DNA of 64,000 nucleotides from the NCBI GenBank assembly GCA_041747675.1, contig JBGTES010000027.1, positions 15,088-79,087 of the forward strand, given 5' to 3'. Made by a program: the position numbers and the translations under genes. The notes below the pieces were generated by a model. That model was given only the letters and a program-made list of their open reading frames with translations, was not told the DNA's origin and did no database searches. The stretch comes from Flavobacteriales bacterium (GTDB lineage: Bacteria; Bacteroidota; Bacteroidia; Flavobacteriales_F; PHOS-HE28). The first letter of the stretch is position 1; every line of letters begins with the position of its first letter. Below, piece by piece: positions 1-64,000 of this stretch.

Positions 1-738
1 GACGCAACGCACAAAGTGCCCCTGTCCACCGGACGTGAAGCCACCGCGTTGAAGGAGATCCCGCCCGCACGCCAGTACCCCGAGTTGCCCACCACCAGCA
101 GCAGCGTGCTGTTCCTGGATCACGACATGGTGCAGACCGACATCCTCCTGGTGAGCAAGGCCGCCCCGTTCGACACCACGGTGCTGCCATATGCCTCGCT
201 CTTCAACGAGTATTTCGGTGCGGGACTTTCAAGCATCGTGTTCCAGGAGATCCGCGAGGCCAAGGCCCTGGCGTATTCGGCCCGTGCACTCTATACCACA
301 CCCGGCCGGGAGGACGAGGCCCACTATGTCCGGGCTTTTGTAGGCACCCAGGCGGACAAACTCAACGACGCGGTGGAGGCGCTGCTGGCCCTGATGAACG
401 ACATGCCGATGGCCGGGGACCAGTTCAATGGTGCGAAGGAGGCGGCGCTGAAAGTGATCGAGAGCGATCGCATCACGCGGCAGAACATCTACTGGAGTTG
501 GGAAAGCGCCCGCCGGCTGGGTTTGGATTCGGATATCCGTCGGATGAGTTACGAGCGTATCCCTGCCATCGGCTTGCAGGACCTGAAGTCCTTCTTCGAC
601 AACGAGATCCGGGGCAGGAAATACACCTATCTCATCATCGGGAGAAAGGCGCAGATCGACTTCGAAGCCCTGGAACGGCTTGGGCCGGTGCGTGAACTGA
701 CGAAAAAGGAGGTGTTCGGTTACGACGAGCAGCTTTGA
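1..738 (+). CDS. M16 (insulinase) family zinc peptidase, C-terminal part (5' truncated by window edge)
   Basis: Frame is open from position 1. Motif 'YFGAGLSSIVFQEIREAKALAYSA' is typical of the M16 inactive C-terminal domain (GxSSRLFxEIRExxGLAY). Confidence 0.85.
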   Translation, partial: DATHKVPLSTGREATALKEIPPARQYPELPTTSSSVLFLDHDMVQTDILLVSKAAPFDTTVLPYASLFNEYFGAGLSSIVFQEIREAKALAYSARALYTTPGREDEAHYVRAFVGTQADKLNDAVEALLALMNDMPMAGDQFNGAKEAALKVIESDRITRQNIYWSWESARRLGLDSDIRRMSYERIPAIGLQDLKSFFDNEIRGRKYTYLIIGRKAQIDFEALERLGPVRELTKKEVFGYDEQL

Positions 739-775
739 TCGCGGGCGGCCACGGGAAAGCCATCTTTGCCGCCGG

Positions 776-1849
776 ATGAAGGCCCTGGTCCTCTACACGG
801 AGGCGGCACCCTATGTGATCGCCTGTCTCCGGGCACTCACCTGTCACGGGGTGCAGGTCACTTTGGTGCGCTGGCCTGTGAACGCGGAGGCACCCTTCAC
901 CTTTGATGTGGCGGATGGCATCACCGATCACCTGCGGAGTGGAATTGACAATGCCCGTCTCATGGGCCTCGCTGAAGACTTGCGGCCAGATATCGTCATC
1001 ACAAGCGGGTGGGTGGACAAGGGTTATTTGAAAGTGTGCCGCGCCGCGCGAAGCAGGGGCGTACCCACGGTGATGATCTGCGACACGGCCTGGCGCGGCG
1101 ATGCACGCCAATGGGCCAACATGGTGTTGTCACGCGGTTGGATGAAGCGCACCTTCTCCCATGCCTGGGTCACCGGAAGTCCGCAGGCGGAATATGCGCG
1201 CCACCTCGGTTTTAAGAAGGATCACATCCGCACCGGCTTCTATAGCGCTGACACCAGCCTGTTCGAACCACTTGGACGCCGCCTGCTGGAAGAACGCGTA
1301 GGGCGGTGGCCGCATCGCTTCCTATGTGTGGCGCGTTACATTCCCAGCAAGGGCCACCAACTGCTTTGCGACGCCTTCGCCCAACTTTGCGACAATGGCG
1401 AGGCCGGTGATTGGGAACTGTGGCTCGCTGGCACCGGCGTATCGCACGAGGAGGTGAAGAACTCGCCTTCAGGCAGGAACGAACGGATCCAACATCTCGG
1501 TTTCAAACAAGCTGCGGAGATGCAGGAGGTGGTCGCCCGGTGCGGTGCTTTCGTGCTTCCCAGCCTCTATGAACCCTGGGGCGTGGTGGTGCATGAGCAT
1601 GCCGCAGCAGGAATGCCCATGGTCTTGAGCAACGCCGTGGGTGCCGCGGAACGCTTCCTGGTGGAAGGGGAGAATGGCTTCCTATTCCGCAGTGGGGACA
1701 AGGCCAGCTTGCGCGATGCATTGCTGGCGATCATCCGTCGCACGGATGGCGAATTGCTGCAAATGGGCCGGCGCAGTGCCGACCTGGGCCGCAGCTGGAG
1801 CCCCGAGGCATGGGCCAGGACCGCAGTATCCATCATACAAGAGCGCTGA
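776..1849 (+). CDS. glycosyltransferase family 4 (GT-B)
   Basis: 'FVLPSLYEPWGVVVHEHAAAGMP' EX7E motif; 357 aa. Confidence 0.9.
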   Translation: MKALVLYTEAAPYVIACLRALTCHGVQVTLVRWPVNAEAPFTFDVADGITDHLRSGIDNARLMGLAEDLRPDIVITSGWVDKGYLKVCRAARSRGVPTVMICDTAWRGDARQWANMVLSRGWMKRTFSHAWVTGSPQAEYARHLGFKKDHIRTGFYSADTSLFEPLGRRLLEERVGRWPHRFLCVARYIPSKGHQLLCDAFAQLCDNGEAGDWELWLAGTGVSHEEVKNSPSGRNERIQHLGFKQAAEMQEVVARCGAFVLPSLYEPWGVVVHEHAAAGMPMVLSNAVGAAERFLVEGENGFLFRSGDKASLRDALLAIIRRTDGELLQMGRRSADLGRSWSPEAWARTAVSIIQER

Positions 1850-1852
1850 GCG

Positions 1853-2995
1853 ATGTCGAAACCGCAGGTGCTCGTATTCATCGATTGGTACAAGCCGTTC
1901 TTCAAGGCCGGAGGGCCGGTGCGAAGTCTGGTGAACATGGTGGACCACCTCCACGATCACATAGACTTCCACATCGTCACTGGCGACCGCGATTACACCG
2001 CCACAACTTCGCCGGCTGAACCTTCCAAAGACCAATGGACCACCCAGGATAAGGGCGAACGCGTTTGGTACGCCTCGCCGGAAGGGCGCAGCGGGGTACG
2101 CTGGAAGGCGCTGTTGCAGGAGCGTGCGTGGGATGCGGTCTACATCAATGGCATGTGGTCGCGGTGGAGCACCATGCTACCCTTGTGGCTGCTGCGCGGA
2201 ACGAAGCAGCGGCGCATTGTCGCTGTACGCGGCATGCTGGCCAGTGGCGTGATGCGGCAGAAAAACACCTTGAAGCGACTGACGCTGCTGGTGATGCGCG
2301 CAGCGGGCTGCTTCAAGGGTGTGGAGTTCCAGGCCACCAACGCGGAGGAAGTGGAGGACGTGAAGCGCTGGTTCGGCAGCGATGCCGTGGTGCATCTCGT
2401 CCCGAATCTGGGCCGCAAGCTGGATCGCGATACACCCGCTCCGATCAGCAAGCGTCCCGGCGAATTGCGCCTTGTGAGTGTCGGTCGCATCGCACAGGAG
2501 AAGAACACCCTTTTCGCCATCGAACGCCTTGGCGGGATCACCGGTGATGTCAGTTTTGATCTATACGGAACCGTGTACGACGAACAATACTGGCAACGTT
2601 GTCAAGCGGCGATCGCCACGCTGCCACCGAATGTGAGGGTGCCATGGCACGGTGAAGTAGCGCCAGAGCACGTGCCGGAGGTGCTCGCCACAGCGCATGT
2701 CGTCTTCATGCCCAGTGTAGGCGAGAACTTCGGCCATTCCATGCTGGAGGCATTGAGCGTGGGTCGTCCACTGCTCATCAGCGACCGCACACCATGGAAG
2801 GATCTGGAGCGGCAGCAGGCTGGTTGGGACCTGCCGTTGGTTAGACCGAAGCGTTTCGAGGAGGTCTTGCAGCGAATGGTGGAGATGGACGATGAGAACT
2901 TCGTTGCGTTGAGTAAGGGCGCGTTCGCCTTGGGTCTGCGATCTTTGGCGGTGGAACCCCTGCTGGACAAGTACCAATGGATGTTCCGCCCATGA
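1853..2995 (+). CDS. glycosyltransferase family 4
   Basis: N-terminal 'KAGGPVRSL' and 'MPSVGENFGHSMLEALSVGRP' motif. Confidence 0.9.
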   Translation: MSKPQVLVFIDWYKPFFKAGGPVRSLVNMVDHLHDHIDFHIVTGDRDYTATTSPAEPSKDQWTTQDKGERVWYASPEGRSGVRWKALLQERAWDAVYINGMWSRWSTMLPLWLLRGTKQRRIVAVRGMLASGVMRQKNTLKRLTLLVMRAAGCFKGVEFQATNAEEVEDVKRWFGSDAVVHLVPNLGRKLDRDTPAPISKRPGELRLVSVGRIAQEKNTLFAIERLGGITGDVSFDLYGTVYDEQYWQRCQAAIATLPPNVRVPWHGEVAPEHVPEVLATAHVVFMPSVGENFGHSMLEALSVGRPLLISDRTPWKDLERQQAGWDLPLVRPKRFEEVLQRMVEMDDENFVALSKGAFALGLRSLAVEPLLDKYQWMFRP

Positions 2996-3038
2996 CCCGC
3001 GCCACCGTCGACCTTTCCCACTTCGACAACGCGAAGAC
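2989..3038 (+). repeat. duplicated 5' end of wcaF (copy of 3783-3832); opens a 25-aa remnant ORF 2992-3069
   Basis: cccATGacccgcgccaccgtcgacctttcccacttcgacaacgcgaagac vs cccATGacccgccccaccgtcgacctttcccgcttcgacaacgcgaagac: 48/50 identical. Confidence 0.95.
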
Positions 3039-3070
3039 TCTCACCCAGCCCATCCGTTTATCTTCGTGAC

Positions 3071-3337
3071 ATGAAGGAGAAGGTCACCATTCGTATCAGC
3101 CAAGCCCGATCACGTAAGGTCAAGCGACTGATGCGAGGTAGAAAGGGTTCCGTTAGTGAACTGGTAGAGGACCTACTCGATAAGGCCGTCGAAAAGCCGG
3201 TGCGACGGACTTGGGTCGATGAACTATATGGCAGTGGAAAGTTCACAGAGACCGACCTCGCGAACGATCAGCGGTTGAGTGATCTCGTCAAAGGCGCACG
3301 CACCAAGCCAACTTACAAGTCGAACAAGAAAGGATGA
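3071..3337 (+). CDS. putative RHH-type antitoxin (DUF6364-like)
   Basis: 88 aa with 'KVTIRIS...KGSVSELVEDLL' RHH pattern. Overlaps the PIN gene (ATGA). TATCTTCG -7 box at 3059-3066. Confidence 0.75.
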   Translation: MKEKVTIRISQARSRKVKRLMRGRKGSVSELVEDLLDKAVEKPVRRTWVDELYGSGKFTETDLANDQRLSDLVKGARTKPTYKSNKKG

Positions 3338-3771
3338 GAGCGCTGGTGGACAGCGACGTGCTGGTGGCCACGATCGATGGCACCGAGGTGCAAAGTCCTG
3401 CATGCAAAGCTGTTCTGGACCTTGTCGTACGCGATGGCCTCGAAGCAGTTGTGACCCCATTGATCGTGGCCAATGTGATGTACGCACTGAAGCGGAAGTG
3501 GCGCACCACAAGACCAAGAACATGGCGCAAGGACATCGACCGGATGATGACAGCCATGCTTCCGACCCTGCGTATGATACCGGTGGACGAACGTGACTTT
3601 CTCGCCAGTTTTGCCAGCGATTTCCTCGACAAGGAGGATGGCATCCAGTATTTCGCAGCGGTCCGGAGCAAACAGGTGGATGTGATCGTCAGCTGCAATG
3701 TGAAGGACTACGCCACAGGGGATCTACCCGCCATGGAACCCGCAGAATTCCTTGACAAATACCTCAAGTAG
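3334..3771 (+). CDS. PIN-domain (VapC-like) toxin
   Basis: 'ALVDSDVLV', 'DKEDGIQYFAA', 'IVSCNVKDY', 'PAEFL' PIN acidic residues. Confidence 0.9.
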   Translation: MRALVDSDVLVATIDGTEVQSPACKAVLDLVVRDGLEAVVTPLIVANVMYALKRKWRTTRPRTWRKDIDRMMTAMLPTLRMIPVDERDFLASFASDFLDKEDGIQYFAAVRSKQVDVIVSCNVKDYATGDLPAMEPAEFLDKYLK

Positions 3772-3785
3772 TTCTTCGGACACCC

Positions 3786-4346
3786 ATGACCCGCCCCACC
3801 GTCGACCTTTCCCGCTTCGACAACGCGAAGACCTTCGATCCCGGTGCGGGCGTGGTGAAGCGCACGCTGTGGTACTTCACCAACGCATTGTTCTTTCTCA
3901 ACCCGTGTTTTCCATTCCGCTCGCCCAAACCCGCGCTACTCCGGCTGTTCGGCGCACGGGTGGGAAAGGGCGTGGTGATCCATCCCGGCGTCAACATCAA
4001 GTTCCCTTGGAAGCTTAGCATCGGCGATCATAGCTGGATCGGCCAACGTGCCTGGCTGGACAACCTGGACACGCTCACCATTGGCAGCAACGTGGTCATC
4101 AGCCAGGGCGCCATGATCATACAAGGCAGCCACGACTATAAGAAGATCGACTACCCCACTTACACCAAACCCGTGGTGCTGGAGGATGGCAGCTGGGTGG
4201 GGGCGGGGGCCATTGTCACGCTCGGGGTTACCATGAAGAGTCACAGTGTGCTTGCCGCGGGAAGTATGACAAGCAAGGATCTGGAGGCGTACACGATCTA
4301 TCAGGGGAATCCGGCGGTGGCGGTACGGGAACGGGTCATTGAGTAG
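3786..4346 (+). CDS. wcaF: WcaF-like colanic acid/EPS acetyltransferase (hexapeptide repeat)
   Basis: 'LLRLFGARVGKGVVIHPGVNIKFPWKLSIGDHSWIG', 'GSHDY', 'YQGNPA'. Confidence 0.9.
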   Translation: MTRPTVDLSRFDNAKTFDPGAGVVKRTLWYFTNALFFLNPCFPFRSPKPALLRLFGARVGKGVVIHPGVNIKFPWKLSIGDHSWIGQRAWLDNLDTLTIGSNVVISQGAMIIQGSHDYKKIDYPTYTKPVVLEDGSWVGAGAIVTLGVTMKSHSVLAAGSMTSKDLEAYTIYQGNPAVAVRERVIE

Positions 4347-4355
4347 GTCGCCAGC

Positions 4356-4385
4356 CTCCAACCGCTTCAATGTTCAACATCCAAC
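4356..4385 (+). repeat. degenerate heptamer repeats (ctccaac/cttcaat/gttcaac/atccaac) in the wcaF-GT2 spacer
   Basis: Read directly from sequence. Confidence 0.5.
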
Positions 4386-5147
4386 GTGAGAACGACCCTT
4401 ATCACCGTTTGCCGCAACGTAGCTCCCGTGATCCGGGAAACGCTGGACAGCATCCTGGCCCAGACGCACCCGGATATCGAGCTGTTGGTGATCGATGGCG
4501 CCAGTACCGACGGCACGGTGGAGATCTTGGAAAGTTATCGCGCAACTCTGGGCAAGCGCGGCATCACCACCCTCGTCAGCGAACCCGACAAAGGCATCTA
4601 CGACGCCATGAACAAGGGCCTGCGCCGGGCCACCGGCGAGGTGATCGGCTTTGTCAATGCCGGTGATCTACTGATGACACCCGACGTGATAGCCCAGGTG
4701 GTGGAGGCTTTCCAGCGCAGTTCCGCTGATGCCGTGTACGGTGATATTATCATGGTGGACGAGCACGACATCCACAAGATCCACCGCACCTGGCTAAGCG
4801 GAACGTACCGCCGTGAGAACTTCCGTAAGGGATGGATGCCACCGCATGTGGGCACCTTCATCCGCAAGAGTATATACGACCGCTTCGGCCACTTCAACAC
4901 CGACTTGCGCATTGGCGCGGACTACGAGATCCTGCTGCGTTTCCTCTACAAGCACCAGGTGCCGACCGTGCATCTTCCCGAGGTGCTGGTGCGCTTTCGC
5001 TTGGGCGGCATGAGCAACGGCAGCATCAAGCACATCCTGCAGGCGAACCGCGAGGTGCGCGCCGCTTGGGGGCTGAACGGCCTGCAGGCCCCGCCGCTGC
5101 TGGTGACACGAAAGCTGTGGAGCAAGGTGATGCAGTTCTTCCACTGA
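4386..5147 (+). CDS. glycosyltransferase family 2 (WcaE/WfgS-like)
   Basis: 'IDGASTDGT', 'SEPDKGIYDAMNKG', 'ADYE', 'GGMSN'; GTG start. Confidence 0.92.
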   Translation: MRTTLITVCRNVAPVIRETLDSILAQTHPDIELLVIDGASTDGTVEILESYRATLGKRGITTLVSEPDKGIYDAMNKGLRRATGEVIGFVNAGDLLMTPDVIAQVVEAFQRSSADAVYGDIIMVDEHDIHKIHRTWLSGTYRRENFRKGWMPPHVGTFIRKSIYDRFGHFNTDLRIGADYEILLRFLYKHQVPTVHLPEVLVRFRLGGMSNGSIKHILQANREVRAAWGLNGLQAPPLLVTRKLWSKVMQFFH

Positions 5148-5418
5148 GGGGGCTCACCCCCGGTGAAGGGTTAGTTCGGCAGGCCGCAGCAAGCCCAGTA
5201 TTGCCAGCGTACCTGACCGGGCCGTCCTGCACCTACTTCGCCACGTTGTGGACCGTTCCATGTTAAATTCCGGCCTAATCAATGAGATGCTCGTTCAGTA
5301 TGGAACGGGCAAATGGTGGTCCCCCAGCCTGTTACTTTTTCGATGGATCAAGCGTCACATGCCCGATCTCCTCGCAACGGATAAGCTAGCCTTCGCCATA
5401 CTTCCTCCCCCTCACTGC

Positions 5419-7806
5419 ATGCTACGCCTGACATTCCTCCGCGCGATCGGTCCCGGCATGCTCTGCGCTGTTGGGCTTGCCGTGGCCGCCCCGGTCCAAG
5501 CCCAACCGACCCACGGCACCATTTCAGGCTACATCACCGACCAGCGCTCGGGTGAGGCATTGATAGGCGCCACCGTGTTCGACCTGCGCTCGGGGAAGGG
5601 CACCATCAGCAATGTGTATGGCTTCTACAGCCTCACGCTGCCTGCGGACAGTGTGGTGCTTCGCTTTTCATTCGTGGGCTACCAGGCGGAAGAAGTTCGG
5701 GCGCTGCTCTCCGGAGCGATCACCCAGCACGTGAAGCTCGGCCCATCCCTGGAACTGCGCGAAGTGGAAGTGGTGGGGCGCCGCACCGGGGAGGAGGTGG
5801 AGAGCACCCGCATGGGCACGGTGGAATTGCCGATGGAAATGGTGCGCAGCCTGCCCGTGCTGCTGGGCGAGCGGGATGTGATGAAGACCATCCAGCTGCT
5901 GCCGGGCGTGCAAAGCGGAACCGAGGGCAGCTCGGGCCTCTACGTGCGCGGCGGCGGACCTGACCAGAACCTGATCCTGCTGGACGGCGTGCCGGTGTAC
6001 AACGCCAACCACCTCTTCGGCTTCTTCTCCGTGTTCAACACCGATGCCATCCGCTCGGTAACCCTTACCAAGGGCGGCTTCCCGGCGGAGTATGGCGGGC
6101 GCCTCAGCTCGGTGATCGATCTGCGGATGAAGGAGGGCAACAACCAGAAGCTGCGCGGCGAAGGCGGCATCGGGCTCATCGCCTCGCGCCTCACGTTGGA
6201 AGGACCTATCATCAAGGAGACCACTTCGTTCATGGTATCCGCTCGCCGCACCTACCTGGATGTGCTGGCCCGTCCGCTGATCCGCTCGGCATCGGACGGC
6301 AACTCCGTGGGCGGCTATTACTTCTACGACCTCAACGCCAAGATCAACCACCGCTTCAGCGACCGCAGCCGCTTGTTCCTCAGCGGCTACTTCGGTCGCG
6401 ATCGCTTCTACGCTCGGGACCGCTATGAATATCGAAGCTTCGGCAACAACTACGAGGACAAGACCGAGACGGGGTTGGATTGGGGCAACGCCATCGGTGC
6501 CCTTCGCTGGAACTACGTCTTCAACCCGCGCCTGTTCAGCAATACCACGCTCACTTACAGCAACTATCGCTTCCGGGTGAGCAGTGAGCAGGAGTCCATC
6601 CGCACCATCAACGGCCAGCAGAGCAAGAGCTATTCGGCCATCTCGTACCGCTCGGGCATCGAGGACTGGAGCGTGCGCACCGACTTCAACTACATGCCGG
6701 TGCCCGAGCATTACGTCAAGTTCGGCGGTGGGCTCATCCTGCACACCTTCACCCCGGGTGTGAACCGTGCAGTGGATCGCAACGAGTTCGTTCGCCAGGA
6801 CACTACCTACGGGGCACGGCGTATCGTGGCGCAGGAGTTCTTCGCGTACGTGCAGGACGAATTCGCATTGGGCAGCAAGGTGAAGGTGAACGCCGGACTG
6901 CACGGCTCGGGCTTCCTCGTGAACAACACCAACTACCTCTCCCTACAACCGCGCCTTTCGGGCCGCTACCTGCTGAACGAGCACTCTTCCCTGAAGCTCT
7001 CCTACGCCAACATGGCGCAGTTCCTCCACCTGCTCACCAACGCGGGCATCGGCCTGCCCACCGACCTGTGGGTGCCGCCCACCGAACGCATCAAGCCCCA
7101 GTTCGCGGACCAGGTGGCGGCCGGCTACACGCGGTCCCTGGGCAAGGACTACATGGGCACCTTCGAGGCCTACTACAAGTACATGCGCAACCTGATCGAA
7201 TACAAGGATGGTGCGTCCTTCCTGGCCTCCGGTACCGATTGGCAGAACAACGTGGAGGTGGGCCGGGGCTGGAGTTATGGCGGTGAGTGGTTGCTGGAAA
7301 AGAAGTCTGGACGCACCACCGGCTGGCTGGGCTACACCTTGTCGTGGACCGAACGGCAGTTCGATGCGCTCAACGAGGGGCGCGTGTTCCCCTTCCGCTA
7401 TGATCGCCGCCACGACATCTCGCTGGCCGTGACCCACCACTTCAACGAACGCGTGGATGTGGGCCTGGTATGGGTGTATGGCACGGGCAACGCGGTGACC
7501 CTGCCACTGGAGCGCTACCCGGCCTTGCCGGGGATGGACAACCCGTACGGGGTGAACGAGATCGCCCACATCGATGCGCGCAACAACTACCGCACACCGG
7601 CCTACCACCGCCTGGATCTGGGTGTGAACATGCACAAGCCCACCAAGTGGGGCGAACGCACTTGGAGCCTGGGTCTTTACAATGCCTACAGCCGGCAGAA
7701 TCCCTTCTACTTATTCTTCACGGTGGACGACTTCGGTCGCCAACGGCTCGCCCAGATCAGCCTGTTCCCCATCGTGCCATCCGTTACCTACAACTTCAGC
7801 TTCTGA
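5419..7806 (+). CDS. TonB-dependent receptor with N-terminal CarboxypepD_reg-like domain
   Basis: Signal peptide from ATG 5419; plug motif 'LPGVQSG..GLYVRGGGPDQNLILLDG'; C-terminal 'YNFSF'. Confidence 0.92.
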   Translation: MLRLTFLRAIGPGMLCAVGLAVAAPVQAQPTHGTISGYITDQRSGEALIGATVFDLRSGKGTISNVYGFYSLTLPADSVVLRFSFVGYQAEEVRALLSGAITQHVKLGPSLELREVEVVGRRTGEEVESTRMGTVELPMEMVRSLPVLLGERDVMKTIQLLPGVQSGTEGSSGLYVRGGGPDQNLILLDGVPVYNANHLFGFFSVFNTDAIRSVTLTKGGFPAEYGGRLSSVIDLRMKEGNNQKLRGEGGIGLIASRLTLEGPIIKETTSFMVSARRTYLDVLARPLIRSASDGNSVGGYYFYDLNAKINHRFSDRSRLFLSGYFGRDRFYARDRYEYRSFGNNYEDKTETGLDWGNAIGALRWNYVFNPRLFSNTTLTYSNYRFRVSSEQESIRTINGQQSKSYSAISYRSGIEDWSVRTDFNYMPVPEHYVKFGGGLILHTFTPGVNRAVDRNEFVRQDTTYGARRIVAQEFFAYVQDEFALGSKVKVNAGLHGSGFLVNNTNYLSLQPRLSGRYLLNEHSSLKLSYANMAQFLHLLTNAGIGLPTDLWVPPTERIKPQFADQVAAGYTRSLGKDYMGTFEAYYKYMRNLIEYKDGASFLASGTDWQNNVEVGRGWSYGGEWLLEKKSGRTTGWLGYTLSWTERQFDALNEGRVFPFRYDRRHDISLAVTHHFNERVDVGLVWVYGTGNAVTLPLERYPALPGMDNPYGVNEIAHIDARNNYRTPAYHRLDLGVNMHKPTKWGERTWSLGLYNAYSRQNPFYLFFTVDDFGRQRLAQISLFPIVPSVTYNFSF

Positions 7807-8768
7807 TGGAAAAGAGCCTCCATTCCAAACCACTGTTGTGGCTGCTGGCGCTCACCGTGCTGGCCACGGGTTGCCGCAAGTACCTCGATTTCGAGGGGGA
7901 GGACCTACAGCCACGGCTGGTGCTGAACAGCCTGGCCACGGCCGATTCGGTACTCACAGTCCAACTTTCCAACAGCCGGGGCGTGATCGATCCCGGCCCC
8001 ATCTCCGGCGTTACCAACGGGCAGGTGCGTGTGTTCGATGGCCAGGGCAACCTGCTGGAGGAACTGGTACACCAAGGTGATGGCATTTACCAAGGAACCA
8101 CTGTTATCGCGGCCGGTAGTGAATTGGCCGTGCAGGCTTCGGCCAGCGGGCTGGGTACCGTGCAGGCCAGGGACCGGGTGCCCTTCGCAGTGCCCATACA
8201 GCAATGGGACACGGTAAGCGTGGAGAACACGGACGACGGGTCCGGCTTCGGCTTCACCACCTTGGAATTGACCCTCACCATCAACGACCCGGGCGACCGT
8301 AGCAACTTCTACATGCTGGAAGGGTTTATCGGGCAGCGCTATGTCATCGAAACGGTCTTCGACCCCAACACGGGAACCTTTGTCAACGACACCATCGAGG
8401 TGGAGGAGCCGTTCTGGAGCCGCGCCTACTTTTCCACCACGGATCAGGTATTGATCTCTGAAAGCGATGCCGGACTTGGCGAGACCAGGGTGTTCTTCGG
8501 CCGCGCCGTGTTCCGCGACGATACGTTCAACGGCAACACCCGCTCCTTCAGGGTACGGCTGGAAAGCTTCATCCGCCCCGGCACCTTGGACCTGCGCCTG
8601 GTGAGCATCTCCGAGAGCGCCTTCCGCTACTACCGCACGCTGGAACGCTACGCCTATGTGGAAGGTGATCCCTTCGCCGAACCGGTGCAGGTGTTCACCA
8701 ACATCGAAGGTGGGCTGGGCATTTGGGCAGGCGCCAATGTGGAGCAGGTGTCCATAGACATCTGGTGA
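7806..8768 (+). CDS. DUF4249-like lipoprotein (TBDR partner)
   Basis: Lipobox 'LATGC'; C-terminal 'EPVQVFTNIEGGLGIW'; coupled to the TBDR stop. Confidence 0.85.
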   Translation: MEKSLHSKPLLWLLALTVLATGCRKYLDFEGEDLQPRLVLNSLATADSVLTVQLSNSRGVIDPGPISGVTNGQVRVFDGQGNLLEELVHQGDGIYQGTTVIAAGSELAVQASASGLGTVQARDRVPFAVPIQQWDTVSVENTDDGSGFGFTTLELTLTINDPGDRSNFYMLEGFIGQRYVIETVFDPNTGTFVNDTIEVEEPFWSRAYFSTTDQVLISESDAGLGETRVFFGRAVFRDDTFNGNTRSFRVRLESFIRPGTLDLRLVSISESAFRYYRTLERYAYVEGDPFAEPVQVFTNIEGGLGIWAGANVEQVSIDIW

Positions 8769-8777
8769 TCCGAAGGT

Positions 8778-9578
8778 TCACGCATGGTGCTCGGGGCGCA
8801 ACAAGAGTACCACCGCCGCCGCACCCACCACCGCCAGCGTACCCCACAATGGCAACAGTTCGCCACCGGGAAAGCCCGCCTGGTCCCCGGCATGCGCACC
8901 CCAAGCCAGCACCACGCAGTACAGGGCACCTTTCATGTTGGCGAGCACACCAGCCACCACGCCCCACGGGTTTTCGCGCCACAGCCACCAACCCGCCAGC
9001 AGGTAGGAGGGGACAACAAAGGAGAGGTCCAGTGCAGCGATCAGGTGTGTCGAGCCACCGGTGGTGTCCAGCAGTTCCGGCAGGGTACCGTCGATGAAGT
9101 AGGCACTGGATTGTGCGATCCACAGCGCGCCGAGCATCAGGCCCCACAGCACCATGTAGCCACCCACGATGCGCTGCACTGTGCGCGACGGCATGCGCGA
9201 ACGGATCGCGGCAATGTCCAGATCCACCAGCCCGGCGATCAGCGCCAGCGTGGGCAGGGTGAAGAGCGCCACGTACAGCAGGAAGTGTGCGTTGAAGGCC
9301 GCACCGAAGAGGTAGAAGGCGTAGTTGTACACCAGGTACCACAGCATGCCGAGCCAGAGGAGTCGTCCACGCAGGCTTCCTCGCAGTGCCATGATGAATG
9401 TCGCCAGCAGCAGCGGTACGCCGAGGTAGAGTGTCACGCGATCGTTCACCCACCAAGCCAGTTGGACGAAGGCGTTGTCGCGGTAGAGCCCTTCCACGGT
9501 GATGCCGCCGATGGTGGCAAGCAAGGTGAGTAGGACAATGACGGAGAGGAGGACAGTGGTGCGGGAGAGGAGGCGCAT
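8778..9578 (-). CDS. conserved multi-pass membrane protein
   Basis: About 7 hydrophobic segments; 'GRLLWLGMLWYLVYNYAFYLFGAAFN', 'ALDLS'. Confidence 0.8.
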   Translation of the reverse strand: MRLLSRTTVLLSVIVLLTLLATIGGITVEGLYRDNAFVQLAWWVNDRVTLYLGVPLLLATFIMALRGSLRGRLLWLGMLWYLVYNYAFYLFGAAFNAHFLLYVALFTLPTLALIAGLVDLDIAAIRSRMPSRTVQRIVGGYMVLWGLMLGALWIAQSSAYFIDGTLPELLDTTGGSTHLIAALDLSFVVPSYLLAGWWLWRENPWGVVAGVLANMKGALYCVVLAWGAHAGDQAGFPGGELLPLWGTLAVVGAAAVVLLLRPEHHA

Positions 9579-9672
9579 GGGGGAAATTTATGATCACGCA
9601 GGCATGGGGTCCATGACCAATGCTACCCTGGTTGGCCGTCAGTGTGGCCTTACCCCGCTACATTCGCACCCC

Positions 9673-10110
9673 ATGCTCTCCAAGCGCACCAAGTACGCGT
9701 TGAACGCGCTTACCCATTTGGCCAAGGCGCGGAAGGAAGGCCCCTTGAGCGCTGCGGAACTGGCCGATCGTGCCGGTGTGCCACGCAAGTTCCTGGAGGC
9801 GATCCTCGTGGACCTGCGCAATGCCGGACTGATCACAAGCAAGCGGGGCAGGAGCGGGGGACATGCCCTGCGAAAAGCACCCAAGGAGATCCACATGGCC
9901 GAGGTGATCCGCCTCTTCGATGGCGCGATCGGGCTGGTGCCTTGCGTGACACACAACTACTATGAACGCTGTGAGGAATGTGTGGACGAGCAGGCCTGCG
10001 GCATCCGGGATGTGTTCCTGGAAGTGCGGGAAGCCGCTGTGCGTATGCTGAAGCGGGCTACGCTTGCGGACGTGATCAACCGCGAAGGCCGGCTCAGCAG
10101 GCGATCCTGA
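9673..10110 (+). CDS. Rrf2 family transcriptional regulator
   Basis: 'MLSKRTKYAL', 'PRKFLEAILVDLRNAGLITSKRGRSGGH', C-terminal Cys motif. TACATTCG -7 box just upstream supports the start at 9673. Confidence 0.92.
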   Translation: MLSKRTKYALNALTHLAKARKEGPLSAAELADRAGVPRKFLEAILVDLRNAGLITSKRGRSGGHALRKAPKEIHMAEVIRLFDGAIGLVPCVTHNYYERCEECVDEQACGIRDVFLEVREAAVRMLKRATLADVINREGRLSRRS

Positions 10111-10124
10111 GTTTTTTTGACATA

Positions 10125-10158
10125 ATAACATACTGAACAGATAGGAATAATATGTTTG
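10125..10158 (+). promoter_or_regulatory. putative Rrf2 operator plus Bacteroidetes -7 box (TATGTTTG at 10151-10158)
   Basis: ataacatactgaacagataggaata matches 11705-11729 at 18/25; perfect TAnnTTTG adjacent. Confidence 0.6.
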
Positions 10159-10231
10159 CAACGGCCGGTCGTGATAAATGAATGGCCGTCAACGACTCAA
10201 GGTCCAATAGAAGATTAGCAATGGTCGCATC

Positions 10232-11668
10232 ATGTTGAGAATAGCTTTGATAGGGGGAGGGCTAAGCGGAACGCTCACGGCGATGCGGCTGCTGGAGCAT
10301 ATTGACCAGCGTGTGAGCGTGACCCTGGTGGAACGCAAAACCCGGCAGTTGCAGCGCGGGGTGGCCTATTCCGCCCGCCTGAGTCAACAGCTGCTCAATG
10401 TGCCGGCTGGGAGTATGAGCCTCTTCGCCGAACGGCCGGACGACTTCCTGGACTGGCTTCAAGCCGGCCCCTTGCCTGCATCCGCACCCAACGATCTGGT
10501 GTCCCGCAACCTGTTCGGAGACTATGTGAGCGACCGGTTCCATTCGAGCGTTGAGCATCACCCACGGCGCTTGAACGTGGTGCATGGTGAAGTGGTCGGA
10601 TTGGATGAGCACCCTGCCCACGGGTTTCGCATCCGTATGGACGATGACCGCCTGCTCACTGCGGATGTTGTTGTGCTGGCCTTGGGTAATGCACCGCCGG
10701 CACACATTCAGGGCTTGGATCCCACGGCCCGCAAGCAACCGGGCTACATCCCCTGGCCATGGGCCGAAGGGGTTCTGGGCCGCATACAGCCGGATGACGA
10801 TGTGGTCTTCATCGGAATGGGCCTCACCATGGTGGACCTCTTGTTCTCCTTGAAGGATGCAGGGCACCAAGGCGGGATCACCGTGCTTTCACGCAATGGA
10901 CGGGTTCCCTTGCCACACGCGCTGGGGCATACCTGGTCGCTTAGACAGCCACTTCCCACGGCTCCATACGCTGTCACGGATCTGTTCCGATGGTTGCGCG
11001 CCGAAGCACGTTCTGCACGCGAAGCCGGGGTACCCTGGCAAGCCGTGATGGATGCGGTTAAACCCTTTGTGCAGGGTTGGTGGATGGGCATGCCTCTGGA
11101 CGAACGCCAACGCTTCCTGCGGCATGTGCGCCCTCTTTGGGAGATCCACCGGCACCGCATGCCCGCGCAGGTGCATCAGCGGCTGCAACAGGCCATGGCC
11201 AATGGTTCGGTACGCAACCTTGCCGCGCGTATTGCCAAGGTCACGGTGGACGATGAGCGGCTCCGTATCGCTTGCAGGGAACGCGGCAGTGGGAAGGTCA
11301 CGGACGTCTGGGCGAAACACCTGATCAACTGTACCGGCCCACAATCCGATTCCCGACGCCTGGACCAACCACTGTTGGTGGACATGTTGGCCATGGGTTT
11401 CGTAAGCTGGGATCCGCTGCACATGGGCATCCGCACCGATCCCTCCGGCGCCTTGGTGGATGCAGCGGGCCGGGTGTCCGAAAGTCTCTTCGCCATTGGA
11501 CCCTTGTGCAAACCCACACTTTGGGAATGCACGGCCGTGCCGGAGATACGCCTGCAGGCCAATGCGCTCGCCAGGCACATCGCGGTGCAACGCCCCCAAC
11601 TGCAAAGCAAGGGCTGGCGGCAGGTGCTTGCACAGTTGACCGACCGCTTCGCATTGATCGACGCCTGA
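10232..11668 (+). CDS. FAD/NAD(P)-binding protein (YdhS-like)
   Basis: 'IALIGGGLSG', 'RGVAYS', 'LLNVPAGSMS', 'GMGLTMVD', 'HRHRM', 'ECTAVPEIR'. Confidence 0.88.
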   Translation: MLRIALIGGGLSGTLTAMRLLEHIDQRVSVTLVERKTRQLQRGVAYSARLSQQLLNVPAGSMSLFAERPDDFLDWLQAGPLPASAPNDLVSRNLFGDYVSDRFHSSVEHHPRRLNVVHGEVVGLDEHPAHGFRIRMDDDRLLTADVVVLALGNAPPAHIQGLDPTARKQPGYIPWPWAEGVLGRIQPDDDVVFIGMGLTMVDLLFSLKDAGHQGGITVLSRNGRVPLPHALGHTWSLRQPLPTAPYAVTDLFRWLRAEARSAREAGVPWQAVMDAVKPFVQGWWMGMPLDERQRFLRHVRPLWEIHRHRMPAQVHQRLQQAMANGSVRNLAARIAKVTVDDERLRIACRERGSGKVTDVWAKHLINCTGPQSDSRRLDQPLLVDMLAMGFVSWDPLHMGIRTDPSGALVDAAGRVSESLFAIGPLCKPTLWECTAVPEIRLQANALARHIAVQRPQLQSKGWRQVLAQLTDRFALIDA

Positions 11669-11704
11669 TCCTAAGGTCATGCGATCGACGGGATCCGCTT
11701 CACA

Positions 11705-11729
11705 ATAACATATAAAACCTATATGAAAA
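11705..11729 (+). promoter_or_regulatory. second putative Rrf2 operator overlapping the TBDR start
   Basis: ataacatataaaacctatatgaaaa, similar to 10125-10149. Confidence 0.55.
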
Positions 11730-14299
11730 AAGACAAACTCTGGCCGCATTCGATGGGCCTTGTGGGATCGCTGTTCCTGGCAGCAGCCGTATCCATTCCC
11801 CTCCATGCACAGGTGAGCGTGTCAGGTAGGGTCGTCGAGAAGGACCAGCCAGGCGGCTTGGTAGGGGTGACCGTGGTGGAAAATGGAACCCTGAACGGGA
11901 CCGTCACGGATGCATCCGGTGCGTTCAGCTTTACGACCATTGGTCCGCTTCCGGTTACGCTCCGGTTCTCCTTCGTTGGGTATGTGACACAGGAGGTCAC
12001 CGTGTCCGACACACGTCCGGTGCAAGTGGTGCTATTCGCTTCCGCCCAGCAACTCGGCGAAGTGGAGATCACCGCACGACGACGCCGCGAGACCGCCCAG
12101 GAGGTACCCATCCCGATCTCCGTGATCGGCGGTGCACTGGTGGAGGAGGCCGGTGCCTTCAACGTGAACCGGCTGAAGGAGCTGGTACCCACCGTGCAAC
12201 TCTATTCCTCCAACCCACGCAACACCACGCTCAACATCCGCGGCCAGGGTTCCACCTTCGGGCTTACCAACGACGGCATCGACCCGGGGGTGGGCTTCTA
12301 TGTGGATGGCGTGTACTTCGCAAGGCCCGCCGTGACCACCCTGGATTTCATCGACGTGGAGCGCATCGAGGTGCTGCGCGGTCCGCAGGGCACGCTCTTC
12401 GGCAAGAACACCACTGCCGGGGCCTTCAACGTCGTCACCCGCAAGCCCAGCTTCACACCAGCTGGCAACTTCGAACTGAGCTACGGCAACTTCGGCTTCA
12501 TACAAGCCAAGAGCTCCGTGACCGGGCCCCTGGGGAAAAAGGTGGCCGCGCGTGTCTCCTTCTCCGGCACCCAACGCGATGGCCTCATCCAGAACGTCCG
12601 CACCGATCGTGCCGTGAACGACCTGAACAACCTGGGCGTGCGCGCCCAGTTGCTCTACCAGCCATCGGACAAGGTCGCGATCACCTTCGTGGGCGACATC
12701 ACCAGCCAGAAACCCGATGGCTATGCGCAGGTCTTCGCCGGGGTGGTGCGCACCCAACGGGCGGACTTCCGGCAGTTCGACAACATCATCGCCGATCTGG
12801 ATTACGAGTTGCCCAGCCGCAACCCATTCGACCGGAAGATCGACCACGACACACCGTGGAAGTCGGGCAACGAATTGGGTGGCGTTTCGCTGAACGCGGA
12901 CATCGAACTGGGGCCGGGCACCTTGACCTCCACCACGGCCTGGCGCTACTGGAACTGGGACCCCAGCAACGACCGGGATTTCACCGGGCTGCCCGTGCTC
13001 ACGCGATCGCAAGCGCCTTCAAGGCATCAGAACTGGTCGCAGGAGATCCGCTATGCGGGCAACTTCACCGAACGCCTCAGTGGGGTGGTGGGGGTGTACG
13101 CGATCGGCCAGGAACTGAAGACCGATCCCGTGCATACCGAGGAATCTGGTTCCGCACAGTGGCGATTCATCCAGAGCAACACCAACCCGCTGTGGGAGAC
13201 ACCTGGACTTTTGGATGGCTATGGGATCAACACCAATGCCCTTTTGACCAGCCTGGGCGGTGCGGTGTTCGCCAACATCGATTGGGAGGTGATCAAGAAC
13301 CTACACGTTCTACCCGGCATCCGATACAACTACGACGAAAAGGATGTGGACTACAAGCGGGATACCTTCGGCGGCCTGCAGACCGATGACCCGGCCCTGA
13401 TCGCCCTGCAACGATCGGTCTACAACGATCAGGAATTCGTTGCAAGTGCGCAGGAGGAGAACCTGACCGGACAATTGACCCTGGCCTACCGATCCGGCAG
13501 ACGTTGGAACGTCTTCGCAACCTATTCCACCAGCTTCAAGCCCGTGGGTGTGAACCTGGGCGGCCTGCCCAACATCGAAGGCCAGCCAGCGCTGGACCTC
13601 GCGGTGATCCGCCCCGAATACGTGCAACACTTCGAGGTGGGTGTGAAAACGCGGCCCACGGAGAACACGGTGCTGAACGTGGTGGCCCACAGCACGGACA
13701 TCACGGACTACCAGACGCTGGTGCAATCGCCGCAGCTGGGTGTGAACCGTGGCTACCTGGCCAATGCCGAGGAGGTACGGGTGATCGGCGTGGAGCTCGA
13801 TGCCAGTTGGTATGTGAACGATCAACTTTCGTTCTATGGCGCTGTGGCATGGACGGAAGGCATCTACGTGTCATTCACGAACGCACCACTGCCGCTTGAG
13901 CAGGTCGGTGCTCCGGTGGCCTTCAAGGACATCTCGGGCGGTGATCTCCCGGGCATATCCAAGTGGGCCGGTTCGTTGGGCGGTGAACTTGTCACACGTG
14001 GCGGGCAGTTCCTGGGCAAGGACGGGAAGTACTTCGTGGCCTTCGACACCTACTACCGCTCGGCCTTCTCGTCGAGTCCTTCGCCCTCGCAGTTCCTGAA
14101 CATCGATGGCTACGCGCTGCTCAACGGCCGTTTGGGCTTCCGGGGCAAGGAGGGTCTTTCGATCTTCCTCTGGGGGCGCAATCTGCTGGACAAGGATTAC
14201 TTCGAGCAACTGCTGCCCGCTGGTGGTAACGCCGGGCACTATGCAGGCGTGCTCGGGGATCAGCGCACCTACGGGATCACCTTACGACGGACCTTTTGA
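11723..14299 (+). CDS. TonB-dependent receptor
   Basis: Signal peptide, CarboxypepD_reg-like domain, 'ITARRRRETAQEVPI', 'IEVLRGPQGTLFGKNTTAGA', terminal F. Confidence 0.93.
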   Translation: MKKDKLWPHSMGLVGSLFLAAAVSIPLHAQVSVSGRVVEKDQPGGLVGVTVVENGTLNGTVTDASGAFSFTTIGPLPVTLRFSFVGYVTQEVTVSDTRPVQVVLFASAQQLGEVEITARRRRETAQEVPIPISVIGGALVEEAGAFNVNRLKELVPTVQLYSSNPRNTTLNIRGQGSTFGLTNDGIDPGVGFYVDGVYFARPAVTTLDFIDVERIEVLRGPQGTLFGKNTTAGAFNVVTRKPSFTPAGNFELSYGNFGFIQAKSSVTGPLGKKVAARVSFSGTQRDGLIQNVRTDRAVNDLNNLGVRAQLLYQPSDKVAITFVGDITSQKPDGYAQVFAGVVRTQRADFRQFDNIIADLDYELPSRNPFDRKIDHDTPWKSGNELGGVSLNADIELGPGTLTSTTAWRYWNWDPSNDRDFTGLPVLTRSQAPSRHQNWSQEIRYAGNFTERLSGVVGVYAIGQELKTDPVHTEESGSAQWRFIQSNTNPLWETPGLLDGYGINTNALLTSLGGAVFANIDWEVIKNLHVLPGIRYNYDEKDVDYKRDTFGGLQTDDPALIALQRSVYNDQEFVASAQEENLTGQLTLAYRSGRRWNVFATYSTSFKPVGVNLGGLPNIEGQPALDLAVIRPEYVQHFEVGVKTRPTENTVLNVVAHSTDITDYQTLVQSPQLGVNRGYLANAEEVRVIGVELDASWYVNDQLSFYGAVAWTEGIYVSFTNAPLPLEQVGAPVAFKDISGGDLPGISKWAGSLGGELVTRGGQFLGKDGKYFVAFDTYYRSAFSSSPSPSQFLNIDGYALLNGRLGFRGKEGLSIFLWGRNLLDKDYFEQLLPAGGNAGHYAGVLGDQRTYGITLRRTF

Positions 14300-14491
14300 T
14301 CACATCACCCACAACATGGCAGATCGCCCAGATCGGTAGAAGTCACTTCCGACACTGGTGGAACCCGCTACCAAGGGTCCTTGAGCGTTGCCCGACGGGT
14401 TACCACCGGTGTCACTGCGAGGAGCGACGACCAGGACATTGTCCGCCCACGCCAAAGCAGCATCGATCTTCATTCCCAATTCAGACAGGCT

Positions 14492-15418
14492 ATGCACCCG
14501 GATAGTACGACCACTGGATCGATCGAAGGACCACGGGTTTACCCCTTCGTCAATTTGTTGCGCGGATACATCCTGTTCCTCGTTGGGTCGGCGGTCCTGG
14601 TGTGCTTGTTCCACATCATCTCCATGCGCACTGGCTCGCCCTGGAGCGAAATGGCCCTGGACTTCGTCACGGAACGGGAGTTCCTCCTTTTCCTGGGGAT
14701 CGGCTTTGCGGCGCAGATGGTGGATGGGGCCCTTGGCATGGCATATGGCGTTACGGCCACTTCCTTCCTCGTGGCCATGGGCGTACCTCCCGCTGCGGCC
14801 AGTGCAGGCGTGCACGTTTCGGAGGTGTTCACAACGGCCATCTCAGGGGTGTCGCATTGGCGCTTTGGCAACGTGGACTTCCGCTTGTTCAAACGGCTGG
14901 CCTTGCCTGGTGCCATTGGTGCTGCCTTGGGGGCATACGTGCTCAGTTCGGTGGACGCTTCCGCGATGCGGCCCATCGTCGCGCTCTATCTGCTCGTCAT
15001 GGGTGTGATCATTTTCCGCAAAGCCTTCCGCCGTACGGTCCTTCTGAAGGGGCCTCCCCCCAAGGTGTCACTTCTGGCTCTCTTTGGTGGCTTCGCCGAT
15101 GCCTCCGGTGGAGGTGGCTGGGGTCCTGTGGTCACCTCCACGCTGATCGGTTCGGGCAATCATCCCCGAACGACCATCGGCACGGTGAACGCATCGGAAT
15201 TCCTGGTCGCCCTTACTGCTTCCGGGGTCTTCACTATCTTGATCGGCATGGACAGTTGGCCGGTGATCCTTGGCCTTATTGCGGGTGGTGCGCTGGCCGC
15301 GCCGATCGGAGCCTATGTGTGCCACCGCATCAACGTCCGCGTGGCCATGGGGGTGGTCGGGTTGCTCGTCATTTTCCTTAGCACCCGCACGCTGTTGAAG
15401 GCCATGGGCATGGAATGA
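14492..15418 (+). CDS. sulfite exporter TauE/SafE (TSUP) family permease
   Basis: 'GFAAQMVDGALGMAYGV', 'DASGGGGWGPVVTSTL', 'TIGTVNASEF'. Confidence 0.92.
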   Translation: MHPDSTTTGSIEGPRVYPFVNLLRGYILFLVGSAVLVCLFHIISMRTGSPWSEMALDFVTEREFLLFLGIGFAAQMVDGALGMAYGVTATSFLVAMGVPPAAASAGVHVSEVFTTAISGVSHWRFGNVDFRLFKRLALPGAIGAALGAYVLSSVDASAMRPIVALYLLVMGVIIFRKAFRRTVLLKGPPPKVSLLALFGGFADASGGGGWGPVVTSTLIGSGNHPRTTIGTVNASEFLVALTASGVFTILIGMDSWPVILGLIAGGALAAPIGAYVCHRINVRVAMGVVGLLVIFLSTRTLLKAMGME

Positions 15419-16779
15419 TCGGTATGGCAGGGAGCAAGGAACCGCATTCTACCATGATGAACGACACACGGCCCCCGGCCCCCACTTTCCGCGAAGCCTT
15501 CGCCTTCTGGGTGAAGCTGGGTTTCATCAGCTTCGGTGGGCCTGCCGGGCAGATCGCCATCATGCACGATTTCCTGGTGGAGAAAAAGCGCTGGGTGAGC
15601 AACAGCCGCTTCATGCATGCGCTCAACTACTGCATGCTGCTGCCCGGACCGGAAGCACAGCAGTTGGCCACCTACATCGGATGGTTGCTGCACGGACGCT
15701 GGGGAGGCTTCGCGGCCGGAGCGCTGTTCGTGCTGCCGTCCATGTTCATCCTCTTCGCCCTCAGTGCGGTCTACGTCACCTACGGGCAGGTACCCTGGGT
15801 GCTGGCCCTGTTCAATGGTCTGAAGCCCGCTGTGATCGCCATCGTGATCCTGGCCCTGTTCAAGATCGGCAGGAAGTCGCTGCTGACGCCCTTCCACTGG
15901 TCGGTCGCCGTGGCGGCGTTCATCGCCATCTTCTGGTTCGATGTCCCTTTCCCGCTGATCATCCTCGCCGCGATACTTGTGGCGGCCCTGTTCCGAAAAC
16001 TGGTGCCCGGCAGTTTCAAACCGACATCGGCACAGGCAAAGGTCCGTTCCGTGGATGAGGACTTCTTCTACTTGAATAGCGGCTCACCGCCGGCTGGATC
16101 GGGCTTCTCGCCAATGCGCTTGGCGGGACAGGTGGGCATCACGCTGCTTTTCTGGTTACTGCCCCTGGTGGTGCTGCATCTGATGAGCGACGACCCGGGG
16201 TTCTGGCGTGTGCTGAGCAGCTTCTTCACGCAGGCGGCACTGGTCACCTTCGGCGGGGCCTATGCAGTGTTGCCGTATGTGGCGCAGGTCAGTGTGGAGG
16301 ATCTGGGGTGGCTTTCGAGCATGGAGATGGTGGATGGCCTTGCCTTGGGCGAGACCACGCCCGGACCCCTGATCATGGTGCTGGCCTTCGTGGGCTTCAT
16401 GGCGGGCTACAACCACTTCGGCGCATCGGTGGCCATGGGTGGTCTGGCACTGGTGGTCACCACCTACTACACCTTCCTGCCCTGCTTCCTGTTCATCTTC
16501 GCTGGTGCGCCCATCATCGAACGCACGCGGAACATCATGTGGCTGAGGGAGGTCCTTTCGCTGGTGACGGCCGCAGTGGTTGGGGTGGTCTTGAACCTCA
16601 CCATCTATCTGGGCCGGGCGGTACTTTTTCCGGAAGACCTGGCATGGGAGAACCTCGATCTATTCTCCCTGGGCTGGGTCGTCATTTCCTTCATCGCGCT
16701 GCATCGCTTCAAGGTGAATATGTTGCTTTGGCTTGGCGCCAGCGCACTGTTCGGGCTCACGGTGTATTCGATGAGTTGA
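15415..16779 (+). CDS. chrA: chromate/oxyanion efflux transporter (long-chain CHR)
   Basis: 'KLGFISFGGPAGQIAIMH', 'LPGPEAQQLA', 'TFGGAYAVLPY', 'ETTPGP'; start may be 15454. Confidence 0.93.
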   Translation: MIGMAGSKEPHSTMMNDTRPPAPTFREAFAFWVKLGFISFGGPAGQIAIMHDFLVEKKRWVSNSRFMHALNYCMLLPGPEAQQLATYIGWLLHGRWGGFAAGALFVLPSMFILFALSAVYVTYGQVPWVLALFNGLKPAVIAIVILALFKIGRKSLLTPFHWSVAVAAFIAIFWFDVPFPLIILAAILVAALFRKLVPGSFKPTSAQAKVRSVDEDFFYLNSGSPPAGSGFSPMRLAGQVGITLLFWLLPLVVLHLMSDDPGFWRVLSSFFTQAALVTFGGAYAVLPYVAQVSVEDLGWLSSMEMVDGLALGETTPGPLIMVLAFVGFMAGYNHFGASVAMGGLALVVTTYYTFLPCFLFIFAGAPIIERTRNIMWLREVLSLVTAAVVGVVLNLTIYLGRAVLFPEDLAWENLDLFSLGWVVISFIALHRFKVNMLLWLGASALFGLTVYSMS

Positions 16780-16828
16780 CGCTGTACTGCTCAGGAAAAC
16801 CGATCTCTGGATTTTACACACGCTTGTG

Positions 16829-16883
16829 TCATCCCACCATCACACTCGTCATTGCGATGCTCCCCATCACCGTGCGGTCGTTG
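16829..16883 (-). repeat. displaced copy C of the ygiD 3' end (NDRTVMGSIAMTSVMVG*)
   Basis: Matches 17938-17992 with only synonymous differences. Confidence 0.95.
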
Positions 16884-16928
16884 TGGGAAGGCTGAGCTAA
16901 ATGACGTCTGGTCGAAGAGTAGGATCCA

Positions 16929-17204
16929 CTACCGACCATCATCACGAAGCCCCTTGAATGTTACCCAGAAGAAGCCATAGACGATCGCAAACGCCAATGA
17001 CTGGCTGATGATCAGTAGGAAGAATGGGTCCCGCTCCATGAACAAGATGAGCGAGACAAATAAGGAGCCTGGGAGTAGGGCGTAGAATAGTAAATCGCTA
17101 TTGGGTGCGATAAAGGGATAGGCCGTAGCCATCGCAACATGTCCAAAGGCCAGATAGAAAGCGAGACGTCGGTTGCTGATCTTCGATCGGGATGCCTGTT
17201 GCAT
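16929..17204 (-). CDS. small hypothetical membrane protein (91 aa, about 3 TM), cassette cargo
   Basis: ATG at 17204; hydrophobic helices; lower GC than the flanks; lies between ygiD-end copies B and C. Confidence 0.65.
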   Translation of the reverse strand: MQQASRSKISNRRLAFYLAFGHVAMATAYPFIAPNSDLLFYALLPGSLFVSLILFMERDPFFLLIISQSLAFAIVYGFFWVTFKGLRDDGR

Positions 17205-17299
17205 GGTATTTTCTGATCGAACGAGCGGAAGATACGGTCGCGGAAGCATCTTTCCTGTGCTGGGCTGGGGCTGGGCACAGGCAAGATGCCTGTGCGACA

Positions 17300-17357
17300 T
17301 TACCCCACCATCACACTCGTCATCGCAATGCTCCCCATCACCGTGCGGTCGTTGAAG
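17300..17357 (-). repeat. displaced copy B of the ygiD 3' end (FNDRTVMGSIAMTSVMVG*)
   Basis: 55/58 identical to 17938-17995; the changes cgg>cgc, acc>acg and TGA>TAA are all synonymous. Confidence 0.95.
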
Positions 17358-17430
17358 GCTCCTCGCGGTCCGAATTTCCTGCACACGCAATTCTCTTGGG
17401 GGCATGCACTACTTTTGAACAAAGCAGGAC

Positions 17431-17661
17431 ATGGAGACCATTCACCTTCCCTTGATCATCGAGACCGATGAGGACGGCGTGTTCATCGTGAGTTGCCCCG
17501 TGTTCAAAGGCTGCCATTCCTATGGCGCCACGGTGGAAGAGGCCATGGCCAACATCAAGGAGGTCATCGGCATGTGCATGGAGGAGGAGGAGCCTCAGCA
17601 GCTGAACCGCTTCGTTGGCTTCCGGGAGATCGAGGTGCCCGTATCGCGCATGGCTTCGTGA
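17431..17661 (+). CDS. hicB: HicB-family antitoxin (short, no DNA-binding domain)
   Basis: 'DEDGVFIVSCPVFKGCHSYGATVEEAMANIKEVI'; TACTTTTG -7 box at 17410-17417. Confidence 0.9.
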   Translation: METIHLPLIIETDEDGVFIVSCPVFKGCHSYGATVEEAMANIKEVIGMCMEEEEPQQLNRFVGFREIEVPVSRMAS

Positions 17662-17900
17662 TGGGTACCATGCCGGTCATTTCGGGCAAGGACTTGATGC
17701 GCGTGCTACAGCATGAGGGATTCGAATTGGTGCGAGTGAATGGATCGCACCATCGGCTCAGGCATCCTGACGGTCGTGTGACCACGATCCCGGTCCATGC
17801 CAACAAAGACCTGCCAAAGGGCTTGCTGCGCAAGATCATTCGGGAGGACCTGAAGATCGAGGTCGATGATCTTGTGGCGTTGATCGAAGGCCGTACGTAG
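17661..17900 (+). CDS. hicA: HicA-family mRNA interferase toxin
   Basis: 'GFELVRVNGSHHRLRHPDGRVTTIPVHANKDLPKGLLRKIIR'. Confidence 0.92.
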   Translation: MGTMPVISGKDLMRVLQHEGFELVRVNGSHHRLRHPDGRVTTIPVHANKDLPKGLLRKIIREDLKIEVDDLVALIEGRT

Positions 17901-17937
17901 CGTGCGCTGGATGGGGAAGTCCCGTACCTGCGCTTGA

Positions 17938-18810
17938 TCACCCCACCATCACACTCGTCATCGCAATGCTCCCCATCACGGTCCGGTCGTTGAAGAGCTG
18001 CACAGGTTCCTTCTTGTCCTTCAACCCAAGCACGTAGAGCAGCGGCAGGTAGTGCTCCGGTGTGGGGATGCTGAGTTGAAAAGCCCGGCCCTGCGCGCTG
18101 TAGTTGGCCAGTTGCGCATGGCCCTCGTTCATGATCAGCTCCTTCATGCGTGTGTTGGCCTCGATGGCCCAGTCGTAGCCGCCATCGGGGTTGCGCCAGT
18201 CGATCACGCCCAGGTTGTGGACCATGTTACCGCTGCCGATGATGAGCACACCTTTCTTACGCAACGCGGCGAGTTCACGCGCGAGGTCGTAGTGGCCCTG
18301 CGGTGAAAGGCCGCGGTCCAGGCTCAGTTGCACCACAGGCACATCGGCCTTGGGGTAGAGGTGGATGATCACGCTCCACGCGCCGTGGTCCAGGCCCCAC
18401 TGGTGGTCCACCCCGATGTGGCGACTGGTGATGGCCTCCTGCGTCTGCTTCGCTACGGAAGGACTACCCGGCGCTGGGTACTGCACGGCGAAGAGTTCCT
18501 TCGGAAAGCCACCGAAGTCGTGGATCGTACGCGGCTTCTCCATGCCTGTGACGAAGGTGCCCTTCGTCTCCCAATGCGCACTGATGCAAAGAATGGCGTT
18601 GGGCTTCGGCAGGTCCTTCGCGATCGCCTTCCAGCCTTGCGAGAATTCATTGTCCTCGATGGCGTTCATCGGGCTGCCGTGGCCGAGGAAGAGCACGGGC
18701 ATGGTGGGAGTGGAGGGCACATTCTCCAGCGCCCGGCCAAGTTCGCGCAGCGAGAGTGCCGCGCCCAGTGGTGCGATGCTCATGAGTTGTATGGCTTTGC
18801 GGCGGTGCAT
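17938..18810 (-). CDS. ygiD: 4,5-DOPA extradiol dioxygenase (LigB family)
   Basis: 'PVLFLGHGSPMNA', 'SAHW', 'TIHDFGGFP', 'WGLDHGAWS', 'GSGNMVHNL', 'PTPEHYLPL'. Confidence 0.95.
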   Translation of the reverse strand: MHRRKAIQLMSIAPLGAALSLRELGRALENVPSTPTMPVLFLGHGSPMNAIEDNEFSQGWKAIAKDLPKPNAILCISAHWETKGTFVTGMEKPRTIHDFGGFPKELFAVQYPAPGSPSVAKQTQEAITSRHIGVDHQWGLDHGAWSVIIHLYPKADVPVVQLSLDRGLSPQGHYDLARELAALRKKGVLIIGSGNMVHNLGVIDWRNPDGGYDWAIEANTRMKELIMNEGHAQLANYSAQGRAFQLSIPTPEHYLPLLYVLGLKDKKEPVQLFNDRTVMGSIAMTSVMVG

Positions 18811-18991
18811 GTCCCACAGGCGCCTCGCTTGTGGCCATGCATGCCAACAAAGCCGGGAGGCTGAGGCAAAGGTAATAATATACTTTCCATGGAAAGTAAA
18901 TCGGTCTCCGAGCCGCCGGCCTGGACTTCTTGATCGAAGTATAGGAGCGGTCGGTGGTCTTCGTCAGCCACAGGCGAGGCGCCTGTGGGAC
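18811..18991. repeat. intergenic segment bounded by 25-bp inverted repeats (REP/MITE-like)
   Basis: gtcccacaggcgcctcgcttgtggc (18811-18835) vs gccacaggcgaggcgcctgtgggac (18967-18991), 24/25 complementary. Confidence 0.85.
18867..18898 (-). promoter_or_regulatory. ygiD promoter -7 box (TACCTTTG) and perfect 18-bp palindromic operator TACTTTCCATGGAAAGTA
   Basis: -7 box at 18874-18867 on the minus strand; palindrome at 18881-18898. Confidence 0.7.
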
Positions 18992-20401
18992 TCAGACCAG
19001 CCTCCCCGCCAACCACTTCAACTGCAGCTCCGCCAGCTTGGCCTCGTACTGTGCGAGCAGCAGGCGGTTCTCCGCATCGATCAGGCCTTGCTGCACATCG
19101 CGCAGTTCCACGGCGGTGATCACGCCGATGCGGTAGCTCTCCAGCGCCACGTCCACCTGGGTCTGGGTGCCTTGCAGATTGCCCTGCTCCAAGGCCACGC
19201 GGGTGCGGGCGGTGCTGTACAGCGTCCAGGCATCGAGGAGTTGTTGTTCCACCAGGAGTTGCGTTTCCTCGGTGGTGATGGCGGCCTGCTCACGACCCAG
19301 CTTGGCGGCTTCGGTGGCGCGTGAGGCCTGCCCTCCGCGGAAGATGGGCACGCTGACCCGCACGCCGTAGTCGGGACCGATGGCGCGGTTGCTCTGCAGG
19401 AAGCCCACGTCGCTCTGGCTGCGGCGATAAGCATAGTTGCCGAAGACATCGATGCGTGGCATCAGTGCACCGCGCAGTTCCTTCACGGAGATGTCGGCGG
19501 TGAGCTGTTGCTGGCGGGCCTGCATCAGGCTGCTGTTGGTGCCGCGCGCATCGCGTTGCAGGGTGGTGAGGTCCAGTTCCTCCGCTGCGGGGATCTCCGT
19601 TTCCGTGGCGAAGGGCGTGGCGGGATCGCGGCCCAGCAGCATGTTGAGGCGGTGCTGTGCGTTGGCGTCCTGCATCTTCAGGTCCAGTATGGCAGCGCTA
19701 TCGGTGCTCAGATCAAGCCGTGCTTGTATCACTTCCAAGCCGCTGCTGCTGCCGATGCGCTCACCCGTTTCGGCGATCATCAAACGTTCGCGGCCGGTGC
19801 GCAGGCCTTCGCGCTGTACATCGAGCGCCTTGCGGAGTTGCACGGACTGGTAGTAGGCGGCCATCACTTCGTACACGGTGGACTCCACCTGCTGCTTCAA
19901 CAGGTTGCGCTCGATCTCCTCCAGCGCGGCCAGCCTGTCCTTCACAGCGAACATGGTGAGACCGTCGAAGACCGTCCAGTTCAGTTGTATGGCGCCGCTG
20001 AGGATCTGGCTGTTCGCATCGTCCACCTCGCGCACTTCGCCGCTGAAGAAGGTCTGCCGCGTGGCGCTCCGGTCGCCATCGTATTGGCCAATGGCATCGA
20101 TGGATGGCAGCATACCCGCCTGTCCGGCGGTGTTCATCAGTTCGGCGGTCTTCAGCGACAGCTTGGCGAGGCGGATGCCGTGGTTGTGCTCCAGGGCGAT
20201 GTTCAGGGCCTGCTCGGCGGTGAGGAGTTCCTGGGAGAAGGAGGGGAGGAGGGAGGAGAAGGCGAGGAAGAACGCAGAGGCGCCAAGGCGCAGAGGGCGC
20301 AGAGCTGTGGCACAAGAAAGGCTGTGTACCGCTTCGAAGACACTCAAGGCAGCTCCGAACAGCCTCGATGGCTCAATGCTGTTGTGGGATCGTTGAGTCA
20401 T
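18992..20401 (-). CDS. TolC family outer-membrane efflux protein (start uncertain)
   Basis: 'ALNIALEHNHGIRLA', 'LPSID', 'SYRIGVITAVELRDVQ' OEP repeats; last gene of the RND operon. Confidence 0.9.
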   Translation of the reverse strand: MTQRSHNSIEPSRLFGAALSVFEAVHSLSCATALRPLRLGASAFFLAFSSLLPSFSQELLTAEQALNIALEHNHGIRLAKLSLKTAELMNTAGQAGMLPSIDAIGQYDGDRSATRQTFFSGEVREVDDANSQILSGAIQLNWTVFDGLTMFAVKDRLAALEEIERNLLKQQVESTVYEVMAAYYQSVQLRKALDVQREGLRTGRERLMIAETGERIGSSSGLEVIQARLDLSTDSAAILDLKMQDANAQHRLNMLLGRDPATPFATETEIPAAEELDLTTLQRDARGTNSSLMQARQQQLTADISVKELRGALMPRIDVFGNYAYRRSQSDVGFLQSNRAIGPDYGVRVSVPIFRGGQASRATEAAKLGREQAAITTEETQLLVEQQLLDAWTLYSTARTRVALEQGNLQGTQTQVDVALESYRIGVITAVELRDVQQGLIDAENRLLLAQYEAKLAELQLKWLAGRLV

Positions 20402-20985
20402 TGTTGGTCACAAGTCTTGCGGACTGTCAGTTCTCGGATGGTATCGTTCTGTATGTTGAACTCTCCGTGATAGTCGCCTATCTGTGCAACGACGTACGAC
20501 CCCTTCCGATGACGAAAGTTGTCTCCAAGGAAGGCTATGAGACTGTCCTCGTGGTCACCAACGGCAATCCTGTCCCAGATCTTGATCCGTCCCGAACTCA
20601 GTTCCAGTTGAACGAAGTTCTCGTCCTGGTCATCCTCCCTCCATAGCGTCGGCGCGTGAGGCTTGGATATCGTCAGCCTCCCGGGCGGTCTCCCTGTGTG
20701 GCCGCGGTCAATCAAAAAGTAAAAGCCGAAGAAGGTCTCCGGGTCCTTCGGACAAAGTCCCGAAGCGCCTTTCTTTCCCAGGACGCCTGAAGTCGTCTCC
20801 AGCCATGGCTGACGCTTCAACTCATTGATGTCGATCGGTGGGCCGAGGACGGGCTGCTCAGCGATCGGATCGTCATGGTCAGCAGTTTCGATCACGGCCT
20901 CTGTGGAAGTTGGACGCGTTTCTTCCATGGCCGGCTGGCAGCCTATCATCAGCATTATTGCTATGACCAAGTGCGAACGTTCCAT
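20398..20985 (-). CDS. hypothetical lipoprotein inserted within the RND operon
   Basis: Lipobox 'MLMIGC'; codon usage unlike its neighbours; alternative TTG start at 21003 overlaps the RND stop. Confidence 0.7.
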   Translation of the reverse strand: MERSHLVIAIMLMIGCQPAMEETRPTSTEAVIETADHDDPIAEQPVLGPPIDINELKRQPWLETTSGVLGKKGASGLCPKDPETFFGFYFLIDRGHTGRPPGRLTISKPHAPTLWREDDQDENFVQLELSSGRIKIWDRIAVGDHEDSLIAFLGDNFRHRKGSYVVAQIGDYHGEFNIQNDTIRELTVRKTCDQQ

Positions 20986-20999
20986 TGATCCTGATCTCT

Positions 21000-23900
21000 T
21001 CAATTCGTCTCTTCTTCACCCTCTTCACCTCCTTCACCCCCATCACCTCCTTCACCATTCTCACCATTCTTCAACCCCTTCTCCGAACTCAGATAACTGT
21101 ACAGCGCCGGCACCACATACAGCGTCAGCACTAGCGCGAAGATCAGTCCGCCGATGATGACGATGCCCATGGGTACGCGGCTTTTGGCGGCGGCACCCAG
21201 GCCCAGCGCGATGGGCAGCGCGCCGAGGATCGTGGCCAGGCTGGTCATAAGGATCGGGCGGAAACGCTGCTTCGATGCCTCGATCAACGCTTCGGCCTTG
21301 GCCATACCCGCGCGCCGCTTCTGGTTGGCGAACTCCACGATGAGGATGCCGTTCTTGGTGACCAGGCCGATGAGCACGATGATGCCGATCTGGCTGAAGA
21401 TGTTCAAAGTATGATCACCGATCCACAGGCTGAGCACCGCGCCTGCCAGCGCCAGCGGCACGGTGAACATCACGATCAGTGGATCGAGCCAGCTTTCGAA
21501 CTGCGCGGCCAGTACAAGGAAAACCAGCGCCAGTGCCATGAGAAAGGCGAACCAGAGACTGCTGCTGCTCTCCGCGTATTCCTTGCTCACACCGGCCAGC
21601 GCGGTGCTGAAGCTGTCGTCCAGCACCTCGTCCGCGATGCGTTCCATGGCATCGATGCCATCGGCGATGGTGTAGCCCGGCGCGGGATCGGCGCTGACCG
21701 TGGCGCTCACGTAGCGGTTGTAGCGGTAGAGTTGCGGCGGCATGCTGCTGGTGGACATTTGCACCAGGTTGTCCAACTGCACCAGTTCGCCTCTGTCGTT
21801 GCGCACGTAGGCACTGCTCAGGTCCAGCGGTTGGTCGCGGTCGTTGCGCGCGGCCTGGCCGAAGACCTGGTACTGCTTGCCCTTGAAGATGAAGTAGCCG
21901 TAGCGCACGCCACTGTAGTAGAGTTGCAAGGTCTCGGCGATGTCGAGGACGCTCACGCCCATGGCTCGCGCGCGGTCGCGGTCGATCTCGATGTTCAGTT
22001 CGGGCTTGGTGAATTTCAGGTCCAGGTCGCTCACGCGGAACACGGGGTCCTTCTCCACGCGTTCCATGAACACAGGGATCTTCTCGCGCAGCCGCTCGAA
22101 GTCGGGTGCCTGGATCACGAATTCCACCGGAAGCCCGCTGCGCCGCCCACCGCCGATGGTGGGTTCCTGGATCACGAAGCTGCGCGCGAGGTTGTGCTCC
22201 TGCACCCATCCGGTCACCAGGTCGGCGAGTTCGGCCTGGCTGCGGCTGCGTTGCGAAGGCTCCACGAAATTCACCCGCACAAAACCGCTGTTGGTGTTGA
22301 TGCTTCCGCCGAAACCCGGACTGGTGACACTGAGGATGGCGTTGCGCTCGGGCAGCGTGTCCACCGTTTCGATGATGTCGTACAGGTAGTCGTTCATCAT
22401 CTCGAAGGTGGTGCCCTCGGGCGCGGTGCTGCGGACCAGGAAGCGGCTCTTGTCCTCCATGGGCGCCAGTTCGCTTTGCAGTTGCAGACCGAAGCCGAAG
22501 ATCATCACCACGCTCACGAGCATGATCACCAAGGCGATCCATCGTTGGGCAAGGAAGCTTTCCAAAGTGCGGCCGTAGGCATCGCTGAGGCGTTCGAAGA
22601 AGCGCTCGGTGACCTCGAAGAAGCGGCTGTGGCGCTTTTGCTTCTTCAGGAAACGCGCGCTGAGCATGGGCGTGAGGGTGAGGGACACCAGCGAGGAGAT
22701 GATCACCGCGCCACTGACCACCACGCCGAACTCGCGGAACAAACGGCCGGTGAGGCCATCGAGGAAGACGATCGGCAGGAACACCGCGATCAGCACCAAC
22801 GTGGTGGCGATCACCGCGAAGACGATCTCCTGGATGCCCTTGTGCCCGGCCTTGATCGGGTCCTCGCCATCCTCGATGCGGCGGTAGATGTTCTCCAGCA
22901 CCACGATCGCATCGTCCACCACGATGCCCGTGGCCAGCACGATGCCCAGCAGGGTGAGCACGTTGATGCTGAAGCCCGACACGTACATCACGAAGAAGGT
23001 GCCGATGAGCGAGATGGGGATGGTGACCACCGGGATCAGCGTGGTGCGCCAGTTCCGCAGGAAGGTGAAGATCACCAGCACCACCAGCCCGAAGGCCAGC
23101 AGGACGGTGGTCTGCACTTCGCTGATCGCCTTGCGGATGCCGATGGTGGTGTCCAGTGCCATCACGTAGCGGAGGTCGTCCGGCAGTTCGGCCTGGATCT
23201 GTGCGGCGCGCTTGTGGAACTCGTCGGCGATGGCGATGTAGTTGCTGCCCGGCTGCGGGGTGACGGCCACAGCCACCTGTGGTACGGCACCGATGCCGCG
23301 CAGCACCGAGCGTTCGTTCTCGGGCAACAGCTGCGCGTGGCCGATGTCGCGCATGCGGATCACCGCGCCGCCATCCTCGCGGATGATCATGTCATCGAAG
23401 TCCTCCTCGGTGACAAGGCGCCCCATGGTGCGGATGGTGAGTTCCGTGCGGTAGCCTTCGATGCGGCCGCTGGGCAGTTCCACGTTCTCGCGGAGCAGGG
23501 CATCGCGCACATCGCCGGGTGTGATGCCGTGGCCGGCCATCTTCATCGGGTCCAGCAGCAGCTTCATGCTGTAGCGCTTCTCGCCCCAGATGCGGATCTC
23601 GCTGATGCCGGGGATGGTCTGCAGCCGCTCCTTGAACTGGTTGTTGGCGATCTCGCTCAGCTCCATCAAGCTGCGCTGATCGCTCTGGATCGTCATGGAG
23701 AGGATCGGGTTGGCGTCCGCATCGCTCTTCACCACGATGGGCGGGTCCACATCCGCAGGCAGGTTGTTCCGGGCACGTGCCACGCGGTCGCGCACATCAT
23801 TGGCCGCGGCCTCCATGTTCACGTTCAGCTCGAATTCCACGGTGATGGTGCTGCGCCCGTCGCCGCTGATGCTGGTGAGCGTGCGGATGCCTTCGATGCC

Positions 23901-24116
23901 GTTGATGCTCTCCTCCAGCGGCTCGGTCACCTGGCTCTCCATGATGTCCGCGTTGGCACCGGTGTAGTTGGTGGTCACCGTCACCACCGGTGGGTCCACG
24001 CTGGGGAACTCGCGTACACCCAGGTAGGTGAAGCCCACGGCACCGAACAGCACGATCATGATGCTGATCACCGATGCGAGGACCGGCCGGTCGATGCTGA
24101 GGTTGCCGATGTTCAT
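21000..24116 (-). CDS. RND efflux permease (AcrB/MdtB/C-like)
   Basis: 1038 aa; 'IDRPVLASV', 'GIVVDDAIVVLENI', 'GLVTKNGILIVEFA', 'RFRPILMTS'. Confidence 0.97.
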   Translation of the reverse strand: MNIGNLSIDRPVLASVISIMIVLFGAVGFTYLGVREFPSVDPPVVTVTTNYTGANADIMESQVTEPLEESINGIEGIRTLTSISGDGRSTITVEFELNVNMEAAANDVRDRVARARNNLPADVDPPIVVKSDADANPILSMTIQSDQRSLMELSEIANNQFKERLQTIPGISEIRIWGEKRYSMKLLLDPMKMAGHGITPGDVRDALLRENVELPSGRIEGYRTELTIRTMGRLVTEEDFDDMIIREDGGAVIRMRDIGHAQLLPENERSVLRGIGAVPQVAVAVTPQPGSNYIAIADEFHKRAAQIQAELPDDLRYVMALDTTIGIRKAISEVQTTVLLAFGLVVLVIFTFLRNWRTTLIPVVTIPISLIGTFFVMYVSGFSINVLTLLGIVLATGIVVDDAIVVLENIYRRIEDGEDPIKAGHKGIQEIVFAVIATTLVLIAVFLPIVFLDGLTGRLFREFGVVVSGAVIISSLVSLTLTPMLSARFLKKQKRHSRFFEVTERFFERLSDAYGRTLESFLAQRWIALVIMLVSVVMIFGFGLQLQSELAPMEDKSRFLVRSTAPEGTTFEMMNDYLYDIIETVDTLPERNAILSVTSPGFGGSINTNSGFVRVNFVEPSQRSRSQAELADLVTGWVQEHNLARSFVIQEPTIGGGRRSGLPVEFVIQAPDFERLREKIPVFMERVEKDPVFRVSDLDLKFTKPELNIEIDRDRARAMGVSVLDIAETLQLYYSGVRYGYFIFKGKQYQVFGQAARNDRDQPLDLSSAYVRNDRGELVQLDNLVQMSTSSMPPQLYRYNRYVSATVSADPAPGYTIADGIDAMERIADEVLDDSFSTALAGVSKEYAESSSSLWFAFLMALALVFLVLAAQFESWLDPLIVMFTVPLALAGAVLSLWIGDHTLNIFSQIGIIVLIGLVTKNGILIVEFANQKRRAGMAKAEALIEASKQRFRPILMTSLATILGALPIALGLGAAAKSRVPMGIVIIGGLIFALVLTLYVVPALYSYLSSEKGLKNGENGEGGDGGEGGEEGEEETN
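21012..21074 (-). repeat. in-frame 9-mer tandem repeats encoding the acidic G/E tail of the RND permease
   Basis: About 7 units such as ttcttcacc/ctcttcacc/tccttcacc; encode 'NGENGEGGDGGEGGEEGEE'. Confidence 0.85.
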
Positions 24117-24120
24117 GGAG

Positions 24121-24206
24121 AGGGTGGAAGGGTGGAAAGGTGCAAGGGTGCGAGGGTGCGAATGCCTTCAATTGGGCACCATTGCACCTTTCCACCTTTC
24201 CACTTC
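24121..24206. repeat. 8-mer tandem repeats followed by inverted copies
   Basis: agggtgga x2, aaggtgca, agggtgcg x2, then tgcacctt/tccacctt/tccacttc. Confidence 0.85.
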
Positions 24207-24243
24207 ATCGGCTGTTCCATGCTATGTGTGATCCCGGCGATAA

Positions 24244-25602
24244 TTACTGCTCGTTTCTAACATCGGCTTCCGATCGCTCTTCCTTCAGCGGCGGTTGTTG
24301 GCCCATGGGGACGGCGCGTACGGGCATGCCATCACGCACTGCCAGCAGGCCGGTCACCAGCACGGTATCGCCAGCCTGCACGCCGCTGGTGAGCTGCACG
24401 GCCTTGGGCAGGCGTATGCCGACGTCCACACGCTGGCTTGTCACTTTTCCATCGCGCAGCACGAAGACCTTCTGTCCCTCGATGTCCGGCATGATGGATT
24501 CGGTGGGCACTGTGAGCGCTTCGGGGATGCTCTCCAGCGCCACCTCCACGCGGGCGAATGAGCCGGGCACGAGCTTGCCGTCGGTGTTCGGGTGACGGGC
24601 ACGCACGCTCACGGTGCGGTTGGTCGCATCCACGCCGGGTTCCACGGCATACACGGTAGCTTCATACACCGTGGGGTCGCCTTCCAGGGTGAAGGTGATC
24701 GGTGCTCCGGCTTTCAGTTGACGGCCGCTGCGTTCGGGCAGTGCGAATTCGATCTTGATGGGGGAGAGCTGCCGCAGATGTGCGATGGGCGCGCCGATCG
24801 CCAAATAACCGCCGGGACTCACCCTGCGCAGCCCGATGGCCCCGGAGAACGGCGCGCGGACCACGGTCCTTGCGATGCGCGCATTCAGCAGATCGGCCTG
24901 CGCTTCCAGACCCACACGCACGGCGGCACTGGCATCGAAAGCCTCGCGGCTGATGCCGCTTACCTCCAGTAGTTTTTCCTTGCGTTCCTCGTCGTCGCGG
25001 GCCACCTGCAGGTTGGCCTCCACCTGCCGCAGCTCGGCCTGTAGGTCATCGTCGTTGATGCGCAGCAACACCTGCCCTGCGCTTACCGTGCCGCCTTCCT
25101 CGAAACCGATATGGGTCACCCTACCAGCCATCTCGCTCATCAATTCCACCTCCTCATTGGCCAGCAGGGTGCCCGTAACGATCAACGCGTGGTCCAGCGG
25201 GCGGGGCTGGAGCACAACGGTCTGTACGGTCATCGGCGGACGTTCGGGCGCGGCCTCGCCGTTGGTGCCACCGCAGCCCGCCAACAGAATCGCGGCGGTG
25301 ATGAAGAGGGTGATGGAGGCAGCAGGATACGTCGCGATGAGCCCTCTTCGCGAGCGTAACGCAGGGGTTTGCAAATGAAAACCGTTCAACTCCGGCTGCG
25401 ACCCCTCCGGGGTCGTTGCCCCGTGGGCCGTACCTATCCTACATGCTGTGACCCCTCCGGGGTCATGAATTGTGGTCTGCTCTGGCCGACCCCGGAGGGG
25501 TCGCAGCATGTAGGACTGTGTGTATGAATGGATCACGACCCCGGAGGGGTCGCAGCCGGTGTTCCTCCAGCGCTCGATATACGGCATACTATTGCGGCTC
25601 AT
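24244..25602 (-). CDS. RND efflux membrane-fusion (adaptor) lipoprotein; start either the ATG at 25602 coupled to marR or a downstream TTG (25389/25374)
   Basis: Lipobox 'LLAGC'; 'GRVTHIGFEEGGTVSAGQVL', 'VRAPFSGAIG', 'LVPGSFARV'. Confidence 0.9.
   Translation of the reverse strand: MSRNSMPYIERWRNTGCDPSGVVIHSYTQSYMLRPLRGRPEQTTIHDPGGVTACRIGTAHGATTPEGSQPELNGFHLQTPALRSRRGLIATYPAASITLFITAAILLAGCGGTNGEAAPERPPMTVQTVVLQPRPLDHALIVTGTLLANEEVELMSEMAGRVTHIGFEEGGTVSAGQVLLRINDDDLQAELRQVEANLQVARDDEERKEKLLEVSGISREAFDASAAVRVGLEAQADLLNARIARTVVRAPFSGAIGLRRVSPGGYLAIGAPIAHLRQLSPIKIEFALPERSGRQLKAGAPITFTLEGDPTVYEATVYAVEPGVDATNRTVSVRARHPNTDGKLVPGSFARVEVALESIPEALTVPTESIMPDIEGQKVFVLRDGKVTSQRVDVGIRLPKAVQLTSGVQAGDTVLVTGLLAVRDGMPVRAVPMGQQPPLKEERSEADVRNEQ
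25392..25563. repeat. nested REP-like composite A-B-B'-A' (core GACCCCTCCGGGGTC)
   Basis: A 25392-25416, B 25439-25465, B' 25488-25513, A' 25535-25563; second copy at 59772-59958. Confidence 0.92.
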
Positions 25603-26084
25603 CGGGGCAGTTTCTTGGAATAGGTGATGCGCATCTTCCGCCCTTCGGGATGGGCCAGGTTGGCATTGATCCGCGCCAGGTCCGCCTTGAAGCGCTTGCG
25701 GTCCGCAGCTTTCATGCCCGCGAAGGCCAGTTCGTTCAGTGCCTCGAAGGTCGCACGGATATCCTTCACCACAGCGCGGGCCTTGGGCAGCGTGCGCAGG
25801 TGGTACTTCCGGCGGTCCTGGGGACAATCCACGCGCCGTACGTAGCCCTTCTTGCTCAGGTGGTCCACCGCGCGGGTGATGGTGACCTTGTCCAGCAGTA
25901 GCGCATCGGCGAGGTCCTGCTGGCTCAGTTCATCCTCCGCCTCGTGGATCTTCAGCAGCACATAGAACCACTTGTCCAGGTCGTGCTTCCGCAGGGCATT
26001 GAGCACACGGGTGTAGTAGTGCTGTGTAGCAATGCCCGTCCAGAAGCCAAGGGAGGCGTGCGGGTCTTTGGGATCGGTGGGCAT
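25599..26084 (-). CDS. MarR family transcriptional regulator
   Basis: 'LSQQDLADALLLDKVTITRAVDHLSKKGYVRRVDCPQDRRKYHLRTL'. Confidence 0.93.
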   Translation of the reverse strand: MPTDPKDPHASLGFWTGIATQHYYTRVLNALRKHDLDKWFYVLLKIHEAEDELSQQDLADALLLDKVTITRAVDHLSKKGYVRRVDCPQDRRKYHLRTLPKARAVVKDIRATFEALNELAFAGMKAADRKRFKADLARINANLAHPEGRKMRITYSKKLPR

Positions 26085-26101
26085 GGGATGGTGACGCTCG
26101 G

Positions 26102-26123
26102 AACAGTTACAAATGAAACGGTT
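26102..26123. promoter_or_regulatory. putative MarR operator (imperfect palindrome aacagttacaaatgaaacggtt)
   Basis: 16/22 self-complementary, 18 bp upstream of the marR ATG. Confidence 0.6.
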
Positions 26124-26193
26124 CCGTTGTTCACTTTCGACGAGCGGACTGTTAAGTTCTGTGATCGGGTGGCGCTTGGGCGAGCGCCCTCCG

Positions 26194-26799
26194 TCAGGGC
26201 CGGGGGGCCTTTCCACCGTTGAGATGCACGCGCATTCCTACGGTGGCCAGGAAGCCGGTCGAGTAGATCGGTGCCAGGGGGACCCGGTCGGCTTCTGCGC
26301 CCACGCCGATCCCGCCGAGTTCGATCAAATAATTGAAGGCATCGTGGGGGAAGAATTCGAAGCCGAACGATCCATAGCCACCAAATTCCATATCCACCGA
26401 TGAGAACTCACCGGAAGGGAACAACAGGATGACCCCTCCTTCACCGTACAGCCTGATACTGCCTCCCACATACCCGGAAACGCCCACAATTCCGAGGGAA
26501 AGATTGGTATATGGCGTCCAGGTCATGGAGCTGTCCTGGACGTGCTCATGGAACATGACGGCTCCGCGTGCGCGGAGGGCCACCCGCTCGAACAGGAAGT
26601 ACGGAGTGGTCAGGCTCACGCCCATTCCGAAGTCCCGCTGGAACTGATTGAGATGAAAGCCCATGCCCAGGCCTTTGTGAATGGAGTGCTGATCCGATTG
26701 GGCATCTGCCCGAGATGCGATCAGGAACGCGACGAGGAGCAGGCACATTTTCAAGCCTGGACGTGTCCAAGGTGGGATTGCGATCGGACCACCGGTCAT
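26194..26799 (-). CDS. hypothetical outer-membrane beta-strand protein
   Basis: Signal-peptide-like 'CLLLVAFLIASRADAQ'; alternating Gly/aromatic strands; start may be about 26748. Confidence 0.7.
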   Translation of the reverse strand: MTGGPIAIPPWTRPGLKMCLLLVAFLIASRADAQSDQHSIHKGLGMGFHLNQFQRDFGMGVSLTTPYFLFERVALRARGAVMFHEHVQDSSMTWTPYTNLSLGIVGVSGYVGGSIRLYGEGGVILLFPSGEFSSVDMEFGGYGSFGFEFFPHDAFNYLIELGGIGVGAEADRVPLAPIYSTGFLATVGMRVHLNGGKAPRP

Positions 26800-26841
26800 A
26801 GTATCAAAAGTAATCCCGGCGGCGTGCCGCTCTGTGGGTCT

Positions 26842-27684
26842 TCACCCGCGTCGCAACAGCGCAAGGCCCACGCCGCCAAGTACCAGCACGGTGGATGATA
26901 CGAGTCGCAGATCGAAACTTTCCTCCAGCAACAGGACGCCGAGCATCGCAGCGATCACCGGCACGGACAGCTGCACGACCGATGCCCGCGTGGCGGTGAG
27001 TTCCTTCAAGGCTCCATACCAGGCCACATAGCCAATGGCGGAGGCGATCGCACCGGAGAGGATGGCGATGGCCGCGCCCCATGCAGTGATGTGCAGGTGT
27101 GGACAGCCAATGGCGGAGACCACCGCCACCATGGGCACGGCGCGCAGGAAGTTGCCCGCGTTACGTGAGACCGGGTCACCGGGGCGGCGGCCTCGCAGGG
27201 AGTAGAGACCCCATGCCACCCCGGCGAGTGCCATCAGAAAGGCATTCAGCATCGGTGGTGCGGTGAGGCCCGGGAGCATCAACCACACCAGTCCCGCGAA
27301 GGCGAGAAGGATCCCGGACCATTGCAGGGTGCCGGGCCGCTCCCCGGCGCGCCATCCGTTCAGGAGCATGGTGAGTTGTACCGCACCGAATAGGATCAAG
27401 GCACCGGTGCCTGTGGTGAGGCCCAGGTACGCGAATGAGAATGGCACCGCATAGAGAAAGAGCCAGAAGGCCGAACGCCAGTCGCCAGGCAGTTGCGGTG
27501 CTTGACCATTGCGCACTGCGACCAGCAGCAGCAACATCAACGCACCGGAAGCAAGACGCAGGGTGGAGAAGGAGGCGGCGTCAATGCCTTCTCCATGCAA
27601 GGCCATGCGGCACAGCAGGGAGTTCGCCGCGAACATCAACAACGCGAAGACCGTGAGCAGCACCGTGCGCATGTGGAGGGGCAT
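26842..27684 (-). CDS. DMT/EamA family transporter
   Basis: 'FAANSLLCRMAL', 'TGTGALILFGAVQLTM', 'QLSVPVIAA'. Confidence 0.92.
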   Translation of the reverse strand: MPLHMRTVLLTVFALLMFAANSLLCRMALHGEGIDAASFSTLRLASGALMLLLLVAVRNGQAPQLPGDWRSAFWLFLYAVPFSFAYLGLTTGTGALILFGAVQLTMLLNGWRAGERPGTLQWSGILLAFAGLVWLMLPGLTAPPMLNAFLMALAGVAWGLYSLRGRRPGDPVSRNAGNFLRAVPMVAVVSAIGCPHLHITAWGAAIAILSGAIASAIGYVAWYGALKELTATRASVVQLSVPVIAAMLGVLLLEESFDLRLVSSTVLVLGGVGLALLRRG

Positions 27685-27720
27685 GCGTGTGTGAGGGCAG
27701 GACGAAAAGGTATCGCGCGA

Positions 27721-30700
27721 TCAGCGGCCCAGTTCCTCCAACAACAAATTCACTGCCGCCTCGAGCTGCTGGTCGCGCCCCTTGCTCACCAGTGCCGGTT
27801 CGTTGGGTTGCCGCACGTCCGGCTGGAGTTCGGTATTCTCCATGAAGTTGCCCTCGTTGTCGATCATGCCCACCTGCGGGATGCCGAAGTACATGCCGTT
27901 CTGCAGACCTTCCCACCACACCGCGGTGCCAGTGCCCGCCACGGGCATGCCCACCAGCTTGCCCACGCCCAGGGCCCGGTAGGTCACGGGGAAGAGGTGC
28001 GCATCGCTGTAATTGCTCTCGCTCATCACCACGGCACTGGGGCGTTTCCACTTGAACTGCGGTTCATCGCCGAGATGCTGACCGCGCGGTTCGATGCGCA
28101 TGTACAGCCGCCCCCCGAGGAACGTGGCCAGGTCATCATGCAGCCAGCCGCCACCGTTGAAGCGCGTATCCACCACCAGTGCTTCCTTGTCGTGATGCTT
28201 GCCCAGGGCATCTTCATACACCTTGCGGTAACTGCCGTCGTTCATGCCGCGCACATGTACATATCCGATGCGACCGCCGCTCAGGCTGTCCACCAGGAAC
28301 TCGCAGCGCTCCACCCAACGTTGGTAGAGGAGTTGTCCTTCCTCGCCGCGTGTGATAGGCTTCACGGTCTCAACCCATCGTTGCCCGCTCCTGGGGTCGC
28401 GCAGGCTCAATAGTGTGGGCTTGCCAGCTTTCCGGTTCAGCAGGCGTTCCGCGACCATGTCCCCGGCGATGTCCACACCGTCGATCTTCTCGATGACCAC
28501 GCCCGCCTTGATGCGCGAGCCTTCTTTCACGGAGGGTCCCTGCTTCATCACCTCGGTGATCAACAGGCCATCACCCTGATGCCTGTCGTCAAAGAACAGC
28601 CCGAGAGAAGCGGTCGCATCGCCCACGGGATCACTCTTGCGGTAGCCCGATCCGGTATGCGAAGCATTGAGTTCTCCGAGCATCTCGCTGAGGAGTTCGG
28701 CGAAGTCGTTGTTGTTGTCCAGATGCGGCAGCATCCGTGCATACTCGGCTTTGTAGAAGTCCCAGTCCACGCCGTGCAGCTTGGGGTCGTAGAATTTCTT
28801 TTGCACCTGGCGCCACACGTGTTCGAATAGGTACGCGCGCTCGGCTGCCTCGTTCAGCGTCATCTCTCCGTTGATGGACACGCCCTTCGCCTCGTTCTTG
28901 TCCAGGTCGTAACGCTGGATGCCGCCGTCCTTCATGTAGAAGAGGTTCTTCCCTTCCTTGTCCAACACCAGCCCGCCCGCACTGCTGGCGCCCAGCTTGG
29001 ACAGGACCTTGGTCTCCTTGGTGCGCAGCTCGGTCTGCCACAGGTCGAAGCCCTTTTCGAAGCGGGTCAGGTAGTAGAGTTTCTCGCCGTCCTTGCTCAA
29101 CACCGCACCGGCCAGGCTGCTGCTGTGGATGGTCAGGCGCACACGCCGGTCCTCAATGCGGTCCAGTTCGATCTTCAATGGCTCCACCTTGTCCTCGTCA
29201 TCCTTCTTCCCCTTGCCATCCTTCTTGTCCTTGTCCTTCTTATCTCCCTTCTCTTCCTCTTCCTTCTCCTTCTCCGCGTCCTTCAGCAACTCGAACTCCT
29301 CCTTGTTCAGCTTGAAACGATCGAATGCTTCCTGCGTGAAGAACGTGGCGTAGGCGTCCATCTGCCCGCCCCAGCTGGCGTGGTTCTTCATGCCGTCGCG
29401 GCTGCTGTATGTCAGCATCAACTTGCCATCCATGGCCCACTGCGGCCGGTTGTGGCCATAGCCGCTTTTGCTCAGGTCGATCACTTCACCGCTTCCATCG
29501 GCCTTCACCAGGCCGCTTTGGGGGATCCACTGCGAGGGGTTGAGGAACTGGGTCAGCAGCCACCTGCCATCCGGCCCCCAGGCGAAATGCTGGTCGCCGT
29601 CGGCATAGCTGTAATTGCGGTCGCCGGGCAGCACGGTGCGGCTTTTCTTGTCGGCCACATTGTACACACGTAGCGTGGTGCGCTCCTCCAGGTAGGCCAC
29701 CTCCTTGCCATCGGGGCTCCAGGCCGGTTGGAATTCCTCGGCGGGCGTGGCCAGCAGGGCTTCCTCCTTCAGCACGGTGGCATTGAAGAAGTAGGGCTCC
29801 TCCTTGCGCACGATGGTGGTGGTGTAGAGGTCCCAGCTGCCGTTGCGTTCGGTGGCGTAGAGCAGGGTGCGGCCATCGGGGCTGAAGCTCACACTTCGTT
29901 CCTGTTCCGGTGTGTCGGTGATCCGGCGCGTGGTACCCTCGGCCACGCTGGTCACGAACACCTCGCCGCGATGGATGAAGGCCGTCTCTTTGCCATTCGG
30001 TGATACAGCGAACTCGCTCGCATCCCCATTCACCTTCACGGTGCGCACCGGATTGTGGCGCTGGTCGATGGCGATGCGCACCGTGACCTTGGCCGGCTGC
30101 CCACCTGGTCGCAAGGTGTAAATGGTACCGTGGTGGTTGAAACACAGGGTGCCGTCGCTGCTGATGCTCAGATGCCGGACCGGATGATCCTTGAATGAGG
30201 TGATGGCCGTAATGGCACCTCCGTCCACGGGAACGCTGTGCACATTGTAACTGCCGTTCGCTTCGCTGAGGAAATACACGGTGCGGCCATCCGGGCTGAA
30301 TACCGGATCGCGATCCTCGCCTGCGTAGGTGCTCAGCTGCCGGTACTGTCCGGTGCCCGGGGCGAATGTCCATACATCGCGCGTCACGCTGGAGGTATGG
30401 CGCTTGCGGTGATCGTCCTCGTAGCCCTTCCAGTCGTGGAATGCGATCAGGCTGCCATCGGCGTTGAAGCGTGCGCGTTCCGCCACGGTCCCCATCACGC
30501 GTGTCACCTTGCCTCCGGAGACCGGCACGCTGTACAATTCGCCCAGTCCGGGGCTGGGGAACTGCTGGTCGCGGTGGTCATCCTGCCGGGCTGCCGCGAA
30601 GATCACCGCGCTGCCATCGGGCGTGAAGTCGCTCGGTACCTCACCGGCACTATGGTATGTCAGACGTGTGGCCGCCCCGCCACTGCCGGGCATCACATAC

Positions 30701-30978
30701 ACGTCATCATTGCCGTAGCGGTCGCTGCTGAAGGCGATCGACTTTCCATCGCGGGACCAGACCGGGTTGCCATCGTAGGCCGGGTGGGTGGTAAGCAATA
30801 GTGCCGCACCGCCATTGCTGGGCACCTTCCACAGATCGCCCTGGTAGCAGAACACGATCTCCCGGCCATCAGGCGAGATCGCGGTCTGGCGCAGCCACTG
30901 TGCCTCATCGGCGGTCATTTCCTGGGCGGATGCAAGTCCGGCGTAGAGTATGGCGAGGAGGGAAAGTGAAGTTCGCAT
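27721..30978 (-). CDS. tricorn-like S41 peptidase (PD40 propellers, PDZ, S41 domain)
   Basis: Signal peptide from 30978; multiple 'SPDG' repeats; 'ELNASHTG', 'VDTRFNGGG', 'NYSDAH', 'DQQLEAAV'. Confidence 0.95.
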   Translation of the reverse strand: MRTSLSLLAILYAGLASAQEMTADEAQWLRQTAISPDGREIVFCYQGDLWKVPSNGGAALLLTTHPAYDGNPVWSRDGKSIAFSSDRYGNDDVYVMPGSGGAATRLTYHSAGEVPSDFTPDGSAVIFAAARQDDHRDQQFPSPGLGELYSVPVSGGKVTRVMGTVAERARFNADGSLIAFHDWKGYEDDHRKRHTSSVTRDVWTFAPGTGQYRQLSTYAGEDRDPVFSPDGRTVYFLSEANGSYNVHSVPVDGGAITAITSFKDHPVRHLSISSDGTLCFNHHGTIYTLRPGGQPAKVTVRIAIDQRHNPVRTVKVNGDASEFAVSPNGKETAFIHRGEVFVTSVAEGTTRRITDTPEQERSVSFSPDGRTLLYATERNGSWDLYTTTIVRKEEPYFFNATVLKEEALLATPAEEFQPAWSPDGKEVAYLEERTTLRVYNVADKKSRTVLPGDRNYSYADGDQHFAWGPDGRWLLTQFLNPSQWIPQSGLVKADGSGEVIDLSKSGYGHNRPQWAMDGKLMLTYSSRDGMKNHASWGGQMDAYATFFTQEAFDRFKLNKEEFELLKDAEKEKEEEEKGDKKDKDKKDGKGKKDDEDKVEPLKIELDRIEDRRVRLTIHSSSLAGAVLSKDGEKLYYLTRFEKGFDLWQTELRTKETKVLSKLGASSAGGLVLDKEGKNLFYMKDGGIQRYDLDKNEAKGVSINGEMTLNEAAERAYLFEHVWRQVQKKFYDPKLHGVDWDFYKAEYARMLPHLDNNNDFAELLSEMLGELNASHTGSGYRKSDPVGDATASLGLFFDDRHQGDGLLITEVMKQGPSVKEGSRIKAGVVIEKIDGVDIAGDMVAERLLNRKAGKPTLLSLRDPRSGQRWVETVKPITRGEEGQLLYQRWVERCEFLVDSLSGGRIGYVHVRGMNDGSYRKVYEDALGKHHDKEALVVDTRFNGGGWLHDDLATFLGGRLYMRIEPRGQHLGDEPQFKWKRPSAVVMSESNYSDAHLFPVTYRALGVGKLVGMPVAGTGTAVWWEGLQNGMYFGIPQVGMIDNEGNFMENTELQPDVRQPNEPALVSKGRDQQLEAAVNLLLEELGR

Positions 30979-31111
30979 CGTATGTGTGCTGATGACAGGG
31001 AACGAAAGTAAACGGGCCGGTAGATCCTTGGTCACGTGACGAATGGTTGGCGCTCTGGTGATCCGTGACGTATCGTTGGCGCAGTTCCACAAGACGCATT
31101 AGTTCCACCGC

Positions 31112-31501
31112 ATGCTGTCGCATATTGCCACACAACTGGCCGACATGTTCCTGACCATGGATGGACGCCTGATCGAGGTACCCTATAAGGAGGGGCAGGA
31201 CCTGGATATATCGGGCTTGATGGAGGCCAAATTGCGCCGCGAGGAGCTCACCACGGAACGCTGCGCCATGCTCGCCACTTTCCAGCCCGGCACCCTGGCC
31301 GATCTGAAGGTGATGGAGGTGGGTCATTTCGGCCGCACCAACGCCAATGCGCAGCTGGTGGCGCTGGCGGTCATCACGCAGGACGATCTGGGTACTTCGA
31401 TGGCCGAGATCTACTACACCTACGATCCGCAGACCTTCCCCACACAGGTCTTCCGGAACGAGGATGAAGCCCGGGTGTGGATCGCGGAGCGCCTCGCTTA
31501 A
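31112..31501 (+). CDS. hypothetical protein (STAS/SEC14/SpoIIAA-like)
   Basis: 129 aa; C-terminal 'PTQVFRNEDEARVWI' typical of this fold. Confidence 0.6.
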   Translation: MLSHIATQLADMFLTMDGRLIEVPYKEGQDLDISGLMEAKLRREELTTERCAMLATFQPGTLADLKVMEVGHFGRTNANAQLVALAVITQDDLGTSMAEIYYTYDPQTFPTQVFRNEDEARVWIAERLA

Positions 31502-31533
31502 GCAGGCTTGCTGCCCGGCGCGTAGAAGCTGGA

Positions 31534-31935
31534 CTACTTCTTCTTCCGCGCAGTGCGCGCCTTCATGGGTACCTCCTCCACCTTGCCGTGTCTGGCGCCC
31601 ATCATCCGGCCCCATTTGGCGATCTCCTCCAGCAGCGGCAGCAAGGTGCGGCCTTCCGCGGTGAGTTCATACTCCACACGCGGGGGGACCTCGGCGAAGA
31701 TGGTGCGCTTCACCAGACCGTCATGTTCCAGTTGGCGCAGTTGCAGCGAGAGCATCTTCTCGGTGATGCCCGGGATCTCGCGGTCCAGCTCACTGAAGCG
31801 ACGTGCGCCGCGTCGCAGGTACCACAGCACGATGGTCTTCCACTTGCCGCCGATGTAGTCCATGGTCACATCCAATGCACAGTGGTAGTCCCTGTTGTGC
31901 ATCCGGATCCGGTGTTCCCTGCCGTCGATGAGCAT
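31534..31935 (-). CDS. HxlR family transcriptional regulator
   Basis: 'CALDVTMDYIGGKWKTIVLW', 'ITEKMLSLQLRQLEHDG', 'VPPRVEYELT'. Confidence 0.95.
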   Translation of the reverse strand: MLIDGREHRIRMHNRDYHCALDVTMDYIGGKWKTIVLWYLRRGARRFSELDREIPGITEKMLSLQLRQLEHDGLVKRTIFAEVPPRVEYELTAEGRTLLPLLEEIAKWGRMMGARHGKVEEVPMKARTARKKK

Positions 31936-32094
31936 GTGGTGAAAATTTAACGTTCTGCGTTCTGCCCGTCGTAATGCCAATGCGGTCATCCGTGTACCCT
32001 ACTATCCTTTCCGACAGCTATTGTGGAATGCATAGTGGCCAGTGATCTTTACAGCCAACGGACAAAGGAAAGCGAACATCAAATACCAACGGAC

Positions 32095-32787
32095 ATGAAG
32101 ATCGGCATATTCGGTACAGGGGGCGTGGCAAGGACCATCGCTGCGAAACTGGTGGTTCTTGGGCATGATGTGATGCTCGGCACGCGGGACAGGGCTGCGA
32201 CGCTGGCCCGAACCGAAGGCGGTCCGCCGTCCGGCGGAGGCGCTGCCTTCAAGGATTGGCACAAGGATAACGCGCAGGTGAAGCTGGGCACCCACGCGGA
32301 GGCCGCGGCGCACGGTGAACTGCTCATCAATGCCACGAATGGTGGCGGCAGCATCGAAGCGCTCACGCTCGCCGGTGAAAAGAACCTGGGCACCAAGGTC
32401 CTGCTGGACATCAGCAACCCGCTCGACTTCTCCAGGGGCATGCCGCCCACGTTGTTCGTCTGCAACGACGACTCACTTGGGGAGCGTATCCAGAAGACCT
32501 TCCCCAAGGTGCGTGTGGTGAAGAGCCTCAACACCCTCACGGCAGGTCTGATGGTGGACCCTGCATTGCTACCTGAGCCGACCAACATCTTCCTCAGCGG
32601 GAACGAAGCTGGTGCGAAGGAGGAAGTGCGTGGGGTATTGCGCCAGTTCGGTTGGAAGGATGCGGACATGATCGATCTTGGCGATATCACCACCGCGCGT
32701 GGCAGTGAGCAGATACTGCCGATCTGGATCCGTCTGTGGGGTGCGCTCGGAACGCCGATGTTCAACTTCCGCATCGTGAAGGCATAG
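32095..32787 (+). CDS. NADPH-dependent F420 reductase-like oxidoreductase
   Basis: 'MKIGIFGTGGV', 'LLDISNPL', 'VVKSLNT', 'IDLGDI'; divergent from HxlR. Confidence 0.9.
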   Translation: MKIGIFGTGGVARTIAAKLVVLGHDVMLGTRDRAATLARTEGGPPSGGGAAFKDWHKDNAQVKLGTHAEAAAHGELLINATNGGGSIEALTLAGEKNLGTKVLLDISNPLDFSRGMPPTLFVCNDDSLGERIQKTFPKVRVVKSLNTLTAGLMVDPALLPEPTNIFLSGNEAGAKEEVRGVLRQFGWKDADMIDLGDITTARGSEQILPIWIRLWGALGTPMFNFRIVKA

Positions 32788-32842
32788 GGTGCTGCACCTT
32801 CCACGGGTGACCGGGGTACGGTACCCCTGGGAATGTATGTGT

Positions 32843-32897
32843 GAGAGTAAGAGGGTGCGAGAGTGCAAGAGTCGGACACCCTCGCACGCTTTCACTC
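32843..32897. repeat. 8-mer tandem repeats with inverted copies between convergent genes
   Basis: gagagtaa/gagggtgc/gagagtgc/aagagtcg, then caccctcgcacgctttcactc. Confidence 0.65.
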
Positions 32898-32904
32898 CAT
32901 CTCT

Positions 32905-33252
32905 CTACCCTTTCGGCGGAGCCTGCCTTGTAGGCAGCAACCATTTGGGCGACACGTTGCGCCAGGCCAGGTCCAGTGCATAGCGGAAGGTGCGCTCGTG
33001 GATGTGTGCCATGGAAACGTTGGTCCAGCCATGTCCGCCCCACTTGTTGGGCACGGGCTCGAAGGCATCGGGATGCTCCTCGCCCAAGGTGGCTTGTTGG
33101 TCTAATGTGAGCTTCAACACCGCGCGATGCTCATCGATCCACAGCGTGCAGTAGATCTTCTTCTTCACGCTGAAACTGGGCCGGCCGTGGTGGTCCTTCT
33201 CGGCGGTGCCGGGCATATCCAGGGCCATCTCGCGGGCGGTCTGTGCATCCAT
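32905..33252 (-). CDS. MmcQ/YjbR family protein
   Basis: 'ALDMPGTAEKDHHGRPSFSVKKKIY', 'PNKWGGHGWTNV'. Confidence 0.88.
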   Translation of the reverse strand: MDAQTAREMALDMPGTAEKDHHGRPSFSVKKKIYCTLWIDEHRAVLKLTLDQQATLGEEHPDAFEPVPNKWGGHGWTNVSMAHIHERTFRYALDLAWRNVSPKWLLPTRQAPPKG

Positions 33253-33452
33253 GTGGGGAAGGTAGCGTATGTCTGTCTCGCTTGGTGACACGTACTGCAC
33301 ATCGCGTGGTTGATGCAGCGGAAGCGGCGCGGTCGATACCTGCATGTGGTATCCGTACATTCGCATGTCGTATTTCTTGTGATGCTCCTGGGGTCCTTCC
33401 GTGGGCCCGGCCCATGTGGTCAGCGTTGCAGCCGTATCAACCCTGTAACACC

Positions 33453-33707
33453 ATGCACATGAACATTTTCGTGAGCCGTTTGAGCCAGGCCGTTACTGAG
33501 TTACACCTCGAACTCCTCTTCGGCCATTTCGGTACCGTTGAGAAGGTCACCGTGGTCCGGGATCGGGAGACCGGTGCTTCCAAGCAATTCGGGTTCGTTC
33601 AGATGGAGGATGCTGCAGCGGCTCGCACGGCGATAGATAAACTCAACGGCGCAGCTCTGGAAGGCTCCAAGCTGGTGGTGCGGGAAGCGGAGGACCGTCC
33701 GAACTGA
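33453..33707 (+). CDS. RRM RNA-binding protein
   Basis: RNP2 'NIFVSRL'; RNP1-like 'RDRETGASKQFGFVQM'; start 33453 or 33459. Confidence 0.92.
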   Translation: MHMNIFVSRLSQAVTELHLELLFGHFGTVEKVTVVRDRETGASKQFGFVQMEDAAAARTAIDKLNGAALEGSKLVVREAEDRPN

Positions 33708-33762
33708 ACACCTGCGTGGGACAAGGGGGGTTCGGACCTTGAATGCACCGCTGCCGTAGCGA

Positions 33763-34710
33763 TCACTGTCGGACCACGCGCTGCGCTTTCACCAGCACTC
33801 CATCCATGCTCAGATGTGCGAGGTACATGCCGGCAGGTACCTCCGCGCCATAGCCGCCCATGCGTCCGTCCCACTGCGTGGTGTACCGCCCAGGTACCTG
33901 TTCAGCGGATATGAGCGTGGAGAGGATACGGCCGTTGAGGTCCGTGATGTGAAGTTCCACCCGGGCTTGATGGAATACATTGAAATGGATGCTACACCGG
34001 TCCGTCATGGGATTGGGATGGATCGGCATAAGGTCACCGTCAATGCCGTAGCGGTTCGGTTTGATCCCCACCGATCCGTCCAGTACGATGTCGAATTGGC
34101 CCTCCAACTGGTCCGGCCCAGTGGTGTTGAGCGGAATGATGCGCGCAGCGGCATCGGCCTGCGAGGCCCATGGATCGGCCGCGATGAAGGGGTCGCCTTC
34201 GAAGTACAACTGCGTGATCAATTCCGGGAACCCGGGCTTGTTCACCCGGAAGTGGATGTGCCTGGGCCGGTACTGTGCCCCGTTCAGGTAGGGGCCGGGT
34301 AAGATCGTTTCGAAAGCGTAGTTGCCGTTCGCATCGCTGTACATCGTAGCGCGCAGAATGAAGTCCTGCGAGGTGTCGTACTCGGCCGCGTCGTTGGCCT
34401 GCCACACTTCGATCGAAGCACCTTCGATGGGGGAGATGCAGTCATTGGCCAGCACACTACCATTGATGAAGAGCCGAGTGCCGGGTTCGCCAGGCAATGC
34501 CACCTGGGTGGTGACCGGAGATCCCGGCAGGTAGAACGGACCGAGGATATCGTCCGATGTGGGGTCGCAACCGCCACCCGGCGCTGATGTACCGCCGAAT
34601 AGTGTCCGGGGCAGGAGCAGCGTACCAAGGCCAAAAAGTGATCCGGCCTGGAGGAAGGTGCGGCGACCCAGCAGGGCACCCGATGTGGTCTTGGATCCTT
34701 TGTGCGACAT
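33763..34710 (-). CDS. intradiol ring-cleavage dioxygenase-like protein with Tat signal and T9SS-type C-terminal domain
   Basis: 'GRRTFLQ'; 'LGPFY', 'EVWQAN..EYD', 'PGPY...RPRHIHF', 'TQLYF'; CTD 'IHPNP...WDG...PAGMYL'. Confidence 0.85.
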   Translation of the reverse strand: MSHKGSKTTSGALLGRRTFLQAGSLFGLGTLLLPRTLFGGTSAPGGGCDPTSDDILGPFYLPGSPVTTQVALPGEPGTRLFINGSVLANDCISPIEGASIEVWQANDAAEYDTSQDFILRATMYSDANGNYAFETILPGPYLNGAQYRPRHIHFRVNKPGFPELITQLYFEGDPFIAADPWASQADAAARIIPLNTTGPDQLEGQFDIVLDGSVGIKPNRYGIDGDLMPIHPNPMTDRCSIHFNVFHQARVELHITDLNGRILSTLISAEQVPGRYTTQWDGRMGGYGAEVPAGMYLAHLSMDGVLVKAQRVVRQ

Positions 34711-34713
34711 GGC

Positions 34714-35712
34714 TCAGGGAATGAAGATGCGTTGTACGAATGAACGTCCCTGGCGATCCATCACGCGCGCCAGCAGGACGCCTGCAGCGAGTCCTTCCAC
34801 GGAAACGCTGAGCATGGACGATCCCGTATCGCGCGCCACCAGTAAGCGGCCATCCGGGGACAAAAGGGAAACTTCACCAAGTGGCTGCTGATCGGGTGCC
34901 AGCAGTTGAATGGCACCGCCTTGCAGTGTGATCTGGATGTCGCGCGGCAGATGGACCGGAATGGACTGTGAGATATCGATGCAGGCCTGGTACCAGTTGA
35001 AGGCGAGGTCCAGCGGTGTGCTGTACTGTTGCTGGGATACGTTGGTGCCAATGGAGAACGCGTAGTCGTTGGTGATACCGAGCACATAGCTCTCGTCGAT
35101 CGGGGAGAATGGCGACACTTCCAGTTGGTACTTGCCCGGTGGCAGACAGAGCGTATCAAAGTGCGTGTGCATCACATCGTCCATCGGAAAGGAACCATTG
35201 GCCACCTGCGATCCACTCACCACATCGTTCACCCACCAATACACATCAAAGGCGACCAGGGGCCCGGTGTTCACGAGGTAGATCATGGCCTCCTGGCAAT
35301 CCTCCGGTGGACAGAGGGAGATCTCCGTGAGCGCAAAGTCACAGTGAAGCGTATCGCCGAACAACCCGAAGAGCAGGAGTGTACCATCGAAGGGCATCGT
35401 GGGTAATGTTGCACCGGGAACGATGACCGGGTAATGGGCCTGCTGCCCCATGCCGATCCCGAAGAAGGCGACATCTTCCTTCGCAAGCGTATCCCCCTGC
35501 GTATCCAGCAGGACGAAGGAAGGGTAGGAGAAGATCTCGGTGCTGCCGTTGGTCACCAACACCTCAATGACAGTGGTATCGAAAGGGCTATATGCGATGC
35601 GCTCTATGTACAGTTCATCGCAGGAGGATTGCGCGATGATCGCAGGTCCGATCAGGAAGAAGCAGGCAGACCCCAGGGTTTGCCGTGCGATGTTGTGGGT
35701 CCGGAGTTCCAT
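34714..35712 (-). CDS. secreted hypothetical protein with T9SS-type CTD
   Basis: Signal peptide ending 'AQ'; Cys pairs; C-terminal 'LLSPDGRLL...GLAAGVLLARV...FVQRI'. Confidence 0.75.
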   Translation of the reverse strand: MELRTHNIARQTLGSACFFLIGPAIIAQSSCDELYIERIAYSPFDTTVIEVLVTNGSTEIFSYPSFVLLDTQGDTLAKEDVAFFGIGMGQQAHYPVIVPGATLPTMPFDGTLLLFGLFGDTLHCDFALTEISLCPPEDCQEAMIYLVNTGPLVAFDVYWWVNDVVSGSQVANGSFPMDDVMHTHFDTLCLPPGKYQLEVSPFSPIDESYVLGITNDYAFSIGTNVSQQQYSTPLDLAFNWYQACIDISQSIPVHLPRDIQITLQGGAIQLLAPDQQPLGEVSLLSPDGRLLVARDTGSSMLSVSVEGLAAGVLLARVMDRQGRSFVQRIFIP

Positions 35713-35776
35713 TTGAAGCAGGTTTGTGATCACAAAGCTCCTGCGTGATGGGACCGGTCGCAATGCACGGAAACCG

Positions 35777-36646
35777 TCAACGCTGGTACTTTTCCCGGAT
35801 GTGTTCCCGATAAGCCACCGGGGTCACGCCGGCGGCCTTGTGGAACCAGCGTGTGAAGTAGGCTGGGTCCTTCATGTTCAGCGCGTAGCCCACTTCCTTG
35901 ATGCTTTGATCGGCATAGAGCAGTAGTCGCCTGGCCTCTAAAAAGAGGCGATCATGGATCAGTCCGCTTGCGGTGCGTCCAAGCCGTTCTTTCACCAGTT
36001 CGTTCAGGTGGTCCGGACTCAGGGCCAATGCTTCCGCGTAGTGGGTTACCTGGCGTTGCTCCAGAAAATTGCGCTCCACCATGTCCTGGAAACGTCGCAC
36101 CGGATCGTGGCCTTCGGGCCGTTCATACCCATTTCCAAGCGCCGCTTTCGCCCAATGCGCACACTTGATCAACAGTATCCCGAGGTAGCCTTCCACAACC
36201 TCGGCCAGCGGTCCTTCACTGCGTGAGAGTTCAACTTCCATGGAACGCACCAGCGCCATGGCCTCATCCATTCGCGCCGGGTCCAGGATCACTTCACCGG
36301 GCCGTTGCGCATGTGCGAAGAGTTCGGCGCGTGCCTGGTGGCCCTGCCCCAACCGGGCATCCCCTGCGAACATCACCACAACACCGGACATGTCCGCCGA
36401 GCGGTTCAAATGATGCACTTGCCCGGGTGCCACCAAGTGCATGGATGGTGCACATACCGGGTATTGTTCCAGGTCGATCATGTGTTGACCACTACCCGTG
36501 GCGAAGAAGAAGAGTTCGTGGAAATCGTGCCGGTGCACCCCGTTGTTCACCGGGCCCTTCGCAGGAAGGATGTGTTCCACACGCGTGGGAGACCGAGATG
36601 GCCCGGATAGACGATGGGTGGGAATGGTCCGGCCTTGCACATGCAC
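35777..36646 (-). CDS. AraC family transcriptional regulator
   Basis: Cupin 'HRHDFHELFF...GQHMID'; HTH 'SIKEVGYALNMKDPAYFTRWFHK'. Confidence 0.93.
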   Translation of the reverse strand: MHVQGRTIPTHRLSGPSRSPTRVEHILPAKGPVNNGVHRHDFHELFFFATGSGQHMIDLEQYPVCAPSMHLVAPGQVHHLNRSADMSGVVVMFAGDARLGQGHQARAELFAHAQRPGEVILDPARMDEAMALVRSMEVELSRSEGPLAEVVEGYLGILLIKCAHWAKAALGNGYERPEGHDPVRRFQDMVERNFLEQRQVTHYAEALALSPDHLNELVKERLGRTASGLIHDRLFLEARRLLLYADQSIKEVGYALNMKDPAYFTRWFHKAAGVTPVAYREHIREKYQR

Positions 36647-36696
36647 AAGATGCGCTTAAGCCGACGAACGTTGCTTCGCTCGCGGATCCATGCGGA

Positions 36697-37554
36697 TCAT
36701 GCACCGGCGTTGGAGGGATCACGCATCTCAACTGTCGTGGCCGGGGCATTGAAGCCGGCCTGCCGGAGACCCCGGATCGCATCGCGCATCACCTCGTAGC
36801 GGATCCTGGACTCGCGATATGTCGGGTCGAACACATCCACCCAATAGGTCAGTACCAGTTCCACGGTATCCGGCCCCACCTCGCTGACACCCACCTGGGG
36901 TGCCCAAGGCTCATGTAGTACACCGGGGTTCCCCATGGCGGCAGCCAGCATCAGTGCGGAAGCCTTGTCCATGTCGGCATGATCTTCCACGCGCACCCGC
37001 AGGGCATGGCGCAGGTATCCATCCTCCGTGTAGTTGATCACCGAGTTCTTCACCACGGCGGAGTTGGGGATGTACACATCACGTCCGTCGGAGGTGCGCA
37101 TGTGCGTGGTGCGCAATGCGATCCCCTTCACCCGACCCTTGAATCCATCGAGCTCCACGATATCGCCGGGTTTGAAGGGGCGCTTGAAGGCCAGCAGGAT
37201 ACCAGCCAGGAAATTCTCGCCGATGTCCTTGAAGGCGAATCCCACGATGAACGCACCGATCCCGGCACCGGCCAGCATGCCATTGGCCAGGCTACCCAGC
37301 CCGAGGATCTTCAGTACGAGGCCCACGGCCATCAACAATACGATCCCTTTCGCCACGCGTGCGAGGAAGGCCGACAGGATGTTGTCCTCGCTGCGCCGGT
37401 CAAGGCGTTTGCGAAGAAGACGCCGTACAAGATCGGCGAAGAGGTAGGCCGCGATGAAGAACAACACGGCGAATGCCAGCCGGGGTAACAGCCGCACGAA
37501 CTCCGTGTACATTTCCACCAGTTCGGTCCGCAGGAGCTCCAGGAAGTCGGTCAT
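36697..37554 (-). CDS. MscS family mechanosensitive channel
   Basis: 'GFAFKDIGENFLAGILL...RPFKPGD', 'YIPNS'. Confidence 0.93.
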   Translation of the reverse strand: MTDFLELLRTELVEMYTEFVRLLPRLAFAVLFFIAAYLFADLVRRLLRKRLDRRSEDNILSAFLARVAKGIVLLMAVGLVLKILGLGSLANGMLAGAGIGAFIVGFAFKDIGENFLAGILLAFKRPFKPGDIVELDGFKGRVKGIALRTTHMRTSDGRDVYIPNSAVVKNSVINYTEDGYLRHALRVRVEDHADMDKASALMLAAAMGNPGVLHEPWAPQVGVSEVGPDTVELVLTYWVDVFDPTYRESRIRYEVMRDAIRGLRQAGFNAPATTVEMRDPSNAGA

Positions 37555-37617
37555 CCTGCGAAGCTACGTGTGGCCATGGGCAGGCGGTGCCATACCATCG
37601 ATGCGGAAGGACCGCGA

Positions 37618-38034
37618 TCAGCGTGTGCCACTGATGGCGAGCCTGCCTCCGATCCAGGCCATCGGGAGGTAGGCCAGCGCAAGGTCGGCGACGATGAACC
37701 AGGTAGGGGCGGGGATCATGGTTGCGGCCATGATGCCACCCAGCAGGTTGAATGCCCCGACCCCCATGGCGAAACTCATCTTGTGCGAGGCGGCCAGTTT
37801 CGCGGCAACAAAGGCGCCTACGAGCGCGCCGAACGCATGCGCCAGGAAGGGGAAGAGGAAATGCTTCGCTTCGAAGGCATCGATGTTCGCCCTGATGCTA
37901 TCCATGTTGGAAGGGTCCACACCTGTGGGAGGTGTGATCACGGAACCGCTGACCATGATGATGGCCATATTGACGAGGCTGCCGGCCACGATGCCGGCGA
38001 TGACAGCGAGAATGTTGCGCAGAATGGGATTCAT
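37618..38034 (-). CDS. conserved small membrane protein
   Basis: 'MNPILRNILAVIAG', 'HFLFPFLAHAFG', 'DLALAYLPMAW'. Confidence 0.8.
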   Translation of the reverse strand: MNPILRNILAVIAGIVAGSLVNMAIIMVSGSVITPPTGVDPSNMDSIRANIDAFEAKHFLFPFLAHAFGALVGAFVAAKLAASHKMSFAMGVGAFNLLGGIMAATMIPAPTWFIVADLALAYLPMAWIGGRLAISGTR

Positions 38035-38072
38035 GGTCTTTGGTGTTGGTCGGGAAAGGTAGCTGTCACTCC

Positions 38073-38582
38073 TCACCAGTTGCCCGCATAGTCCAGCGGC
38101 ACGGTGGTGTGGGCTCTTAAGAAGGAATAGCGCAGGTTGTTCAACTGGCGGATGTGGTGCAGGTCATGCGCCACCCAGTTGGTAAGAAGCAGCTCGCAAC
38201 TCACCGGCCCCACCTTGGGGTGCAGGTAGAAGTTGCCCCATGGTGCATCATCGGTCCCGTGCAGCCAGTTCACGGATCGTTGCCGTTCCTCCAGGAATTT
38301 CTCCAACATTTGGTCGAAGTCCTGCTCCATGTACCGTCTTTCATTGACCCAGGTGGGTGGATCGATCTTCGGCCAGGGCTGTTCCGGCGTCTCCAGCGTG
38401 GAACGCAGCCGCGTGCGGAAGTCCTCACGTTCCTCGTCGTGCAGGTGGCAGACGATCTCCAGGGCACACCATTTTTCTGGTGCCGGTCTCCAACGGAACT
38501 CATCGGGCGTTAGGCTCGTGAGCATCGCACGGAACACCCCGCCGTGCCGTTCGAGCTGGCCGAAAAGATGTGAACGCTCCAT
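38073..38582 (-). CDS. DinB family protein
   Basis: 'WRPAPEKWCALEIVCHLHDEE', 'WVAHDLHHIRQL'. Confidence 0.9.
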   Translation of the reverse strand: MERSHLFGQLERHGGVFRAMLTSLTPDEFRWRPAPEKWCALEIVCHLHDEEREDFRTRLRSTLETPEQPWPKIDPPTWVNERRYMEQDFDQMLEKFLEERQRSVNWLHGTDDAPWGNFYLHPKVGPVSCELLLTNWVAHDLHHIRQLNNLRYSFLRAHTTVPLDYAGNW

Positions 38583-38595
38583 TATTCGAAGCGTC

Positions 38596-39012
38596 CTATT
38601 GCCACGCACCGATGATCGCGCCCATGATGCCGAGGAAGACCACTTGATAGCCGGCATCGATGAGCCAGAGCGTGAAGCTCTTGCGCTGGTACAGGTAGTT
38701 GATGCCGGTGCTGGGTGCCACGAAGAACAAGCCGATAAGCAGTCCGTGGTACAGACCCACCTGCCAGTTGAGGTTCGCGGGATCTTCGGTATGCCAGATA
38801 AAGGCCAGCCCAAGGCCCATCACAAAGGTGAGCAGGAGGCAGGTGCCGTAGATGCGGCCCATGTGGGCGCCCTGCTTCAACTGCTCTTCGGAAAGGCCCA
38901 CTTCTCTCATCCAGCGCTTGCCGAAAAGGGCGGTATACCACACAGCGCCCAGTGCAAAAGCCGCGATCGTGGCGACGATCACCGCGAGGAAATTGATGTT
39001 CGCGAGGTCCAT
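38596..39012 (-). CDS. DUF1761 family membrane protein
   Basis: 'INFLAVIVATIAAFALGAVWY..LFGKRW', 'LIDAGY'. Confidence 0.88.
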   Translation of the reverse strand: MDLANINFLAVIVATIAAFALGAVWYTALFGKRWMREVGLSEEQLKQGAHMGRIYGTCLLLTFVMGLGLAFIWHTEDPANLNWQVGLYHGLLIGLFFVAPSTGINYLYQRKSFTLWLIDAGYQVVFLGIMGAIIGAWQ

Positions 39013-39153
39013 GACGGAATGGGTTGTGATGCCTGCCAAAGCTAACCGGGTGGCCGAAAGCACCACTAAATCGGATGAACCGTTCGTCATAAAGATCACA
39101 ATGGTGAGCCGGTCACGAATAAGGTACAGTGGCCGGATACCTTCGCTGCCGCC

Positions 39154-39492
39154 ATGACCGATACAAAGCCCTGCCCCGAGTGCCGTTCCACCATCACTTA
39201 TCCCACAGGCATCAGTTGGATGTGCGGCGCATGTGGCCACGAGTGGAACCCTGAAGAACTGGAGGCCGGGAGCGCGGACCGGGTGATCAAGGATGCCAAC
39301 GGCAACGTGCTGCAGGACGGCGACGATGTGGTGGTGATCAAGGACCTGCCGGTGAAGGGTATGCCCAGGCCCGTTAAGGCGGGCACCAAGGTGAAGAACA
39401 TCCGTCTTGTGGATGGGGATCACGACATCGACTGCAGGATCGAAGGCTTCGGAGCGATGGGGCTCAAGAGCGCGTTCGTAAAGAAAGCTTGA
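39154..39492 (+). CDS. YjdM/PhnA zinc-ribbon protein
   Basis: CPEC...CGAC; 'KDANGNVLQDGDDVVVIKDLPVKG', 'GTKVKNIRL'. Confidence 0.93.
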   Translation: MTDTKPCPECRSTITYPTGISWMCGACGHEWNPEELEAGSADRVIKDANGNVLQDGDDVVVIKDLPVKGMPRPVKAGTKVKNIRLVDGDHDIDCRIEGFGAMGLKSAFVKKA

Positions 39493-39741
39493 GGGTGGCA
39501 CATCCGGGGTAACACCTGAGGTGGTGATCGTATCTCCTGGAACTGTGGTATGTCATACGCGCTGTTGTGTAATGCCATGCCCACAGAACTGTGGTCCGGG
39601 TATCCGTTGAGAATGTTTGGTGCGTTCCGCAAGCCCTTGGCACTGATGACATAGGAAGGGGGCACGATGCCTCGGAGAATGATACGTGGTATCCGATCTG
39701 GGGGGGGGAGGAACAGTCTATCCACCAAAACCCAAAGAACC

Positions 39742-40230
39742 ATGACAAGCACCAAGAACCTGCAAAGCGCAATGACGCATTTGCTCATGACCGTGATCGT
39801 CTTCTTCAGTATGATCGCCATCGCTGTGGCACAGACCACACCCACCACACCCGACCGGACCAAGCAACCCCCACAGCAGCCCGGTACCACCCAACAGCAG
39901 CCCACCCAACAAGATCAAGGCTGGCGTTGGTTCAATGATAACTCAGTTCGCGAATTACAGCTCGATGCGGACCGGATGAGCGAACTACGCGCTATGGATG
40001 ACCGGTACCGCAGGGAGTACAACGCGTTGGGTACAACTCCATGGACCCACTCCAACTACCAGGCTCTCACCGACCGTCGCAATATGGAGATCAAGCGCAT
40101 TCTGACCCCGGACCAGTATGAGCGTTGGTCCAGGAGTTCGATGCAGGGAACTTCACCTGCGCAGTCTCCGGACAGAACGACCACCCCGACAACACCACGT
40201 GACCCGAACACTCCGACGCCCAGACGCTAA
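39742..40230 (+). CDS. hypothetical exported protein (Q/T/P-rich)
   Basis: Signal peptide 'IAIAVAQ'; 'ILTPDQYERW' resembles LTXXQ-type helical motifs. Confidence 0.7.
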   Translation: MTSTKNLQSAMTHLLMTVIVFFSMIAIAVAQTTPTTPDRTKQPPQQPGTTQQQPTQQDQGWRWFNDNSVRELQLDADRMSELRAMDDRYRREYNALGTTPWTHSNYQALTDRRNMEIKRILTPDQYERWSRSSMQGTSPAQSPDRTTTPTTPRDPNTPTPRR

Positions 40231-40249
40231 AGCGATCCGGTAACAAGTG

Positions 40250-40284
40250 CAATGCCCCTCCCAGCCAGGCTGGGAGGGGCATTG
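40250..40284. terminator. strong hairpin between convergent genes (probable bidirectional terminator)
   Basis: caatgcccctcccagcc-a-ggctgggaggggcattg, perfect 17-bp arms. Confidence 0.75.
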
Positions 40285-40304
40285 TGCGTGCGGGCAGTGG
40301 GCTG

Positions 40305-42497
40305 TTACCTGTAGCCATGCCGACGATCGATCTCGATCAGGCGCTGGCGCTGTGCTTCGGCCATTACAAGGACCTGGTCGATGAAGGCCTCGCGGGCTGT
40401 GGGATCGTTCTGCAGGCCGATGAAGAACGGATGTTCGTCCAGGTCCAGCCCGGTCTCCTTCCCATACGAGCGCACAAGCTCGATCGCTTCTTCCACCGCT
40501 TCGCGATCAATGGGAGGATGCAATTCCTCGGCGGTCACTGAGGTTTGGATAGTGCCCGCGGGCGCATGGGCCGTCGATCCCATACCATCGGATCCCGTTG
40601 TGATCCCCTTCATTTCATTACGAATGGAACTCAGTTCCGCGCGCAGTTCATCGATCTGGGACTGTTGGTCTATCAGCCGGTCTGTGAGATCCGCATTATT
40701 TCCCATCCCGATGGCCACGTTCACATAACCTCCCAGCGGATCCTGGGTGGCGCTCCATGCTCTGCCGACGATCTTGGGATGATCGGCCAGGGTCAGCTGC
40801 GCGGGAGGGACCGCCCTGCCGAACCCGTTGCCAAATCCGCTGGGCAGAATGTAGTCGCCCACGTTCACCGTCCCCATCACTTTCACCGGCACCTGCCCCA
40901 TGAAGCAGACTTTTTCAAAGAGATGTTCCATGCCTTGCTCGGGCGAGTTGCCCAGCAATGCGGGATTGTGGGAGATCACCATGTAGCGCTCGGCTTCTCC
41001 GGCCCTCCTGCTGATACGTCCGCCATTCATCGCCACGATGTCCCCGAAGCTCATCTGTTCCGTGGGATCGGCCCGCTCCAACCATTCCGCGTAATCCGCC
41101 GATCCGGACTCGTAGGTGACCCCCAGGTTGCTGAGGGCGAAAATGTTGTACGCTATCGGTTTGGCCGTGGCCACCCCGACCTTGACGATGGCGACGATCA
41201 CCAGGGAGGGAACCGGTGCGGTGACACACCCGCCCAGCCCAAGACAGATCGTCGACGAAGTGGATGCGGCGACCAGGTCGGCGATCGCCAGTCCAAGTTC
41301 AACGGCGAACACGGAGTTATCATAGATGTACTCGGCGGAGGTCAGTACGTCAGCGGTATTCTGCCCTTCGATCCTGCCCCTTGCCGCGCCGCTTCCATCG
41401 AAGAAAGTGATGAAGTTGGTGCTGCCGTCCATTTCCGTCGCGTTCACCTGCACCGCTACGCCATGTTGTCCCCCCTGCACGCGCAAGGGATACGCATTGA
41501 AGTCACCATCCCCGCCGGAGAGGTTCGCGGTGATCGTGGTCTGCCCTTCCACATCCAAGGTGCTATGCAGCAAGGAGGCACCGTCCACCTCCAGCGTGCT
41601 GTTCAGTGTCGTGGCGCCATCCACGTCCAGCGTATTGTTCAAAGTGCTGGCCCCGTCCACGTCCAGCGTATGGTTCAGTGTGGTGGATCCATCCACATCC
41701 AAGGTACTGTTCAGGGTAGTTCCTCCATCCACATCCAGTGTGCTATTCAGTGACGTTGCACCGTCCACGTCCAGGGTATGGTTCAGTGTGGTCGCTCCGT
41801 CCACGTCCAGACTGCTGTTCAGGGTGGTGGCGCCATCCACGTTCAGGGTGCCCGACAGGTGGGTCGGGGTGCCGAAGTTCACATCAAGGCCGTTGTTCAG
41901 GTCGGTCGTGCCATGCACTACCAGGCAGTCGTGCAGGTACAGGCAGCTGTCCACGGTAAGTGTGCCGGTGAGGTGCGTGGGGCTGCCGTTGGCCACGGTA
42001 AGTGAACTGTTCAATGTGCTGGCCCCCTCGATGATCATGGTTCCGGTGGCGGTGATGTTCCTGTGGAACGCGTACGGGGCGAACACCAGTTCCTGTACAC
42101 TGAATTCCATGTACTCACCATTTCCCTGTGGCGATGGAATGTTGATATCCACAAGAAGGTCTTTGGGCGTGCCATCCCAGTCGATCTCTTCGAACACGTC
42201 CGGGCTCGCGCTGGTCATTTCGCCGTGCCCGATGATCACCGAGACCAGGCCATAGCGGTCGGTGGTGGTGGTATGGGTTTCCTGATATTCGATGGACCCG
42301 GCCGCGTCGAGAATGGTGAAGCGTAACGCCAGTGCCTGGTCGGGCAGGTAGCTCCCACCTGCGACATCCACCCCGGGGATCTCCGTGATGTTGTCCGGCC
42401 GGCTGAGAATGATGGCCTGGTAGGTGATCCCGTGCGATTGTGCGAGGCCTTGCAACGCGGCGCACACCAGGAAGGCGAGGAGGAGTGTCGTTCTCAT
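40305..42497 (-). CDS. secreted fibre-like protein with 12-aa repeats and a C-terminal intramolecular-chaperone (peptidase G2/S74-like) domain
   Basis: 'GITYQAII' N-domain; (LDVDGATTLNST)x9; 'ADYAEWLE...GDIV...MGQVPVKV..GDYILPS...KIVGRAW', then a coiled coil. Confidence 0.8.
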   Translation of the reverse strand: MRTTLLLAFLVCAALQGLAQSHGITYQAIILSRPDNITEIPGVDVAGGSYLPDQALALRFTILDAAGSIEYQETHTTTTDRYGLVSVIIGHGEMTSASPDVFEEIDWDGTPKDLLVDINIPSPQGNGEYMEFSVQELVFAPYAFHRNITATGTMIIEGASTLNSSLTVANGSPTHLTGTLTVDSCLYLHDCLVVHGTTDLNNGLDVNFGTPTHLSGTLNVDGATTLNSSLDVDGATTLNHTLDVDGATSLNSTLDVDGGTTLNSTLDVDGSTTLNHTLDVDGASTLNNTLDVDGATTLNSTLEVDGASLLHSTLDVEGQTTITANLSGGDGDFNAYPLRVQGGQHGVAVQVNATEMDGSTNFITFFDGSGAARGRIEGQNTADVLTSAEYIYDNSVFAVELGLAIADLVAASTSSTICLGLGGCVTAPVPSLVIVAIVKVGVATAKPIAYNIFALSNLGVTYESGSADYAEWLERADPTEQMSFGDIVAMNGGRISRRAGEAERYMVISHNPALLGNSPEQGMEHLFEKVCFMGQVPVKVMGTVNVGDYILPSGFGNGFGRAVPPAQLTLADHPKIVGRAWSATQDPLGGYVNVAIGMGNNADLTDRLIDQQSQIDELRAELSSIRNEMKGITTGSDGMGSTAHAPAGTIQTSVTAEELHPPIDREAVEEAIELVRSYGKETGLDLDEHPFFIGLQNDPTAREAFIDQVLVMAEAQRQRLIEIDRRHGYR
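41523..41846 (-). repeat. nine in-frame 36-bp repeats (LDVDGATTLNST)
   Basis: Read from the translation. Confidence 0.9.
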
Positions 42498-42510
42498 GGG
42501 ACTTGTTCCG

Positions 42511-43233
42511 TTAGTGGTTGGCCAGTTTGGAGAGGCAGTACTTGCATTGGGGGAAGGCGATCAGGACGCCGAATCCGATGTTGTGCGTCCGGAATGCCAG
42601 TCGCTCATCGTCCAACGGAGCTATGCCCGGAAAGCGGAGGCCATGGGCGTAGGCATAGTTCACCACGATGGCCGTGCGGTCGGAGACGCAGTAGTTGAAG
42701 CCCGCCGTACCGCGCAGGAAGAGGAAGGGCGCATCGAACTGCTCCACGCCACGCAGGTCGTATACCTCGTGATCGATCGTTTGTGCGCCCTTGATCAAAA
42801 ATTCCGGTGCGACCGATGCGCCGAGGTAGAAGGTGAGTCCCTTGCCGGACATGTTCCGTCCTTTGATGCTGTACAGGTCGCGCTCAATACCCAGGTTGAG
42901 CCCCAGGTAGGTGGTGCGCCATTCATAGTAGCGGCGGTAGGCATCCGGGCTGGTACCGCGCATGCCGTAGTGCTCGTACACCAGGCCGGCGGTATAGAAC
43001 CAGGTCGGATTCAGGGGCCGGAATGGCTGGCGCAAGCCACCCGCGATGGACAGGCCGACCTGCGGGTGCATGCCATCGAGGCTGTTGCCCTGTGAATCCT
43101 TGTACAGGAATTCCGAACGGTTCATACCCGTGAGCAGATAGACCTGCTGGCTGTAAACACTGCCCGTGATGCTGGACAGGATGAACAGGATGATCCCACC
43201 AAGGCGGGAGTGCTTATGTGGTGTTGCGATCAT
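42511..43233 (-). CDS. outer-membrane beta-barrel-like protein
   Basis: Signal peptide; amphipathic strands; unusual C-terminal 'QCKYC'. Confidence 0.7.
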   Translation of the reverse strand: MIATPHKHSRLGGIILFILSSITGSVYSQQVYLLTGMNRSEFLYKDSQGNSLDGMHPQVGLSIAGGLRQPFRPLNPTWFYTAGLVYEHYGMRGTSPDAYRRYYEWRTTYLGLNLGIERDLYSIKGRNMSGKGLTFYLGASVAPEFLIKGAQTIDHEVYDLRGVEQFDAPFLFLRGTAGFNYCVSDRTAIVVNYAYAHGLRFPGIAPLDDERLAFRTHNIGFGVLIAFPQCKYCLSKLANH

Positions 43234-43267
43234 GGCATCCGTGGGTGTGTGGTGTGTGCCGGAATGT

Positions 43268-43798
43268 TCAATGGAAGTGTTGCAGGTGGCCGGCGAAGCG
43301 ACGGTGACCGACCAGGATGCGGACGATGTACGCTCCTGCGGCGAGCGGGCCGGGTTGTATCATGATGGCGTGCTGCGGTGCATGCTCCTGCGCATAGACC
43401 GCCTGCCCCATGGCATTGTACACCTGCACGGTCACGGGTCCCGATGGTTCCTCGGCGAACGCGATGGTGAATTGGTCCGTGAACGGATTCGGGAACAGCA
43501 GCGCATCCAGATCGGTGGAAGGCAGGCCTTGCACGGCTTTGTGAAAGGGCTGCACGAATCCCTGGTTGAAGTAGCGACCGTCCACTTGATAGGATCCCGC
43601 TACGCTGGCCTGTCCCACGGACTGTTGCAGGTAGAAGCTCTTTCCGTTCACCGATCGTATCACGGAGCCACCGGCCGCGCCCAGATTCGAACGCTGTGGC
43701 CTGTTCTGGGCGTGCGACCCGATGCAGACAACGACCAGTGCCATGGTCGCGAGCATTCGCGCAGACATCAGGGAAGGTTCTCTCGTTGCGGGGGCCAT
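43268..43798 (-). CDS. small T9SS CTD-containing protein
   Basis: 'QQSVGQ...QGFVQP', 'LFPNPFTDQFTI...YNAMGQ...LAAGAYIV'. Confidence 0.85.
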   Translation of the reverse strand: MAPATREPSLMSARMLATMALVVVCIGSHAQNRPQRSNLGAAGGSVIRSVNGKSFYLQQSVGQASVAGSYQVDGRYFNQGFVQPFHKAVQGLPSTDLDALLFPNPFTDQFTIAFAEEPSGPVTVQVYNAMGQAVYAQEHAPQHAIMIQPGPLAAGAYIVRILVGHRRFAGHLQHFH

Positions 43799-43837
43799 GG
43801 TGCGGGTGGTTCTTGATATGGGTGCCGGATCAGGTGA

Positions 43838-45907
43838 TCATCGTGCGATGAGCAGCTTCACCACTTGTTGTTCTCCGGGTCTTGATGCGACCAGGAAATA
43901 TGCCCCGGGTGATGCGTCCTGCATGGAGATCGTGTAGGTGTTCTGGCCGGGTGCCGTGGCCCATGAGCGTATGTTCCGGCCGAGAGCATCCAGGATGTTC
44001 AATTCGAGCGGTCGTTGATCCGTGCCGGGGACCGACAATTGGAACAGTCCATCGGAAGGGTTGGGCCACACTTTGAGCCAGTTGTCCGCATCCTGGTCAT
44101 CGATGCCAGCGACAAATGAGACATCCACTGTCATGCAACTCGTCTCCGGACATGTTCCCAGATGGACCGTCACACAGATCTCGGCGGTACCGGCATCGGC
44201 TCCGGTGGTCGCCGTGAAATTGTTGTCCAGGTCGATGTCGCTGCTGGACCAGCCCGCAGGAAGTACCCATGCATAGCTTGAGACGCCCGGCACTCCGGGG
44301 ACCGAGTAGGTGACCTGGGTGAAGGTCTCCACGGTCTGCGGGCCAGTTACCGGTCCGGCCGTGAATGCTTGACCGACGCAGGTGCACGCCGTCGACCAGG
44401 TATCCGAGATCGTGCAGGGATCACCGTCGTTGCAGGGTACACCGGGCAGGGCAGGGCCGCCGGGTACCCCGGCACAATCCACCAGCAGCCCGGCGCAGGT
44501 GCAGTCCGGTCCCCACACATCCAGTTGGGTGGCGGGGTCCCCGTCATCGCAGGGTGTTCCGGGCAATGCCACCCCGCCGGGGATCCCGGTGCAGTCCTGT
44601 AGGTAGCCCACGCAATCGCAGTTCGCATCGTAGTGGTCGCCGCCCGTGTCTGGATCCCCATCATCGCAAGGGGTTCCGGGCATGGCCGATCCACCGGGGA
44701 TCCCGGCACAATCGATCGGCTGGCCGGCGCATACACAGTTGGACCCATAGACATCGTTCCCCGTGGCAGGGTTCCCATCGTCACATGCTGCACCCGGTAC
44801 TGCCGGTCCACCCAGGACACCCTCGCAGTCATAGTCCACTCCCGCGCAGATGCAGTCCTCATCGAATGTATCGTCGCCCGTATCGGGATCTCCATCATCA
44901 CAGGCATCTCCCACACCCGCCAGCACGAAGACCTGCATGGTGTTGGCCATGGAGTTCAATACGAACACATGGGCTGCGGAAACCGCCACGGCGGCGGGAG
45001 ACGTACCAGTCGTAGCGGAACCTCCAGGGACCGGCGTGGTTGGATCGTTCACATCGAACACCTGGATCTCCGAGGTGACCTGATAGCAGATGAAGCAATT
45101 CCCACCTGACACGGCCAGTGCTCCAGGCGCCGTGTTCGCGCCGGTGTTCGCATTGCCCACCAACGCGGGTGCGCTGGGATCGCTCAAGTCGTAAACCTCC
45201 AGCGAATTCACGCCCGTGCATGACACGTAGGCATGCGTACCCGAGACTGAAAGTCCGGTAGGCTGGTCGCCGGTGGCGGCGCTTCCTTCAAGCATGGGGA
45301 CCGCAGGGTCGCTCACATTGAACACCTGCAGGGTGTCACTCGTGCTGCACACCACCACCAGTTGGAATGGGGCGCCGGGTGCGATGGTCTTTGGGCCGCT
45401 CGCAGTGGTGGCCGAACCCAGCAGGGCGGGCATGGCAGGGTCCGCCACATCGAAGCTCTGGATCGTGTTGGCCACCTGGCTGATCACGTAGGCGATCCCG
45501 GCTTCCACCACCACACCCACGGGTTGCGACCCCGTGCCGGCCTCTCCGGCGAGCGTGGGGTTGGCCGGGTCGGAGAGGTCGAATACCTGCAACTTGTTCG
45601 CGTTCTGCGCCACCACATACGCATGAACGCCAGCGACCCTCACGCCTGCCGGACCATTCGCCGTGGGCACCGAGCCCAGCAACACCGGCTCCGCTGGCGT
45701 ACTGATATCGAACACCTGCAAGGTGTTGGACATGAAGTTCGTGACACAGGCATGGTCACCATCGATGGCGATGCTCAAGGGCCTGGTATCAGTGGCCGTG
45801 GTATCCACCGGCAGCAGGCAGGTCGATCCCGAGCCTTGGGCATTGGCGCCATGGCTCGCAAGGATGGCACAGGCGCACATGATCCGGAGGGGGGGCTTCA
45901 TCATCAT
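43838..45907 (-). CDS. T9SS-secreted protein: LVIVD-like propeller repeats, Cys-rich repeats, PKD-like domain and CTD
   Basis: Repeated 'LQVFDxSDPxxPxLxG'; about 5x 'PCDDGDPxTxxD...CxCxG..DCxGVPGG'; 'VWPNPSDG...PGAYFL'. Confidence 0.88.
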   Translation of the reverse strand: MMMKPPLRIMCACAILASHGANAQGSGSTCLLPVDTTATDTRPLSIAIDGDHACVTNFMSNTLQVFDISTPAEPVLLGSVPTANGPAGVRVAGVHAYVVAQNANKLQVFDLSDPANPTLAGEAGTGSQPVGVVVEAGIAYVISQVANTIQSFDVADPAMPALLGSATTASGPKTIAPGAPFQLVVVCSTSDTLQVFNVSDPAVPMLEGSAATGDQPTGLSVSGTHAYVSCTGVNSLEVYDLSDPSAPALVGNANTGANTAPGALAVSGGNCFICYQVTSEIQVFDVNDPTTPVPGGSATTGTSPAAVAVSAAHVFVLNSMANTMQVFVLAGVGDACDDGDPDTGDDTFDEDCICAGVDYDCEGVLGGPAVPGAACDDGNPATGNDVYGSNCVCAGQPIDCAGIPGGSAMPGTPCDDGDPDTGGDHYDANCDCVGYLQDCTGIPGGVALPGTPCDDGDPATQLDVWGPDCTCAGLLVDCAGVPGGPALPGVPCNDGDPCTISDTWSTACTCVGQAFTAGPVTGPQTVETFTQVTYSVPGVPGVSSYAWVLPAGWSSSDIDLDNNFTATTGADAGTAEICVTVHLGTCPETSCMTVDVSFVAGIDDQDADNWLKVWPNPSDGLFQLSVPGTDQRPLELNILDALGRNIRSWATAPGQNTYTISMQDASPGAYFLVASRPGEQQVVKLLIAR

Positions 45908-45967
45908 GACGGTTCCTGTTTCGGTCCTTCAAATCTCATCGCACCAACACGCAGTACCCAGTGCCAA

Positions 45968-46072
45968 TGAGCAAGTGGCGGCACCCGCTGATCAACTGGC
46001 GGGCAGGTGTACATGTCCAGTGGGCTCGGGCGTTCAAGGCATGAACTGCGCCGCCAGCGGCATCCAACCGGG
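45968..46072. promoter_or_regulatory. putative LytTR binding boxes (direct repeats at 21-bp period)
   Basis: tgagcaagtggcgg (45968) / tgatcaactggcgg (45989); weaker pair at 46038/46059; between the T9SS operon and the divergent LytS/LytTR genes. Confidence 0.55.
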
Positions 46073-46318
46073 CGTGGTCGGCCTCGATGCGCATAGAGCC
46101 TGTTCAGGATCTTTTCAAATGCCCGCTCCGGCCTCTTTCCCGCCCATGCTTCACCGGAAAATGTTCTCGTAGACAGCATTACGCGAAATTTTCCGGCTTC
46201 GCCTCGACAAACTATAGTCTCGGAGCCTATCATTCAAGAGATCCAGAACAGGCGCTTAGCTTCGTGTGTCGGCGCAGATGATCCACAACGCACCAACGTG
46301 GAACCCGATCAACAACGG

Positions 46319-48130
46319 ATGAAAAGAGTTGCCCTACTTCTCTTCTCCTTTGGCAGCATCGCCCATGGGCAGGACCATCGGGATACGCTTTGGATGACCT
46401 GGCAGGACCGGGCACTTCCGGACACGGTGCGTCTCGCCGCGCTAAACAAGTTCATCTGGGACGGCCCCAGTGTGCTTGCATCGGACAGCGCGTTCGCACT
46501 GTGCCAGGCGATGTACGACTCGGCCGCCCATTGGGGGCATAGCTCTTTCAGGGTCGCAGCGGTGAACACCAAGGCACGTCTGAAGGCGAGGGAAGGTGAT
46601 CATAGTGCCGCCTTGGGTCTTTACCAACAAGCCTTGGAAATGTCCCGCGAGATGGGGGATACCAAGCGCGAGATCATAGTGCTGAGCAACATCGGGGGGA
46701 CTTATTTTCAGATGAAGGAACCCTACAATGCCCTTCAGTACTTCACCCGCTCCCTGGAGCTTGCGGGGTCATCCGGTGATCGTGCGGAGGCGCACAACCG
46801 CACTTCGATGGCGCTGGCGCACAACATGATGGGCGAATACGCGGAGGCGGACGAACAAGCCCGGCGTGCACTCGCCGTCGCCGAGGCTATCGGTGAAAAG
46901 CGCGAGATCCTCTATGCTGCAAGGATCCTGGCCGACAACCTGGTATCGCAGGACCGCGTGGACGAGGCGATCCCGCTCTATGAGTGGTCCCTGGCCCTGG
47001 GGGAGGAGTTGCGCACGGAACCCGAGATCCTTTCCGCTTTAAAGGGACTCTCGCGCGCGTATGCCAAGCGGGGTGATGCCACCCGCGCCATCGCCCTGGG
47101 AAGGCGCTCGCTCGATATGGCCCTGGCCGTCGGCGATCGATCCAGGATCCTGAACAGCTATTCGAGCCTGTACGAGGTGTACAAAATGGCCCGACGTCCG
47201 GCAGAGGCTTTGGAGATGCTGGAGCACTACCTGGAGGTACACGATGAGGTCCTCAACGATGAGAACAAGGCCGCCCTGGTCCAGCAGAAGATCCAGTACG
47301 ACTTCGATCTAAGGAAGGCGATCCTGGACGCCGAGATGGAAAAGAAAGAGGCCGTGGCGGCGCAGGAGATCCGCCGGCAAAAGGCGGTGCGCAACGGCTT
47401 CATGGCGGGTGTACTGCTCCTTCTTGCCGGCGTGGGGATCTGGATATATACCGACCGCAAGCATCGCCGGGAACGATTCGAGAAGCAAGCCGCAGAACTG
47501 CAGACCCGGATCCTCCGTTCCCAGATGAACCCGCATTTCATCTTCAACGCCCTGAATTCCATCAACGCCTATGTGCAGCACAACGACGCGGATGGTGCCA
47601 GCTCCTACCTCACGAAATTCGCCCGCGTGATGCGTGGTGTGTTGGAGAACAGCCGCCACAGGGAAGTGACCCTGCAGGAAGATCTGGATACCCTGCGCGG
47701 GTACATGGAGTTGGAGCGCAGGCGGATGGACAACAAGTTCGATTTCACCATCGATGTGGATGCGGCCATCGATCCACAGCAGGTGATGGTGCCCCCGCTG
47801 GTGGTGCAACCGCTGGTGGAGAACGCCATCTGGCATGGCATCGCTGACAAGGAAGGCCGCGGGCATATCGCATTGAAAGTGGAACGCCAGGGCGATCAAT
47901 TGGTCTGGTGCATCGAGGACGATGGCGTTGGACGCGGGGCGGCGAAGACGCCCCAGGGCGACCCTGCCGGACAGGTCAATGCAATGAAGAAAACCTCGCT
48001 GGGTACGGCCATCACGCGCAGCCGCTTAGAACTACTGCAGCAGCAGGCCGGTGGGCGGGCCGGCTTCCGCTATGAGGATCTTCACCAGGGCACGCGTGTG
48101 GTGGTGGACATGCCGCTGATCGCGGCCTGA
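46319..48130 (+). CDS. TPR-containing LytS-type sensor histidine kinase
   Basis: TPR helices, TM segment, 'LRSQMNPHFIFNALNSI', 'QPLVENAIWHG', 'EDDGVG'. Confidence 0.93.
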   Translation: MKRVALLLFSFGSIAHGQDHRDTLWMTWQDRALPDTVRLAALNKFIWDGPSVLASDSAFALCQAMYDSAAHWGHSSFRVAAVNTKARLKAREGDHSAALGLYQQALEMSREMGDTKREIIVLSNIGGTYFQMKEPYNALQYFTRSLELAGSSGDRAEAHNRTSMALAHNMMGEYAEADEQARRALAVAEAIGEKREILYAARILADNLVSQDRVDEAIPLYEWSLALGEELRTEPEILSALKGLSRAYAKRGDATRAIALGRRSLDMALAVGDRSRILNSYSSLYEVYKMARRPAEALEMLEHYLEVHDEVLNDENKAALVQQKIQYDFDLRKAILDAEMEKKEAVAAQEIRRQKAVRNGFMAGVLLLLAGVGIWIYTDRKHRRERFEKQAAELQTRILRSQMNPHFIFNALNSINAYVQHNDADGASSYLTKFARVMRGVLENSRHREVTLQEDLDTLRGYMELERRRMDNKFDFTIDVDAAIDPQQVMVPPLVVQPLVENAIWHGIADKEGRGHIALKVERQGDQLVWCIEDDGVGRGAAKTPQGDPAGQVNAMKKTSLGTAITRSRLELLQQQAGGRAGFRYEDLHQGTRVVVDMPLIAA

Positions 48131-48184
48131 GCCTGTGAACAGCTTTCTGGATGCAAGGGATCCGTTAGGCACCTATATTGGCGC

Positions 48185-48955
48185 ATGCACCAGACGACCG
48201 CACAGGGTACCTCGGCCGTTATCGTGGATGATGAGCAGCACTGTCGCGATGCACTTTCCGGGCTGTTGCAACGTCAGTTCCCGGACATCACCCTGCTGGG
48301 CACCGCCACCAACGTGATGGAAGCCGTGGAGCTATTGAACCGGGAGCGCCCCACCATCGTCTTCCTGGATGTGGAACTCGGCCGGCAGACGGGTTTCGAC
48401 CTGTTGCAAGCCCTCGGACCGGACCGGCCGCACATCATCTTCACCACGGCGCATGAAGGGTACGCGGTGAAGGCCATCCGTTTCAGCGCACTCGATTTCC
48501 TGCTGAAGCCCGTGGACCCCGACGAGCTGAAGGCCGCGCTGGACAAGGTGGGCCGGGCCGTGCTGGGTCCGCAGCATCCGGATCAATTCATGGCCTTGAT
48601 GCGCAACATCATGTTATCCGCCAACAGCGACAAGCGGATCGCGCTGCCCGTGGCCGAGGGTCTGGAGATGATCGACACGGACGACATCATCTATTGCGAA
48701 TCGGCCAGCAACTACACCGTGGTGCATCAGCGGGATGGGAAGCGCCTGGTGATCTCCAGGACCTTGAAGGAGTTCGAGGACATGCTCAGCGTACAGGATT
48801 TCATCCGCGTGCATCACTCTCATCTCATCAACGTGCGGCATGTGAAGAAGTACATCCGGGGTGAAGGGGGAGAGGTGATCATGAGCGATGGGGCCAACGT
48901 GGCCGTCTCCCGGCGTAAGAAGCAGGAGTTGATGGACAGCCTGGCCAGGCTCTGA
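48185..48955 (+). CDS. LytTR family response regulator
   Basis: 'IVDDE', 'FLDVEL', 'FTTAH', 'LLKP', 'FIRVHHSHLIN'. Confidence 0.95.
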   Translation: MHQTTAQGTSAVIVDDEQHCRDALSGLLQRQFPDITLLGTATNVMEAVELLNRERPTIVFLDVELGRQTGFDLLQALGPDRPHIIFTTAHEGYAVKAIRFSALDFLLKPVDPDELKAALDKVGRAVLGPQHPDQFMALMRNIMLSANSDKRIALPVAEGLEMIDTDDIIYCESASNYTVVHQRDGKRLVISRTLKEFEDMLSVQDFIRVHHSHLINVRHVKKYIRGEGGEVIMSDGANVAVSRRKKQELMDSLARL

Positions 48956-48990
48956 GGCCGCTACTCCGGCCGGATCTGTACCTTGAACCT

Positions 48991-49578
48991 GTGGATCAGC
49001 CCGCGGCAGAGATATTCATCCTTGCAAAACTCCGCCATGGCCTGCCCAAGGAGCGGACCTACCACAACTTCAGCCATACGCTGGATGTGTATCGATCCAC
49101 CGTGGAACTTGGCATGCACAATGGCATCCAGGGGGTGGATATGGACCTGCTGCGAACGGCAGCACTATATCACGATTCCGGCTTCCTCATCCAGGACCAC
49201 GACCATGAGGAGGCGGGATGTGTCCTGGCCCGGGAGGCGTTACCGCAGTTCGGCTATACCGGCCAGCTGATCGATCAGGTGTGCGAACTGATCATGGCCA
49301 CGAAGATCCCCCAGCGACCCGGTGATCTGCTCGCACAGATCCTCTGCGATGCCGATCTCGACTACCTCGGACGTTCGGACTTCTTCCGCATTGGCACCAC
49401 CCTGTTCTGGGAGTTAAGGCACTACGGCATCGTAAAGGATGAACGCGATTGGAACGAGCTTCAGATGCGCTTCTTGTCAGCGCATCAGTACTTCACCGCG
49501 ACCAGCCGCGCGGAACGCGAACCAGTGAAGCAGCAGCACTTGCAAGAGATCAAGGAGTGGTTGGCGAACAACCCGTGA
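48991..49578 (+). CDS. HD-domain phosphohydrolase
   Basis: 'YHNFSHT', 'AALYHDSG', 'HEE', 'ILCDADLDYLG'. Confidence 0.9.
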   Translation: MDQPAAEIFILAKLRHGLPKERTYHNFSHTLDVYRSTVELGMHNGIQGVDMDLLRTAALYHDSGFLIQDHDHEEAGCVLAREALPQFGYTGQLIDQVCELIMATKIPQRPGDLLAQILCDADLDYLGRSDFFRIGTTLFWELRHYGIVKDERDWNELQMRFLSAHQYFTATSRAEREPVKQQHLQEIKEWLANNP

Positions 49579-49669
49579 TAGGGTTTCCAGGCGTGAAGGC
49601 CAATGCACCTGCGGAGGTTCCACTCTTTTCCCGGAGGTTCCATCTTTGCGTATCGATCCTGACGACATT

Positions 49670-50092
49670 ATGGCCAAGACCGAACTCAAGACAAGGGAGA
49701 ATGACGCGAGCGTGGACGCCTTCATCAGCAAGCAGCCGGAAGATGTGGCCGCCGACTGCCGTGCCATCATCGCATTGATGACGAAGGTCACAGGTGAAGC
49801 GCCGAGGATGTGGGGGGCCAGCATCGTAGGCTTCGGCCGCTACCATTACAAAAGTGCCAGCGGCCGCGAAGGCGAATGGATGCTCACCGGCTTCAGCCCC
49901 CGCAAGGCCAACCTCTCGCTATACATCCTCACAGGACTGGACAAGTCAGCGACGCTGCTGAAGAAGCTGGGAAAGCACAGCACGGGTAGGGGATGCCTGT
50001 ACATCAAGCGGCTTGGCGATGTGGACCAACAGGTGCTTGAGGAGCTGGTCGTGAAGGGCGTGAAAGGGCTGGAGAAGATGCGGGTGCGATAG
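49670..50092 (+). CDS. DUF1801 (YdhG-like) protein
   Basis: 'MWGASIVGFGRYHYKSASGREGEW..GFSPRKANLSLY', 'GCLYIKRL'. Confidence 0.9.
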   Translation: MAKTELKTRENDASVDAFISKQPEDVAADCRAIIALMTKVTGEAPRMWGASIVGFGRYHYKSASGREGEWMLTGFSPRKANLSLYILTGLDKSATLLKKLGKHSTGRGCLYIKRLGDVDQQVLEELVVKGVKGLEKMRVR

Positions 50093-50152
50093 ATGATACG
50101 CAAGATCATGGCCGCGCAACGGAGTTCGAAAGATCCACTGGAGGCGTCGTTC

Positions 50153-50575
50153 TTACCGCAAACCCTCCGAGCGTTCCCGGTCCAAACGAACGGCTTCGTT
50201 CAGCAAGCTTCGGATCCGCTGTTCATCCGATGTGTTGATCGCGATGAGGTCCCGCCAGTATACCTGCTTCCGTCCTCCTGACAGGAGGTACGGTGTGCAG
50301 CCAGGCACCAGGTTGCCATTACACAGGCCGAAGCGCACGCCCTCATACGTTCTGCTTTTTCCCCACAGCACGGATGCCGGCCAGATGAAGCATACATCGC
50401 GCTTCAGCCGGAAATAGGGGACATTGAAGCTGAGCCGTTCCTGGAGTTCCGGTGCCTCGGAAATGATCAGCTCGCGGAGCTGGTCCGTCAATGCGCGTTC
50501 ATCCGCCGGAAGGAAGTCCAACAGTTCCTGGACGCTGGCGAAACGCCTGCCACCGGAGAGCATCGGCTTAGTCAT
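50153..50575 (-). CDS. DUF1801-like protein
   Basis: 'FLPADERALTDQLRELI...ERLSFNVPYF'; overlaps the upstream YdeI stop. Confidence 0.8.
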   Translation of the reverse strand: MTKPMLSGGRRFASVQELLDFLPADERALTDQLRELIISEAPELQERLSFNVPYFRLKRDVCFIWPASVLWGKSRTYEGVRFGLCNGNLVPGCTPYLLSGGRKQVYWRDLIAINTSDEQRIRSLLNEAVRLDRERSEGLR

Positions 50576-51146
50576 CGAGTCCTCTGCCTTCAAGGATCCG
50601 TTCCATGTGCTTCTCGATCCGCGCCTCCCGCGTCTTGCTCTGTTTTGCGGATGCGAAGTGCAACAGGTAACCGCGTTGCCTGCCCGGCGTAAGCGCATTG
50701 AACGCCTTCTGCAGCGCAGGCATCGCCTTCATTTTCGCCGCGAATTCTTCGGGCATGTCGAACTCCGTGGTATTCTTCAAGGCCACCTTCAATCCTGACT
50801 GCTCCACCAGGATGGCCTCCTGGATGTAGCTGCGCAGCACCGGTGCCAGTTTCGTGATGGCCGCCGCACTGGTGAAGCGGATCTGCCGCGCACTTTGCAC
50901 GTTGGCCGTCTGCTGCACCAGGATCTTATGATCGTCCTTCAGCAAGGCACCCTTGAGGAAGAGCAAGGCGCAGTAGTCCTTGAAGCCGTGCATCAGAAAG
51001 ACGTTCTTCCCCTTCAGCGTATAGCAGGGATGGCCCCATTTCAACTCCTCGATCAGGCCGCTGTCCCATGCGATGGTGCGCAGCCTGGCATAGGCCTCTT
51101 TCCAGGGTGTGTCCTGTTCGAAGAACCAGTCGACCTTGGGATCCAT
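50568..51146 (-). CDS. YdeI/OmpD-associated protein (DUF1801 + OmdA)
   Basis: 'EELKWGHPCY', 'FKDYCALLFLKGALL', 'AFNALTPGRQRGY...AKQSKTR'. Confidence 0.92.
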   Translation of the reverse strand: MDPKVDWFFEQDTPWKEAYARLRTIAWDSGLIEELKWGHPCYTLKGKNVFLMHGFKDYCALLFLKGALLKDDHKILVQQTANVQSARQIRFTSAAAITKLAPVLRSYIQEAILVEQSGLKVALKNTTEFDMPEEFAAKMKAMPALQKAFNALTPGRQRGYLLHFASAKQSKTREARIEKHMERILEGRGLDD

Positions 51147-51179
51147 TTCGGGAGAAGTGCTTTGATCGATAGCCTCCTT

Positions 51180-52283
51180 TTAATTGACCAATACGAAGTG
51201 CGTGCTCCTTCCACCCGCCTTGCCTTTCTTCAACACCTTCTTGGACACCAGGTCGGTCAGGTCGCGCGAGGCTGTGTCCTGCGAGGTCTTCGCGAGCTTG
51301 GCGTATTTTCCGGAGGTGAGGTTGCCTTCGAAACCATCCAGAAATTTGTTCAGCACCTTTACTTGACGCTGATTCAGGACGGTCTTCGCGTGTGTCTGCC
51401 AGAAGCGGTGCTTGCCCAGCACGGCCGACAGCGTTTCTTCCGAAGCCACCAACGCACGTTGCAAGCAGGCCAGGAACCAGGTGATCCATTCCGTGACATC
51501 CAGCGTGCCGCGCTGTGAACGTTCAAGCGCGTCGTAATACTTCTTGCGCTCGTTCCTGATCTGCGCGCTCATGCTGTAGAAACGCTGTGAAGATCCATCA
51601 GCGCGCGCCAGCAGCAGGTCGGCCACGGCGCGGGCCATGCGGCCGTTGCCATCCTCGAAGGGGTGCAACGTCACGAACCAGAAGTGCCCGAGACCGGCCT
51701 TGAGCAGCGGATCCATTGTGGTCTTGCCGTTCACCCATTTCAGGAAGGCCGTCATCTCCTTCTTCAACCGCTTCGCGTCGGGCGCCTGGTAATGCACCTT
51801 TTCCCGGCCCATCGCCCCACTTACCACCTGCATCGGCCCTGTGGAGTCGTCGCGCCATTGGCCCACGAGGACCTTCAGCATTCCGCTGCGACCGGTCGGG
51901 AAGAGAGCCGCATGCCAGCCGAACAAACGATCGGTGGTGAGCTTCTCGTTGCAGCGCTGGGTGGCATCGAGCAGCATCTCCACTACGCCGTCCACATGCC
52001 GGTCCACCTTAGGAGTGCCGGAGACATCCAGCCCCAAACGTCTGGCCAGTGAGGAGCGTACCTGTGCCGGGTCCAGCACTTCACCCTCTATCTCGCTGGT
52101 GCGCAACACGTCGGTTGCCATCGTCTGGAAGTTGGCCTCGCTACGCAGATCGAAACCCACGGCGGCCATGCGCCCCAGAAGATGACCTTGCCGTTCGTGG
52201 ACCCTGGCCAGGGCCGGTACGAGGGTGTCCGCATCCCAATGGAACGCAGGCCAGTCCGGAAGTTCGTGTATGTAGCGGGGCAC
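51180..52283 (-). CDS. Fic family protein (DUF4172 + Fic + C-terminal HTH)
   Basis: 'HPFEDGNGRMARA'; N-terminal 'YIHELPDWPAFHWD'; C-terminal 'SQDTASRDLTDLV...GGRSTHF'. Confidence 0.95.
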   Translation of the reverse strand: MPRYIHELPDWPAFHWDADTLVPALARVHERQGHLLGRMAAVGFDLRSEANFQTMATDVLRTSEIEGEVLDPAQVRSSLARRLGLDVSGTPKVDRHVDGVVEMLLDATQRCNEKLTTDRLFGWHAALFPTGRSGMLKVLVGQWRDDSTGPMQVVSGAMGREKVHYQAPDAKRLKKEMTAFLKWVNGKTTMDPLLKAGLGHFWFVTLHPFEDGNGRMARAVADLLLARADGSSQRFYSMSAQIRNERKKYYDALERSQRGTLDVTEWITWFLACLQRALVASEETLSAVLGKHRFWQTHAKTVLNQRQVKVLNKFLDGFEGNLTSGKYAKLAKTSQDTASRDLTDLVSKKVLKKGKAGGRSTHFVLVN

Positions 52284-52299
52284 GGTCGATGGGCTTTTC

Positions 52300-52362
52300 T
52301 GCGGAGAAAGGTACGCTTATTCTCCGCAGAATATGCGGAGAATGATCAGGCTATTCTCCGCA
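52300..52362. promoter_or_regulatory. four TGCGGAGAA half-sites upstream of fic (putative autoregulatory operator)
   Basis: 52300-52308, 52320-52328 (inverted), 52334-52342, 52354-52362 (inverted). Confidence 0.7.
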
Positions 52363-52373
52363 AAGCTCCCGGC

Positions 52374-52850
52374 CTACAACTTCTCCCCCGGCAACTTCGC
52401 CGCTTGCTTGATCCAGCCGGCCACCTGCCTTTCGTTCAACTCGCTGTCCTCGTATAGGTCCAGGTAGCGCGGGTCCTTCTGCTTGCTGGTGCCCGGCGGC
52501 ATGGGCTTCAGGTATGCGCCCTTCAGGAAGGCCACCTTCACGTACTTGTTCAGGCAGTGGAAACCGAGGATCCAGGTCACGCCATCCATACCGTAGAAAG
52601 GCGTATTCCACTTCACCATCTTGTGTACACCGGGGATGGTGCGCGTGATCAGTTCATCCAGCCAGCGCCCCATGTCCTGTTTCCAGCCCGGCATGGCATC
52701 GATGTATTCCTGCACCACCGCATCTCCGTGGCCTTTGGCGATCTGTGGATTGCCGCCGGAGAGGAGTTGCACGGGGGCTTTTGAGGCAGCGGTCCCGGCC
52801 GTGGTCTTACTGACCGGTTTCGCTGTGGTTTTGATGGGTCGGGTGGGCAT
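52374..52850 (-). CDS. DUF1801 family protein
   Basis: 'LLSGGNPQIAKG.GDAVVQEYIDAMPGWK', 'VKWNTPFYG'. Confidence 0.9.
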   Translation of the reverse strand: MPTRPIKTTAKPVSKTTAGTAASKAPVQLLSGGNPQIAKGHGDAVVQEYIDAMPGWKQDMGRWLDELITRTIPGVHKMVKWNTPFYGMDGVTWILGFHCLNKYVKVAFLKGAYLKPMPPGTSKQKDPRYLDLYEDSELNERQVAGWIKQAAKLPGEKL

Positions 52851-52930
52851 GGTCACAGGGCTGTGGTGCCCCAAAGATGCAAAAGCGACCACGTCGCCAG
52901 CATTGGATCGATCGGAGCGGCTGCCGCTCT

Positions 52931-53176
52931 TCAAACCTTCCCCTTCCTTGGTGCGCCACCGGCCGGACCCTTCCTACCGCCCTCTCTGCCATCCTGCTGG
53001 AGTTGATCCTCGATCTCCTGCACATTGCCAGCCTTCTTTCCCGCCATGCCTACCGGGTCGTACGTATCCCGATCTTTACCAGTGGCGGTATTGGTACTGG
53101 TATTCTCGGTGGCTCCGCCACTTGATGCGGGCTCTGTTGGCGGCATCTTCGGCTTTTTGTCTTCTTGCGTTGCCAT
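52931..53176 (-). CDS. small hydrophilic hypothetical protein (81 aa)
   Basis: ATG at 53176; low-complexity hydrophilic ORF; no recognisable family. Confidence 0.5.
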   Translation of the reverse strand: MATQEDKKPKMPPTEPASSGGATENTSTNTATGKDRDTYDPVGMAGKKAGNVQEIEDQLQQDGREGGRKGPAGGAPRKGKV

Positions 53177-53356
53177 GGGTCGTGATCTTTCGCAGGGAAG
53201 GGCAAACCAGGGTCCATCCCCGTACTGAGCGTGCACACCGTGCGGGCTGACCAGACTCTGTGCGGTCCTGGGGCGCCATATCGCCATGAACGTCCCGGAT
53301 CTTCTACGGCGCACCATACCTTATGGGACCGGGATCGCCAGGATCCCTGTCAGATC

Positions 53357-54598
53357 ATGAACGAAGCGCGCCTTACCGAGAAGTTGTCCGTGCTGGCCGA
53401 TGCGGCCAAATACGATGTGAGTTGTGCCAGCAGCGGCAGCACGCGCACCAACCACAATGGTGGCCTGGGCAATGCCAGCAAGATGGGCATCTGTCATTCC
53501 TATACCTCCGACGGTAGGTGTGTGAGCCTGCTGAAGATCCTGCTCACCAACCACTGCATTTTCGACTGTGCCTATTGCGTGAGCCGGCGCAGCAACGATG
53601 TGAAGCGCGCGGCCTTCACGGTGGAGGAAGTGGTGGACCTCACCATGAACTTCTACCGCCGCAATTACATCGAGGGCCTGTTCCTCAGCAGCGGCATCTT
53701 CAAGGATGCGGATACCACCATGGAGCGGCTGGTGCGCGTGGCGAAGGAGCTGCGCACGGTCCACAAATTCAATGGCTACATCCACCTGAAGACCATTCCG
53801 GGTGCCAGCGAAACGCTGATCCACGAAGCAGGGCTCTGGGCCGATCGCCTCAGCATCAACATCGAGATACCGAGCGACGCGGAGCTGCAACGGGTGGCAC
53901 CGGAGAAGACGCACGAGCAGGCCATCAAACCGATGCGTTACCTGCACAAGACCATCATCGGCCTGAAGGAGGAACGCGCCGTGGTGAAACGCGCACCGCT
54001 CTTCGCACCCGCCGGGCAAAGCACCCAACTGATCGTGGGGGCCACGCCGGATACGGACCGCACCATCCTTGGCCTGGCGAACGGCCTGTACAAGCAGCAC
54101 GGCTTGCGGCGCGTGTACTACAGCGGCTACGTGCCCATCAGCACTGACGCGCGCATGCCGGCCACGGGCAGCACGCCCATGGTGCGGGAGAACCGCCTTT
54201 ATCAAAGCGACTGGCTGCTGCGCTTCTATGGCTTCGATGTGAACGACCTGCTCAGCGAAGCACAACCGCTGCTGGACCTGGACCTCGATCCCAAGACGGC
54301 CTATGCGCTGCGCAATCCGGAGCTCTACCCGGTGGATGTGAACGATGCATCGCGCGAGATGCTCTTGCGTGTGCCGGGCATCGGGCAGAAGAGCGTAGGC
54401 CTGATCCTGCAAGCGCGCCGCCACGGTCGTGTCCGCTTGGAACACTTGAAACGCATGGGCGTGGTGATCCGTCGTGCGCGCTTCTTCCTCAGTTTCGGTG
54501 GTGCCACGCATGCCCTGGTGCATCGGCCGGACCGCTTGCGACCGCACCTGATCGCACCACTGCGGCAGAAGGCCGCCCAACTCGACCTCTTCGCATGA
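53357..54598 (+). CDS. putative DNA modification/repair radical SAM protein (TIGR03916-type)
   Basis: 'LADAAKYDVSCASSG', 'GICHSYTSDGRCVSLLKIL.TNHCIFDCAYC', 'AGQSTQ', HhH 'LLRVPGIG'. Confidence 0.95.
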   Translation: MNEARLTEKLSVLADAAKYDVSCASSGSTRTNHNGGLGNASKMGICHSYTSDGRCVSLLKILLTNHCIFDCAYCVSRRSNDVKRAAFTVEEVVDLTMNFYRRNYIEGLFLSSGIFKDADTTMERLVRVAKELRTVHKFNGYIHLKTIPGASETLIHEAGLWADRLSINIEIPSDAELQRVAPEKTHEQAIKPMRYLHKTIIGLKEERAVVKRAPLFAPAGQSTQLIVGATPDTDRTILGLANGLYKQHGLRRVYYSGYVPISTDARMPATGSTPMVRENRLYQSDWLLRFYGFDVNDLLSEAQPLLDLDLDPKTAYALRNPELYPVDVNDASREMLLRVPGIGQKSVGLILQARRHGRVRLEHLKRMGVVIRRARFFLSFGGATHALVHRPDRLRPHLIAPLRQKAAQLDLFA

Positions 54599-55383
54599 GA
54601 CCCGCGTGGTCGGTGCCCGAGCGCGCGCGGCACTACGTCTACGATGGTTCGTGGCCGGGCCTGCTCGCCGTGGTGTTCACGGTGTTCAGCGAGGAACGAC
54701 CGGTGCTCTCCGTGGTGCGCGAGCGATCACAGATCACGGACCTGTTCACGGAGGTGCGTGAGGTAAGCACCGATGACACCCAGGCCACCCGCGTGATGGA
54801 CCGTGCGCGTAATCTCCTGGGCGCGTCACGTATACGCGAGCTCTGGTACTGCCACCGTGCCGAACGCGCGGAGGTGGACCGCCTCATCGCCGACTTCCTG
54901 CTGCTTGCCTTCACCGGCGGTGCCGTGAACGACGTCCGCGACCCCATCGTGCTCGGCCTGCGCCAATGGCGGAAACACGTGAGCCACGAGAAGCACCAGA
55001 TGGAGGCCTTCGTGCGCTTCCAGGAGAACAGCGATGGGGTATGGACCGCCACCATCGCACCCGCCTACGATGTGCTGCCGCTCATCGCCACGCACTTCCG
55101 CAAGCGCTACGCCGACATGGAATGGTTGATCGCCGACCAGCGCCGCGAATACGGTCTGCACCACCGTGCTGGCATCGTCTCACCCGTGCAATTCATCCAC
55201 GAGCCGGACAGCGCGCTGCCCACCCCGCATGTGCAAGCCGCCGCGCACGAACACGCGTATGTGAAGCTCTGGAAGACCTATTTCCGCAGTGTGGACATCC
55301 CTGCGCGGCGCAACCTGAAACTGCAGATGCAGCACATGCCGAAGCGGCATTGGAAGCACATGGTGGAGATGGTGGGGAAATAA
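54595..55383 (+). CDS. TIGR03915/DUF4130 putative DNA repair protein
   Basis: 'YDGSWPGLL', 'EKHQMEAFVRF', 'HFRKRYADMEW', 'LWKTYFRS..IPARRN...HMPKRHWK'. Confidence 0.92.
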   Translation: MRPAWSVPERARHYVYDGSWPGLLAVVFTVFSEERPVLSVVRERSQITDLFTEVREVSTDDTQATRVMDRARNLLGASRIRELWYCHRAERAEVDRLIADFLLLAFTGGAVNDVRDPIVLGLRQWRKHVSHEKHQMEAFVRFQENSDGVWTATIAPAYDVLPLIATHFRKRYADMEWLIADQRREYGLHHRAGIVSPVQFIHEPDSALPTPHVQAAAHEHAYVKLWKTYFRSVDIPARRNLKLQMQHMPKRHWKHMVEMVGK

Positions 55384-55454
55384 GGGGCTGATGTATGGGA
55401 AGTAGAGCAGGTCTCACAATTGATGACGTTCCGAGTACCGATATTTGTATCACT

Positions 55455-55745
55455 ATGGGCACCCTCACCGACATCCTCGCCGCACTGCGCCGCGAACGTG
55501 CGCGCCTCTTCGCCAAGTACGGGCTGAAAAGCATGGCCGTGTTCGGGTCGGCCACGCGTGATGACTTCCGGCCGGATAGTGATGTGGATATCATGATCGA
55601 AGTGGAACGCCCCATCGGCATGGAGTTCTTCGACCTGGAGCAAGACCTGGAGCAGATCGTTACACGCAAGGTCGATCTGGTGATGCGTGGTGCCGTGAAA
55701 CCGCACTACATGGAGTACATCCAGAAGGACCTGACCTATGTCTGA
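55455..55745 (+). CDS. minimal nucleotidyltransferase (MntA-type antitoxin)
   Basis: 'VFGSATRDDFRPDSDVDIMI', 'RKVDLV'. Confidence 0.92.
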   Translation: MGTLTDILAALRRERARLFAKYGLKSMAVFGSATRDDFRPDSDVDIMIEVERPIGMEFFDLEQDLEQIVTRKVDLVMRGAVKPHYMEYIQKDLTYV

Positions 55746-56085
55746 GCGCGGCGACAAGGTGCGGCTCATCGACATGCTGCTGGCGGCGGAGCGTATAGTT
55801 GCCGGTTTGAAGGATGTGGACGAGGAGACCTTCCTTGCAGATCGGGATAAACGTGATGCGACCGTCTTCCGCCTGCAAGTCATTGGAGAGGCCGCATACA
55901 ATGTTTCGGATGAATTGAAACAAAGCCATCCTGAGGTGGAGTGGTTCAAGATCCAAGGGCTTCGACACAAGATCGTACACGACTATTATGCATTGGATGA
56001 CCGTACGATCCATCACATCGCCATCGATTACGTGCCGCCCTTGGTGGAACAGTTGAAGAGGATCCTGGCCAGCGGAGTGGCGTAG
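55738..56085 (+). CDS. HepT-like (DUF86) ribonuclease toxin
   Basis: 'LQVIGEAA', 'HPEVEW..IQGLRHKIVHDY' RX4HXY motif. Confidence 0.92.
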   Translation: MSERGDKVRLIDMLLAAERIVAGLKDVDEETFLADRDKRDATVFRLQVIGEAAYNVSDELKQSHPEVEWFKIQGLRHKIVHDYYALDDRTIHHIAIDYVPPLVEQLKRILASGVA

Positions 56086-56138
56086 GCGCCGTTACGCGCA
56101 TGGCGTACCGCGATGGGTTGTTGCCCGCGGCACGCCTT

Positions 56139-56207
56139 GTCACCCTGAGCCTGTCGAAGGGTGGCAACGCAACTATTGGGACCGTGTGCCCCGATACGTA
56201 TCGGGGC
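56139..56207. repeat. REP-like motif gtcaccctgagcctgtcgaaggg plus perfect 20-bp palindrome gccccgatacgtatcggggc
   Basis: 56139-56161 and 56188-56207; resemble dispersed Bacteroidota palindromic repeats (recollection, not searched). Confidence 0.6.
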
Positions 56208-56317
56208 GCGATGATGGCGAACACGATCGCATTGCCAGGTAAATCCGCGACAACCCCGCCAATTGGAATGGGGACCGGTTCAACCGGTGATGATTACGAT
56301 TCAGGTACTTTGGCACT

Positions 56318-57031
56318 ATGGCCAAGAAGACCACCAAGAAGGACGACGACCTAGAGTTGTCACGCGCTGAGTTTGTTCTTGAGGGTGACTATTCAGACCC
56401 CGATGAACTTGAGAAGGTCGCATGGGAAGCGTTCTATGAACTCCGCGTTTCAGCCTACGAGCGATACGAAGGCATGGATGTCGGCCTTAAGGTTCATGCC
56501 GAGGAAGGATCTGCAGAGGTTGTGGCCTATGTTTTCGGTGCGATTGGAGGCGTATATGGTGCAATAGCATCGTACAAAGACTTCAAGGCGGGGGTGAAGG
56601 AGTTGGCCAAGGACGCCAAGTACGTGGCTAAGAAGGTGCTGTCAATCAAACGGGTGGTCAAAGCGAAGGAGAGGGGCAAACTGTTGACACTGCGAGCCGA
56701 TGCGGGTGCTATTGGCCAAGTCGACCAGTTGTTCAAGAAGGTGCGCAATGGCAAGATCAGTCGCGCCCAAGGCGAAGAACTGGCATTGGAAGTTCTTGAA
56801 CGGTTCGGCCCCCTCCCTCGCGACACGAAACAGGCAATCCAGAGTTCCTTCAATACGATGAAGATTGCCGGTACTCAGCTTAGAATTCCAGATGAAGAAG
56901 AAGTTCAGCGACCAAAGCGAACTCGCTCGCCCAAATTGCGCGAGCCGCTGGAGAGAAAGAGTGAATGGTCCGTGGATATCGAATCACGTAGCCGTGAGGA
57001 GAAGCCCAAGGTCAGGCGTCACAAGAAGTAA
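56318..57031 (+). CDS. hypothetical protein (237 aa, basic C-terminus), low-GC island
   Basis: Long ORF with atypical codon usage; TACTTTGG -7-like box just upstream. Confidence 0.7.
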   Translation: MAKKTTKKDDDLELSRAEFVLEGDYSDPDELEKVAWEAFYELRVSAYERYEGMDVGLKVHAEEGSAEVVAYVFGAIGGVYGAIASYKDFKAGVKELAKDAKYVAKKVLSIKRVVKAKERGKLLTLRADAGAIGQVDQLFKKVRNGKISRAQGEELALEVLERFGPLPRDTKQAIQSSFNTMKIAGTQLRIPDEEEVQRPKRTRSPKLREPLERKSEWSVDIESRSREEKPKVRRHKK

Positions 57032-57085
57032 CTTGGATGCTGGGAATGATTTCGCGTGAGCGAATTCAGCGGATGACGCAACAGG

Positions 57086-57748
57086 TTACCAGGCCTTGAA
57101 AATCAGATAGCCGATGAATGCTAACGCAAGAGCTAATGCAATAGTCCAAGTCTTGTATTTGCGAAGGGTTCGTGTATTGTCTAGAAGCGTTACCTGGGAA
57201 CGCAGCAGCATGCTGACGACCTCCTCAACCTCCAAGGCTTCAACTACAGGGTTGTTGTCAAAGATCTGCTGGCTAGGTGGAACAACGTAGAAGACGCGTG
57301 ACTCCCGAATCATGATTCGGTGGCAGTGCTGATCCCAGAAGGCAATTGCTGCACGAAAGCGCGTTTCCTCGATGGCGCGTTCTTGTTCCTCCGCGTCTTT
57401 GCCTGAGAATCGCTGAATGTCGGCGCGAACTTCATCCGGATAGCCAAAGTCGAGCATGATCGACTTGATGACATCTATCTCCTCTTTGAAGGCCCAAAAG
57501 CCTCCCCAAGTGTCCTTTCTGCCACCCCCCTTCTCCGCGATGTAGCCATTCAGGTCAGTTTCCCATTTGTGATACAATTCTTGCAACGCCTCTTCAGTAA
57601 GAGCCAAGCTTGACTTCAACCGAAACTCGGCGTTGGGAATTGACTGGCGGAACTTGGTGAGGAATAGAGCTTCTTCACCACCGTGCATTGCAGCAAGGAG
57701 AATACGCTTGGTCCTGCGATACTCTGGGCTTGTCGGATCCTCAGTCAT
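57086..57748 (-). CDS. hypothetical protein with single C-terminal TM helix, low-GC island
   Basis: 220-aa ORF ending 'WTIALALALAFIGYLIFKAW'; flanked by a 22-bp imperfect direct repeat. Confidence 0.7.
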   Translation of the reverse strand: MTEDPTSPEYRRTKRILLAAMHGGEEALFLTKFRQSIPNAEFRLKSSLALTEEALQELYHKWETDLNGYIAEKGGGRKDTWGGFWAFKEEIDVIKSIMLDFGYPDEVRADIQRFSGKDAEEQERAIEETRFRAAIAFWDQHCHRIMIRESRVFYVVPPSQQIFDNNPVVEALEVEEVVSMLLRSQVTLLDNTRTLRKYKTWTIALALALAFIGYLIFKAW

Positions 57749-57790
57749 GATGCGTGCTTTGAACTGGGAGAAATATTGGTGTTAATGTAG

Positions 57791-57875
57791 GCAGCCCGCG
57801 TGAGCGATTGGAGCGGATACCCCGCAGCGTGGTAATCCACGCGAGGAGTATGAGCGGAAAGCGCGACCCGGCTGC
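57791..57875. repeat. structured intergenic repeat (gcagcc...ggctgc ends, internal hairpin); partial copy at 57053-57074
   Basis: cgcgtgagcgattggagcggat (57797-57818) vs cgcgtgagcgaattcagcggat (57053-57074), 19/22. Confidence 0.65.
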
Positions 57876-57923
57876 ATTTGAGCCGGGGCACGCCCATCAC
57901 TTCGCTATGCTCGTGATGACCAC

Positions 57924-59564
57924 TCACGTCTGCAACACCCCCATATTAAACTCCCTCGTCGCCGGGCTCTGGCTCGCCGCCTCTATCCCCAAACTCACCC
58001 ACGTCCGCGTCTCCAACGGATCGATCACCGCATCCAGCCACAACCTGCTTGCTGCGTAGTAGGGGCTGATAGTCTCCTCGTACTTGTCGCGGATCCTGTT
58101 CAGCAGTTCGGCTTCCTTCTCGGGGGTGATCACCTCACCCTTGGCTTTGAGGCTGGCCACTTCGATCTGCAGCATCACCTTGCTGGCCTGTTCGCCGCCC
58201 ATCACAGCCACCTGGGCGCTGGGCCAGCCCACGATCAGGCGCGGGTCGTAGGCCTTGCCGCACATGGCGTAGTTGCCGGCGCCGTAGCTGTTGCCGATGA
58301 TGATGGTGAACTTGGGCACCACGCTGTTGGCCACGGCGTTCACCAGTTTCGCGCCGTCCTTGATGATGCCGCCGTGCTCGCTGCGGCTGCCCACCATGAA
58401 GCCGGTGACGTCCTGCAGAAAGACCAGCGGGATGTTCTTCTGGTTGCAGTTGGCGATGAAGCGCGTGGCCTTGTCGGCGCTGTCGCTGTAGATCACGCCG
58501 CCGAACTGCATTTCACCCTTCTTGCTCTTCACCACCTTGCGCTGGTTGGCCACGATGCCCACGGCCCAGCCGTCGATGCGGGCGTAGGCGGTGATGATGC
58601 TCTGGCCGTAGCCTTCCTTGTATTCGGTGTAGTCGCTGTCGTCCACCAGGCGCGCGATCACCTCGCGCATGTCGTAGGGCTTGGCACGCTCGGTGGGGAT
58701 CAGGCCGTAGATCTCCTTCGGATCGGACTTCGGCGCTACAGGTTTCTCGCGGGAGAATCCAGCATCCTTCGGCTTGCCCAGCTTGTCCATGATGGCGCGG
58801 ATCTTCTTGATGCAGTCCGCATCGTCCTTGCACTTGTAGTCGGTAACGCCGCTGATCTCGCTGTGGGTGGTGGCACCGCCGAGGGTCTCGTTGTCGATGT
58901 CCTCACCGATGGCGGCCTTCACCAAGTAGCTGCCGGCGAGGAAGATGCTGCCGGTCTTCTCCACGATCAGGGCCTCGTCGCTCATGATGGGCAGGTAGGC
59001 GCCGCCCGCCACGCAGCTGCCCATGATGGCGGCGATCTGCGTGATGCCCATGGAGCTCATCACCGCGTTGTTGCGGAAGATGCGGCCAAAATGCTCCTTG
59101 TCGGGGAAGATCTCGTCCTGCATGGGCAGGTACACGCCCGCGCTGTCCACCAGGTAGATGATGGGCAGGCGGTTCTCGATAGCGATCTCCTGCGCGCGCA
59201 GGTTCTTCTTGCCCGTCATAGGGAACCACGCGCCGGCCTTCACCGTGGCGTCGTTCGCCACCACGATGCACTGGCGCTTGCTCACGTAGCCGATCACCAC
59301 CACCACACCCGCGCAGGGCGCACCGCCGTGCTCCTTGTACATGCCATCGGCCGCGAAGGCACCGATCTCGATGCGTCCGCCGTACGGCGGAGGGTCCAGC
59401 AGGGCGTCGATACGCTCGCGGGCGGTCATCTTCCCGGCCTCCTTGTGCTTGGCGATGCGCTTTTCGCCGCCGCCGAGGTGGATGGTGCGCAGGCGCTTGT
59501 TCAGCTCGCTGAGGGCAAGCTTGTTGAAGTCTTCGTTCTTGTTGAACTCGATGTCTTGGGCCAT
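57924..59564 (-). CDS. acyl-CoA carboxylase carboxyltransferase subunit (methylcrotonoyl-CoA carboxylase beta-like)
   Basis: 'GKMTARERIDALLD', 'ANDATVKAG', 'GSCVAGGAY', 'DVTGFMVG', 'SYGAGNYAMCG'. Confidence 0.95.
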   Translation of the reverse strand: MAQDIEFNKNEDFNKLALSELNKRLRTIHLGGGEKRIAKHKEAGKMTARERIDALLDPPPYGGRIEIGAFAADGMYKEHGGAPCAGVVVVIGYVSKRQCIVVANDATVKAGAWFPMTGKKNLRAQEIAIENRLPIIYLVDSAGVYLPMQDEIFPDKEHFGRIFRNNAVMSSMGITQIAAIMGSCVAGGAYLPIMSDEALIVEKTGSIFLAGSYLVKAAIGEDIDNETLGGATTHSEISGVTDYKCKDDADCIKKIRAIMDKLGKPKDAGFSREKPVAPKSDPKEIYGLIPTERAKPYDMREVIARLVDDSDYTEYKEGYGQSIITAYARIDGWAVGIVANQRKVVKSKKGEMQFGGVIYSDSADKATRFIANCNQKNIPLVFLQDVTGFMVGSRSEHGGIIKDGAKLVNAVANSVVPKFTIIIGNSYGAGNYAMCGKAYDPRLIVGWPSAQVAVMGGEQASKVMLQIEVASLKAKGEVITPEKEAELLNRIRDKYEETISPYYAASRLWLDAVIDPLETRTWVSLGIEAASQSPATREFNMGVLQT

Positions 59565-59566
59565 AT

Positions 59567-59670
59567 GATCAGAAGATCAGACGATCAGATGATCAGAAAA
59601 TGTCCTGACCCCAACTGACGGCTGTGGTGCGAAGATCGGTGACCGGGGGTAATTGTCTGATCTTCTGACC
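59567..59670. repeat. 8-mer tandem repeats (gatcagaN x4) with inverted copies at 59656-59670
   Basis: Read directly; abuts the carboxyltransferase start codon. Confidence 0.8.
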
Positions 59671-59771
59671 ACTGGTGTCCGGGAAGAACACCCGAATCGG
59701 TCGGTAAGGCCACCCAACGAGGTCATGTGAAGGAGCTTGAGCCCACAGGCTTTCTTCTTGATGCATTACTG

Positions 59772-59958
59772 AACACCGGCTGCGACCCCTCCGGGGTCGT
59801 TAATACTGGGTTGTTGTCTATCGCCCTTCGGGCTACATGCTGTGACCCCTCCGGGGTCAGAACCCGACTCTCTGTTGGGATGACCCCGGAGGGGTCACAG
59901 CATGTTGTTCTGAGATCAGAGGCGGGTCCACGACCCCGGAGGGGTGGCAGCCGGTGTT
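59772..59958. repeat. second nested REP-like composite A-B-B'-A'
   Basis: A 59772-59800, B 59833-59859, B' 59881-59905, A' 59930-59958. Confidence 0.92.
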
Positions 59959-60270
59959 ACGATCATGTTCCCGTGGACACCGATGATCATTTCATTAGCT
60001 GATGAGTCTGTCCGCATTGGCGCAACCCGCGGGCCTTTGTAATGGGTGGGTTTCCGAGTCATCCCGCTATACGGGACAGGTCCTGCGGCCGTATTCCCTG
60101 AGCGCAGCGATCAATGATCTCCTTTGATCGAGAACTTCACCCTATGCCCACTTCCCTTTCGAGGCCCATGGTCCTGATCCATATCATTCGATCGCATGAG
60201 GGGCGTCAAGTGCCGCCGAGCCTAGCCATGCCACATTCGTATGGCCGGTCAATTCCAGCCCGAGTGTTCC

Positions 60271-63200
60271 ATGCGAAACATGACCCGTTCCATCCTGCTG
60301 TTGGCCTGTCTGTTCGGTAGCATAGCGCAGCTGCATGCCGCCACGGTCACGGTCTATGTCTATAGCAACGAGTTCAGCATCAACCAGCCGCCCGGCCCGG
60401 TGGCGGACGCGGTGATCTACGTGGGCGATGTGATCCGATGGCAGCATGTGCAGGGCAACCACACCACCACCTCGGTTCCCAACAGCCCCGAGCAGTGGAA
60501 CGCGCCGATCAGCAACAGCAACCTTGTGTTCGAGTACCAATTCAACACGCCGGGTGTGTACTGGTACTACTGCATCCCCCACGGGGATCCCACGCCCGAT
60601 GGAGACCAGGCCACGGGCATGGCGGGCACCATCACGGTGCTCTCCGCGGATGCAGGCGCCTGCTGCATGCCCAATGGCACCTGCGACCTGGCCACCATGG
60701 CCGCGTGCATGGCCATGGGCGGTACCTTCCAAGGGGTGGGCACCGACTGCTCTCCCAATCCCTGCGCGGCGGGGCCGATGAGCATTACGCTGAACGCGCT
60801 GAAGGATAACAGCATCTATGCGGAGAACGGCGCAGGAAGCAACGGAGGCGGCACCTCGCTCTTCGCCGGTGTGCGGCAGAACAACATCCGGCGCAGCCTG
60901 CTGGCCTTCGACCTTGCCGCCATACCGGCCGGGTCATCCATCACGGCGGTGGAATTGCGCATGACGGCCACCACGGTGAACACCAGCCAGTCCGTGGCCC
61001 TGCACCGCCTGGGCGCCGATTGGGGCGAGGGCACCGCAGCGGGTAACATGAACACGGCCGGCACCGCAGGAACCGGCGACGCCACCTGGACGCACCGCTT
61101 CTTTGACACCCAGACCTGGACAACCCCCGGTGGGCAGTTCCAAGCCACGGCTTCGGCCAGCACCACGGTGGCGGCCACCGGCCAGATCGTGTGGAACAGC
61201 GCCACACTGCTGAGCGATGTGCAGATGTGGCAGTCCATGCCCGGTATGAACTGGGGCTGGATCGTGCGCGCGAACGAGGTGACGAACAACGTGAATGTCA
61301 CCTTCGCCAGCCGGGAGAACGCCACGGCCGCCGACCGCCCGCAGTTGGTGGTGACCTACGTGCCTGCCGGCCCCTCGGGTGCCTGCTGCATGCCCGATGG
61401 CTCCTGCATGGTCGACAGCGAAGGCAGCTGCACCATGATGGGCGGCACGTACTTCGGCGATGGCTCCACCTGCGCGGAGACCTATTGCACGGTGGCGCTC
61501 ACGCCCTTCATCGATGCGTTGCCCCTGCCGGGTGTTGCACAACCGGTGACCGGCACCCCGGGTGGCACGGCGCATTATGAACTGGCCATGACCGAGCAAT
61601 TCCAGCAGTTGCACAGCCAGCTGCCCCCAACGCGCACGTGGGGATATGCCGGCAGCTATCCCGGTCCCACCATCGAAGCACGGCGCGGCCTGCCCATCAC
61701 CGTGCAGTGGCACAACGACCTGCGCGTGGCCGAGACCGGCGTGCTGCGTACCACCCATCCGTTCTACATCGACGAGTGCATGCATGGGCCGGACGTTACC
61801 GGCTCCGTTCCCGTGGGTGTGGTACACCTGCATGGGGGCAAGACCAGCCCCGAGAGCGATGGCCCACCGGAGGCGGTCTTCGCACCCGGCCAAAGCGCGC
61901 CGATCGTTTACGATTACCCCAACAAGCAGCAGGCGGCCACCATCTGGTACCACGACCATGCGCTGGGCATCACACGCCTGAACGTGATGATGGGCCTTGC
62001 CGGCTTCTACCTGATCCGGGATGAGGTGGAGGATGCACTGGGCCTGCCCGCCGGTGAGTTCGAGGTGCCCATGGCCATACAGGACCGGCAACTCAATGGT
62101 GATGGGTCCCTGCGCTATCCGGAGGAATTGCACGACCACTTCTTCGGCGACAAGATCCTGGTGAACGGCAAGGTGTGGCCCTTCCTGAACGTGAAGCAAG
62201 GCAAGTACCGCTTCCGCATGGTGAACGGCAGCAACTCACGGGCATACACGCTGGCCCTGTCCAATGGCGCCACGTTCCACCAGATCGGGACCGATGGTGG
62301 GCTTTTGCCAGCCCCTGTCCCCCTTACGAACGTGACCTTCCTGCCTGGTGAACGCCTGGACCTGGTGTTCGATTTCAGCGGATACCCGGCCGGTACGGAG
62401 CTCATCCTCACGAACAGCGCACCGGCGCCCTTTCCCGGTTTCCCAGGTGTTGGTGTGGTTCCCAACGTGATGAAGTTCATCGTGACCAACGAAGTGGGTT
62501 ACACCTTGCCGCTGCCCGCGACGCTGGCCGATGTGCCGCCCATTCCTGCGGAAGAATCCAGCATCGAGCGCGTGTTGGAGCTGATGCTGGCGCCGAGCCA
62601 CTGTCCGGAACACACGCACCCCATGTGGACCATTGATGGGCTGATGTGGGACGACATCACGGAGCTGCCGATCAAAGGCGCAACCGAGATCTGGACATTC
62701 AAGAACAACTCGGGCATCAGCCACCCCATGCACCTGCACATGGAGTTCGGGCAGATACTGAACCGCCAGGCCATCGACGATGTGACCGGCGAACCCACCG
62801 GGCCGCTGCTGCCCCCGGCCGCCAATGAGATGGGCTGGAAGGATACCTGGGATGCACCCACCGGTTACTTCACACGGCTGGTCTTCCGATTTGATGCCTT
62901 CACGGGCATCTATCCCTACCACTGCCACATCCTGGAGCATGAGGACCACGAAATGATGCGCCAGTTCCAGGTGATCGATCCGGTGCGCGTGAACATCCGC
63001 ATGATGCTGGAAGGCCCCTACGACCCGATGACCGGCCTGATGCACGACAGCCTGCGGGTGAAAGGCCTCATCCCCTTGAAGGAGCCGTATGGCGACCTGG
63101 GCTTCCCGCTGAACGGGGGCGTTGGCGTGATGATCGCCAGCTACCAGTTGGAGGAGGCGGGGCCACAGGCCATCGTGGATTGGGTGCTGGTGGAATTGCG

Positions 63201-63717
63201 CGACGCAGTGGACCCCACGCTGGTGCTGCGCACCCGCACGGCCCTGCTGTTGCGCGATGGAACGGTGATGGCCTTCGATGGCACGCAACACATCAGCTTC
63301 GACGTAGTGCCGGGCAACTACCACATCGTTGTGAAACACCGCAACCATCTGGGTGTGATGACCGCATCGCCACTGGCGCTTGGCGCTTCGATCGCTGATC
63401 TGGACCTGGCGAACCCCGCCACCCCGGCCTTCGGCACCGAGGCGCGTAGGAACATCGGTGGCACCGCGGTGCTGTGGGCGGGTGATGTAAGCCGTGACCA
63501 GCTTCTGCAGTACACCGGTGCCGAGAACGATCGCGACCCGATCCTGGTGCGCATCGGAGGAACGGTGCCCACCAATGTTGTCACGGGCTATTTCAGCGAG
63601 GATGTGAACATGGATGGTCGTGCTTCCTACACCGGTGCGGGCAACGACCGCGACCCCATCCTGGTGAACATCGGTGGCACGGTGCCCACCAACGTCCGGT
63701 CCGCGCAATTGCCGTGA
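60271..63717 (+). CDS. secreted multidomain multicopper oxidase (cupredoxin + Cys-rich + DNRLRE-like + CotA-like MCO + dockerin-like tail)
   Basis: HLHG, WYHDH, HPMHLH and HCHILEHEDHEMM copper motifs; N-terminal H...YYCIPH...M site; two GACC motifs. Confidence 0.92.
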   Translation: MRNMTRSILLLACLFGSIAQLHAATVTVYVYSNEFSINQPPGPVADAVIYVGDVIRWQHVQGNHTTTSVPNSPEQWNAPISNSNLVFEYQFNTPGVYWYYCIPHGDPTPDGDQATGMAGTITVLSADAGACCMPNGTCDLATMAACMAMGGTFQGVGTDCSPNPCAAGPMSITLNALKDNSIYAENGAGSNGGGTSLFAGVRQNNIRRSLLAFDLAAIPAGSSITAVELRMTATTVNTSQSVALHRLGADWGEGTAAGNMNTAGTAGTGDATWTHRFFDTQTWTTPGGQFQATASASTTVAATGQIVWNSATLLSDVQMWQSMPGMNWGWIVRANEVTNNVNVTFASRENATAADRPQLVVTYVPAGPSGACCMPDGSCMVDSEGSCTMMGGTYFGDGSTCAETYCTVALTPFIDALPLPGVAQPVTGTPGGTAHYELAMTEQFQQLHSQLPPTRTWGYAGSYPGPTIEARRGLPITVQWHNDLRVAETGVLRTTHPFYIDECMHGPDVTGSVPVGVVHLHGGKTSPESDGPPEAVFAPGQSAPIVYDYPNKQQAATIWYHDHALGITRLNVMMGLAGFYLIRDEVEDALGLPAGEFEVPMAIQDRQLNGDGSLRYPEELHDHFFGDKILVNGKVWPFLNVKQGKYRFRMVNGSNSRAYTLALSNGATFHQIGTDGGLLPAPVPLTNVTFLPGERLDLVFDFSGYPAGTELILTNSAPAPFPGFPGVGVVPNVMKFIVTNEVGYTLPLPATLADVPPIPAEESSIERVLELMLAPSHCPEHTHPMWTIDGLMWDDITELPIKGATEIWTFKNNSGISHPMHLHMEFGQILNRQAIDDVTGEPTGPLLPPAANEMGWKDTWDAPTGYFTRLVFRFDAFTGIYPYHCHILEHEDHEMMRQFQVIDPVRVNIRMMLEGPYDPMTGLMHDSLRVKGLIPLKEPYGDLGFPLNGGVGVMIASYQLEEAGPQAIVDWVLVELRDAVDPTLVLRTRTALLLRDGTVMAFDGTQHISFDVVPGNYHIVVKHRNHLGVMTASPLALGASIADLDLANPATPAFGTEARRNIGGTAVLWAGDVSRDQLLQYTGAENDRDPILVRIGGTVPTNVVTGYFSEDVNMDGRASYTGAGNDRDPILVNIGGTVPTNVRSAQLP

Positions 63718-63760
63718 GGGTGCGTCGGCACAGCCCTGTGGCGCAACTATTTTCGTGGCC

Positions 63761-64000
63761 ATGCGGATGACCCGTCGCGTGATCCTGTGGTCGGTCCTTC
63801 CCTTGTTGGGCTTGGGCTTCGCCTGGCATGCCTGGAAGAATGGGGGAATGATAGCGGGTCCGCGCAGTGGTTCGAACTACGCCTTGTCCGCCGAGGAGAC
63901 CGCCCTGCTCCAGGACGGCGACATCATCCTGCGGCGCGGCTCGGGCATGGTGAGCGACATGATCGCGAAGCTGCTGAATGAGGACCACGATCTGAGCCAC
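63761..64000 (+). CDS. YiiX/YebB-like permuted papain (NlpC/P60) protein, 3' truncated by window edge
   Basis: Own translation: MRMTRRVILWSVLPLLGLGFAW...LLQDGDIILRRGSGMVSDMI...LSH; TATTTTCG -7 box at 63748-63755. Confidence 0.75.
   Translation, partial: MRMTRRVILWSVLPLLGLGFAWHAWKNGGMIAGPRSGSNYALSAEETALLQDGDIILRRGSGMVSDMIAKLLNEDHDLSH

Follow-up and report, generated by a model that had tools for sequence, protein, structure and literature searches.

What process leaves the end of a single gene standing three times in a row between that gene and its neighbor? The question arises from a 64,000-nucleotide window of a Flavobacteriales genome, a metagenome-assembled genome (MAG) of 4.08 Mb in 99 contigs that is 96.7% complete. 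In the window, an intact ygiD-like gene for a 290-aa extradiol dioxygenase of the LigB family (17938..18810, minus strand; Pfam LigB, E 1.5e-20) converges with chrA, which encodes a chromate transporter (15415..16779, plus strand; Pfam Chromate_transp, 1.2e-74) and is the fixed right-hand neighbor. The two products share 96.6% and 92% amino acid identity, respectively, with their orthologs in the closest relative, G118 (ygiD locus L045). We consider it fairly probable that the ygiD-chrA interval is scarred by foreign DNA captured twice in succession at the ygiD 3' end, both times without a dedicated recombinase. On our best reading, capture was serial and anchored by homology, and the same scar lies at many genes of this bacterium.

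The end of ygiD, comprising its last 17 codons and stop, is present in three direct copies at 17938-17995, 17300-17357 and 16829-16883. A repeat search of the window recovered these as a single three-copy family with spacings of 471 and 638, reproducing the positions and periods given in a preliminary description of this DNA. A 38-nt core has three matches at two or fewer mismatches, versus 0 in 100 shuffles. Searching the whole genome with the tail gave 14 matches at E<=10, of which three (E 5.5e-32 to 3.0e-16) are the known copies and the other 11 are chance matches of 14-22 nt (E>=0.48). The copies, designated A, B and C in the order given, each translate to NDRTVMGSIAMTSVMVG*, copy A being the final 57 nt of ygiD. 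In the shared codons A differs from B at three positions and B from C at four, and all seven changes are synonymous or stop-to-stop, as had been described. The preliminary description also had the likeness end at the stop codon, which needs correction, as A and B are alike for about 11 nt more, giving a 69-nt repeat. Repeat copy A (17927..17995, minus strand) consists of the 17 codons of the working tail, TGA and about 11 nt past the stop; copy B (17289..17357, minus strand), which has a near match at the native ygiD end of another genome, G138 (L040), is an orphan tail that ends in TAA; and copy C (16829..16883, minus strand) is the oldest orphan tail. Copies B and C have 5' limits no more than 4 nt apart, and both repeats stop about 11-12 nt past the stop codon. 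A REP- or terminator-like hairpin with a 9-bp stem (17275..17295) lies directly downstream of copy B in gene sense; it is single in its own genome and is seen again in further members of the genus. The order of the locus is ygiD-A-hicBA-B-ORF91-C-chrA, with repeats of 55-69 nt around inserts of 416 and 569-580 bp.

Both inserts carry genes of the kind that the preliminary description had proposed, a hicBA toxin-antitoxin pair, which Pfam confirmed, and a lone 91-aa gene. In the first cassette (17358..17926, plus strand), hicB (17431-17661) and hicA (17661-17900) overlap at ATGA and run opposite to ygiD. These adjacent genes for a HicB-like antitoxin (PF15919; HicB_lk_antitox, 3.3e-09) and a HicA toxin (PF07927; HicA_toxin, 7.6e-21) lie in one operon. 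Located 14 nt before the hicB ATG, at 17410-17417, is the motif TAnnTTTG, which we take to be the Bacteroidetes-type promoter consensus and which also appears in 65 of 200 shuffles of the 3.3-kb locus. The second cassette (16884..17288, minus strand) has a single ORF (16929-17204) for a predicted membrane protein of 91 aa that matches no Pfam family and finds only weak Atlas matches (0.90 or less). Among 130 other genomes of the genus it has one homolog, 40% identical, in G022, and no repeats surround that homolog. Since hicBA points away from the direction of both the 91-aa gene and ygiD, cassette orientation is mixed. No backbone remnants were found in the ygiD cassettes, in which Pfam detects HicA and HicB only; an Rfam search of 16000-19200 returned 0 matches, and a scan for sigma-70 promoters and terminators showed no excess over shuffles.

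Could the stack be a product of assembly, with strain variants of the ygiD end joined by the assembler? Several circumstances would fit this explanation: the MAG is fragmented into its 99 contigs, the contigs of two relatives begin within the ygiD tail, the related case in G138 includes a run of about 105 N, and one of the sequencing runs consulted, X2, holds a second ygiD allele with 31 differences in 352 nt. Each orphan junction, however, joins a cassette to a truncated tail, and such a joint must exist in the reads. In Logan contigs (k=31) of two runs, the junctions at 16883/4 and 17357/8 are crossed by separate contigs with 0 differences (X1, records 2 and 3; X2, records 10 and 11), one contig extending across copy B from cassette 2 to hicB. 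The two runs are probably the source sample, which makes this agreement, one of contigs rather than reads, independent of the assembler and not of the data, and 17970-18030 lacks exact contig cover in both. The same architecture is also present in relatives whose assemblies have 5 to 9 contigs, and we regard an assembly artefact as highly improbable.

The order in which the cassettes arrived can be read from the closest relative. In G118 the site is empty and consists of the chrA stop, 49 nt and the ygiD stop. The spacer between the chrA stop and the stop of copy C in the window (16780..16828) has the same length of 49 nt, so copy C is the displaced original tail in its native position relative to chrA, and the cassettes came one after another, pushing older tails downstream. 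The orphan tails are former working ends of different ygiD alleles, because their differences are synonymous only and because copy B with 12 nt past its stop equals the native ygiD end of G138, another species, in all but the stop codon. Serial displacement and allelic tails had both been put forward in the preliminary description, and both are supported. Identity between ygiD and its G118 counterpart is 0.91-0.97 and drops to 0.86-0.88 over the last 180 nt, which is suggestive, if not decisive, of a recombined gene end.

Alignment of the interval across relatives, which the preliminary description had called for, uncovered variation in the form of one empty site and one different arrangement. 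A ygiD match is present in 29 of 41 genomes of species-level relatives, and among the 30 loci fetched (one without downstream sequence) only the window's own has extra tail copies within about 1.5 kb. Several tail copies on one contig were seen, among 131 genomes of the genus, in G000 (three), G138 (three) and, weakly, G128 (second match at E 0.45). The extra copies in G138 are longer, the orphans beginning at least 45 nt further upstream than those of the window. A scan of genome contigs for the tail pattern gave eight stretches with one match each, and metagenome contigs gave one uninformative stretch. X3, a run from another study with a small share, has tail-like pieces with several different flanks, from which we draw no conclusion. 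As to donors, none of the 130 other genus genomes has hicBA or the 91-aa gene as a plain neighbor of ygiD. Relatives of hicBA (about 75% identical in nucleotides) reside elsewhere in those genomes, and at eight such loci the flanking repeats are clear in two (L083, 28 nt, 100%; L084, 50 nt, 90%), weak pairs of 73% in two and absent in four.

How might such captures proceed? The layout, the sequence of arrivals, the empty site, the allelic source of the tails and the wide spread of the pattern are observed, whereas we infer the routes of DNA entry and recombination and any stabilizing effect of the toxins. DNA of a relative would enter with its own ygiD end and the content downstream of it, on the first occasion the 91-aa gene and later hicBA. 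Homologous recombination would anchor the incoming DNA in ygiD, and the far end would join immediately upstream of the resident tail, through an illegitimate joint or, where a tail copy already existed, by homology with that copy. The donor tail would then become the working gene end, with the resident tail displaced downstream intact. Once duplicated, the tail could act as a portable homology arm with which RecA-type recombination adds, swaps or deletes cassettes. Because repeat-by-repeat loss of a cassette would free its toxin, toxin-antitoxin inserts may persist where neutral ones are lost. Homology-facilitated recombination had been named in the preliminary description as an alternative to mobilization in trans, and it is the one that the data favor.

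The integron-like alternative assumes miniature site-specific elements, comparable to CIMEs or integron cassettes, that use the ygiD end as att site, are served in trans by a tyrosine recombinase and accrete in tandem. The architecture can indeed be written attL-element-att-element-attR with the repeat lying over a gene 3' end, B and C have almost the same limits, and tandem accretion of decayed, integrase-less elements is described (PMC5704250). Four tyrosine recombinases (PF00589) are encoded in the genome, two of 411-414 aa and a shorter pair (314 and 329 aa) of putative Xer-like enzymes. None of the four is on the 97.7-kb contig that holds the stack (C27), and no serine recombinase was found in the genome, so the stack is integrase-free, as first thought. 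The att-site part of the earlier proposal fares worse. Six folds of the ygiD repeat (three copies, both strands) gave z of -1.02 to +1.45 versus shuffles, with neither a hairpin nor an attC-like fold, and hicBA lies opposite to ygiD with its own promoter-like motif. Moreover, at least 18 other sites in the genome, described below, have unrelated repeats of 29-240 nt, and no 8-10-mer is common to the cassette ends of more than two of 18 sites (60 nt per end, both strands). As the repeats differ from one site to the next and their cassette ends have no motif in common, a single site-specific recombinase cannot act at every site, and the specificities would be too many for four. The more upstream start of the G138 orphans speaks against a fixed core at ygiD, as the missing backbone remnants in cassettes of 416 and 569-580 bp do against decayed elements. 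Site-specific elements are thus quite unlikely to account for the stack. Y1 transposases (IS200/RAYT type), with eight matches in the genome, none closer to the stack than about 59 kb, were also considered as movers and were rejected because this family is not known to leave a long duplication.

The ygiD stack is one of many such scars. A scan of the genome yielded 410 repeat pairs, 146 of them isolated, from which 30 were chosen by eye and the 18 with a clean single insert were kept; pairs inside repeat-domain proteins, runs of paralogs, tRNA pairs and a CRISPR-like array were dropped by eye. By this hand-picked count, at least 18 small inserts are framed by direct repeats of 29-240 nt that copy the end of a neighboring gene, and a 29-nt repeat pair around a ParE match is a 19th candidate. 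The repeats are gene tails (glyS, ffh, an aldehyde dehydrogenase [ALDH], an ABC permease, an SSS transporter and others) or gene heads, and the units measure 0.4-1.3 kb. One further cassette lies in the window itself (2989..3832, plus strand; repeat scan and Pfam) and carries a DUF6364 gene (3071-3337) and a PIN_3 toxin gene (3334-3771). Its 50-nt repeats (2989-3038 and 3783-3832, 96% identical) copy the head of an acetyltransferase gene, namely its first 16 codons. This gene head is single-copy in the empty sites of G138 and G102, and in G118 the site holds a different PIN cassette, also with a degenerate copy of roughly this gene head. A recognized type II toxin family was found in 7 of the 18 hand-picked inserts (HicA, ParE in three, RelE, PIN_3 and DUF5615/Mut7-C). 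Judged from these 18 sites, toxin-antitoxin cargo appears over-represented among framed inserts, as might be expected if loss of a cassette frees its toxin.

Related genomes have comparable scars. In G118, three copies of the glyS tail, with repeat lengths of 198 and 91 nt, frame two cassettes, the inner of which has its ortholog in the only glyS cassette of G000. The genome of G060 (5 contigs) has a PIN cassette within a 241-nt gene-tail repeat beside a hicBA cassette within a 50-nt repeat. At another of the sites, C63, the 149-aa cassette gene is in G083 a plain, unduplicated neighbor of the transporter gene, a donor-like state.

The codon differences between repeat copies bear on where the copies came from. 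Over 15 comparisons at 14 sites, 49 differences are synonymous and 29 non-synonymous, where the ygiD stack counts as two pairs and the 29 include the boundary codon of copy C. This ratio deviates from the 37% synonymous changes expected from decay of a duplicate formed in situ (P = 4e-6) and, much less strongly, from an expectation of 50% (P 0.015). The preliminary description had predicted that orphan tails across the genome would show a synonymous bias rather than random change, and this prediction was not refuted. Because the differences are mostly synonymous, the repeat copies appear to derive from different alleles. The bias is complete at ygiD (7/7), glyS (4/4) and site C26 (4/4) and nearly so at C63 (10/11), and it is uneven elsewhere, with synonymous to non-synonymous counts of 1:5 at C16, 0:2 at the acetyltransferase head and 7:7 at C19. 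Copies are nearly identical at C22 (99%) and C43 (98%), and those of C24 differ by a 3-nt indel.

Another possible origin is that the repeats arose in place by long target duplication, an event that Nobusato et al. are said to have described in 2000 for restriction-modification gene units. The synonymous differences would then be later, ordinary recombination having replaced the working tail with other alleles; such a swap of the working gene end could likewise bring about a synonymous bias. This explanation fits the clean repeats, the single-copy targets at the empty sites (ygiD in G118; the acetyltransferase head in G138 and G102), the near-same limits of both ygiD repeats, the near-identical copies at C22 and C43 and the decay-like changes at C16. 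The repeats of more than 30 bp and the inserts of less than 20 kb without a mobility gene also agree with the criteria of Furuta et al. It accords poorly with the sites at which all or nearly all changes are synonymous and with the P value against simple decay. In addition, copy B bears the allele flank of another species, the two glyS events of G118 left repeats of different lengths (198 versus 91 nt) within one gene, and no Ku for end-joining was found in this 96.7% complete genome. Overall, we hold duplication in situ to be unlikely.

Some observations also count against capture. Two independent illegitimate joints would rarely fall so nearly together as the limits of copies B and C, and in G118 a different PIN cassette is accompanied by a copy of the acetyltransferase head. 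No donor with hicBA or the 91-aa gene beside ygiD was found in the genus genomes, and the synonymous bias is uneven at C16, C19 and the acetyltransferase head. One of the papers cited itself presents homology-facilitated illegitimate recombination as rare in experiments. It is possible, if rather unlikely, that the toxin-antitoxin mini-cassettes are mobile units in their own right, inserted at gene termini by an unrecognized mechanism encoded by host or cassette that makes a defined duplication of 30-240 nt and reuses the duplicated end as a landing pad. What keeps this idea alive is that different cassettes, both at ygiD and at the acetyltransferase head, have nearly identical repeat limits. 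If it were true, gene tails would serve as numerous attachment sites, each a private one, and the stacks would amount to integron-like arrays independent of any recombinase; only in that event would a new class of recombination system be at hand.

The findings touch on an old question, namely how toxin-antitoxin genes move about chromosomes without a transposase or integrase. The scars are dense and readable: a single 4-Mb genome has at least 18 such sites, a stack is seen at ygiD and another at glyS, and relatives show both empty and filled alleles. They link toxin-antitoxin cassettes to long target duplication, which has so far been described for restriction-modification units, as well as to arrays formed by displacement at polymorphic toxin loci. 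As records of acquisition order and donor allele, the orphan gene ends make gene flow in uncultured Bacteroidota traceable. They also offer a test bed for whether addiction opposes deletion of repeat-framed inserts and whether capture is driven by RecA.

How does the stack compare with known systems? Integron and CALIN arrays have IntI beside the array or attC sites alone, each attC being an imperfect palindrome that folds as a single strand, and their cassettes are mostly promoterless and in one orientation. The ygiD stack resembles them in having 0.4-0.6-kb cassettes, which often hold toxin-antitoxin genes and have a repeated element at their bounds. It differs in that IntI and an attC fold are missing, orientation is mixed, hicBA has a promoter-like motif and the repeat is host coding sequence. 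In tycheposons, serial integration at one gene end reportedly leaves partial gene copies in variable islands, and these elements are said to encode their own recombinases and to target mainly tRNA genes. The stack shares with these elements of Prochlorococcus (bioRxiv 10.1101/2020.12.28.424599) the partial gene copies that record serial integrations, and departs from them in the encoded recombinase and the tRNA targets. CIMEs are presented as decayed ICEs or IMEs of several kb that a related integrase moves at defined att sites (PMC5704250). Their accretion yields direct repeats that take in the target gene end, the attL/attR layout seen at ygiD, whereas the units here measure 0.4-1.3 kb, are free of backbone remnants and occupy many unrelated sites.

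Two systems come closer. In the effector-immunity arrays of the Vibrio cholerae T6SS (PMC5361080), modules from different strains are added by sequential displacement, and the route proposed there combines anchoring by homology at one end with illegitimate joining at the other. As in those arrays and in the orphan 3' regions of Rhs/CDI systems, a complete main gene comes first and the displaced modules trail behind it; every module begins with a piece of the conserved region, and the newest is nearest the gene. The T6SS and Rhs/CDI arrays consist of polymorphic toxin gene pieces, i.e., toxin tips with immunity genes, at one weapon locus, whereas the anchors described here are the ends of housekeeping-type genes (ygiD, glyS, ffh and others) across the genome. 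Long, variable target duplications around restriction-modification units were described by Furuta, Abe & Kobayashi (2010, PMC2853133); the repeats are 46-423 bp, site-specific in sequence and single at the empty site, and they may overlap a gene 3' end. Common to these units and the cassettes are small size, putatively self-stabilizing cargo, the lack of transposase or integrase and long variable direct repeats, and ygiD has, as in the definition given there, repeats of more than 30 bp around inserts below 20 kb free of mobility genes, with a single copy in G118. The cargo at ygiD is hicBA and the 91-aa ORF and has no restriction-modification genes, making the stack a variant rather than a strict member of that class. 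Relative to those units, the synonymous-biased allelic copies, the stacking on one gene end, the Flavobacteriales MAG host and the additional cargo of small genes of unknown function also set it apart. A limited literature search found no report of long target duplication for toxin-antitoxin modules, and the supplementary figures of Furuta et al. may hold closer cases. On our best reading, then, the stack is not integron-like; its nearest counterparts are long target duplication and sequential displacement, and its addictive cargo would guard it against loss through the repeats.

The gene for a 290-aa LigB-family dioxygenase, ygiD (17938-18810, minus strand; ORF call and Pfam), ends in a tail (copy A) whose last 17 codons and stop codon recur on the same strand at 17300-17357 (copy B) and 16829-16883 (copy C). 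A direct-repeat search returned the three copies as a single repeat family with spacings of 471 and 638 bp. The A-B interval holds hicB (17431-17661) and hicA (17661-17900), both on the plus strand and assigned by Pfam (cassette 1), and the B-C interval a minus-strand 91-aa ORF without a family (cassette 2); beyond copy C, convergent with ygiD, is chrA, also recognized by Pfam. A 38-nt core of the tail had three matches at two or fewer mismatches while 0 of 100 shuffles had a match, and no copy beyond A, B, and C was found in the 4.08-Mb genome. The copies encode the same peptide, NDRTVMGSIAMTSVMVG*, and differ at three positions (A versus B) and four positions (B versus C), all synonymous or stop-for-stop (7:0 within the shared codons). 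These data confirm the three synonymously differing tails of the preliminary description, although it is slightly off in placing the end of the similarity at the stop codon, as A and B are alike for about 11 nt further. In two runs, probably of the source community, Logan contigs crossed both the chrA-copy C-cassette 2 and the cassette 2-copy B-cassette 1 junctions with 0 differences at the contig level, and one 701-nt contig led from cassette 2 through copy B into hicB. Thus, each joint between a cassette and a truncated tail must occur in reads.

The closest relative found, G118 (loci L045/L050; ygiD 96.6% amino acid identity, chrA 92%), has an empty site in which 49 nt separate the chrA and ygiD stop codons. 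In the window, precisely the same 49-nt spacing separates copy C from the chrA stop codon, so C is the original tail, unmoved relative to chrA, and about 1.1 kb has been inserted in front of it, as expected if cassettes arrived in turn and pushed the older tail downstream. The arrangement differs in G138 (L040; ygiD 91%), where the 3' end of ygiD recurs in extra copies downstream of the gene, with about 105 N in a row between them; the extra copy with a visible start extends upstream beyond the window orphans by at least 45 nt. Apart from the stop codon, copy B and its flank are identical to the working G138 tail and the 12 nt that follow it. Several ygiD tails on one contig occurred only in the source genome (G000), G138, and weakly G128 among the 131 genus genomes, and none of 29 other fetched loci, at the level of species representatives, had a second tail within about 1.5 kb. 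Neither hicBA nor the 91-aa cassette was found beside ygiD in a donor genome among the 130 other genus genomes. In two relatives (L041 and L044), the contig starts inside ygiD, 44 and 32 codons from its stop codon, which could reflect an assembly break at a repeated tail there too. In G102 (L055/L150; G102:C1, about 1019000-1024800), ygiD is represented only by residues 204-290, directly after an efflux-protein gene and about 1.7 kb from a glycosyltransferase/acetyltransferase site; in the window, about 14 kb lie between that site and ygiD. A large deletion with one end in ygiD, or a further orphan tail, may account for this.

The ygiD stack does not stand alone but belongs to a general pattern. 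A whole-genome scan for direct repeats (minimum 26 nt and 85% identity, 200-3000 nt apart) gave 410 pairs, 146 of them isolated; from 30 isolated pairs chosen by eye, 18 with one clean insert each were kept. Their inserts of 0.35-1.3 kb lie between repeats of 29-240 nt that copy one end of an adjacent gene, the 3' end for glyS, ffh, and genes for an aldehyde dehydrogenase, an ABC permease and ATPase, an SSS transporter, an HsdR-like protein, and others, and the 5' end for Mrp-like, aldehyde dehydrogenase, and acetyltransferase genes. A 19th pair, of 29-nt repeats, surrounds a ParE match. Seven of the 18 inserts carry a recognized type II toxin family (HicA, three ParE, RelE, PIN_3, and DUF5615/Mut7-C) and one has DUF4160/DUF2442, a combination listed as a candidate pair; the others, where searched, encode small proteins without a family and one aspartyl-protease-like protein. 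Within the window, Pfam identified a DUF6364/PIN_3 toxin cassette between the glycosyltransferase and acetyltransferase genes, framed by 50-nt repeats (2989-3038 and 3783-3832). The site is uninterrupted in G138 and G102, with the 50 nt in single copy, and G118 has a different PIN cassette there, accompanied by a degenerate copy of roughly the same acetyltransferase head. A second ParE-family match (G000:C61:34749-35012) directly follows the downstream repeat of the ParE cassette on contig C61, and no third repeat copy was found within 5 kb. A CRISPR-like array of identical 36-nt repeats, 65-66 nt apart, is found at G000:C82:30642-31203.

Related genomes display the same pattern. G060 (5 contigs) has a PIN cassette in a 241-nt gene-tail repeat followed directly by a hicBA cassette in a 50-nt repeat. 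At glyS in G118, three tail copies frame a Por_Secre_tail protein gene and a DUF433/DUF5615 pair; of these, the inner unit has its ortholog in the single glyS cassette of G000, and the repeats of the two events differ in length (198 and 91 nt). G024 (G024:C13; L083 1456-1949) holds a hicBA relative in an exact 28-nt intergenic repeat, with the antitoxin intact and an in-frame TAG in hicA that apparently inactivates the toxin. A 117-aa protein without a known family, which forms a single-gene repeat-framed cassette after the HsdR-like gene (G000:C63:32829-33182), also adjoins the G024 hicBA cassette (L083 2282-2635). In G083, the 149-aa cassette gene of the transporter site C63 is a plain neighbor of the transporter gene without duplication, which is the state expected of a donor.

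Codon differences between repeat copies point to the origin of the orphan ends. Over 15 comparisons at 14 sites, the ygiD stack being counted twice (A versus B and B versus C), 49 differences were synonymous and 29 non-synonymous. Random single changes would give a synonymous share of 23% and a duplicate decaying beside a constrained gene 37%; the excess gives P = 4e-6 against the latter and P = 0.015 against 50%. The bias is strong at ygiD, glyS (4:0), C26 (4:0), and C63 (10:1), and suggests that many orphan ends took their form as functional gene termini of a different lineage. Together with the match of copy B to the G138 end, it upholds the idea of the preliminary description that the ygiD orphans are former working ends of alleles. 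C16 (1:5), C19 (7:7), and the acetyltransferase head in the window (0:2) lack the bias, and some orphan ends look like old or local duplicates.

What is the mechanism by which the cassettes enter? The best fit for the stack and kindred sites is homology-anchored capture. Donor DNA comprising a gene end and its downstream neighbor would recombine within the conserved gene, and its far end would be joined just before the resident gene end, leaving gene, donor tail, cassette, and resident tail in that order; a second such capture would produce a stack. The two tails would then serve as homology arms through which ordinary recombination could add or delete cassettes or swap one for another. Deletion would be counter-selected by addictive cargo, which would explain the predominance of toxin-antitoxin pairs.

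An alternative mechanism is the integron-like accretion array of the preliminary description, with the ygiD tail as an attachment site. Each site has framing repeats of its own sequence and length, and no 8-10-mer is common to the cassette ends of more than two of 18 sites; a single integron- or CIME-like recombinase therefore cannot explain the whole set. The contig has no tyrosine recombinase, none of the four in the genome adjoins an examined cassette, and the genome has no serine recombinase. It also has no Ku. The ygiD-tail repeat folded no better than shuffles, and no Rfam family matched the ygiD-chrA locus. Y1-type transposases (PF01797; eight matches in the genome) were rejected as movers because the family is not known to leave long duplications. 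Two such IS200/RAYT-like genes outside the window (G000:C27:92227-93019 and G000:C77:135839-136659) lie between palindrome-bearing direct repeats. The earlier interpretation is partly supported: the order of events and the allelic tails hold, the integron-like machinery does not. The cassettes probably entered by ordinary recombination, and it is unlikely that they are autonomously mobile with gene ends as private attachment sites.

The start points of copies B and C are no more than 4 nt apart, and the two repeats run to 11-12 nt past the stop codon; the acetyltransferase gene head shows a similar coincidence of repeat limits between G000 and G118. The downstream limit may be just where the likeness of relatives runs out, and the upstream coincidence would fit either a site-preferring mechanism or one founding duplication reused later. 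A hairpin 3' of copy B (17275-17295) occurs once in G000 and, with the next 4 nt, has 93-100% identity matches in 13 of the 130 other genus genomes (four places in G115, three in G118). A similar pair of 25-nt hairpin-forming elements, inverted and 96% complementary (18811-18835 and 18967-18991), flanks the 131 nt that separate ygiD from the outer-membrane efflux gene and may represent REP-like elements or a small inserted unit. A different REP-like hairpin, which also recurs in relatives, lies immediately 3' of the G000 glyS tail (L128, about 1768-1790).

Homology-anchored capture as described here combines two known patterns. Insertion with long, variable target duplication is described for restriction-modification units (PMC2853133), and its mechanism is given as unknown, with a suggested link to double-strand breakage (PMC2853133; PMC3874152). 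For T6SS effector-immunity arrays and Rhs/CDI orphans, the proposed route is sequential displacement by homology-facilitated illegitimate recombination (PMC5361080). Within a partial coverage of the literature, we met no earlier account of toxin-antitoxin cassettes that lie between long target duplications at gene ends, and the pattern offers a footprint of small addiction cassettes entering chromosomes that is clear, testable, and apparently undescribed. The cassettes lack the defining features of integrons that were tested. They share the repeat architecture of site-specific accretion; as to a cognate integrase, the four tyrosine recombinases lie elsewhere in the genome, and as to a fixed crossover core, copies B and C start close together, but the G138 orphan starts further upstream and the G118 glyS repeats differ in length. 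They have the structure of insertions with long target duplication but differ in cargo, and they have the architecture of the displacement arrays but differ in both the kind of gene and the cargo.
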